Shown: piece by piece, positions 1 to 64,000 of the stretch | Numbering within the stretch: the stretch's first letter is position 1 | Layout: the number at the start of each line of letters is the position of its first letter | DNA from: Haliotis cracherodii | Lineage: Eukaryota | Length of the DNA: 64,000 bases | Direction of reading: 5' to 3' | Assembly (NCBI RefSeq): GCF_022045235.1 | Contig: NW_027266290.1 | Span: 2,542,001-2,606,000 of the forward strand | Notes under the pieces: generated by a model | Database searches by the model: none | Told to the model about the DNA's origin: nothing | The model's input: only the letters and a program-made list of their open reading frames with translations | Made by a program: the position numbers and the translations under genes

Positions 1-2737
1 GGAAGAATGATCTTGGATAACAAATAGAATCTCACCCTCTTGTCTTCCAAGCTTAAATTTATCAACACTCGATAAAAGTAAAAATGTCCTGAGCAAGCGT
101 CAGATAATTGTAAATTCTATCAACTAAAGTTGATATATTTTCATCTGAGAAGACACTTCGGTGGTCATGGTGGTAGGCTCTATCTTCTAGGCTTTGAACT
201 TATTATAAGTGGCCAAAGTCGCCTTCTGGAACAGTGATATTCGTTTGGCACTAAAAGCTCTGGAGAATTGAGACAAATGACATTTCTTGATCCCCTAGAT
301 TTAGTGATTGACAACAATTTAGGGTACAAAATGTAAGAAATGTTTGTGAAAATATTAATAACAGAATTATTACATGGTTTAGAAATAACATGCCTGAGAT
401 TCGGCATCCAAATTTGCACTTTATTCAACAGAAATTAGAGAAATGTAATAATTCATTGTCATCAGCACTACCCTACCTGATACATATGAGTCTAACCCTC
501 ATGGCTCCACTTTGACATTAGCATCAATGAGAGATTGTAGTTATACCCCACCCTGAAAAGGCAGGAGTATAAACTACCAATGTCCTTATAGACATTTTTG
601 TGTGTGACCTATAACTTGAAAACTTCTGCATAGATTCTTTTCAAACTTTAACACTTTTTATACCTATAGGATAGATGCACTGCAAAGTGTGATTTCAGCT
701 ATTTTTCACTTAAATCTTTTTTACTGAAACATTTGGGCGACCTATAACTAGAAAAATACTTCATGGATTCTTTTCAAATTTAGGGAACAGTTTCCAATAG
801 AAGAGGTTAAGTGCAAAGTATAATTTTGATTTGTGTATTTTCTGAAAAAAATATGAATTTTTCATGTTTTCAACTGAGAATATATTTTCCCTACAACATT
901 TGGGTGACCTGTAACTTCTTTTCTGAATTGGGGTTCAGTTTCTATGCCAATAGGTAAGGTGCAGTATGAAATTTGATTTCAAGAAGTGGATTTTTTGGAG
1001 AAAATATTTCTTTTTTCATGTTTTGAACTTAGAAATATGTTGGAGTCGAAGTCAGAGTATCATTGAGCCCTGCTCACTTTTTGTCTTGTTTCATTAGTCA
1101 CAAGAAACTTGGTTAAATTCAAATAATTGTAGGAAAATAGAGCGCGTGTATGTACTGGGAACATGGAGGAATGATGTCACCACATATACTGAGTGTGATC
1201 TGTGTCGGGGGGAACGATTCTATTTCCGTCCATCGTTGCAACAAGTCACTGTACAAACATGCTCTAAGTGTGTCAAGTTCAAAGCATTGGAAAGTAATTT
1301 TAATCATCGATTGCTGAAATGTGAGTCATTGAGATAAAATATTGCACTCCAAGATTAGCGGACAACATGAATATGTCACGGATCAATTGAACAAGCTTGT
1401 CTGAGTGTGCTGTACTTCTCAGAACATCAATGATGGCGTGACTTGGGACATTACACCTGGTGTATGGGTCTGGTTTGGAACCACGCCTAATGCTAGCGGA
1501 GCGAATGTAGAGCATGGCTGGTTCATTGTGAGGCACAGCAGCAGTGATCAATAATAAGCATGTTAGTCAACGATATTGCGTCTTCCCGAGGCAAGGGAGT
1601 TAACTGACTATAAAAGTCCAGTTTCCACTCTTGCCGAACTAGGCTGGTATTATGGAGTTACATTTTGGCTGGACTAACGAGTCTATGCATAGTCCGTTCA
1701 AAATCGCGTTACGAAATCAAAATTTGGTTCGTCAACTGTCGTGTAGATTTTGGTCGATTGCAGGATTTGCAAAGCATGTGCACCGCCAACCCATTGTCAA
1801 CAGATATTTTCTTAAATCTTTTCATGTTTCTAATCAAAATGTTGTGGGATTTGATGCATTTCACGATGTAAGACTCGTTTTATCACAATATAGATCTTGA
1901 TTATCGATCATATCGTCTTGACTGGGCGCCACCATTTTGTTTGAAAAAAATGCAAGTGATGCAAGAGGTGGAATCGGATTGGTCAATAGGAGAGGCTTAA
2001 AAGGGACATAACTGGTAATAGCCACTGGTGGTGCTACGATCGAGCCCAGGAATCCCAGCGTTGTTCAGCAAGGGTGGAAACTGGACTTTTATAGTCAGTC
2101 AACTCTTGCCTCGGGAAGATGACAATAGCGTTGAAAGTTAGGAGGTCCCTAGATTCAAATACCATAGAGGGACCTAAAGGACCCACAATCTCAGATCTCC
2201 CTAATTTGTACAATATGTTGTTGTTTATTACTTGTCCGTGAAGAGATATCTTGTTTAATAAACATACAGCTGTATTACACATTGTGTACTTTAAAACCAG
2301 CATGAGTCCAGACTGGCACATGCAGCCACACTTTGCTACCGAAGTGCAATAAATTTGAATGCGACATTAAACCCCATTTGACCTCAGCTATTATCTCCTG
2401 GAGATGCTGATTCGTTTTTTTACACAGACTTGTGTACTTCTGATATGGGACTTGTGCTGATTATTATCTAAATGATTTGATATGTAGGTCTCACAGGTGT
2501 TTATGAAAGACAGTCTCCAAATTGTAACACAGTTATGTCAGATCATACAGATAACAAACATTTATCTACACTCCTATTCAGCCCAAATCTACAGTAAACA
2601 ATGAGAGCAGTAGAGGGGAAGAGGCTATTCTGCTTGGTTTTATTTTATCATAATGAATTCAATGTTACAATACAATGTTGAAAATACCTCTGAATTTTGG
2701 AAAATAATTTGGAAATAAGCCCCAAATTTTAATTATA

Positions 2738-3087
2738 AGGCTAAAAAAAATAATAGTCTTATTTCTCAGGCACCACCCTCTTCATCATAAAGTTCTCCGC
2801 ACATTTCGTTTTTATTTCAATTTTAAAAACGAAACAAAAAAGTTCTTTAATATTCCAAGTCCAGTAGTAGTCAGATACTGTATTCCAGTATTTTACTCAT
2901 CAAGGAATCCATTTATGTAGGGAGGCCCTTTCCCAGGTTGATTGTACACATTGTTTATTTGGTTACACAGCAGTTTATTTAGCTACATACTAGTATGAAC
3001 AACGGAAAATAAAAAAAATCCGCCCGCCCGCGCTATATTTTCATAAACCGTTGCATGAGAACCAGTTGTTGTATTTTTTTAAGCCTA
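2738..3087. mobile_element. Probable MITE with imperfect TIRs
   Basis: aggctaaaaaaaata... / ...tatttttttaagccta. Confidence 0.45.
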
Positions 3088-3921
3088 ATAACGATTTGTT
3101 TCCTTATATATGTCAGCCATAGGCACTTAGTTTGGAATCCTATGATAAAATAACTCCCTGGATATATTTTAAGAAACCATACATTCCTGAATATCCATCT
3201 GAACATAAATAGTGGAAGGTGTGTCCTGTTTACAACCCAAGTTACTCTGTTTGTTATATTGGGTAAAATATGAAATAGCAGTATTAGAACTCAAATCACT
3301 TAGTTATGAGGGATAACACGATAGTGTATGCTATGGGCGAGAGTAGCTCTCCTGTAAACGTGAAATGGAAGTGATAGAGGATAACCAGTCTCGATTATCC
3401 AATGAAATATCCCATTGGGCTTAAAAGGTAAAATAGAGGTGACAATTATATGAATGGATCACTGAAAATCAGTGATGACACAGGTGTTTGTGATAAGTGA
3501 GAACATGTCCTGCTCTACTGGTAGCACCCACCAGTCAAGCAATTTGCATAAAAAAGATCACGTTTTCTTTTCTGTTTAGATTATGTCTTATAAATGATTT
3601 AATTTTGTATCATTTCTTATGTATGATGCATAAACTTGTATCATGTAACATCACACTGGTGAGTCATCCATTGACAGCTGTGGGTGTAGGCTTGTATTGT
3701 GTAACTACCATATCATCACTGTTCACTTCACTGACTCAGCGTGTTGACACTGGTATGTTGCAAGAGTTTCAGTGACCAGATCCACCTTGTCACGTTACAC
3801 ACGAGACCTTGAGGATTTATGTCATGTTGTATTGGGAACACGGGTGGCCCCGTCGTCTACCCGGCCACAACAGAAACTCCACAACTGCAATAAAAACCCA
3901 ATAACCCCATAACTTAACTCA

Positions 3922-4194
3922 GGGGCACGGTGGCCCAGTCGTCTAAGGCGCTGCGATTCTCTGTGCAGAGTTGCGTCCCTTTGGCACGCCAGAAACCTAT
4001 GATTGTATCCTCGTTCGCCCTGATTATGTTTCTAGGTTTGTCAGCACCATACCCATGCTTGTGGGTTTCACCGAAGTGGTAAACGTCTGAGACCTGCATC
4101 ACTTCGGGCTTTCCTCCCACATTAAGCTGACACGCCGCGATATGACTGGAATACTGTTAACAGCTGCGTTAAACCCAAGTCACTCACTCACTCA
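3922..4194 (+). mobile_element. SINE family B copy
   Basis: Colinear with the 32174 copy. Confidence 0.85.
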
Positions 4195-4940
4195 TGAAGT
4201 AGACCTGGTATAACCCATGCTGGTATTGATCCCTGAACCTGGGTATTGTGCTGTAATTAACATATGCTGATCATTTGTGTCAGTTGGGGTCTGCTCGCTC
4301 GGAACTCATTGAGAAATATTGTTTGCAACATCCCCAACACAAACCTGTCAACTACCCGCCCACAACAGAAAGCCCATAACTTAACTCACACCACAACAGG
4401 AACTCCACAGCTACCCCCAACACAACGCAAACACTTCAGCTACGCCTACCGCAACAAAAACTCCACAACTACCCCCACTGCAACAGTTTCACTGTAGGGT
4501 ACATACTTCAAACATCAATTGACAATGAGTATCATACAGATTGTCTCCCTTGGGACAAATAATCTATAAGTTTACGTAGCTCGTTGGTTATTCTATGATT
4601 ATTTACCTGTATGCCAAGCTCTTACATACCAGGTAGACTCATCACGATATGGCTGAAATACTGCTGAAGTGAGGTAAAGCATAAACTCACTCACTCACTC
4701 ACTCACTCACTCATCAGGTAGAGCATGAAAATAATAATCTATTCTGAAGGACAGCCTTGGAATCACTGAACCAAACTTAGTCTACAAGGTTGTCAAAAAG
4801 TAAAAACACTTTCTCTCTGCTTTGCCTTATAGTTAGGAGCAATCCAGTCCCCAATAATTACAGTAAAAACTAAGACAGTGGTGTTTAATAGCATCTATAT
4901 TCATTTGATAGTGTTTTCAATGTTCGATTCTCTGTTACAG

Positions 4941-5137
4941 CCCTTGCTTCCGACATTGTGTTCATCCCAGCCTCCGAACTGCCAGCATCAGCCAATCATG
5001 AAGCAGAAAGCAGGTCACCTGAGCAGTGCCAGGACTCCCACCCCGATATCCCTATGGCGGTGTCCCCCCAGATCAAGCGAGTCATCCTCGAGTCCCCTGT
5101 GGTCAGCAGTGGCGAGGAGGAGGTGTCATTTGATGAG
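4941..5137 (+). CDS. BCR/ABR: BCR/ABR-like gene, internal coding exon upstream of the DH domain (LASDIVFIPASELP...EEEVSFDE); earlier exons lie outside the window
   Basis: Acceptor ttacag|4941 and donor GAG|gtacgt; phase 0 joins the DH exon at 5696. Confidence 0.75.
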
Positions 5138-5695
5138 GTACGTAAACTTGAACCATATTTGACCAAAGGTGCTTGGTTCATTTTCAGTGTGATGGTAACA
5201 TCGTTTTTTGTAAAATTTCTTTGGATAACAAACTTCTGGTTTATTGCATATAGCGATGTTTTGATGTAGATTCTTACAAGTTATCGTTATATGGCTGAGA
5301 AAATGCTGATGGTATGTTAAATTTTCACTCACTCACTCACTCAGTGTGTTGATTAGCATTAGAATTTGACAGTAGTCCTATAGTCCTTGCCAAACTGCCC
5401 AATAGACTAGTAGAAATTTGCCATTTTTAAGGGTTTTGATACATGTTATCATTATAAGGACTAGTGGACTCAAACAGTTTCTGTCGTGCTGGTGTGATCG
5501 TCATTCATAAGGGGCTGTGCATGGTGCCCAGTGGCTGAAGGCTCTGCGTTTAGCGGAGTTGTGTCCCTTAGTTATATCAGGATCCACTGGTTAGGTTCAT
5601 ATCCTAGATTCATCCTGATTATCACACACATTTACGTTGTTGAAGGCATTAAATGAATCATGTGTCCATATGTGAATCTCTGCGTATCCCCACAG

Positions 5696-5818
5696 ACTGA
5701 CGGAGTACATGAGGAGTTGTCTGCCCGTGACAAGCTGCTGCAGATGCGGCAGTACATCGTGAAGGGCGTGCTGGAGAGTGAGAAGAGTTACCTCGCCATC
5801 CTCGAACTCCTCATCCAT
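5696..5818 (+). CDS. BCR/ABR: BCR/ABR-like exon, start of DH (RhoGEF) domain (TDGVHEELSARDKLLQMRQYIVKGVLESEKSYLAILELLIH)
   Basis: cacag|...cat|gtaagt; DH helix-1 motif like BCR MRKWVLSGILASEETYL. Confidence 0.92.
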
Positions 5819-5900
5819 GTAAGTTCATGAACGTGTGATAACCTTTACGTTTATTTCATTATATATGGATGTCTGTGTATTGCGATATCGATGAATCAAT

Positions 5901-6095
5901 TCATATTGTATCGATACAAATTTATGAATATTGATACTAAGTTAGTTTTCATATTGTATCGATACAAATTTATGAATATTGATACTAAGTAAGTTTTCAT
6001 ATTGTATCGATACAAATTTATGAATATTGATACTAAGTAAGTTTTCATATTGTATCGATACAAATTTATGAATATTGATACTAAGTTAGTTTTTC
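5901..6095. repeat. 49-bp minisatellite, about 4 copies
   Basis: catattgtatcgatacaaatttatgaatattgatactaag repeated. Confidence 0.9.
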
Positions 6096-6268
6096 ACTGC
6101 CAGAGAAACATGCACATTTTTTAAAGATTTCCATGGTTCAGAGGGACGATGAGAAGGCAGAACATTCAGTTTTCCACATTTATCAATCAGCCCAGTTCAT
6201 ATTTAGCATTAGATTAATTAATTGCAGGTCTGCTTAAGTAACTTTCATCCACAGATTAAAAATAATGA

Positions 6269-6436
6269 GGGGCGGTCGGGTAGCCTAGTGGTTAAAGCGT
6301 TCGCTCGTCACGACGAAGACCCGGGTTCGATTCCCGACATGGGTACAATGTGTGAAGCCCATTTCTGGTGTCCCCCGCCGTGATATTGCTGGAATATTGC
6401 TGAAAGCGGCGTAAAACCATACTCACTCACTCACTC
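6269..6436 (+). mobile_element. tRNA-derived SINE family A (~170 bp)
   Basis: A box tagcctagtgg, B box ggttcgattcc, (ACTC)n tail, TSD aaaataatga. Confidence 0.9.
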
Positions 6437-6645
6437 AAAATAATGAATTTTATTATAAATCAATATATCAAGATACATTTGAGTTGATTTTTTTCAATGA
6501 AAACTCTAACAGGGGGAATATCAGTACAAGAAATCTATAATATCTCCATTTTGTCTCCCAGTCAAAAATTGGGACTGCTTCATGTTTGTACCATGAACAG
6601 AAAGGGGACTTTTTGCTGACATGATGAGATGTTCTTGTGTTTCAG

Positions 6646-6831
6646 TACAAGAGGTCACTGGAGGCGTCGAGTCAGACCTCAAAACCTGTGATCTCGGAGG
6701 AAGATAACAACGCCATCTTCTTCAACATTAAGAAACTTTATGCAATCCACCAGGAGTTCGTCAAGGAGCTCGAGCCAAAGGTCAACAACTGGTCACATGA
6801 TCAGAAGATTGGCGAAATCTTCAAAATGATG
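6646..6831 (+). CDS. BCR/ABR: BCR/ABR-like exon, DH domain (YKRSLEASSQTSKPVISEEDNNAIFFNI...IGEIFKMM)
   Basis: ttcag|/|gtatgt, 62 codons; DH-typical IFxNI and IGxIF motifs. Confidence 0.92.
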
Positions 6832-7895
6832 GTATGTAGATCTTAAGCTGTATTTGGGCTGGTCAGTTAGCCTAGTGGTTAAAGTGTCTGTTTGTCATGC
6901 CGAACACTCAGGTTCAGTTCTCAGGGATGAAGTCTTGGTGTCCTCGGTGATTTGTGATAATACTGATACTGACTGCTACTTTTTACTGTATTCATTCATC
7001 ACTGCAGATCTCATAACTATTTTGGCAATGGGGTAGCCTAGTGGTTAAACCGTTTGCTTGTCACACCGAAGGCCCAGGTTCGATTCCCCACATGGGTACA
7101 ATGTGTGAAGCCCATTCCTGGTGTCCCCAACCTACTCATTCGCTCACAACTTACTCGTGAAGATGCGGGTTAGAATAGGTCTTCAGCAACCCATGCTTGC
7201 CGTAAGAGGTGACAAACAGGACTGGTTGGTCAGCCTTGATGACTTGGTTGATGCATGTCATCGTATTCCAATTGCATTGATCGATGATCATGATGTAAAT
7301 CACTGCATTGTGTGGTCCAGACTTGATTATGTACAGACCACTGTCAAATAGCTGGAGTATTGCCGAGTGCGGCGATAAACAACAAACAAACAAAGAAATA
7401 CTCAGAATAAATGATGTCCTCGTCCTTGTCAACATTTCTATACATTGTGCATGATTAAAAGCAAATTTACCCTAAGTGTAATCGAAACACGATTCAGAAT
7501 TTGTTGCGCAAGTTAAGAAATATTTGGATGTTATCCCAATATGATCAACACCATGGAGTGAAATTACCTCCACCTTGGTTCTGATATGTACATGTGACTT
7601 TGTCACTGTGACAGCAAGTAGTTGTTGGTGTTGGTGTATGCGTCTTCAATTAACCACTGTTAATATGTACAGCACTGTTTAAACAGAACGTGGCATGTTT
7701 TGACATGCAAGTCAAGTATGGTTTTCTTGTGTTTTGGTTCACAGTGTCAATTGTGTTGTTAGGTTTATTTGTGATGAAGATTGTATGGGTTTTGGTGCGG
7801 TAATGAAGTGCGTTTATTCAGTCCAGTTGGAGTTGTGATAGAAATCTGGAGACAATTCTTTTCATAATTATCAAACTATCTCTTCATTTATCAAT

Positions 7896-8023
7896 NNNNN
7901 NNNNNNNNNNNNNNNNNNNNNNNNNNNNNNNNNNNNNNNNNNNNNNNNNNNNNNNNNNNNNNNNNNNNNNNNNNNNNNNNNNNNNNNNNNNNNNNNNNNN
8001 NNNNNNNNNNNNNNNNNNNNNNN
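7896..8023. other. Assembly gap
   Basis: Run of N. Confidence 0.99.
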
Positions 8024-8142
8024 CTGATCTGTATAAAGAGGTTTATTAGTTCATTAGAACTCCAGAAATTGTGTTCCTCAAAATAAAGAAGTTGCCATCC
8101 ATAAATTCTCTTGCTTATTATTGCTGTTGTTTCTACCACCAG

Positions 8143-8250
8143 GTGTTCCAGTTCCCTGAGTTCGGCAAGTACATGAAGAACTACCAGGTGGCCGTGACCA
8201 CCATACACAGGTGTTCCCAGGAAAACCCCCAGTTCCATGAGATCGCAGGG
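8143..8250 (+). CDS. BCR/ABR: BCR/ABR-like exon, DH domain (VFQFPEFGKYMKNYQVAVTTIHRCSQENPQFHEIAG)
   Basis: accag|/|gtgagt, phase 0/0; YxxNY motif. Confidence 0.88.
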
Positions 8251-8374
8251 GTGAGTCGAGTTATTGTATAATACAAATACAAATGTGTCTTTTGGGACTT
8301 GCCTTTTGCAATGAAGAGAGATCTGGTTTCCCTTCAATACATTACCGCTGCTTTCAGAAATCTGAAATCTGCAC

Positions 8375-8815
8375 CATAACTCTCACTCTCTGCACTCCTA
8401 CTTTTAGTAAGACCCTACAACTCTCACTCTCTGCACTCCTACTTTTAGTAGACACTGAAATTCTGTCTCAATAAGTTCCTACTTTTAGCATACCCCAGAA
8501 ATCTGTCTCTATGTACTCCTACTTTTGGTATACACCCTAGAATTCTGTCTTTATATACTCCTACTTTTGGTATATACCCTAGAATTCTGTCTCAATATGT
8601 CCCTACTTTTAGTAGAGCATATTTGTTCCAACTTTTAGTATACACCCTAGAAATCTATTTCTATATACTCCTACTTTTAGTATATACCCTAGAATTCTGT
8701 CTCAATATGTTCCTCCTTGTAGTACAGCCCAGAATTCTGTCTCTGTATACACCTACTTTTAGTATATACCCTATAAGTCTATTTCTATTAACTCCTACTT
8801 TTTGTAGACCCCAGT
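8375..8815. repeat. Degenerate ~39-bp minisatellite
   Basis: actcctacttttagtatacaccctagaattctgtct units. Confidence 0.8.
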
Positions 8816-10727
8816 GATCTGTCTCCCGTGACTGCTACCCTTTATAGGGTATTCTTTCCTTATAGGGTATGAATTATGCAAACAGAATAATATCACTATA
8901 TAAATACTTTTTCTAACAAGGAAGTATTTGGGTTATATTGTGCTTGTTGTATAAAGGCTGTGTGAATACTTGCCCAGCTACCCCGTGGACATTCCGGGTT
9001 AGAATAGATCCCCAGGAACCTTTGCTGGTCGTAAAAGGCGACCAAGTGGATCGGGTGGTCAGGCTCAGTGACTTGGTTGAAGGCATGTCAATAACAATCG
9101 CTGGATTGTCTGGTCCACAACCCGATTATTAACAGGTTGCCATTATATAGCTGGAATATTGATATGTGTAGTTTTGAAAAACAAACAAACACACACACAC
9201 ACACAAATAATCAATTTCCCAATATTGCCTCTGGTGTGAAACCAGGAAAGATTTATTCCATACGCAAGTGTTGATATCTTTTATGAATCCGATAAGTAGT
9301 GATTACGCCTGATTACTGACCAGGGCCCACTTGCACAAAGTGATCTTAGCGCTAAGATGATCGTAACTCCCATACTTTAACATAGGCTTACAATAGTCTT
9401 AGCGCTAAGATCGCTTTGAGCAAGTGGGTTCAGGACACATGAAGGATGATTTTAGCCACAGTTGACAAATGGAAATCTTGTGTTCTGGCTTTATCTTCCT
9501 TAATTCCCAAACCACTTTGTCTGTGTGAGGAAAATGTCAAGCTAAGTGCAGGGAAGTGATTTAGTTTTAACAGATGGTTATGTGAGAGTATTATGTGTGT
9601 ATTATTTGTAATTCATACCGTTCAATGCTTACAGACCTGATTAAAATATATTTCACATATTTAGTACATGGTAACACAGGGGTAGGGAACCTCCTTGGTG
9701 ATAATAACAGCTGAAAAGCATTGTAACTTGCTTAACTAGTGCTTTATTCAGTCTATTCAGACACATACATAATTTGAAATAAATACAAAACAGGTTATTA
9801 GTTTGCCAATAGTATCACCCCTTAACAATAGATGTTCACAACCAAGGAAAAGTTTTAAGGAAATGTTACATGGTTGGTTCTCAATTGACTATTGACTACA
9901 TAGGATTCTGTGTTAGAATTAGGCCCTAGCAACCTATGCTGGACAGAGAGGTCAGGCTCTGTGACTTGGCTGATTGTGTGTCATCATGCCTCAACGACAA
10001 TAGATCGTCTGGTTCAGACTTGATTATTTACAGGCTGCTGTCATATAGCTGGAATATTGTTGAGTGTTGCGTTAAACATCAAACACACACGATATCATTG
10101 CTGGCTTCTTGTTAATTTTTATCATTGCTCATTAAATTTCCAAACCAGTTTTCAAAATGTAATTGGTTCATGGTACAATTCAAATCAACTGTTTTCACTA
10201 CTGACATAATGTTTGTAACATGAAGTTATTGTCAGTTTCTAATGTGATCACTGCTTATAGAATTTCAAACCAGTTTTAGACATGGCCACGATGGCGGCCA
10301 TATTGGAATTGTAAATTTGTCTGTAAGTTTTTCACAACACAGACAACATGATCTGCTTTAGATTTAGGCTTTGAATGAATCTGTTATTATTTTTGAGTAA
10401 AAACGTTTCCTTGAAAAGCCTTGAAATTGTACAAAAAGACATATACCGCCACGGTACTTGTTTTTTAAAGTATCAAAATTTATGGCTTTAATTTATTTTA
10501 TTTGTTGGTTGTGAAAGTAAATCTTGTTGGTAAATTTGTGGTGTTCGAACTGCTTCTTAGGTCACACGTCTAATATGTTGTATGCTGGCTTGAAATAATA
10601 TATTGATACACTGAGGCTCTAACCCAAATAAAAAAGCCTGGAAAATGATGGTTGAAAGCCTTGAAATGCTGTGAATTTTAGTGTCTCATATCTTTATGAA
10701 CCTTGATAATGTTTGTTTTCATTTCAG

Positions 10728-10773
10728 AAAGTGACATTTGGTTCTCAAGCCAAAGAAGTAACAAATCTGGAAG
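10728..10773 (+). CDS. BCR/ABR: BCR/ABR-like small exon (KVTFGSQAKEVTNLE)
   Basis: tttcag|/G|gtatgt; phase 0/1 bridges the flanking exons. Confidence 0.8.
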
Positions 10774-10884
10774 GTATGTCTATGATGTGTGCTGGAGCTA
10801 TTGAAACCATGTGCCTGGAAACTGAAGTCAATCACATAAACACGACATGTGGGATTATCCTGCACACAGAAGCACTTTGGTGTA

Positions 10885-11375
10885 TTATCTACTGTCTATT
10901 CAGTTCATTGTCTACTGTCTATTCAGTTCATTGTCTACTGACTATTCAGTTCATTGTCTACTGACTATTTTGTTCATGGTATACTGGCTATTCAGTTCAT
11001 TGTCTACTGTCTATCCAGTTCATTGTCTACTGTCTATCCAGTTCATTGTCTACTGTCTATCCAGTTCATTGTCTACTGGCTATTCAGTTCATTGTCTACT
11101 GACTATTTTGTTCATGGTATACTGGCTATTCAGTTCATTGTCTACTGTCTGTCCAGTTCATTGTCTACTGTCTATCCAGTTCATTGTCTACTGGCTATTC
11201 AGTTCATTGTCTACTGACTATTTTGTTCATGATATACTGGCTATTCAGTTCATTGTCTACTGACTATTTTGTTTATGGTATACAGGCTATTCAGTTCATT
11301 GTCTACTGTCTATTCAGTTCATTGTCTACTGTCTATTCAGTTCATTGTCTACTAACTATTCAGTTCATTGTCTAT
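10885..11375. repeat. 23-bp minisatellite
   Basis: ctattcagttcattgtctactgt units and variants. Confidence 0.92.
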
Positions 11376-11543
11376 TGATTAAGCTCTTAATTATGTAGTT
11401 TGTTTTCTAGTTATATTTGGAATGTTAAGAATATGTTTTGGAACTTTTCTAATTAAAAACTTTAGACACAAATCTACTCCATGTATGTTGGCGTTGTATG
11501 TGTAACATATGACATGTATTCACCTATTCTGCATCTTCTACAG

Positions 11544-11596
11544 ATGCCCTGTTCAAGCCTGTTCAGAGAGTGCAGAGGAACGCCCTGGTCCTCCAT
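11544..11596 (+). CDS. BCR/ABR: BCR/ABR-like exon, DH conserved region (DALFKPVQRVQRNALVLH)
   Basis: ctacag|/|gtaagt; KPVQR motif of DH domains. Confidence 0.92.
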
Positions 11597-11989
11597 GTAA
11601 GTGTACCAGAAGAGTGGTGCGGTATTGACAAAATTACGAATTAGTCCAACTTTGACGGAAATATACGTACCATTTGACCCGTGAAGATCTGGGTTAGAAT
11701 AGTTCTTCAGCATCCCATGCTTGTTGTACGATTGTATGATCAGACCAGTGTGATATGGCTGGAATATTGCTGAGTGTGGCGTTAAACAACAAACTAACAC
11801 AACGTAGACACAGTTTATGGATAACAATTTTCTTTAGCAACTGTGAAGGTGACGTTTCGGTATAGATCCTTATACTGTTGTCATGCAAGACTGTCCATAA
11901 ATTGCGTCTACTTTGTCATCCGTCAACTTCTAAGTATTGCCTATCAAACAGTTCAACAAACAAAAGTTACCATCTCTCTGTTGTTGCAG

Positions 11990-12109
11990 GACCTGATCAA
12001 GTACACCCCCGAGGACCATGAGGACCACCGGCTGCTGAGGAAGGCCCTCGATCTGTCCCAGTACAACCTGGAGGAGATCTCCTCCACCATACGGGAGAGT
12101 GGAGCCCTG
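11990..12109 (+). CDS. BCR/ABR: BCR/ABR-like exon, end of DH (DLIKYTPEDHEDHRLLRKALDLSQ...)
   Basis: ttgcag|/|gtcagt; matches the LLKHTPxxHxD motif. Confidence 0.92.
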
Positions 12110-13146
12110 GTCAGTGCATGGATTACCTCCCCTTTATCATTTGCGAGCTCCTTCCCAGCGTGTGACACCTTCGTTACACTCTTGGTAACATCGCTGCCAC
12201 CAGTGTGGGCGCGTCAATTACAAGAATCTTGAAATTTGCCCTCGAACCCCAAATGTAGTCACGTTCATACTTTTGTTTATGTCTTTAGGAATGCCGTCAT
12301 AGTTCATTTTGGAAAGGTTTACGACTAACCATGTTTTCCAGATGAATTTACTTTGTTGTTTGTATAATCAGATTGGTTCGGAAAATCAACCCACTTCCCC
12401 CTTACATTCTTACTTTATCAATTACATGAAAGTGTTAATGAAATAGAAATTCAAATTGACAAAGAAAGAAAGTAATTTAGCAGGGGTAAGTGTAATCGGC
12501 GTCACGACACTCGTCACTTGTTTGTAAACATAACGGTCAATCGGCTGCAAGTTCAACTCCAAGCATGGTTGTGGTCATCTATCACTGTGGGGAGTCGATG
12601 ACTGGTGGCAGCAATAGTATAGCATGGTATAGAGAGCTCCGCGAACGGGATATCGCTGTGAGGAGCTTGTATCATTTGTTCCCAGGGGACATAACTCTGT
12701 TTTTCAGTTGATTTTCCCATAGAAAAGAGTAACAGCAGCTACTCCTGGTACCCAAATGCCATGCTATGAGAAGACGCTCTGTGTGATTTCTTTTTTGTAT
12801 GATCATGCTGTTTGAGTCTACAGTTTCACTGGCTAATCATTTCAGATTGTTTTTGTAGCCATGCTAATTTTATATTTTTTTATAATTTTTAGTTTTTCAG
12901 TTGCATTTTACCCGTCTTGCATAGTTCACTGCTGTACAAAGAAATTATGGCAACTTGACCAAAACGTAGTGAAGTGGTTCTTATTCCCATACCAATTTTC
13001 TGTGTACTTGAACATAAAGTAGCATTTTGTGATCTCCTGTATGCTACAGTTTATGTACTGAAAAAAATATCCATGATCCCTTATGTTTTTTGTTCAGTAT
13101 ATGACGTAAGCTGGACAACAGGTGACAGTTATTGTGTGTGTTACAG

Positions 13147-13271
13147 CCTCAGGAGAAGCGCCACCTGGTGAAGAGTAGTTTCCTGGTGGAGCTGGTGTCG
13201 GGTCAACGCAAGGTGCGCTACATCTTCCTCTTCAGCGACGTCCTCGTCTGCACCAAGAAGGACAACAACAG
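13147..13271 (+). CDS. BCR/ABR: BCR/ABR-like exon, start of PH domain (PQEKRHLVKSSFLVELVSGQRKVRYIFLFSDVLVCTKK)
   Basis: ttacag|/AG|gtcagt; resembles the BCR FMVELVEGARKLRHVFLF segment. Confidence 0.93.
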
Positions 13272-14125
13272 GTCAGTCTCCATCCCTGCATTTATTGGAC
13301 CCGTGAAGATTCCGGGGTAGAATAGGTCTTCAGCAACCAATGCTTGCCGTAAAAGGCGATTCTGCCTGTCCTAAGAGGCGACTAACTGGATCGGGTGGTC
13401 AGGCTCGCTGACTTGGTTGATGCATGTCATCGATCCCAGTTGCGTGGATCGATGCTCATGATATCAATCACTGGATTGTCTGGTCCAGACTTGATTATTT
13501 ACAGACCACCCTGCATTTATTTATACGAAAGACTGTAAAATTTCAAATTGGTAGTAACAGTTTCCCAATTTATGTTATACTATTATGATATTTTAATCCT
13601 TCTTGTGAATACCCTACCTCTATTACCTCATTGCCTAATTCCCATAATTTGTCATATTTTATCATAATAAGATCTTCATGTTGTCAAACGAAGTCACTAT
13701 CAGTTATAAACTAGCTGCACAAGTATTAGTGTCTTGCTTCCCTTCCCTTTTGCGCATACACAATGCAGCAAAGGTGATTTGTATTTCAGTTGTGACAGGA
13801 TCAACAAGAGAGAAAAGGGCGTTTCTTACATTGGCTATAAGGCATAGAATGCAGTGTTAAGATAAGGGACTGGCCATTTGGTATCCTGAGGGGAAGACCC
13901 TTGGGTTTTGTTTGGAGACTTGGTATATTATCAGCTACAGCTGCGAAGCCAGACATATTTTTTTATTCAAAACTGTAAGTCTAAATATTTTTTTTGAAAA
14001 AACCGATAAGAATTTTTTCCGTTCTTTGATTCCAGTTCTTTTTCTTGTCCAGTTTAACACTAAGTTTGGAGTGTGACGGTGTACAGTTTTGTAATGCTTA
14101 TCAATGGGATTTTCTTCCTTTACAG

Positions 14126-14202
14126 GAAAGCCTCGAACTTTGACGTGAAGTGGATCATACCTCTGTGTAGACTCACAATAGACACACACTTCGACTACCA
14201 AG
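14126..14202 (+). CDS. BCR/ABR: BCR/ABR-like exon, PH domain (KASNFDVKWIIPLCRLTIDTHFDYQ)
   Basis: ttacag|/G|gttggt; KWxIPL motif; phase 2/1. Confidence 0.9.
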
Positions 14203-14214
14203 GTTGGTACACCT

Positions 14215-15165
14215 TCTTCAATCTATCATCTATGCTTCTCTCCATCATTTCATATCCATTCTTCCATCTATCCATCTCATCCTTCATCTATCCATCTCAT
14301 CCTTTATCTATTGATTTTTCCATCTCGCCATCTATCCCTCTCTGCATCGATCATCTCTATTCTCCATTCTACCATCTATCCATTCTACCATTTATCTATT
14401 CTTCAACTCTCATCTATCCATCCTTCATCAGTTCATCTATCCATTCTTCCATCTCTCTATTCTTCAACTATGCATCTCTACATCCTTCATCAGTTCATCT
14501 ATCCATTCTTCCATCTATCTATTCTTCAACTCTCCATCTCTCCATCCTTCATCAGTTCATCTGGGCGGTCGGGTAGCCTTGTGGTTAAAGCGTTCGCTCG
14601 TCACGCCGAAGATCCGGGTTCGATTCCCAAAGTGTGAAGCCCATTTGTGGTGTCCCCCGCCGTGATATTGCTGGAATATTGCTGAAAGCGGCGTAAAACC
14701 ATACTCACTCACTCACTCGTCAGTTCATCTATCCATTCTTCCATCTATCCATTCTTCAACTCTCATCTCTCTATCCTTCATCAGTTCAACTAGCCACTCT
14801 TCCATCTAGCCATTCTTCCATTTATCTATTCTTCAACTCTCCATCTATCCATCCTTCATCAGTCCATCTAGCCATTCTTCCATCTATCTATTCTTCCATC
14901 TATCCATTCTTCCATCCTTCAACTCTCCATCTATCCATCCTTCATCAGTCCATCTCGCCATTCTTCCATCTATCTATTCTTCCATCTATCCATTCTTCCA
15001 TCCTTCAACTCTCCATCTATCCATCCTTCATCAGTCCATCTCTCAATCCTTCATCAGTCCATCTATCTATTCTTCAGCTCTCCATCTATCCATCCTTCAT
15101 CAGTCCATCTAGCCATTCTTCCATGTATCCATCCTTCCATCTATCCGTCTATGCCTCTCCATCCT
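14215..15165. repeat. CCAT/CTAT-rich low-complexity satellite
   Basis: ccatctatccatccttcatcagt-like units. Confidence 0.85.
14563..14718 (+). mobile_element. SINE family A copy inserted in a simple-repeat tract
   Basis: Same head and tail; flanking tcagttcatct duplication. Confidence 0.88.
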
Positions 15166-15347
15166 TCTGTCATTTTAAACATCAAATACTGCCATTCTGA
15201 GTACACCAGTACTTATGTGAAAGTCCAAAGGCTGTGTCTTTCATTTGCCGAAAAATAAAGGACCAAGCCAATGTATTATGTTGCCAAGTTTTAGGCCACG
15301 CCTCGCCACAGTCTTGTAATTCTTATAGATTTCTTTTACAATTTTAG

Positions 15348-15454
15348 ATGATTTGAAACACAGTCATAAGGAGAATATCGAGGCGATGAAGAAGAAGATT
15401 GGACAGCTGAAGTCTGAGCTGAGAGACGAAGTAAAGTACGAGGAGGCAAGAGTG
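15348..15454 (+). CDS. BCR/ABR: BCR/ABR-like exon, coiled-coil insert in PH (DLKHSHKENIEAMKKKIGQLKSELRDE...)
   Basis: ttttag|/|gtgagt; phase 1/0; not in the ORF track. Confidence 0.88.
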
Positions 15455-15456
15455 GT

Positions 15457-16188
15457 GAGTCACTTCACGTAGCACTTCACTCTGGGAGTCACTTCACATA
15501 GCACTTCACTCTGGGAGTCACTTCACATAGCACTTCACTCTGGGAGTCACTTCACACAGCACTTCACTCTGGGAGTCACTTCACACAGCACTTCACTCTG
15601 GGATTTATTTCACATAGCACTTCACTCTGGGAGTCACTTCACATAGCACTTCACTCTGGGAGTCACTTCACATAGCACTTCACTCTGGGAGTCACTTCAC
15701 ACAGCACTTCACTCTGGGAGTCACTTCACATAGCACTTCACTCTGGGAGTCACTTCACATAGCACTTCACTCTGAGAGTCACTTCACATAGCACTTCACT
15801 CTGGGAGTCACTTCACACAGCACTTCACTCTGGGAGTCACTTCACATAGCACTTCACTCTGGGAGTCACTTCACATAGCACTTCACTCTGAGAGTCACTT
15901 CACGTAGCACTTCACTCTGGGAGTCACTTCACATAGCACTACACTCTGGGAGTCACTTCACATAGCACTTCACTCTGGGAGTCACTTCACATAGCACTTC
16001 ACTCTGGGAGTCACTTCACATAGCACTTCACTCTGGGAGTCACTTCACGTAGCACTTCACTCTGGGAGTCACTTCACATAGCACTTCACTCTGGGAGTCA
16101 CTTCACATAGCACTTCACTCTGGGAGTCACTACACATAGCACTTCACTCTGGGAGTCACTACACATAGCACTTCACTCTGAGAGTCAC
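15457..16188. repeat. 29-bp minisatellite, about 25 copies
   Basis: gagtcacttcacatagcacttcactctgg. Confidence 0.96.
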
Positions 16189-16416
16189 AGAATAGGGAAC
16201 ATGACCAGAATTCGGGAGTGGCATCCTTATAAATATATATTTGTTTGAAATCTTTTTAGACTTTTTGTCCCAGTACTTATAGATATGTTCAGCTGAACAA
16301 AAACAACATCTGAAAAGCTCGGTATTTTTATTCTGGCAAATACAAACTTGTGTGAGGAACAGAAAGTCCATCTGCTCACCAGGTTTGTTTGTAAAATATA
16401 TCTGTAACAAGAACAA

Positions 16417-16976
16417 TCTCATTAAAGTCAGATCTAAGTTCTTGCTGCTGCTAAACAAAGATCCCATTACGGGTCACGTCAGAACGACCTTTTGCGAACT
16501 TTGAGCGACCACTGAAATAACTAACAAGAAGTCGACATCAGCCAATTAGAAAGCAGTTTTCTCGGGCTTTACGGCACTCATTTCAACCTGGCGACTTCCA
16601 TTTCAGACTGCGCTTGAAAAATATGTTGACACAGTTCTCGATAAAATTTTGAAAACTGAACAAACAAACATTCTGGAATGTCTAACATATGGTTGAACTT
16701 GTATGGCAGTACTTCCCACGTACTGTGCACAGAAGCGAGAGATAGAAGATAATTTTGACGTATTCAGTCGTACGGGCCGTAATTGTCATTCGGAATACAC
16801 AGTGTTAATGTTTTCGAGTTGCATGATTAGAAAACACATTCCGACTGTCACTTTCATGATCTGGTAAGCAGCGCTTTGATTGGTCGGATGAAAGGTCGTT
16901 CTGACGTGACCCGTAATGGGATGTCCTCAGATCTTTGTTTATCGATAGCGAGAACTAAGATCTGATTCTAATGAGA
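16417..16976. mobile_element. MITE/foldback element with long terminal inverted repeats
   Basis: Perfect inverted cccattacgggtcacgtcagaacgaccttt core within imperfect arms of about 75 bp. Confidence 0.8.
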
Positions 16977-17159
16977 AAGGTCTGGCGTTTGGTATCAGTG
17001 TGCCAACATTGTCTCTTGATCACCCCGACCTGCTCAGTGGTCTAGTGGTAGAGCGTCTGCCCCCAGCTGTGTCACACCGAAAAATGTTAAAAGGTGGTAC
17101 TTTTTGTTACCCTCCCTGCGCTCATCATTAAAGGAATGACGCAAGGACTTGTTGGCTTG

Positions 17160-17433
17160 GAGTGACTGAGTTGTGTTTAACTCCGCTTTTATTAGTATTC
17201 CAGTTATATCGCAGCATGTCAGCTTAATGTGGGAGGAATGCCCGAGGTGATGCAGGTCTCAGACCTTTACCACTTCAGTGAAACCCAGGAGCACGGTATG
17301 GTGCTGACAAACCTAGAATCATCATCGGGGCGAACCGGGATTCAAACCCACAATCATAGGTTTCTGGCATGCCCAAGGGCGGCAACTCTGCACATTGAAT
17401 CGCGTCGCCTTAGACGACTGGGCCACCTGTGCT
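17160..17433 (-). mobile_element. SINE family B copy
   Basis: Reverse complement of the 32174 copy. Confidence 0.85.
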
Positions 17434-17499
17434 CCTGGTTGGCTTGGAGTTTGTTGGCTATTTGTGTTGTTGGGAGATGAGCAAAATCTCTCAACATGT

Positions 17500-17810
17500 A
17501 ACCGCCTCCTTGGTCTAGTGGTAGAGCGTCCGCCTGGAGAGTGGAAGGTCCGGGGTTCGATCCCTGGACGCGTCATACCAAAAGATGTTAAAAGATGGTA
17601 CCTGTTGTTACCCTGTCTGGCGCTCGGCATTAAGGGGCTAAAACAAGGACTGGTCGGCTCGGAGTCAGTATACTGTGTCTGAGTGGTGTATTCATGTTAA
17701 ACTGCGGCATGGCATCTTAGTGAGCTTGCACTTAAAGACAAGGATTGCATCATGACAGGATCTCCTCCCATAACAAGACGAAATGTTGTGATATCATTGA
17801 AATATTCCTC
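17500..17810 (+). mobile_element. tRNA-derived SINE family D; internally deleted copy at about 17023-17135
   Basis: A box tggtctagtgg, B box ggttcgatccc, then gtcataccaaaagatgttaaaagatggtac. Confidence 0.72.
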
Positions 17811-17858
17811 GCAGCTGCTTTGTATCTCCAAGCCTCATCTCATGTTGTTGTCTTTCAG

Positions 17859-17933
17859 TCGAAGCACTGGTCCATCAGTGGGCTAGCTGCCGCCCGCAGT
17901 GTGGACAAGCTGAAGAGGAAGATCCATGAACTG
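17859..17933 (+). CDS. BCR/ABR: BCR/ABR-like exon (SKHWSISGLAAARSVDKLKRKIHEL)
   Basis: tttcag|/|gtaggt; phase 0/0. Confidence 0.85.
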
Positions 17934-18499
17934 GTAGGTACTCAGAGGGACCACGCGCAGGGCCCGTGGAGTGTCAGTGTTGGACATGCTCGCTGGTTTT
18001 CCTAAGTTGTGAACATTAATTACTTGCATCACTTAAGGCTTTCATCCATCACTTGAGAGTTATTCCCTGAAAAGCCATATTTAACCCAACTTGTTTTGAA
18101 CCCATCCACTCGTACACTTCCTCACTCACCCATCCACACCTACTTTTACTCACCCCCTCCCCACCCCCCCTCCCTGCACCTATCTTCAAGTGGTGTAATG
18201 ATACGATGTTGTAATTTGCCTGCCAAGTACTGTCCATATTGTTACGTCTCTACCATATACCCACCAACTCAAAAATAACAATCCACCCTCACTAAGTCAC
18301 TCTAAGAAACACCCATTCATTCATTCACTCACTCACTCACTCACTCACTCACTCACTCACTCACTCACTCACTCACTCACTCAGACTAAAACTCACCCAC
18401 CCACCCTCACTCACCCACTAAATCACCCATTCTCTGTCTCAGTCAAAAAAAATAAAACATTCACTCACTCACTAACTCAATGAGTAAATACTAAGAAGA

Positions 18500-18785
18500 C
18501 CGATGAAGGTCCTGGGTAGAATATGTCTTCAGCAACCCATGCTTGCCGTAAAAGGCGACTATGCTCGTTGCAAGAGGCGACTAACGTGATTGGGTGGTCA
18601 GGCTCGCTGACTTGGTTGATGCAGGTCATCGTATCCCAATTGCGTGGACCGATGCTCATGATGTCAATCACTGGATTGTCTGGCCCAGACTCGATTATTT
18701 ACAGACCACCGTCATATAGCTGGAATATTGCAGAGTGCGGCGTTAAACAACAAACAACAAACAAAACAAAACAAAACAAAACAAA
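18500..18785 (+). mobile_element. Interspersed repeat family C (SINE-like, CAAA tail); other copies near 7156, 8980, 9900, 11680, 13299, 20960, 35980 and in the long array units
   Basis: Shared body gggttagaataggtcttcagcaacccatgct...ctggattgtctggtccagactcgatt...gctggaatattgctgagtgcggcgttaaac. Confidence 0.85.
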
Positions 18786-18850
18786 AACTCACTCACCCAC
18801 TCACCCACCCACTCACTCACTCACTCACTGTCCACTAACTCATGTTGTAG

Positions 18851-18989
18851 GAGGCCCAGCTGATCCTGCAACTGCCCAAGTTGGCGGTCAAGTTGACCCA
18901 CGAGGGGGGGAAGGTCCACACCCTGCTGATGACCACCGACTACGAGAGGGAAGAATGGCTGGAGACCTTGACCTCGCTCTGTAGAAAAT
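18851..18989 (+). CDS. BCR/ABR: BCR/ABR-like exon, end of PH (EAQLILQLPK...TLLMTTDYEREEWLETL)
   Basis: ttgtag|/|gtacgt; PH C-terminal helix DYERxEW. Confidence 0.9.
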
Positions 18990-19200
18990 GTACGTTCAGG
19001 GAGGAAAATGTTGGAATCAGCATCAGATTGTCAGGATAAATGACAAAAAGTCGTTGTTGTACCCCAATGTTAACAATTAAAGATTTAGGGGTGCCATGAA
19101 ATAAACTAATACAGCCAGGACCCTAGGTCCTTGTTTCCTAATTTTGACCACTGGATAATATATCAGTGCATAGACAGGACCTAGTATTTGGGTCACACCA

Positions 19201-19292
19201 GGGCCCACTTGCACAAAGCCATCTTAGCACTAAGATGATCCCCATACTTTAACATAGGCTTACCGCTAAGATTTCTTTGTGCAAGTGGGCCC
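19201..19292. mobile_element. Tiny palindromic MITE; second copy at about 9323-9430
   Basis: TIR gggcccacttgcacaaag / ctttgtgcaagtgggccc. Confidence 0.72.
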
Positions 19293-19576
19293 AGGGATTT
19301 ATCATGGATTCCAATGAGTGACCATGGCCAGAAAATCGGTATAAAAGAAATTTTGATTAAATTTGGGATTTGTTTCAAAGTTGCAGGACTGTAAGAATAT
19401 CTTGATAAATCTTTACAGTTTATTGATACGAATTTCCACAAGATAACAAGATTGGCATACAAATTACTGCAGCATTGATCTTGGCAGAACCCAAACCGTA
19501 GACCATTACATTCCTCAGTGATATGTATGTCACCAGGAGAGGCTGTTTGTCTGATGTTGATGGTGTTCTCATGTAG

Positions 19577-19684
19577 GTGGGCACGATGACCCAAGCCTCA
19601 GCACGTATGAAGTACAGGAACTGGTCAACACCTCGAAGGCCCTACCTCAGGTCAACAAGTTCGGCTCTGTACTTATGCAGAAAG
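19577..19684 (+). CDS. BCR/ABR: BCR/ABR-like exon, PH-C2 linker (GHDDPSLSTYEVQELVNTSKALPQVNKFGSVLMQK)
   Basis: atgtag|/G|gtgagc; phase 1/1. Confidence 0.85.
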
Positions 19685-19711
19685 GTGAGCAGAATGTTCT
19701 GTGGAATTACG

Positions 19712-20946
19712 TCTGTGAGTTGCCCTGTGTGTAATCTTGGTTTGAATTGGTCCACAGCAACCTATGCTGGTCTTTGAGTTGCCCTGTGTGTAATCTTGGT
19801 TTGAATTGGTCCACAGCAACCTATGCTGGTCTTTGAGTTGCCCTGTGTGTAATCTTGGTTTGAATTGGTCCACAGCCACCTATGCTGGTCTGTGAGTTGC
19901 CCTGTGTGTAATCTTGGTTTGTATTGGTCCACAGCCACCTATGCTGGTCTGTGAGTTGCCCTGTGTGTAATCTTGGTTTGAATTGGTCCACAGCAACCTA
20001 TGCTGGTCTTTGAGTTGCCCTGTGTGTAATCTTGGTTTGAATTGGTCCACAGCAACCTATGCTGGTCTGTGAGTTGCCCTGTGTGTAATCTTGGTTTGAA
20101 TTGGTCCACAGCAACCTATGCTGGTCTTTGAGTTGCCCTGTGTGTAATCTTGGTTTGAATTGGTCCACAGCAACCTATGCTGGTCTGTGACTTGCCCTGT
20201 GTGTAATCTTGGTTTGTATTGGTCCACAGCAACCTATGCTAGTCTTTGAGTTGCCCTGTGTGTAATCTTGGTTTGTATTGGTCCACAGCCACCTATGCTA
20301 GTCTTTGAGTTGCCCTGTGTGTAATCTTGGTTTGAATTGGTCCACAGCCACCTATGCTAGTCTTTGAGTTGCCCTGTGTGTAATCTTGGTTTGAATTGGT
20401 CCACAGCCACCTATGCTGGTCTGTGAGTTGCCCTGTGTGTAATCTTGGTTTGTATTGGTCCACAGCAACCTATGCTGGTCTGTGAGTTGCCCCGTGTGTA
20501 ATCTTGGTTTGAATTGGTCCACAGCAACCTATGCTGGTCTGTGAGTTGCCCTGTGTGTAATCTTGGTTTGTATTGGTCCACAGCCACCTATGCTGGTCTT
20601 TGAGTTGCCCTGTGTGTAATCTTGGTTTGAATTGGTCCACTGCAACCTATGCTGGTCTGTGAGTTGCCCTGTGTGTAATCTTGGTTTGTATTGGTCCACA
20701 GCAACCTATGCTAGTCTGTGAGTTGCCCTGTGTGTAATCTTGGTTTGAATTGGTCCACAGCAATCTATGCTGGTCTGTGAGTTGCCCTGTGTGTAATCTT
20801 GGTTTGTATTGGTCCACAGCAACCTATGCTGGTCTGTGAGTTGCCCTGTGTGTAATCTTGGTTGAATTGGTCCACAGCAACCTATGCTAGTCTGTGAGTT
20901 GCCCTGTGTGTAATCTTGGTTTGAATTGGTCCACAGCAATCTATGT
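19712..20946. repeat. 59-bp minisatellite, about 21 copies
   Basis: tgtgagttgccctgtgtgtaatcttggtttgaattggtccacagcaacctatgctggtc. Confidence 0.96.
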
Positions 20947-21598
20947 TGGAAGTGACCCTGACTTGGTTGATGTGTGTCATCGTATCTCAATTGCATGGAT
21001 TGATGCGCATGATGTCAATCATTGGATTGTCTGGTCCAGACCCGATTATTTACAGACCGCCGTCATATTGTTGGAATATTGATGAGTGTGGCGTTAAACA
21101 ACAAACAAACAAACAAACAAGAAGTGACCAAATAGATCGGGTGGTCAGGGTGGTGACTTGAATATGTACTTCGTACCCCAACGGCATTCAATGCTCACAA
21201 TATCAATCACTGGATTGTCTGGCCCAGACTTGATTATTAACAGGCCTCCTATAGCTGGAATGATGCTGAGAGCAGTGTATAGCAACACATACGTGCAAGT
21301 TTCATCACTGAATCGTGTAAGTCTAATGGTATTTCAGATTTTAATCCCTTCTGAACAGTTTCGACCTATGTGAGACTAAGCTACATGTCAGCACAGTAGG
21401 CAGTCATGCTATGATCTATGATGGCTGCATAACCATGTCGAACCCACTTATTAATAGCCTGCTTGATAAAGAAACGTTGCATTGAAGGTTTAAAGAACTT
21501 GAAATCCATCAGTCAACTCTGATACTTCAGCTTCTATATGCCACCCAAAGATATTTTATCAACATAATCGTGACATTTATCATTCTTCATGGCATTCG

Positions 21599-21760
21599 GG
21601 GGAGGTCGGGTAGCCAAGTGGTTAAAGCCTTTGCTTGTCACGACGAAGACCCGGGTTCGAATCCCGACATGGGTATAATGTGTGAAGCCCATTTCTGGTG
21701 TCCACCGACGTGATATTGCTGGAATATTGCTAAAAATGGCGTAAAACGATACTCACTCAC
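21599..21760 (+). mobile_element. SINE family A copy
   Basis: TSD tcatggcattcg. Confidence 0.9.
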
Positions 21761-22024
21761 TCATGGCATTCGTGTAACATATTAAACTTGGTATGGATGT
21801 TTGAGGTTCCCAAATATATCACTTTCATTTTGTATATTATGTTTTACCTCTGAACAATTTCTAGGGTCAATGACCTGAAAAACATACATGGTGAATGTTG
21901 GTAATGTCTGCAGAGGATATTTTGTCATTTACTTAATTCATGGATGATAACAGTGTCAGTTTTAAAAGGACACAGAGGTTTTTATGTGAGGTCATGCTGA
22001 GGTTGTCACTTTGTGGGTTTGCAG

Positions 22025-22093
22025 ATGAGGAGGTGCTGAATGGGACTCTGAACGTCACGGTCCACAAACTGAACGGCCTGGCGACTCCTTGTG
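22025..22093 (+). CDS. BCR/ABR: BCR/ABR-like exon, start of C2 domain (EEVLNGTLNVTVHKLNGLATPC)
   Basis: ttgcag|/G|gtgagt; GxLxVxV first strand of C2. Confidence 0.9.
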
Positions 22094-22548
22094 GTGAGTG
22101 TTCCTAGGCAATACCTGTCTGCTTCAGTAATTGTTCCTCAAATCTTTTAGAAAGCCCCAAAAGACAACACATCAATAAAACTTTCCCTGAATCAAAAACA
22201 CCGCCCCAAAAGACATTACATCCTTAAAATAATTCCATGAATAAGTATCACAGCACCAAAAGATAAGACTTCAATAAAATATTACCCAAATCATCCCTAA
22301 AAAAGTCAGAACATCAATAAAACAATTCCCCGAATCAGTAAAACAGACCAAGAAATATGTCACATCAATAAAACAATTCTCTGAATTAGTGAGACATCCT
22401 TAAGAAGGACAGCACATCAATAAAACAATTCCCTGAATCAGTAAAATAGCCCTAAGAAAGATGGCACATTAATAAAACAATTCCTTGAATCATCAAAACT
22501 TCCCGAAATGACAACACATCGATGTAAACTAAATGTCTGTGGTTTCAG

Positions 22549-22748
22549 ACACCTACTGTTGTGTGGAGATGGACTCGTACGATCATTTCTTCATGAAGGC
22601 ACGGACCAACATCTGTCCGACATCGGCAGACCCGGCGTGGGATGAGGACTTCGAGCTGGAGCTGGACGGGAGTCAGACACTCCGCGTGCTTGTGTACAAG
22701 AAGGTCGACAACCAGTCGGACAGGCTGCTAGGGAGAGGAGCTCTTGAG
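22549..22748 (+). CDS. BCR/ABR: BCR/ABR-like exon, C2 domain (TYCCVEMDSYDHFFMKART...PAWDEDFELELDGSQTLRVLVY)
   Basis: tttcag|/|gtgaga; close match to BCR/ABR C2 FEIELEGSQTLR. Confidence 0.95.
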
Positions 22749-22854
22749 GTGAGAACTTGTTCCATTCTGCCCACGGTACATTGATGTGTTTACGGTCAGG
22801 AGCATTTCGTTGTTCAGATCACCAGTTTCACTTGCGGTCTTTCATTATATTTTA

Positions 22855-23230
22855 GCATTGACTTACGACAGCCATCGTGCTACGTAACTCGTATACTTAA
22901 CATAGACTTAAGACAGCTGTTGCACTACGTAAGTCATGAACTTTAGTATAGACCTCCAACAGGTGGAGTGGTACGTAACTTATTTACTGAAACATAGGTT
23001 TACGACAGCCATCGTGCTACGTAACTCGTATACTTCCAACATAGACTTAAGACAGCTGTTGCACCACGTAAGTCATGTACTTTAGTATAGACTTCCAACA
23101 ATTGGAGTGGTACGTAACTTATTTACTGAAACATAGGTTTACGACAGCCATCGTGCTACGTAAATCATACTTGAACATAGACTTAAGACAGTCGTAGCAC
23201 TACGTAAGTCATGCACTTTAACATAGATTT
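22855..23230. repeat. Minisatellite with ~40-bp subunits and a ~120-bp higher-order period
   Basis: acatagacttaagacag...tacgtaa recurring. Confidence 0.8.
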
Positions 23231-23425
23231 ACAGGAGTCATGTAAAAAGAACTGCTTTGTAACATGGGGCACTGATGTTAGATCCCCGCTTTCATGTGCT
23301 GTACGTGTTTTCTCTGTTAAAAGGGCACTGTAGATAAAAGGGAACAATGACTCCATTGTGGTTTTCGTCTTGAAGTTAGATATTAGTCAAAACAATGACC
23401 ATTCTGATGTGTCTTCTGATTTCAG

Positions 23426-23482
23426 CTGAGTAAATCCTGGCTCAAGACAAATTTTCAAGAAAAGACAATTTCCATGAATGAC
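23426..23482 (+). CDS. BCR/ABR: BCR/ABR-like small exon (LSKSWLKTNFQEKTISMND)
   Basis: tttcag|/|gtaagt; phase 0/0. Confidence 0.85.
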
Positions 23483-23506
23483 GTAAGTACCATTGTTATT
23501 TAAGTA

Positions 23507-23833
23507 CCGTATTTGACGTATTAAGCGCCCAGGGCGCTCTCAAAATAAGAAATAGGGGGCTCTTATTAGAATATTATGTTGGTGAAAAAAACAGAGTTGA
23601 AAGATAAATTTCGTGGTTTATAGTGACAGCCTGAAATGTTTATGTACGACAGATATATTTTTCCAGAATTTAATTGTCCATAATTAAGGGTGCATATAAC
23701 ACACGAGTGTGTATTATACGCTAATGAACAAGTCTTGTGTACATTGATCAATCGGAAGGGTTACTAATTGGGATTGTTCACTAGCCAGTATATCGGCAAA
23801 TATTGCCGTGGGAGCTTATTACGTCGAATACGG
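23507..23833. mobile_element. Tc1/mariner-pogo-type MITE
   Basis: TA|ccgtatttgacgtattaagcgccc ... gggagcttattacgtcgaatacgg|TA. Confidence 0.75.
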
Positions 23834-24247
23834 TAAGCTATTTTGTAGCAAACATTTTTTTACAGGTGTTTTAAACATATCAGTTAAGAGAATGTCAGCA
23901 CTGCAAGGTTGGAAAGGACTCACGTGATTAACCTCTGAAACAAACAAATGAACGTCCATTTCTTAGCTGTCTGCTGAGTCTCTATGTCATGTGGGGGACA
24001 TGAAAGGCCCAATTGTCAAAGGGCGCCTCAATATGCTGTGCAGAGTTGCGTCCCTTGGCACGCCAGAAACCCACGATTGTGGGTTCGACTCTTGGTTCAT
24101 TGGGATTCTGTTTCTAGGTTTGTAAGCACCATACCTATGCCCAAGGGTTTCACCAAAGTGGTATACGTCTTAGACCTGCATCACTTCGGGCTTTCCTCTC
24201 ACATTAAGCGCACACTCTGTCATATAACTGTAATACTGTTCTGTTAA

Positions 24248-24411
24248 AGGGGTGGTCAGGTAGCCTAGTGGTTAGAGCGTTCGCTCGTCACGCCGAAGGC
24301 CCGGGTTCGATTCCCGACATGGGTACAATGTGTGAAGCCAATTTCTGGTGTCCCCCGCCGTGATATTGCTGGAATATTGCTAAAAACATCGTAAAACCAT
24401 ACTCACTCACT
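24248..24411 (+). mobile_element. SINE family A copy
   Basis: Near-identical to the 6269 copy. Confidence 0.88.
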
Positions 24412-24474
24412 GTTATCTTAAAAGTGCCATTAAACCCAAACTCACTCACTCATTCACTGTGTGTCCTGTTCCAG

Positions 24475-24724
24475 GTGTCGTTGGTGATATCAGTGCGTCA
24501 CACCCCAGCTAACCGTACGATGCGTCGGACTCCCTCCCAGCAGAAGACGGGGGTGTTTGGGGTGAAGATCAGCACGTCGGCCCGCCGCGAGGGGAAGACT
24601 GTCCCTTCCATCGTGACAGCCTGCATACAGGAAGTGGAGAAACGAGGCCTGGACGAAACAGGCATATACCGAGTGTCGGGGGTCACGTCCGAGGTGCAGA
24701 GGTTGAAGAAGGCATTTGATAAAA
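24475..24724 (+). CDS. BCR/ABR: BCR/ABR-like exon, start of RhoGAP domain with arginine finger (GVFGVKI...VPSIVTACIQEVEKRGLDETGIYRVSG)
   Basis: ttccag|/A|gtaaga; GIYRVSG motif. Confidence 0.96.
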
Positions 24725-26326
24725 GTAAGAAGCTTGAGAAAGAAAATGTAAAGGATGACAATTACTATTACATTATTGAATGTTAAAAGACCTCTGAATT
24801 TGATCAAATAGGAGCTTCTAAAAAAATTGCAATTTAGAACAAAATTACAATTTTGGAATCGTAGATAAACCCTGTCAGTTTTGGCGTCTGTCTATGGCCC
24901 TCGAGATGCCATGATGGTAGAGTGAATTCTAAGCATCTATGTGTGTAAAAGGGGAGCTGAAATGGGTATTGAATGGCCACAATGGCTGCTGAGGAGAGGA
25001 GGGGCTGGGATGTTTCTAAAAATATCGTCTGACCTAGGAAAAATAGAAAATCAGCAATTATTGCTCCAGCTTTGAATAACCTATATGAGGTTTTTTAAAA
25101 CAAGTCTGGAAGTGTGGTGTGCAGTATGTGGGGTGGGACGGGTTGTCATGGAGACGATATATAGCAGTGGGCATAATGCAGTACTCTATTCATCTATTTT
25201 TAAAGTGGGTTAGGGAATATTGGAACGGAGTTGTCCACCCGTCAGTCTGGCCATCCGTCCGTCCTTCTGGTTCTCCAAGGGGACAAATTTTCTCAAAAAC
25301 CATAAAAGTCAGAAAAATAAATTTTTACACACTGATGTTACTGGTCATGATCTCAAATTTCGAAAATCGAAAATTAATTTTTTACAGAGTGAAAAGTTAG
25401 CTTATCTAAGAAATACTGTAAATCTTGAAATTAATGCATCTCCAAATTAATATGACTGCTGACCCTTAGCCAAAAATGTGACACAATATCAATACGACAC
25501 CGCCCACCCCACCCCATCCCCAGTTGAAAGCTACATATCCTTACCTTATTCCAATCAAACACAAACAGCACCGCTTATTAGCACTGAGTAAAACACTTCT
25601 GTAATAACAATAAATAGTGTTTTCCTAAAAACAACACCCAGTTTATATGTTTATTCTGTTGACTGGCATTCAGGAAGTTCAAAGGCAAGATAATTGAACC
25701 AACAACAGTTCACTGCTTGGTGTGGTCATTGATGCCCAGTTTGACACGAGTGGCTAGAACTCTTGACCCCAGCAGTGATAACTCACTGGATGCCTATTGT
25801 GTAATTACTATTCTTAAAATGACATTGTTATGTACTTGTTACAACTGCTGCTCAATAAACCGTGTTTATGGATATATTCAAGTTGGTATTTCTGCTATCC
25901 AATCTACCAAATCAAAATCACATAAACAAACAAACATCCACCATACCCAGCTCCCTTAGTTCTCCTCCCCAACCCCATCGGCATCTATTCCAAATCTCAA
26001 AAATTCCCAAATTCTATATAAGCAACCCCTAAAGCCCCCTCTTGGGTTGCACACACCACTTTCGCTCCTTTCGGAAACACATTAAATGGCCTGGCTGGGC
26101 CCGTGTGCGAAATACGCATCTGTCGGAAAGCGCACGTTAAATCTCCATAGTAAGTAAGTCTGCTATCCAAAGTGTGCAGTGAGGCTGTCTTATTGTTGAT
26201 AGTCTTTTTGGAGATGTTAATGCAAAGTTAATTAATGCAAGAAAAGACCACTCGCATTTTTCGCATTTAATTCACTCTCGCGTTAATTTCAAGATTTACA
26301 GTACTTATCAAGACATTACTTTCCAG

Positions 26327-26461
26327 ATGTGCGATTAGGGACCAGTCAGGTGACAGACTGCGACATCCATGCCGTCACAGGCATGCTAAAGCTGTACTTC
26401 CGTGAGCTGCCGGAACCTCTCTTCACCGAGGCCAACTACACAAACTTCGTGGAGTCACTAC
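26327..26461 (+). CDS. BCR/ABR: BCR/ABR-like exon, RhoGAP (DIHAVTGMLKLYFRELPEPLFT)
   Basis: ttccag|/C|gtgagt; LKLYFRELPEPL motif. Confidence 0.96.
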
Positions 26462-27094
26462 GTGAGTACTGCTCTTCTGTACATGTGACAGATCCCGTAG
26501 GGACTCTAGGTTAGATTTGGTCCCCGGCGACATGTGAAGGTCGTAAGAGCTGACTTAATGAAACGATTGGTCAGCCGCAGCCTGTGTCATCGTACCCAAG
26601 TCTAGATGAGATGATGCTCGTGATATCAGTCACTGGTTTGTCTGGTCTGGAATTTGTGTTTTTGTTGATTTTGACAGGAGTATATTATGTATTCATTAGA
26701 CCACACTTTTTAATTGATCTTTCACAGATTTATTCCAGCTTTTCCACGCAAGATCAGTAGAAATACAAATAAATAGCTATGTCCTGTTCATTCATTCATT
26801 CATTCATTCATTCATTCATTTGAATGCCATTCTCCCATGGAGTTAAAACTGCAGCTGTCTTCTTGAATCACTGATAGTGATGTGGACATGGTTTATATTT
26901 AACTTAAGGGGATCTTTGAGTCCTTGTGTCCTTGAGGTTTGCTGAGAATTTCATTTTAGGGATCTCTGAAATGTCTGAACTTTTAACTTTGGGTTTATGA
27001 CAGTGACCTATTGACTCCCATGGTTAATTTGGAACACTGAATAGATGTATTTATTTGGTCATGTTTTAATGTGATCGCTGCCCTCCCCTTGCAG

Positions 27095-41620: not shown

Positions 41621-42011
41621 CCAGGTTTTCATCCATCGCATCCTCCTGTGCACTGTTAGTAATCCTGTGAACCATCTGTTGTCTCGGACCCCCTGTATTC
41701 CGAGCACCCGCCATGAAGCGACTGTCAATGTCATTGTCATCATAGAAACCACTAGCATCCACTCCTTTTGATGAATAGGTATCTTGAGAGTCTCGGTAGG
41801 TATCGACTTTTGTTTTCAGTGGACTTGCTTTCGGTTCTGACTTTGTCGGGGGTAACGGGTTAGGGTCCTTGCTACCGCTCCACCAATTCTTGATTCCACC
41901 GAATACACTTTTGATATTGTTAAGATGTTTCTGAGATGATGTGAGGGTACGATTGACGTCATCTGTTTTCTTTTCAATGTTGTTTAGCGTCTCTGCCTGA
42001 CGAGACAGCTC
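41621..42011 (-). CDS. SNAP29: SNAP29 exon 2 (ELSRQAETLNNIEKK...SQKHLNNIKSVFGGIKNWW...EDAMDENL)
   Basis: tttcag acceptor, G|gtgggt donor; SQKHLNNIKSVFGG typical of SNAP29; missed by the ORF track. Confidence 0.93.
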
Positions 42012-43115
42012 CTGAAACAGAAGCCAGAAGGGTTAAGGGTTACTGGTAATGAGACAGGTGTGATCATGGTGATACTAGACTGAAACATTCATTCATCGTG
42101 TTCATTGCAGCTGTCAAGATTCTGATCTGATCAACATGATCAGTGACAAGTCAGATCACTCTTAATAGTCTTAACTGACTCTGTGGACATTATGCTTCAC
42201 TCCCAAAGATAAATCAACCCATGGATTATCTAGGTTATGAAACAAATGGCCTCTGTCAGGCAAATTGTTGCTGTTAAGTGTTATCAATCAGCAAAATACA
42301 TGTCATGTCTGTAAAGGTATATAACCATAACTATAGTGAATAATCAGTTTAGTTTACAGTGATATAAATTAACAGTTTTAGCATGTTTAGCCCACTAGTC
42401 CTTATAATGATAACATATAGCAAAACCCTTTACCTATTGGGCAGTTTGTCAAGGACTATAGTACTAGTGCCAATTTCTAAAGCTGATTTACTGCCACAGG
42501 TACTGTAGTAAAAATTGTAACAGTTTTGTGTTATTATCGTTATCATGGTTAAAGCTGAAACATTACAAAGTGAAATGAAAAGGCAAATATAGACTCTTGA
42601 CTTGAACCTAAGCCTAAGGATCGTGTGAGGGCGTTTGATTGGAAAAGGGCACCTAACCCTAATGATCGTAAGGGGTGCTTGATCAGAAAGGGGGTGAAAG
42701 GGCTTATCTATCCTAACTAATGGCTACTGCTCAAGCACATCAGGGTTAACAATTGGGTTCTGATCACTAGGTAAACAAGTACTAATTATTATTGATAGCA
42801 CCAATGGTCCTGTGGTAAAGTGTTGGCTCATTAGATTAACGCCTTACTCAATTAAAATCCAAATGGGTGTGCCAAACGGTAAAGTACAGTACTGAATAGA
42901 TGTCAGATAGAGAGATGCAGGTATAGAAACTAACAGTTTTAGTCCACTAGCCCTAATTATGATAACATATAGAAAAACATGTATAAATGGCACATTTCTA
43001 CTAGTCCTTATGATACCTTTACTATTGGCCGGTTTGGCAAGGCCCACAGGACTAGTGCCAATTTCTATTGCTGTAGATGGATGGATAGATAGATGGATAG
43101 ATAGATAGACAGATA

Positions 43116-43294
43116 GTGAGTGAGCATGGTTTTACGCCGCTTTTAGCAATATTCCAGCAACATCACCGCGGGAGACACCAGAAATAGGCTTCATACATCA
43201 TGATACACATGTAAATTGTACCCATGTGAGAAATCGAATCTGGGTGTTCAGTGTGACGAGCGAACGCTTTAACCACTGGGCTACCCCACTGCAC
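43116..43294 (-). mobile_element. SINE family A copy (diverged), in SNAP29 intron 1
   Basis: Similarity to the 6269 copy. Confidence 0.8.
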
Positions 43295-43532
43295 CAGATG
43301 TCGGATAGTAAAAGCGGAACATACTCAGCTACGATTTCGGAAGTACCTTGTCCATGACTCATAGTCACAATGCAGATATTTCAGTTATGTTTCAGAGCTA
43401 TTGAAAGCTCTTACTATCCAAACCTTCACCAGTTAACCATCATAACACATAAGACAAATCTAATGAAAACAATTAAACAGCAACTATCAACCACTACCGA
43501 GTATTTGATGAACACAATCGGTCCAAACCAAC

Positions 43533-43766
43533 CTCAGCAGTTTGTATTCCGGTATCTTCTGATTCGTAAATACTGGCGAGGGCTCGTCGTGTACTCTCAA
43601 GTTGTCGAGCTTCCGATTCATCAATCTGTCGCATTAATTGTTCTCGTCTTTCATTTGCATCATTGCTCGTGTTCTGCTGATTTGCTTTCCACGAAGATCC
43701 TCCAAAAGCCATATCCCCATCATCGTCATCTTCGAAAGGGTTGGAACTCTTCTGGTACACAGCCAT
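43533..43766 (-). CDS. SNAP29: SNAP29 exon 1 (MAVYQKSSNPFEDDDD...ESTRRALASIYESEDTGIQTAE)
   Basis: N-terminal acidic NPF motif and start of first SNARE helix; donor GAG|gttggt. Confidence 0.93.
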
Positions 43767-44145
43767 GTTGTTATACGAAGGTGAAGGACGATGTGTTGTA
43801 TGTAAATCTTAAAAAGGAAACGAAAGCGGAATGGAGTCATTTGCGCCGCGAGGCATGGGAAATTTTATATGCAAGCGAAAAGGCTTACGAACATGTAGAC
43901 TGGACACTCTAACACAACATATCATTGTAAATATTAGATTTATTATTATCAAGTGATGCTTCTGTAAATATTTCACTGATCACCTTAAAAAAAATAGTCA
44001 GAGATAAAAAAAAATGAAATTATTAACCGAGTGTGTTTCTGTATCGCATTTAATTGAAGGTCGCAAACCCCGAACACCTGAGAAGATTATGCAGTTGAAA
44101 TTCATATGATCCTTTTTCTGTGAGACGTTGGGATAGTTCAGTGGT

Positions 44146-44274
44146 TAAAGCGTTCGCTCGTCATACCGAAGGCCCGGGTTCAATTCACCACATGGGTAAA
44201 ATGTATGAAACCCATTTCTTGTCCCCCGCCGTGATAAAGTTGGAATATTGCTATAAAACATACTCACTCACTCA
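44146..44274 (+). mobile_element. SINE family A copy (diverged)
   Basis: gtggttaaagcgttcgctcgtca...ccgggttc, actc tail. Confidence 0.78.
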
Positions 44275-47200
44275 TGTTAATCTCAGATGTGATATATATA
44301 TCTGACTATGGTGTAAAACAACATTGTATTACTTACTCCAGTCGTTTAAGGTGCTTCGATTCGTTGTACAGAGTTGCGTCCCTTAGACTAGACAGGATCT
44401 GATGGTCGGGGTTTCAGTCCAAGAGTCGCCCTGATTATGGGGGAGCTGTGCAGATTTCCATAAAATTTAAATCAAACAGAGCTTTTTGCGCCTAAAAAGA
44501 ACTATAAGTTGTAGCAGGACTACTCGGAGTACATGGGGGTTTCTGCGTCCCAGGTTAGGTCTTATACCACTCGCCATACTCAACACACGTGGGACGCATG
44601 AAACCCCATGTATCCCGGGTGATCATGCTACGACGAATTGATCTTACCGATATGTTTTTAATATGATATTGTAAAATAATTCATACAAATTTAAAACTTG
44701 ATTTGAAGCGAGGTAAAAGTGATTTATTCTCCCGCTCTGAAATCCGCGGAAGCCTGACTTGTTCGTAGCGGGGTATAAGAGATTTATTCTATTAAGATCA
44801 CGTGAACCAATCAGATCTCATCATTCTGACATGGAGGTATGATAATAGAATGTGTGCTTTACAAAGAAATTGTTATCCCACATATGACATGTGTTAAATT
44901 TGACCCCTTTCAAAATGGCATTGTGTACTCATACCAAAATTAGTATAATGCCAGTCTATATATACATATCATAATTCTTAAGAAAGCGTCTACACAGAGA
45001 CCGAGATTCACCCATATTCAAGTCGCGAGTTGCACGATTCCCATGTGCAGAAAAAACCCTAAACAAATCAAAGTTTGTTTTGGCTTGACGGCCAGTGCTT
45101 GCGCGTAGATCAGTATTCCAACGTACCCTGTTTCAAACTTACAACTTTTGTGTAAATTAAAATCTTAGCTCCAGTACGTTTATGTTTCAGCGGAGTTGTA
45201 GACTGGAAGAACTGGTTCACTGTGTCCCAGTTTGTCAAGGACTATACGACTAGTATGCCAATTTCTAACGCTGATTTACTGCCTCAGCTACTATAGTAAA
45301 AACTGTAACTATTTTGTGTTATTATCGTTATCATGGTTATAGATGAAACATTACAATGTGAAATGAAAAGGCAAATATAGATCCTTGACTTGAACCTAAC
45401 CCTAAGGATCGTGTGAGGGCGTTTGATTGGGAAGGGGCACCAAACTCGTAAGGGTGCTGGATCAGAAAGGAGATGAAAGGGCTAATCTATCCTAACTGAT
45501 GGCTACTGGTCAAGTGCATCAAGGGAAACAATCGGGTTCTGATTCTGATGACAAGCACTAATTATTGGTGATAGCATCAAATTGAAAATCCAGTTTGACT
45601 GAATACTAGTCAAATCGGTGTCTGGGGTTTTGAGGTTATTAAGTAAAGAATAATGTTTGATTTTTTTTTTTTTAAATATAGAAAAAATAATGAAGGGACT
45701 AATAACCATATACTGCAAAGCCCCTTGGGATTCGGTACGGAAATAAACCCCCGGGCAAAAGAAAGTATACACTTGAAAATTGGATCTGACCAAACAATTA
45801 CAAACATTATCAAAACGTTACTAGGATGAAAACAGTCGCGGAATCACTGCAAACTTAATATCCCAAACATAACTGTGATACCCATATCAAATACATCACC
45901 ATCGTATACTCATTTCATGTTTGTTTCATTTCAATCACCATCAAACATAGGTGTATCCTTTCTGTTGCCAGGCAGTTTAGGCCACCAGCAACCAATGGTT
46001 GTCGGAAGAGGCTCTAAATGGGTCGGGGGGTTAGGCTCGCTGACTTGGTTGATTGCATGTCATCGTATTCCACTTGCGTGGATCTATGTGCATGTCAATC
46101 ACTGGATTGTCTGGTCCAGACTCGATTATTTTCAGACAGTCTTCATACAACTGGAATATCGTTGAATGCGGCGTTAAACAACAAACATACATAACACAGC
46201 GGTTTTTTTGTTTAAAATTCTTTTATTGGATTATCTTTGCATAATTGTGGATATTCTCATCCATACAAGAAAGTAATTGTGTTAAAAAAGTATTTAATCT
46301 GAAAACAGACATTTTGTACGGAACTTCTGGTAGGTAGTGAGGTGGTTCCTTGTCGCGGGATACTTGTGAGATGGCCCCTGGATTGTATGCGGTAGCGTTC
46401 ATGGCGACAACAGAAGGACATTTGTGGTTGTATCCCAGAGGCTTATCCAGATAGGTGGGGGAAAATCCCGACCCCTCCCCTTTAAAAATGCTGGATCCAC
46501 CCTTGGAATACAGGAACTACAGAAATAAAATTAGTACTTAAAATTTTAGGTAATACTGTCAGGAAATGAGATTCTGAATGGTGGGATAATACTATTCTGG
46601 GCAGTATATCACATTACACCTGTGGAACGATTCATCGAGCGATACGATAGTATCAGTAGGTTATACGTATCGATACAACACTAGTGCCAAATTCGCCGTA
46701 TTATACGTCCTGCTCCAGTTAGTAAATCTGTAAATAATCTTTGTAAGCGCACCCTACTAAGACCGAAAAGGTAATAACAGTCTGTATTTCATGAGTATAT
46801 TAGATATATTTACAGAACACGGAATCTTAGAAGGGCTTTATAATTACCTGGTTTTGAACTATTATAGAAACATTTTTAAGGTTTAATGACGTTTGAACTA
46901 AGATTTTTTCAATGCCGCTCTATCCCTGAATATAAATTTAACTCGTTTTTATGGTTTTAATAAGCGTCCCAGTTTGTCAAATTGCGGGCCAAGTGCTCTT
47001 ATTAAGGTGAATACGGCCAATATATGGTGGACATGTCAAATGGTATGAACATAAAGTATAAAATGTTATTTTCTGCTTGTAAGTAGAAGCGTCTCAAACG
47101 ACATTCTTAATTAATTGTCTCAAATCGACAATGTGTTGTTATCTGAGAGAGAAACAAATACACCACCCGAAACAATAACCGAAACATTACCTTTGTCTCC

Positions 47201-47399
47201 AACAGTCCCAGGCTTCCATTACCATCTACCTTGGGCCTAGGCGAGCTTATGAAAAATGAACAAAGGTTTAATTTGAAAGATAAACAGATTTAATTAGCGC
47301 AAGCACAAAACCAGAAGAGCCAAATATATTGTCCAAAAATGTCTAAAATGTAAAGAGCACTGTGATCTAAATAAGACAATGTCACCAGATGTCACTGAT

Positions 47400-48619
47400 T
47401 CAAGCGTCCATCTTGCGAGCACGGAACACACTCCTGAAGAAGCCGGTCACACGAGATCTGATGGTTCTCACGGTGGACTGGGGCTGTGTGACTTCCTCGT
47501 GGAGGTCAATCTCTTCGAAGTGGGAGGCATCGGGGAGGGTGGGGCTGGTGAGGGGCACGGAGGTGGACACGGGGGTAGGGGTGTGGGAGGCGGGCAATTC
47601 AGACAGGGGGTCAAGGATGGTGAAGTATCGGCACGTAGCACGCTGATAGGAAGGTGGAGAAGGATTTATAGACAGAGATAGAAAGTGGTGGACGTGTATG
47701 TTACAAGCAGCATTGGATGAGTGTTATGCTGTTAGAGAAATGTGAGAGGAAGACACAATGAACAGAACGGCCTGGTGTCACTAGCTATCGATAGTAGTTA
47801 TTACGTATGTCAAGAATACAAATCTCAGGCAAACATTGTGTTAAAAATACATGCACTTAGATTAAATAAAATAGTCAACAAACATGATGTTATTATTCCC
47901 GATTCAACCTACTTGGCGGGGAGGGGCCCAGATATCAAAGTTCAGGGGGAATCTGATGATCAGATCTACAGGTGCAACAGCAAAGAAGAAAGACATATAA
48001 AAAAGTTGGTTTTTTTAAATATCCGAAATTTAGCTTTCAAAACATGCTGTAAATAACGCCGTGAGTGGTGATTTAGTAATGTGTAAAAAATGGCGACATT
48101 TAAGATTTACCTAATTTTCAGAGGTCATTTTCAGTACATTTGCTTGGCCTAAAATGCCAGTGAAAGGTATCACAGAAAAGGGAATTTTCCCACATTATTC
48201 AAAACTGTGAAGTGTTTCTGTGTGTGTGATGTATTTTGAATTTTATTCGACTTCAAAGTGGGGGTTGAAGAGGAGGTACATATATGTCCCTCTGGCATTC
48301 AGGGGGTTAAATATTTGATCTTATTTGTTTTCAAAATTTCGCTTGCGAATACTTCGCGGATGATCACTAGCAGTTCTATGCATGGGAACGTTCAATGCTT
48401 TCATGAAACAAAGTCTGAGAAAACCAAAACGGCAACATCGCCAGCTCAAAAAACTACAAAACACAATCGAAATGTTATTGAAATTAAACAAATCTGTTCG
48501 AGTTGGGCTACTATGCATTGATTAAAACAAAGAAATAAGGGTGTAATGAGACGAAATGTTCGAACCAATGAGACCTAGATACCTTTATCGTACTGGTTCA
48601 TATTAGCGTAGGTAGACAT
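47400..48619 (-). CDS. Putative novel 110-aa protein, copy 1; exons 48619-48583, 47965-47913, 47642-47400
   Basis: ATG exon ending AAG|gtatct; pyrimidine tract+tag, exon 2, |gtaggt; long pyrimidine tract+cag, exon 3, TGA; phases 1 and 0 compatible; C-ending codon bias. Confidence 0.72.
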
Positions 48620-51051
48620 GATCCCAATACAACGTAGACAAGTGATGAATACTGAGTGTGACAAGTTCAGTGACAGCAATGGCGATGACCGTTTAGATCA
48701 AGAGTGAATCGTCGTCAAGGCGACGTCATGAATCTCGCGAGAAAGTAGTAGAATCTCGTAGCCGTCCAGATGAAACACTCTCAACCCTCTGAGCAGATGG
48801 AGATATCAAACCTGACACATGTCGCATTTCTGTACGAACACCAGCATTTATTACTCAAAATAAACTTTATACGACCCCCTTGTCAAAGGGGGGTTACTCT
48901 TATCCTGTGAGATCGCCGAATGAAGTTACGCCCCCTCGATGTTTCGCAAATGTTGAAAGAGTTTCGACCCCTCCCCTTTAAAAATGCTCCTAACTATTAT
49001 GATCGTAAGGGTGCTGGATCAGAAAGGGGATGAAAGGGCTAATCTATCCTAACTGATGGCTACTGCTCAAGCACATCAAGGGAAACAATCGGGTTCTGAT
49101 TCTGATAACAAGCACTAATTATTGGTGATAGCATCAAATTGAAAATCCAGTTTGATTGAATACTAGTCAAATCGGTGTCTGAAAAAAAAAAAAAAAAAAA
49201 TATAGAAAAAAAAATGAAGGGACTAATAACCATATACTGCAAAGCCCCTGGGGATTCGGTACGAAAATAAACCCCCGGGCAAAAGAAAGTATACACTTGA
49301 AAATTGGATCTGACCAAACAATTACAAACATTATCTAAACGTTACTAGGCTGAAAACAGTCGCGGAATCACTGCACACTTAATATCCCAAACATAACTGT
49401 TATACCCATATCAAATACATCACCATCGTATACTCATTTCATGTTTGTTTCATTTCAATCACCATCAAACATAGGTGTATCCTTTCTGTTGCCAGGCAGT
49501 TTAGTCCCCCAGCAACCAATGGTTGTCGGAAGAGGCTCTAAATGGATCAGGTGGTTAGGCTCGCTGACTTGTTGATTGCATGTCATCGTATTCCACTTTC
49601 GTGGATCTATGTGCATGTCAATCACTGTATTGTCTGGTCCAGACTCGATTATTTTCAGACAGTCTTCATACAACTGGAATATCGTTGAATGCGGCGTTAA
49701 ACAACAAACATACATAACACAGCGTTTTTTTTGTTTAAAATTCTTTTATTGGATTATCTTTGCATAATTGTGGATATTCTCATCCATACAAGAAAGTAAT
49801 TGTGTTTAAAAAGTATTTAATTTGAAAACAGACATTTTGTACGGAACTTCTGGTAGGTAGTGAGGTGGTTCCTTGTCGCGGGATACTTGTGAGATGGCCC
49901 CTGGATTGTATGCGGTAGCGTTCATGGCGACAACAGAAGGACATTTGTGGTTGTATCCCAGAGGCTGATTCGGGGGGTGGGGGAAAATCCCGACCCCTCC
50001 CCTTTAAAAATGCTGGATCCACCCTTGGAATACAGGAACTACAGAAATAAAATTAGTACTTAAAATTTTAGGTAATACTGTCAGGAAATGAGATTCTGAA
50101 TGGTGGGATAATACTTTTCTGGGCATTACGACTGTCACGTTACACCTGTGGAACGATTCTTCGACCGATACGATGGTATCAGTAGGTTATACGTATCGAT
50201 ACAACACAAGCGCCAAATTCGCCGTATTATACGTCCTGCTCCAGTTAGTAAATCTGTAAATAATCTTTGTAAGCGCACCCTACTAAGACCGAAAAGGTAA
50301 TAACAGTCTGTATTTCATGAGTATATTAGATATATTTACAGAACACGGAATCTTAGAAGGGCTATATAATTACCTGGTTTTGAACTATTATAGAAACATT
50401 TTTAAGGTTTAATGACGTTTGAGCTAAGATTTTTTCAAAGCCGCTCTATCCCTGAATATAAATTTAACTCGTTTTTATGGTTTTAATAAGCGTCCCAGTT
50501 TGTCAAATTGCGGGCCAAGTGCTCTTATGAATACGGCCAATATATGATGGACATGTCAAATGGTATGAACATAAAGTATAAAATGTTATTTTCTGCTTGT
50601 AAGTAGAAGCGTCTCAAACGACGTTCTTAATTAATTGTCTCAAATCGACTGAGTATGTTTCAGTTGGTTTATAATTCATTTAATATTTCTTTAACATGTC
50701 AAGTGTCAAATTTACATGTATGGTGTTGTGTCACATATCGCGACTTTACAATTTGACTTTACACGCTAGGTGTCCTGAATCAATGTGTTGTTATCTGAGA
50801 GAGAAACAAATACACCACCCGAAACAATAACCGAAACATTACCTTTGTCTCCAACAGTCCCAGGCTTCCATTACCGTCTACCTTGGGCCTAGGCGAGCTT
50901 ATGAAAAATGAACAAAGGTTTAATTTGAAAGATAAACAGATTTAATTAGCGCAAGCACAAAACCAGAAGAGCCAAATATATTGTCCAAAAATGTCTAAAA
51001 TGTAAAGAGCACTGTGATCTAAATAAGACAATGTCACCAGATGTCACTGAT

Positions 51052-52269
51052 TCAAGCGTCCATCTTGCGAGCACGGAACACACTCCTGAAGAAGCCGGTC
51101 ACACGAGATCTGATGGTTCTCACAGTGGACTGGGGCTGTGTGACTTCCTCGTGGAGGTCAATCTCTTCGAAGTGGGAGGCATCGGGGAGGGTGGGGCTGG
51201 TGAGGGACACGGAGGTGGACACGGGGGTAGGGGTGTGGGAGGCAGGCAATTCAGACAGGGGGTCAAGGATGGTGAAGTATCGGCACGTAGCACGCTGATA
51301 GGAAGGTGGAGAAGAATTGATAGACAGAGATAGAAAGAGTTGGACGTGTATGTTACAAGCAGCATTGGATGAGTGTTATGCTGTTAGAGAAATGTGAGAA
51401 GAAGACACAATGAACAGAACTGCCTGGTGTCACTAGCTATCGATAGTACTTATTACGTATGTCAAGAATACAAATCTCAGGCAAACATTGTGTTAAAAAT
51501 ACATGCACTTAGATGAAATAAAATAGTCAACAAACATGATGTTATTATTCCCGATTCAACCTACTTGGCGGGGAGGGGCCCAGATATCAAAGTTCAGGGG
51601 GAATCTGATGATCAGATCTACAGGTGCAACAGCAAAGAAGAAAGACATATAAAAAAGTTTGTTTTTTTAAATATCCGAAATTTAGCTTTCAAAACATGCT
51701 GTAAATAACGCCGTGAGTGGTGATTTAGTAATGTGTAAAAAATGGCGACATTTACGATTTACCTAATTTTCAGAGGTCATTTTCAGAACTTTTGCTTGGC
51801 CTAAAATGCCAGTGAAAGGTATCACAGAAAAGGGGATTTCCCACATTATTCATAACTGTGAAGTGTTTCTGTGTGTGTGATGTATTTTGAATTGTATTCG
51901 ACTTCAAAGTGGGGGTTGAAGAGGAGGGACATATATGTCCCTCTGGCATCCAGGGGGTTAAATATTTGATCTTATTTGTTTTCATAATTTCGCTCGCGAA
52001 TACTTCGCGGTGATCACTAGCAGTTCTATGCATGGGAACGTTCAATGCTTTCATGAAACAAAGCCTGAGAAAACCAAAACGGCAACATCGCCAGCTCAAA
52101 AAACTACAAAACACAATCGAAATGTTATCGAAATTAAACAAATCTGTTCGAGTTGGGCTACTATGCATTGATTAAAACAAAGAAATAAGGGTGTAATGAG
52201 ACGAAATGTCCGAACCAATGAGACCTAGATACCTTTATCGTACTGGTTCATATTAGCGTAGGTAGACAT
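51052..52269 (-). CDS. Putative novel 110-aa protein, copy 2; exons 52269-52233, 51617-51565, 51294-51052
   Basis: Same exon lengths and splice sites as copy 1; intact frame. Confidence 0.72.
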
Positions 52270-54702
52270 GATCCCAATACAACGTAGACAAGTGATGAAT
52301 ACTGAGTGTGACAAGTTCAGTGACAGCAATGGCGATGACCGTTTAGATCAAGAGTGAATCGTCGTCAAGGCGACGTCATGAATCTCGCGAGAAAGTAGTA
52401 GAATCTCGTAGCCGTCCAGATGAAACACTCTCAACCCTCTGAGCAGATGGAGATATCTAACCTGACCCATGTCGCATTTCTGTACGAACACCAGCATTTA
52501 TTACTCAAAATAAACTTTATACGACCCCCTTGTCAAAGGGGGGTTACTCTAATCCTGTGAGATCGCCGAATGAAGTTACGCCCCCTCGATGTTTCGCTAA
52601 TGTTGAAAGAGTTTCGACCCCTCCCCTTTAAAAATGCTCCTAACTCTTATGATCGTAAGGGTGCTGGATCAGAAAGGGGATGAAAGGGCTAATCTATCCT
52701 AACTGATGGCTACTGCTCAAAGCACATCAAGGGAAACAATCGGGTTCTGATTCTGATAACAAGCACTAATTACTGGTGATAGCATCAAATTGAAAATCCA
52801 GTTTGATTGAATACTAGTCAAATCGGTGTCTGAAAAAAAAAAAAAAATATATAGAAAAAAAAATGAAGAGACTAATAACCATATACTGCAAAGCCCCTGG
52901 GGATTCGGTACGAAAATAAACCCCCGGGCAAAAGAAAGTATACACTTGAAAATTGGATCTGACCAAACAATTACTAACATTATCAAAACGTTACTAGGCT
53001 GAAAACAGTCGCGGAATCACTGCAAACTTAAACCCATATCAAATACATCACCATCGTATACTCATTTCATGTTTGTTTCATTTCAATCACCATCAAACAT
53101 AGGTGTATCCTTTCTGTTGCCAGGCAGTTTAGGCCACCAGCAACCAATGGTTGTCGGAAGAGGCTCTAAATGGATCAGGTGGTTAGGCTCGCTGACTTGG
53201 TTGATTGCATGTCATCGTATTCCACTTGCGTGGATCTATGTGCATGTCAATCACTGGATTGTCTGGTCCAGACTCGATTATTTTCAGACAGTCTTCATAC
53301 AACTGGAATATCGTTGAATGCGGCGTTAAACAACAAACATACATAACACAGCGTTTTTTTTGTTTAAAATTCTTTTATTGGATTATCTTTGCATAATTGT
53401 GGATATTCTCACCCATACAAGAAAGTAATTGTGTTAAAAAAGTATTTAATCTGAAAACAGACATTTTGTACGGAACTTCTGGTAGGTAGTGAGGTGGTTC
53501 CTTGTCGCGGGATACTTGTGAGATGGCCCCTGGATTGTATGCGGTAGCGTTCATGGCGACAACAGAAGGACATTTGTGGTTGTATCCCAGAGGCTGATCC
53601 AGATAGGTGGGGGAAAATCCCGACCCCTCCCCTTTACAAATGCTGGATCCACCCTTGGAATACAGGAACTACATAAATAAAATAAGTACTTAAAATTTTA
53701 GGTAATACTGTCAGGAAATGAGATTCTGAATGGTGGGATAATACTTTTCTGGGCACTACGACTATCACGTTACACCTGTGGAACGATTCATCGAGCGATA
53801 GGATGGTATCAGTAGGTTATACGTATACGTATCGATACAACACTGGTGCCAAATTCGCCGTATTATACGTCCTGCTCCAGTTAGTAAATCTGTAGATAAT
53901 CTTTGTAAGCGCACCCTGCTACGTATACTAAGACCAAAAAGGTAATAACAGTCTGTATTTCATGAGTATATTAGATATATTTACAGAACACGGAATCTTA
54001 CAAGGGCTATATAAATACTTGGTTTTGAACTATTATAGAAACATTTTTAAGGTTTAATGACGTTTGAGCTAAGATTTTTTCAAAGCCACTCTATCCCTGA
54101 ATATAAATTTAACTCGTTTTTATGGTTTTAATAAGCGTCCCAGTTTGTCAAATTGCGGGCCAAGTGCTCTTATTGAGGCGAATACGGCCAATATATGGTG
54201 GACATGTCAAATGATATGAACATAAAGTATAAAATGTTATTTTCTGCTTGTAAGTAGAGGCGTCTCAAACGACGTTCTTGATTAATTGTCTCAAATCGAC
54301 TGAGTATGTTTCAGTTGGTCTATAATTCATTTAATATTTCTTTAACATGTCAAGTGTCGAATTTACATGTATGGTGTTGTGTCACATATCGCGACTTTAC
54401 AATTTGACTTTACACGCTAGGTGTCCTGAATCAATGTGTTGTTATCTGAGAGAGAAACAAATACACCACCCGAAACAATAACCGAAACATTACCTTTGTC
54501 TCCAACAGTCCCAGGCTTCCATTACCGTCTACCTTGGGCCTAGGCGAGCTTATGAAAAATGAACAAAGGTTTAATTTGAAAGATAAACAGATTTAATTAG
54601 CGCAAGCACAAAACCAGAAGAGCCAAATATATTGTCCAAAAATGTCTAAAATGTAAAGAGCACTGTGGTCTAAAAAAGACAATGTCACCAGATGTCACTG
54701 AT

Positions 54703-55921
54703 TCAAGCGTCCATCTTGCGAGCACGGAACACACTCCTGAAGAAGCCGGTCACACGAGATCTGATGGTTCTCACAGTGGACTGGGGCTGTGTGACTTCCT
54801 CGTGGAGGTCAATCTCTTCGAAGTGGGAGGCATCGGGGAGGGTGGGGCTGGTGAGGGACACGGAGGTGGACACGGGGGTAGGGGTGTGGGAGGCAGGCAG
54901 TTCAGACAGGGGGTCAAGGATGGTGAAGTATCGGCACGTAGCACGCTGATAGGAAGGTGGAGAAGGATTTATAGACAGAGATAGAAAGTGGTGGACGTGT
55001 ATGTTACAAGCAGCATTGGATGAGTGTTATGCTGTTAGAGAAATGTGAGAGGAAGACACAATGAACAGAACTGCCTGGTGTCACTAGCTATCGATAGTAC
55101 TTATTACGTATGTCAAGAATACAAATCTCAGGCAAACATTGTGTTAAAAATACATGCACTTAGATGAAATAAAATAGTCAACAAACATGATGTTATTATT
55201 CCCGATTCAACCTACTTGGCGGGGAGGGGCCCAGATATCAAAGTTCAGGGGGAATCTGATGATCAGATCTACAGGTGCAACAGCAAAGAAGAAAGACATA
55301 TAAAAAAGTTGTTTTTTAAATATCCGAAATTTAGCTTTCAAAACATGCTGTAAATAACGCCGTGAGTGGTGATTTAGTAATGTGGAAAACATGGCGACAT
55401 TTACGATTTACCTAATTTTCAGAGGTCATTTTCAGTACTTTTGCTTAGCCTAAAATGCCAGTGTAAGGTATCACAGAAAAGGGGATTTCCCACATTATTC
55501 AAAATTGTGAAGTGTTTCTGTGTGCGTGATGTATTTTGAATTTTATTCGACTTCAAAGTGGGGGTTGAAGAGGAGGGACATATACATGTCCCTCTGGCAT
55601 TCAGGGGGTTAAATATTTGATCTTATTTGTTTTCAAAATTTCGCTCGCGAATACTTCGCGGATGATCACTAGCAGTTCTATGCATGGGAACGTTCAATGC
55701 TTTCATGAAACAAAGTCTGAGAAAACCAAAACGGCAACAGCGCCAGCTCAAAAAACTACAAAACACAATCGAAATGGTATTGAAATTAAACAAACCTGTT
55801 CGAGTTGGGCTACTATGCATTGATTAAAACAAAGAAATAAGGGTGTAATGAGACGAAATGTCCGAACCAATGAGACCTAGATACCTTTATCGTACTGGTT
55901 CATATTAGCGTAGGTTGACAT
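54703..55921 (-). CDS. Putative novel 110-aa protein, copy 3; exons 55921-55885, 55268-55216, 54945-54703
   Basis: Intact; synonymous TCT>TCA and TTG>CTG changes. Confidence 0.72.
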
Positions 55922-57332
55922 GATCCCAATACAACGTAGACAAGTGATGAATACTGAGTGTGACAAGTTCAGTGACAGCAATGGCGATGACCGTTTAGAT
56001 CAAGAGTAAATCGTCGTCAAGGCGACGTCATGAATCTCGCGAGAAAATAGTAGAATCTCGTAGCCGCCCAGATGAAACACTCTCAACCCTCTGAGCAGAT
56101 AGAGATATCAAACCTGACACATGTCGCATTTATGTACGAACACCAGCATTTATTACTCAAAATAAACTTTATACGACCCCCTTGTCAAAGGGGGGTTACT
56201 CTAATCCTGTGAGATCGCCGAATGAAGTTACGCCCCTTCGATGTTTTGCAAATGTTGAAAGAGTGTCCACCCCTCCCCTTTAAAAATGCTGGATCCACCC
56301 TTGGAATACAGGAACTACATAAATAAAATTAGTACTTAAAATTTTAGGTAATACTGTCAGGAAATGAGATTCTGAATGGTGGGATAATACTTTTCTGGGC
56401 ACTACGACTATCACGTTACACCTGTGGAACGATTCTTCGAGCGATAGGATGGTTTCAGTAGTTATACGTATCGATACAACACAAGCGCCAAATTCGCCGT
56501 ACTATACGTCCTGCTCCAGTTAGTAAATCTGTAAATAATCTTTGTAAGCGCACCCTACTAAGACCGAAAAGGTAATAACAGTCTGTATTTCATGAGTATA
56601 TTAGATATATTTACAGAACACGGAATCTTAGAAGTGCTATATAATTACCTGGTTTTGAACTATTATAGAAACATTATTAAGGTTTAATGACGTTTGAGCT
56701 AAGATTTTTTCAAAGCCGCTCTATCCCTGAATATAAATTTAACTCGTTTTTATGGTTTTAATAAGCGTCCCAGTTTGTCAAATTGCCGGCCAAGTGGTCT
56801 TATTAAGGCGAATACGGCCATTATATGATGGACATGTCAAATGGTATGAACATAAAGTATAAAATGTTTTTTTCTGCTTGTAAGTAGAAGCGTCTCAAAC
56901 GACGTTCTTAATTAATTGTCTCAAATCGACTGAGTATATTTCAGTTGGTCTATAATTCACTTAATATTTCTTTAACATGTCAAGTGTCAAATTTACATGT
57001 ATGGTGTTGTGTCACATATCGCGACTTTACAATTTGACTTTACACGCTAGGTGTCCTGAATCAATGTGTTGTTATCTGAGAGAGAAACAAATACACCACC
57101 CGAAACAATAACCGAAACATTACCTTTGTCTCCAACAGTCCAAGGCTTCCATTACCGTCTACCTTGGGCCTAGGTGAGCTTATGAAAAATAAACAAAGTT
57201 TAATTGGAAAGATAAACAGATTTAATTAGCGCAAGCACAAAACCAGAAGAGCCAAATATATTGTCCAAAAAATGTCTAAAATGTAAAGAGCACTGTGATC
57301 TAAATAAGACAATGTCACCAGATGTCACTGAT

Positions 57333-58546
57333 TCAAGCGTCCATCTTGCGAGCACGGAACACACTCCTGAAGAAGCCGGTCACACGAGATCTGATGGTTC
57401 TCACAGTGGACTGGGGCTGTGTGACTTCCTCGTGGAGGTCAATCTCTTCGAAGTGGGAGGCATCGGGGAGGGTGGGGCTGGTGAGGGACACGGAGGTGGA
57501 CACGGAGTTAGGGGTGTGGGAGGCGGGCAGTTCAGACAGGGGGTCAAGGATGGTGAAGTATCGGCACGTAGCACGCTGATAGGAAGGTGGAGAAGTATTT
57601 ATAGACAGAGATAGAAAGTGGTGGACGTGTATGTTACAAGCAGCATTGGATGGGTGTTATGCTGTTAGAGAAATGTGAGAGGAAGACACAATGAACAGAA
57701 CGGCCTGGTGTCACTAGCTATCGATAGTAGTTATTACGTATGTCAAGAATACAAATCTCAGGCAAACATTGTGTTAAAAATACATGCACTTAGATGAAAT
57801 AAAATAGTCAACAAACATGATGTTATTATTCCCGATTCAACCTACTTGGCGGGGAGGGGCCCAGATATCAAAGTTCAGGGGGAATCTGATGATCAGATCT
57901 ACAGGTGCAACAGCAAAGAAGAAAGACATATAAAAAAAGTTGTTTTTTTAAATATCCGAAATTTAGCTTCAAAAAATGCTGTAAATAACGCAGTGAGTGG
58001 TCATTTAGTAATATGCAAAAAATGGCGACATTTACGATTTACCTAATTTTCAGAGGTCATTTTTAGTACTTTTGCTTGGCCTAAAATGCCAGTGAAAGGT
58101 ATCACAGAAAAGGGAATTTCCTACATTATTCAAAACTGTGAAGTGTTTATGTGTGTGTGATGTATTTTGAATTTTATTCGACTTCAAAGTGGGGGTTGAA
58201 GAGAAGGGACATATATGTCCCTCTGGCATTCAGGGGGTTATTTGATCTTATTTGTTTTCAAAATTTCGCTCGCGAATACTTCGCAGATGATCACTAGCAG
58301 TTCTATGCATGGGAACGTTCAATGCTTTCATGAAACAAAGCCTGAGAAAACCAAAACGGCAACATCGCCAGCTCAAAAACCTACAAAACACAATCGAAAT
58401 GTTATTGAAATTAAACAAATCTGTTCGAGTTGGGCTACTATGCATTGATTAAAACAAAGAAATAAGGGTGTAATGAGACGAAATGTCCGAACCAATGAGA
58501 CCTAGATACCTTTATCGTACTGGTTCATATTAGCGTAGGTAGACAT
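57333..58546 (-). CDS. Putative novel 110-aa protein, copy 4; exons 58546-58510, 57898-57846, 57575-57333
   Basis: Intact; TP>NS change in the Pro/Thr/Ser linker. Confidence 0.72.
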
Positions 58547-59946
58547 GATCCCAATACAACGTAGACAAGTGATGAATACTGAGTGTGACAAGTTCAGTGA
58601 CAGCAATGGCGATGACCGTTTAGATCAAGAGTGAATCGTCGTCAAGGCGACGTCATGAATCTCGCGAGAAAGTAGTAGAATCTCGTAGCCGCCCAGATGA
58701 AACACTCTCAACCCTCTGAGCAGATAGAGATATCAAACCTGACACATGTCGCATTTATGTACGAACACCAGCATTTATTACTCAAAATAAACTTTATACG
58801 ACCCCCTTGTCAAAGGGGGGTTACTCTAATCCTGTGAGATCGCCAAATGAAGTTACGCCCCCTCGATGTTTTGCAAATGTTGAAAGAGTGTCCACCCCTG
58901 CCCTTTAAAAATGGTGGATCCACCCTTGGAATACAGGAACTACATAAATAAAATTAGTACTTAAAATTTTAGGTAATACTGTCAGGAAATGAGATTCTGA
59001 ATGGTGGGATAATACTTTTCTGGGCACGTTACACCTGTGGAACGATTCTTCGAGCGATACGATTGTATCAGTAGGTTATACGTATCGATACAACACAAGT
59101 GCCAAATTCGCCGTATTATACGTCCTGCTCTAGTTAGTAAATCTGTAAATAATCTTTGTAAGCGCACCCTACTAAGACCGAAAAGGTAGTAACAGTCTGT
59201 ATTTCATGAGTATATTAGATATATTTACAGAACACGGAATCTTAGAAGGGCTATATAATTACCTGGATTTGAACTATTATAGAAACATTTTAAAGGTTTA
59301 ATGACGTTTGAGCTAAGATTTTTTCAATGCCGCTCTATCCCTGAATATAAATTTAACTCGTTTTTATGGTTTTAATAAGCGTCCCAGTTTGTCAAATTGC
59401 CGGCCAAGTGGTCTTATTAAGGCGAATACGGCCATTATATGATGGACATGTCAAATGGTATGAACATAAAGTATAAAATGTTATTTTCTGCTTGTAAGTA
59501 GAAGCGTTTCAAACGACGTTCTTAATTAATTGTCTCAAATCGACTGAGTATGTTTCAGTTGGTTTATAATTCATTTAATATTTCTTTAACATGTCAAGTG
59601 TCGAATTTACATGTATGGTGTTGTGTCTTATATCGCGACTTTACAATTTGACTTAACACGCTCGGTGTCCTGAATCAATGTGTTGTTATCTGAGAGAGAA
59701 ACAAATACACCACCCGAAACAATAACCGAAACATTACCTTTGTCTCCAACAGTCCAAGGCTTCCATTACCGTCTACCTTGGGCCTAGGCGAGCTTATGAA
59801 AAATGAACAAAGGTTTAATTTGAAAGATAAACAGATTTAATTAGCGCAAGCACAAAACCAGAAAAGCCACATATTTTGTCCAAAAATGTCTAAAATGTAG
59901 AGAGCACTGTGATCTAAATAAGACAATGTCACCAGATGTCACTGAT

Positions 59947-61167
59947 TCAAGCGTCCATCTTGCGAGCACGGAACACACTCCTGAAGAAGCCGGTCACACG
60001 AGATCTGATGGTTCTCACAGTGGACTGGGGCTGTGTGACTTCCTCGTGGAGGTCAATCTCTTCGAAGTGGGAGGCATCGGGGAGGGTGGGGCTGGTGAGG
60101 GACACGGAGGTGGACACGGGGGTAGGGGTGTGGGAGGCAGGCAGTTCAGACAGGGGGTCAAGGATGGTGAAGTATCGGCACGTAGCCCGCTGATAGGAAG
60201 GTGGAGAAGTATTTATAGACAGAGATAGAAAGTGGTGGACGTGTATGTTACAAGCAGCATTGGATGAGTGTTATGCTGTTAGAGAAATGTGAGAGGAAGA
60301 CACAATGAACAGAACGGCCTGGTGTCACTAGCTATCGATAGTAGTTATTACCTACCATGGTGTCAAGAATACAAATCTCAGGTAAAAGTTGTGTTAAAAA
60401 TACATGCACTTAGATGAAATAAAATAGTCAACAAACATGATGTTATTATTCCCGATTCAACCTACTTGGCGGGGAGGGGCCCAGATATCAAAGTTCAGGG
60501 GGAATCTGATGATCAGATCTACAGGTGCAACAGCAAAGAAGAAAGACATATAAAAAAGTTGGGTTTTTTAAATATCCGAAATTTAGCTTTCAAAACATGC
60601 TGTAAATAACGCAGTGAGTGGTCATTTAGTAATGTGTAAAAAATGGCGACATTTACGATTTACCTAATTTTCAGAGGTCATTTTCAGTACTTTTGCTTGG
60701 CCTAAAATGCCAGTGAAAGGTATCACAGAAAAGGGAATTTCCCACATTATTCAAAACTGTGAAGTGTTTCTGTGTGTGTGATGTATTTTGAATTTTATTC
60801 GACTTCAAAGTGGGGGTTGAAGAGGAGTGACATATATGTCCCTCTGGCATCCAGGGGGTTATTTGATCTTTTTTGTTTTCAAAATTTCGCTCGCGAATAC
60901 TTCGCGGATGATCACTAGCAGTTCTATGCATGGGAACGTTCAATGCTTTCATGAAACAAAGCCTGAGAAAACCAAAACGGCAACATCGCCAGCTCAAAAA
61001 CCTACAAAACACAATCGAAATGTTATTGAAACTAAACAAATCTGTTCGAGTTGGGCTACTATGCATTGATTAAAACAAAGAAATAAGGGTGTAATGAGAC
61101 GAAATGTCCGAACCAATGAGACCTAGATACCTTTATCGTACTGGTTCATATTAGCGTAGGTAGACAT
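59947..61167 (-). CDS. Putative novel 110-aa protein, copy 5; exons 61167-61131, 60518-60466, 60189-59947
   Basis: Intact; synonymous CGT>CGG; head-to-head with tRNase Z. Confidence 0.72.
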
Positions 61168-61280
61168 GATCCCAATACAACGTAGACAAGTGATGAATAC
61201 TGAGTGTGACAAGTTCAGTGACAGCAATGGTGATGACCGTTTAGATCAAGAGTGAATCGTCGTCAAGGCGACGTCATGAA

Positions 61281-61290
61281 TCTCGCGAGA
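61281..61290. promoter_or_regulatory. TCTCGCGAGA palindrome (BANP/ZBTB33-type promoter motif), next to a CRE-like catgacgtcg on the - strand; candidate bidirectional promoter
   Basis: Exact palindrome 114 bp upstream of the orphan ATG (-) and about 350 bp upstream of the tRNase Z ATG (+); repeated at 48733, 52383, 56035, 58660. Confidence 0.65.
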
Positions 61291-61640
61291 ATGTAGTAGA
61301 ATCTCGTAGCCGTCTAGATGAAACACTCTCAACCCTCTGAGCAGATGGAGATATCAAACCTGACACATGTCGCATTTCTGTACGAACACCAGCATTTATT
61401 ACTCAAAATAAACTTTATACGACCCCCTTGTCAAAGGGGGGTTACTCTATTCCTGTGAGATCGCCAAATAGAGTTACGCCCCCTCGATGTTTCGCAAAGT
61501 TGAAAGAGTCTCGTTGAAAGTCAATGAAATCGATTAGGTCTGTGATGCAATCATGTTACAAGGGTTTGTTCATTTCAACCTCCCGAACGGTAAGGTTGTC
61601 ATATTTTCCAGTGTGCCGGAGACACTTCATTAGAAGGAGA

Positions 61641-61807
61641 ATGGATGACATTCAGAAATGGATCCAGTGTGGACGATACCGGGTGTTCGCCTGGTCCATA
61701 GCAGGCATGGAGACGAGCGTTGTGGTGAAATCCAACGATCTGGAGGTGGCCTTTGACATGGGTTACTCATCTAGAGAGAGCATCAGGTGCAGAGATGTAT
61801 TCATCAG
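61641..61807 (+). CDS. Short-form tRNase Z (TM-type/plant TRZ1-like) metallo-beta-lactamase, first coding exon
   Basis: SIAGMET...VAFDMG resembles TRZ1 SIGGHET...IAFDIG; donor AG|gtaatc. Confidence 0.82.
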
Positions 61808-62283
61808 GTAATCCGGTAGTCAACTTTAGAGCGTCAGTTACAGGGATGTATTCATCAGGTAGTCAAATTGAGAGCATCAGGTGCAGAGATGTATTCATCA
61901 GGTAATCCGGTTGTCAACTTTAGAGCGTCAGTTACAGGGATGTATTCATCAGGTAGTCAAATTGAGAGCATCAGGTGCAGAGATGTATTCATCAGGTAAT
62001 CCGGTTGTCAACTTTAGAGCATCAGTTACAGGGATGTATTCATCAGGTAATCACCTTGGAAGCAACGGTTACAGGGATCTGTTAATCCGGTAGTCAACTT
62101 GAGAGCCAACTTCAGTTACATGGATGTATTCATCAAGTAGTCAAATTGAGAGCATCAGTTACAGGGATGTATTCATCAGGTAGTCAAATTGAGAGCGTCA
62201 GTTACAGGGATGTATTAATCCGAAAAAGTCAACTTGAGAGCATCAATTACAGGGATGTATTCATCAGGTAGTCAACTTGAGAG
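61776..62283. repeat. Minisatellite reiterating the tRNase Z exon 1/intron 1 junction
   Basis: agagcatcaggtgcagagatgtattcatcaggtaatccgg and agagc(g/a)tcagttacagggatgtattcatcaggtagtc units. Confidence 0.88.
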
Positions 62284-62539
62284 AGTTATTATTGGTAGTT
62301 TGCAAGTGACCATGTGAGTTTGATTTAATTGATTTCCGTACCATGGTAAAATAAAAATAAAGTGCCGTTTTTGCCAGGCAGTAGTAGCTGTTTTCCCTTT
62401 TGGCTAGAGGACGTTTTCGCAAATTGGTGTCATTTTCACTTGGTGAAGTTTTGCTGAGATGCCATATTAGCTGTACGCCAGATATAATACCCTACACTAA
62501 TGAGGATGCCATAACTGACCCAGGGATGTTTGTGTTCAG

Positions 62540-62747
62540 CCACGGTCACATGGACCACATCGCGGCACTGCCTCACCACGCCGCCAAGCGAAGTCTGTTC
62601 AGTCTTCCCCGCCCTAACTACTACGTCCCCGCACACCTCCCTGACCTCATCCAATCTGTTGCCCAAGGATACAAGAGTATAGATGAGACGACCACAGCGC
62701 TGACCAACATGAGCATTGTGCCGCTCGGTCCAGATGATGTCGCCAAG
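62540..62747 (+). CDS. tRNase Z (TRZ1-like) exon 2 with HxHxDH motif (SHGHMDHIAALPHHAAKRSLFSLPRPNYYVP); gene continues past the window
   Basis: gttcag acceptor in phase 2; HGHMDH metal-binding motif; donor AAG|gtgaga. Confidence 0.88.
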
Positions 62748-63104
62748 GTGAGAGTGTTTTACTGAAACATATGGTTGTATTACTTATATTTCTTTCTATA
62801 TTATAACTGTATGCCTTTTTTTGGTTGAGTCCCGTCCGGTGTTCGAACCCACACTGCTAGAGTGAAGCACCTAATTGCCAGCGCACAAAGTCAGCGATCT
62901 AACCCACTCAGCCACCGAGGCTTCCACAAAAATGAAGTCTGACAACTGGTAATCTAGATCACATACTTTGTGTACCCCTCTGACAAGTGTAAATTGGCAT
63001 AGCCAAAAGCTATGAACACACAATGCCATTTAGAAAGTGGTCAACTGTAACAACTGTTATATTTGGGATAACACTTTCTTAGTAAAGTACAGATTCTCGT
63101 ACTT

Positions 63105-64000
63105 TTCCTGTATGTCTACATGTCTATATACTGGTGGAAACAGTTCCTGTATGTCTACATGTCTATATACTGGTGGGAAACAGTTCCTGTATGTCTACAT
63201 GTCTATATACTGGTGGGAAACAGTTCCTGTATGTCTACATGTCTATATACTGGTGGGAAACAGTTCCTGCATGTCTACATGTCTATATACTGGTGGGAAA
63301 CAGTTCCAGTATGTCTACATGTCTATATACTGGTTGGAAACAGTTCCTATATGTCTACATGTCTATATACTGGTTGGAAACAGTTCCTGTATGTCTACAT
63401 GTCTATATACTGGTGGGAAACAGTTCTTGTATGTCTGCATGTCTATATACTGGTGGGAAACAGTTCTTGTATGTCTACATGTCTATATACTGGTGGGAAA
63501 CAGTTCCTATATGTCTACATGTCTGTATATACTGGTGGGAAACAGTTCTTGTATGTCTACATGTCTATATACTGGTGGGAAACAGTTCTTGTATGTCTAC
63601 ATGTCTATATACTGGTGGGAAACAGTTCTTGTATGTCTACATGTCTATATACTGGTGGAAAACAGTTCCTATATGTCTACATGTCTATATACTGGTGGGA
63701 AACAGTTCCTGTATGTCTACCTGTCTATATACTGGTGGGAAACAGTTCCTGTATGTCTACATGTCTATATACTGGTGGGAAACAGTTCTTGTATGTCTAC
63801 ATGTCTATATACTGGTGGGAAACAGTTCCTGTATGTCTACATGTCTATATACTGGTGGAAAACAGTTCCTATATGTCTACATGTCTATATACTGGTTGGA
63901 AACAGTTCTTGTATGTCTACATGTCTATATACTGGTGGGAAACAGTTCCTGTATGTCTAGGTGTCTATATAATGGTGGGAAACAGTTCCAGTATGTCTAC
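63105..64000. repeat. 40-bp minisatellite running off the window end
   Basis: cagttcctgtatgtctacatgtctatatactggtgggaaa. Confidence 0.96.

What the first reader, a model, noticed from the sequence alone, without database searches (positions are those of the whole stretch)
47400..61167. Five tandem intact copies of a hidden three-exon orphan gene encoding a 110-aa protein
Seen: each array unit has, on the - strand, exons of 37, 53 and 243 nt with canonical sites (AAG|gtatct; tctttcttctttgctgttgcacctgtag|; CAA|gtaggt; ccttctccaccttcctatcag|). They splice in phase to MSTYANMNQYDKDLIIRFPLNFDIWAPPRQRATCRYFTILDPLSELPASHTPTPVSTSVPLTSPTLPDASHFEEIDLHEEVTQPQSTVRTIRSRVTGFFRSVFRARKMDA*. ATTAAA hexamers lie about 110-130 bp past the stop. 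The ORF track shows only fragments and antisense shadows. I recognise no protein family. Inference: a recently amplified, lineage-restricted small-protein gene between SNAP29 and tRNase Z.
Basis: partly seen in the sequence, partly recalled or inferred. Interest (0 to 1): 0.88.

Follow-up and report, generated by a model that had tools for sequence, protein, structure and literature searches.

The report
Annotated abalone-only small-protein gene array
The five tandem three-exon genes are real and under protein-level constraint. They are already in the public black abalone annotation as "uncharacterized protein", and they are one branch of an abalone-only family with over 100 loci for small, mostly disordered proteins of unknown function.

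Summary
Five minus-strand units each carry an intact 37+53+243 nt GT-AG spliced reading frame of 110 aa.

The "hidden orphan" reading is only partly right:
- The five products match Haliotis cracherodii RefSeq proteins XP_071115956, -57, -59, -60 and -62 letter for letter. H. rufescens has the same array, and H. asinina has a 109-aa orthologue.
- Two more intact copies lie about 150 kb away.
- The genome holds at least 100 paralogous last exons in tandem arrays on many chromosomes.
- A profile search of 1.84 billion proteins found credible relatives only in Haliotis, apart from one unnamed 503-nt ENA contig.

Protein-level constraint is clear:
- dN/dS is about 0.4 against paralogues at dS about 0.7.
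- Among the seven recent copies there are 9 synonymous and 4 replacement sites (p = 0.0005).
- The motifs and the C-terminal helix are constrained, and the linker between them evolves neutrally.

The product has no Pfam match and no signal peptide. AlphaFold2 predicts disorder plus one basic amphipathic C-terminal helix. Function is still unknown. My working guess is an intracellular adaptor that acts through short motifs.

Direct RNA support for this subfamily's own splice junctions was not obtained.

The scan has met this family before on other DNA of the same genome (s1-820429, s1-823180, s1-846669), with the same verdict.

The parts
45446..61513 (-). Whole tandem repeat. It runs: partial long spacer, then gene units 1-3 with long spacers (about 3.65 kb period), then units 4-5 with short spacers (about 2.62 kb period).
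   Evidence: Self-BLAST; repeat families.
47400..48619 (-). Copy 1 coding span. Exons 48583-48619, 47913-47965 and 47400-47642. The 110-aa product equals XP_071115957 (P0006).
51052..52269 (-). Copy 2 coding span. Exons 52233-52269, 51565-51617 and 51052-51294. The product equals P0003 (XP_071115959/60/62).
54703..55921 (-). Copy 3 coding span. Exons 55885-55921, 55216-55268 and 54703-54945. The product equals P0003.
57333..58546 (-). Copy 4 coding span. Exons 58510-58546, 57846-57898 and 57333-57575. The product equals P0001 (XP_071115956).
59947..61167 (-). Copy 5 coding span. Exons 61131-61167, 60466-60518 and 59947-60189. The product equals P0003.
48733..48742 (.). Palindromic TCTCGCGAGA element 114-123 nt upstream of the ATG, with a CRE-like TGACGTCG next to it. 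It recurs at 52383, 56035, 58660 and 61281, and nowhere else in the window.
   Evidence: It is also upstream of exon 1 in both distant copies, and about 128 nt upstream of the candidate exon 1 of one C3 paralogue (L009).
47267..47294 (-). Two ATTAAA hexamers, 106 and 128 nt past the stop of copy 1. They are conserved in all units.
47245..47245 (-). Alternative splice acceptor, 155 nt past the stop codon. One contig of run X5 joins it to the exon-1 donor at 48583.
   Evidence: table 5 (skips 1337, ends CT..AC).
48988..49993 (.). Block of dispersed repeats, about 1 kb, present only in the long spacers. It is not part of the gene.
   Evidence: the extreme contig depth at 49530-49767.

Best explanation
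These are five of seven near-identical, intact copies of a real protein-coding gene of black abalone (Haliotis cracherodii). The gene is already annotated in RefSeq as an uncharacterized 110-aa protein.

It is one subfamily of an abalone-restricted family with at least 100 loci per genome. Family members have three exons, encode 101-112 aa, and have multiplied by tandem duplication of units that carry gene plus promoter.

Shown here: exact identity to the public models, the paralogues and orthologue, conserved splice sites, and purifying selection focused on four short modules.

Inferred: the product has no signal peptide and is mostly disordered. I infer that it works inside the cell as a small adaptor built from short linear motifs. 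These are an N-terminal DL[IV]IRFPLNFDIWAPPRQ motif, RY[FM]TIL[DE]PLSELP, an acidic F-x-x-I-x-L strand-type motif, and a C-terminal basic amphipathic helix ending in K-M-D-A. The helix would dock on a membrane or on a protein partner. Array copy number would set the dose.

The identity part I hold at about 0.9 and the mechanism part at about 0.25. The confidence given is for the identity part.
For: - Structure and copies: all five copies are intact with GT-AG sites. Seven intact copies exist in total.
- Public annotation: the products match XP_071115956, -57, -59, -60 and -62 letter for letter. H. rufescens has the same proteins, and H. asinina has a 109-aa orthologue.
- Family size: 148 profile matches in the genome, and nearly all last-exon matches have no internal stop.
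- Conserved gene structure: paralogues keep exon 2, the CAG acceptor in front of exon 3 and in-frame indels.
- Selection against paralogues: dN/dS is 0.33-0.59 at dS 0.55-0.80, with a median of 0.43 over 151 pairs.
- Selection by region: omega is 0.17-0.27 in the motifs and helix, and 0.76-1.19 in the linker. Exon 2 shows 8 nucleotide changes for 1 residue change.
- Selection within the seven copies: 9 synonymous against 4 replacement sites, p = 0.0005, and all four replacements fall in the linker. Coding sequence has 8 of 333 variable columns against 96 of 1354 non-coding (p = 0.0008).
- Protein features: no Pfam match. AlphaFold2 gives pLDDT 60 with a single helix at residues 87-106. That helix has hydrophobic moment 0.64 and charge +5.
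- RNA: a contig of run X5 shows the exon 2-exon 3 junction at the homologous sites of a paralogue. Contigs in X1 and X5 end exactly at the exon-1 donor.
Against: - No contig shown carries this subfamily's own exon 1-2 or exon 2-3 junction. Several contigs read through the intron-2 acceptor.
- In run X5 the exon-1 donor joins an acceptor beyond the stop codon. The coding isoform may therefore be minor in those samples.
- The runs are only guessed to be RNA.
- No partner, localisation or phenotype is known.
- The one complex prediction gave no verdict.
- The motif readings (LIR, SIM, calmodulin-binding, PDZ ligand) come from my own knowledge of consensus patterns. They are not tests.
Confidence: 0.85

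Rival explanations
1. In most tissues the locus mainly makes non-coding or read-through RNA. Exon 1 splices past the coding exons to an acceptor at 47245, and the 110-aa protein is made rarely or only at a particular stage.
For: One search shows a GT..AG joint 48583>47245 in run X5 at depth 12.7, against 3.8 on exon 3. The bins at 47150-47268 are deeper than exon 3 in X1, X4 and X5. Contigs run unspliced across intron 2. Read in frame, that isoform stops after 6 codons.
Against: This rests on one contig in one run, with a 30-letter side. Contigs cannot measure expression. Strong codon-level constraint requires that the protein is made somewhere.
Confidence: 0.12
2. The open frame is a chance or decaying ORF. 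It looks intact only because the duplication is recent.
For: The copies differ by only about 1% in coding sequence, so within-array comparisons alone have little power.
Against: The frame, the splice sites and in-frame indels are kept in paralogues at dS about 0.7 and in H. asinina. There is an excess of synonymous change even among the seven copies.
Confidence: 0.02
3. The exons belong to a transposable element or a virus-derived repeat.
For: The sequence is multicopy and dispersed over many chromosomes. Dispersed repeats sit in intron 1 and in the long spacers.
Against: Copies occur as local tandem arrays with conserved intron positions. There is no transposase, reverse-transcriptase or other Pfam domain. 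The true dispersed repeats (6864 candidates) lie outside the exons. Exon 3 gave only 48 candidates, all of them family loci.
Confidence: 0.03
4. The protein is a precursor of a cationic amphipathic host-defence peptide. The acidic tract would mask the basic C-terminal helix until release.
For: An acidic block is followed by a +5 amphipathic helix. The family is a large lineage-specific tandem expansion, as is common for immune effectors.
Against: There is no signal peptide and no dibasic processing site before the helix. The helix is the most conserved part (omega 0.17-0.27), whereas effector peptides usually diversify. The N-terminal motifs are equally conserved.
Confidence: 0.07

Closest known systems
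RefSeq uncharacterized proteins XP_071115956-62 (Haliotis cracherodii) and LOC125371587, LOC124137811, LOC125371599, LOC125374441 (H. rufescens)
   Same: They match the window's spliced products letter for letter: copy 1 = P0006, copies 2, 3 and 5 = P0003, copy 4 = P0001. Length is the same (110 aa).
   Different: Nothing differs. These are the same genes. No function, domain or paper is attached to them.
Paralogous abalone 101-112 aa uncharacterized proteins (P0009-P0018, the P0023 cluster)
   Same: Three-exon layout, a nearly identical exon 2 peptide, the PLSELP motif, the acidic F-x-x-I-x-L motif, the basic C-terminal helix and the K-M-D-A end.
   Different: The window subfamily has a longer exon 1 (12 residues against about 6) and a shorter exon 2. 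It is 55-64% identical overall. It has its own H. asinina orthologue and sits on a small 3.4-Mb scaffold.
FITZAP/sp6, the abalone sperm acrosomal disordered anionic protein (PMC6952181)
   Same: It is abalone-restricted, small and intrinsically disordered, and it contains an aspartate run.
   Different: According to the paper, FITZAP has a signal peptide, two exons and an N-terminal poly-Asp region, and is processed to 3-4 kDa. The window protein has none of these features. No sequence comparison with FITZAP was made here.
LIR/SIM-type ubiquitin-like-modifier docking motifs, such as the F-V-E-I core of optineurin (from my own knowledge)
   Same: F72, I75 and L77 are invariant within an acidic, serine-flanked tract. 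Several subfamilies read F-V-E-I exactly.
   Different: Binding is untested. The single complex prediction with a GABARAP proxy gave no verdict. Such patterns are common in disordered proteins.

Membership tests
Abalone-restricted small-protein family (RefSeq 'uncharacterized protein', 101-112 aa) | Significant full-length sequence similarity to annotated members | tested here: met
   Exact identity to XP_071115956, -57, -59, -60 and -62. Profile E-values of 1e-30 to 1e-41 for family last-exon loci in the genome. Alignments A1 and A2.
Abalone-restricted small-protein family (RefSeq 'uncharacterized protein', 101-112 aa) | Conserved exon 2 / exon 3 structure with a phase-0 junction after ...PPRQ | tested here: met
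   Exon 2 followed by a GT donor, and a CAG acceptor in front of exon 3, in 15 of 17 paralogue loci examined.
Abalone-restricted small-protein family (RefSeq 'uncharacterized protein', 101-112 aa) | Restriction to Haliotis | tested here: met
   The profile search of 1.84 billion representatives gave only Haliotis proteins, one unnamed 503-nt ENA contig, and three long repetitive proteins whose scores are sums of 5-8 bit repeats. Other vetigastropod genomes could not be searched directly.
FITZAP/sp6 | Signal peptide, N-terminal poly-aspartate, two-exon gene | tested here: not met
   The N-terminus is not hydrophobic, the acidic tract is internal, and there are three exons. The FITZAP features are taken from PMC6952181.
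LIR-bearing Atg8-binding proteins | Core [W/F/Y]-x-x-[L/I/V] with acidic flanks | tested here: met
   F72-E-E-I75 preceded by D-A-S-H and followed by D-L-H-E-E. F72 is invariant across 22 family members and I75 is nearly invariant (at least 90%). This is a pattern match only.
LIR-bearing Atg8-binding proteins | Physical docking on an Atg8/GABARAP protein | tested here: inconclusive
   Complex prediction of P0001 residues 58-92 with GABARAP proxy P0151 gave no verdict.
Secreted cationic antimicrobial peptide precursors | N-terminal signal peptide and a processing site that releases the cationic peptide | tested here: not met
   There is no hydrophobic N-terminal segment and no dibasic site before residue 87. 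Judged by eye only, with no dedicated signal-peptide predictor.
Transposable element or provirus | An element-encoded enzyme domain, or exons embedded in a dispersed repeat | tested here: not met
   No Pfam domain. Exon 3 matches only family loci. The dispersed repeats lie in intron 1 and the spacers.
Any Pfam-A family or solved structure | Profile match above threshold | tested here: not met
   Zero Pfam families at E up to 10 (exon-3 peptides) and up to 1 (full-length proteins). The best PDB profile hit has E = 0.12. ESM Atlas hits are at most 0.80.

The most novel reading that the evidence does not exclude
The abalone family with over 100 loci is a new class of intracellular adaptors built from short linear motifs. 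Its invariant acidic F-x-x-I-x-L motif would dock on a ubiquitin-like modifier (Atg8/GABARAP or SUMO). Its basic amphipathic C-terminal helix would bind membranes or calmodulin. On this reading the tandem expansion reflects lineage-specific tuning of autophagy, stress or immune signalling.
Probability: 0.1. Interest if true: 0.6.

Novelty: already known. Interest (0 to 1): 0.3.

Why it matters
The existence and structure of the gene are already public, so there is no annotation gain. What remains interesting is the family. It has more than 100 tandemly amplified genes, is confined to abalone, and encodes a disordered protein whose four short modules are under clear purifying selection. It has no domain, no paper and no known function. 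It is a clean case for studying how taxonomically restricted, motif-based proteins arise and expand. The copy-number variation may also be relevant to abalone population genomics, since black abalone is an endangered species.

Tried and rejected
- Pfam on the exon-3 peptides and on full-length members: nothing.
- PDB profile search: nothing credible.
- ESM Atlas: scores at most 0.80, which is the range of shuffled proteins.
- Rfam on the whole window: one tRNA at 24254, unrelated to the finding.
- Profile search hits P0019 (Rhopilema), P0020 and P0022: rejected as artefacts of internal repeats, each stretch scoring only 5-8 bits.
- FITZAP/sp6: rejected on architecture.
- Complex prediction of residues 58-92 with a GABARAP proxy: no verdict, so it counts neither for nor against binding.
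- Paper searches for the LOC identifiers and for abalone orphan families: no paper on this family.
- Left-flank ORFs gave no SNAP29 signal in Pfam.
- The joined 110-aa model was not sent to any search as typed letters. Exon 3 was searched by reference. The identical database proteins (P0001 and others) were then used by id. Exons were joined only inside scripts, for translation and counting.
- The N runs at 7896-8023 and 41154-41333 were left alone.
Full report
**Observation**

The region is a tandem repeat. Start-to-start spacing is 3650-3652 nt three times and 2614-2630 nt twice. All five units keep the GTATCT and GTAGGT donors and the pyrimidine-rich TAG/CAG acceptors. Introns are 611-617 and 270-276 nt. 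Each unit gives a 333-nt frame of 110 codons plus a stop. Two ATTAAA hexamers lie 106 and 128 nt past the stop.

The repeat is a little larger than reported. It runs from 45446, where a partial spacer begins, to 61513. The long units equal the short ones plus about 1 kb at 48988-49993. That block is made of dispersed elements of about 240 nt, with 6864 first-look candidates in the genome. It lies in the spacer, not in the gene.

**Not hidden, and not a lone orphan**

I searched exon 3 by reference. This returned a 110-aa "uncharacterized protein" of Haliotis cracherodii and a 109-aa one of H. asinina. Cluster look-up showed seven RefSeq-named variants in H. cracherodii and H. rufescens.

The window's spliced products match the RefSeq proteins letter for letter:

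| Window copy | Database protein | RefSeq accession |
|---|---|---|
| 1 | P0006 | XP_071115957 |
| 2, 3 and 5 | P0003 | XP_071115959/60/62, also XP_048241312 of H. rufescens |
| 4 | P0001 | XP_071115956 |

The window is therefore black abalone. It lies on contig C27, which is 3,433,817 bases long, the same length as the scaffold recorded for those proteins. An independent annotation pipeline reached the same three-exon model.

Two further near-identical copies lie about 150 kb away on the opposite strand. Both are intact. One has its exon 1 about 2 kb upstream of exon 2.

**A large family**

The exon-3 DNA also matched more than 30 loci at about 70% identity on contigs C3, C80, C9, C7, C56 and C11, spaced 8-10 kb apart. 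A profile of 12 annotated members (alignment A1) gave 148 matches in this genome. About 100 of these are last exons, nearly all without stops, and they include more distant arrays on C3, C12 and C34. RefSeq lists these paralogues as 101-112 aa uncharacterized proteins in three Haliotis species.

The HMMER search of 1.84 billion representative proteins found only Haliotis proteins, one unnamed protein on a 503-nt ENA contig, and three long repetitive proteins. I reject those three because each repeat scores only 5-8 bits. The family has no Pfam match, no PDB relative and no credible ESM Atlas neighbour. I found no paper on it.

The scan has already met sister arrays of this family elsewhere in the same genome (s1-820429, s1-823180, s1-846669). 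The follow-up conclusions there agree with mine.

**It codes for protein**

- The paralogues keep exon 2, the CAG acceptor before exon 3, in-frame indels and the same stop position.
- For exon 3, the window copy against 15 paralogues gives dS 0.55-0.80, dN 0.25-0.33 and omega 0.33-0.59. The median omega over 151 pairs is 0.43, and 97% of pairs fall below 1.
- Constraint is modular. Omega is 0.19-0.26 for the RY[FM]TIL[DE]PLSELP motif, 0.22-0.27 for the acidic H-F-x-x-I-x-L block, and 0.17-0.27 for the C-terminal helix and end. It is 0.76-1.19 for the Pro/Ser/Thr linker.
- Exon 2 differs at 8-10 of 53 nucleotides between subfamilies but by a single residue in most paralogues.
- Among the seven recent copies there are 9 synonymous and 4 replacement variable sites, for 79 and 251 sites respectively (Fisher p = 0.0005). 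All four replacements fall in the linker.
- Coding columns vary three times less than introns and the downstream (3') flank: 8 of 333 against 96 of 1354 (p = 0.0008).

This confirms the companion note s1-848828.

**RNA evidence is thin for this subfamily**

The one read-laying run used Logan contigs of four runs that are only guessed to be RNA.

In favour of transcription and splicing:
- In run X5, unique intron 1 has no depth while exon 1 does.
- Contigs in X1 and X5 begin exactly at the exon-1 donor (48583).
- One X5 contig joins the exon-2 donor (47913) to exon 3 with 13 replaced letters. Those letters read H-R-P-G-R-Y, so this is the homologous junction of a C3-type paralogue.

Against:
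- No contig shown carries this subfamily's own two junctions.
- Contigs in all four runs read through the intron-2 acceptor.
- X5 has a GT..AG joint from the exon-1 donor to an acceptor at 47245, beyond the stop and both ATTAAA hexamers. Read in frame, that isoform stops after six codons.

I record this as unresolved and as the main rival, namely that a non-coding isoform dominates in some tissues.

**What the protein looks like**

The N-terminus is not a signal peptide, and I see no transmembrane segment (judged by eye). AlphaFold2 with the 22-sequence family alignment gives mean pLDDT 60 and pTM 0.22. It predicts no fold except one helix at residues 87-106. That helix is basic (+5) and amphipathic, with hydrophobic moment 0.64 against 0.33 for shuffles.

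Invariant or nearly invariant positions across distant subfamilies are P27-P28, P42-L43-S44, L46-P47, F72, I75, L77, R89, S93-R94, V102-F103 and the K-M-D-A carboxy end.

From my own knowledge of consensus motifs:
- The acidic F-x-x-I-x-L block resembles LIR or SIM strand-type docking motifs.
- The helix resembles membrane-binding or calmodulin-binding amphipathic helices.
- The conserved free C-terminus could be a terminal recognition motif.

These are leads, not tests. One complex prediction was run, using residues 58-92 and a GABARAP proxy fetched through an abalone GABARAP exon. It gave no verdict and is not used as evidence either way.

**How it most likely works**

Shown: unequal crossing-over has multiplied a unit that contains the gene and about 350 nt of upstream sequence. 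Each unit carries a TCTCGCGAGA palindrome with a CRE-like site 114-123 nt before the ATG. This palindrome occurs nowhere else in the window. It is also present at a similar distance upstream of the candidate exon 1 of one C3 paralogue (L009). It is therefore probably an old family promoter element rather than something borrowed from the neighbouring gene.

Inferred (probability about 0.25): the product is an intracellular disordered adaptor that acts through its four conserved modules, with array copy number setting the dose.

**Comparison with known things**

The genes themselves are known and annotated, with no function assigned. FITZAP/sp6, the other abalone-specific disordered protein, differs in every defining feature: signal peptide, two exons and N-terminal poly-Asp. 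The antimicrobial-precursor reading fails on the missing signal peptide and on the strong conservation of the helix. The transposable-element reading fails on conserved introns, tandem rather than dispersed copies, and the absence of any element domain.

**Context**

The right-hand neighbour has an exon with H-G-H-M-D-H and a sub-threshold Lactamase_B_2 match (E = 0.013). That fits tRNase Z but does not prove it. SNAP29 on the left was not verified.

**Limits**

- The joined model was never sent as typed letters. Exon 3 was searched by reference, and identical database proteins were used by id.
- N runs were left untouched.

**Verdict**

The genes are already known as annotation, and their function remains open. 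Interest is modest (0.3).

Noticed in passing
window 47245 and 48583 (minus strand): One contig of run X5 joins the exon-1 donor to an acceptor 155 nt past the stop codon, skipping exons 2 and 3. The bins at 47150-47268 are deeper than exon 3 in three runs. This may be a non-coding or read-through isoform of the array.
   Followed up: partly
window 48733-48742, 52383-52392, 56035-56044, 58660-58669, 61281-61290: A palindromic TCTCGCGAGA plus a CRE-like TGACGTCG lies upstream of every copy and nowhere else in the 64 kb. It is also upstream of the two distant copies and of one C3 paralogue (L009 position 415). This suggests a family promoter element rather than one borrowed from the tRNase Z-like neighbour.
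   Followed up: partly
G000:C27:2435333-2439937 (L006, L007, L031): Two more intact copies of the same gene lie on the opposite strand about 150 kb upstream. One has a 2-kb intron 1 in place of the usual 0.6 kb.
   Followed up: yes
window 49530-49767 and 47864-48339: These are dispersed repeats with very high contig depth (up to 1e5) in all four runs. The first lies in the long spacers and the second in intron 1. The element type was not identified, and Rfam found nothing there.
   Followed up: partly
window 61776-62283 and 63105-64000: Two minisatellites lie inside or next to the neighbouring metallo-beta-lactamase-fold gene. One has a period of about 43-94 nt. The other is a 40-nt unit repeated 22 times at 95% identity, and it runs off the window end.
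   Followed up: no
P0019 (Rhopilema esculentum, 2178 aa), residues 97-130 and six further repeats: Each 190-aa repeat of this jellyfish protein ends in a stretch that resembles the acidic tract plus basic helix of the abalone family (V-R-T-I-S-G-K-V-T-G-R-F-K-R-I-F-R). Each copy scores only about 7 bits, so it is probably chance similarity inflated by repetition.
   Followed up: partly
window 24254-24325 (+): A single tRNA gene just above the Rfam gathering score (31.5 bits).
   Followed up: no
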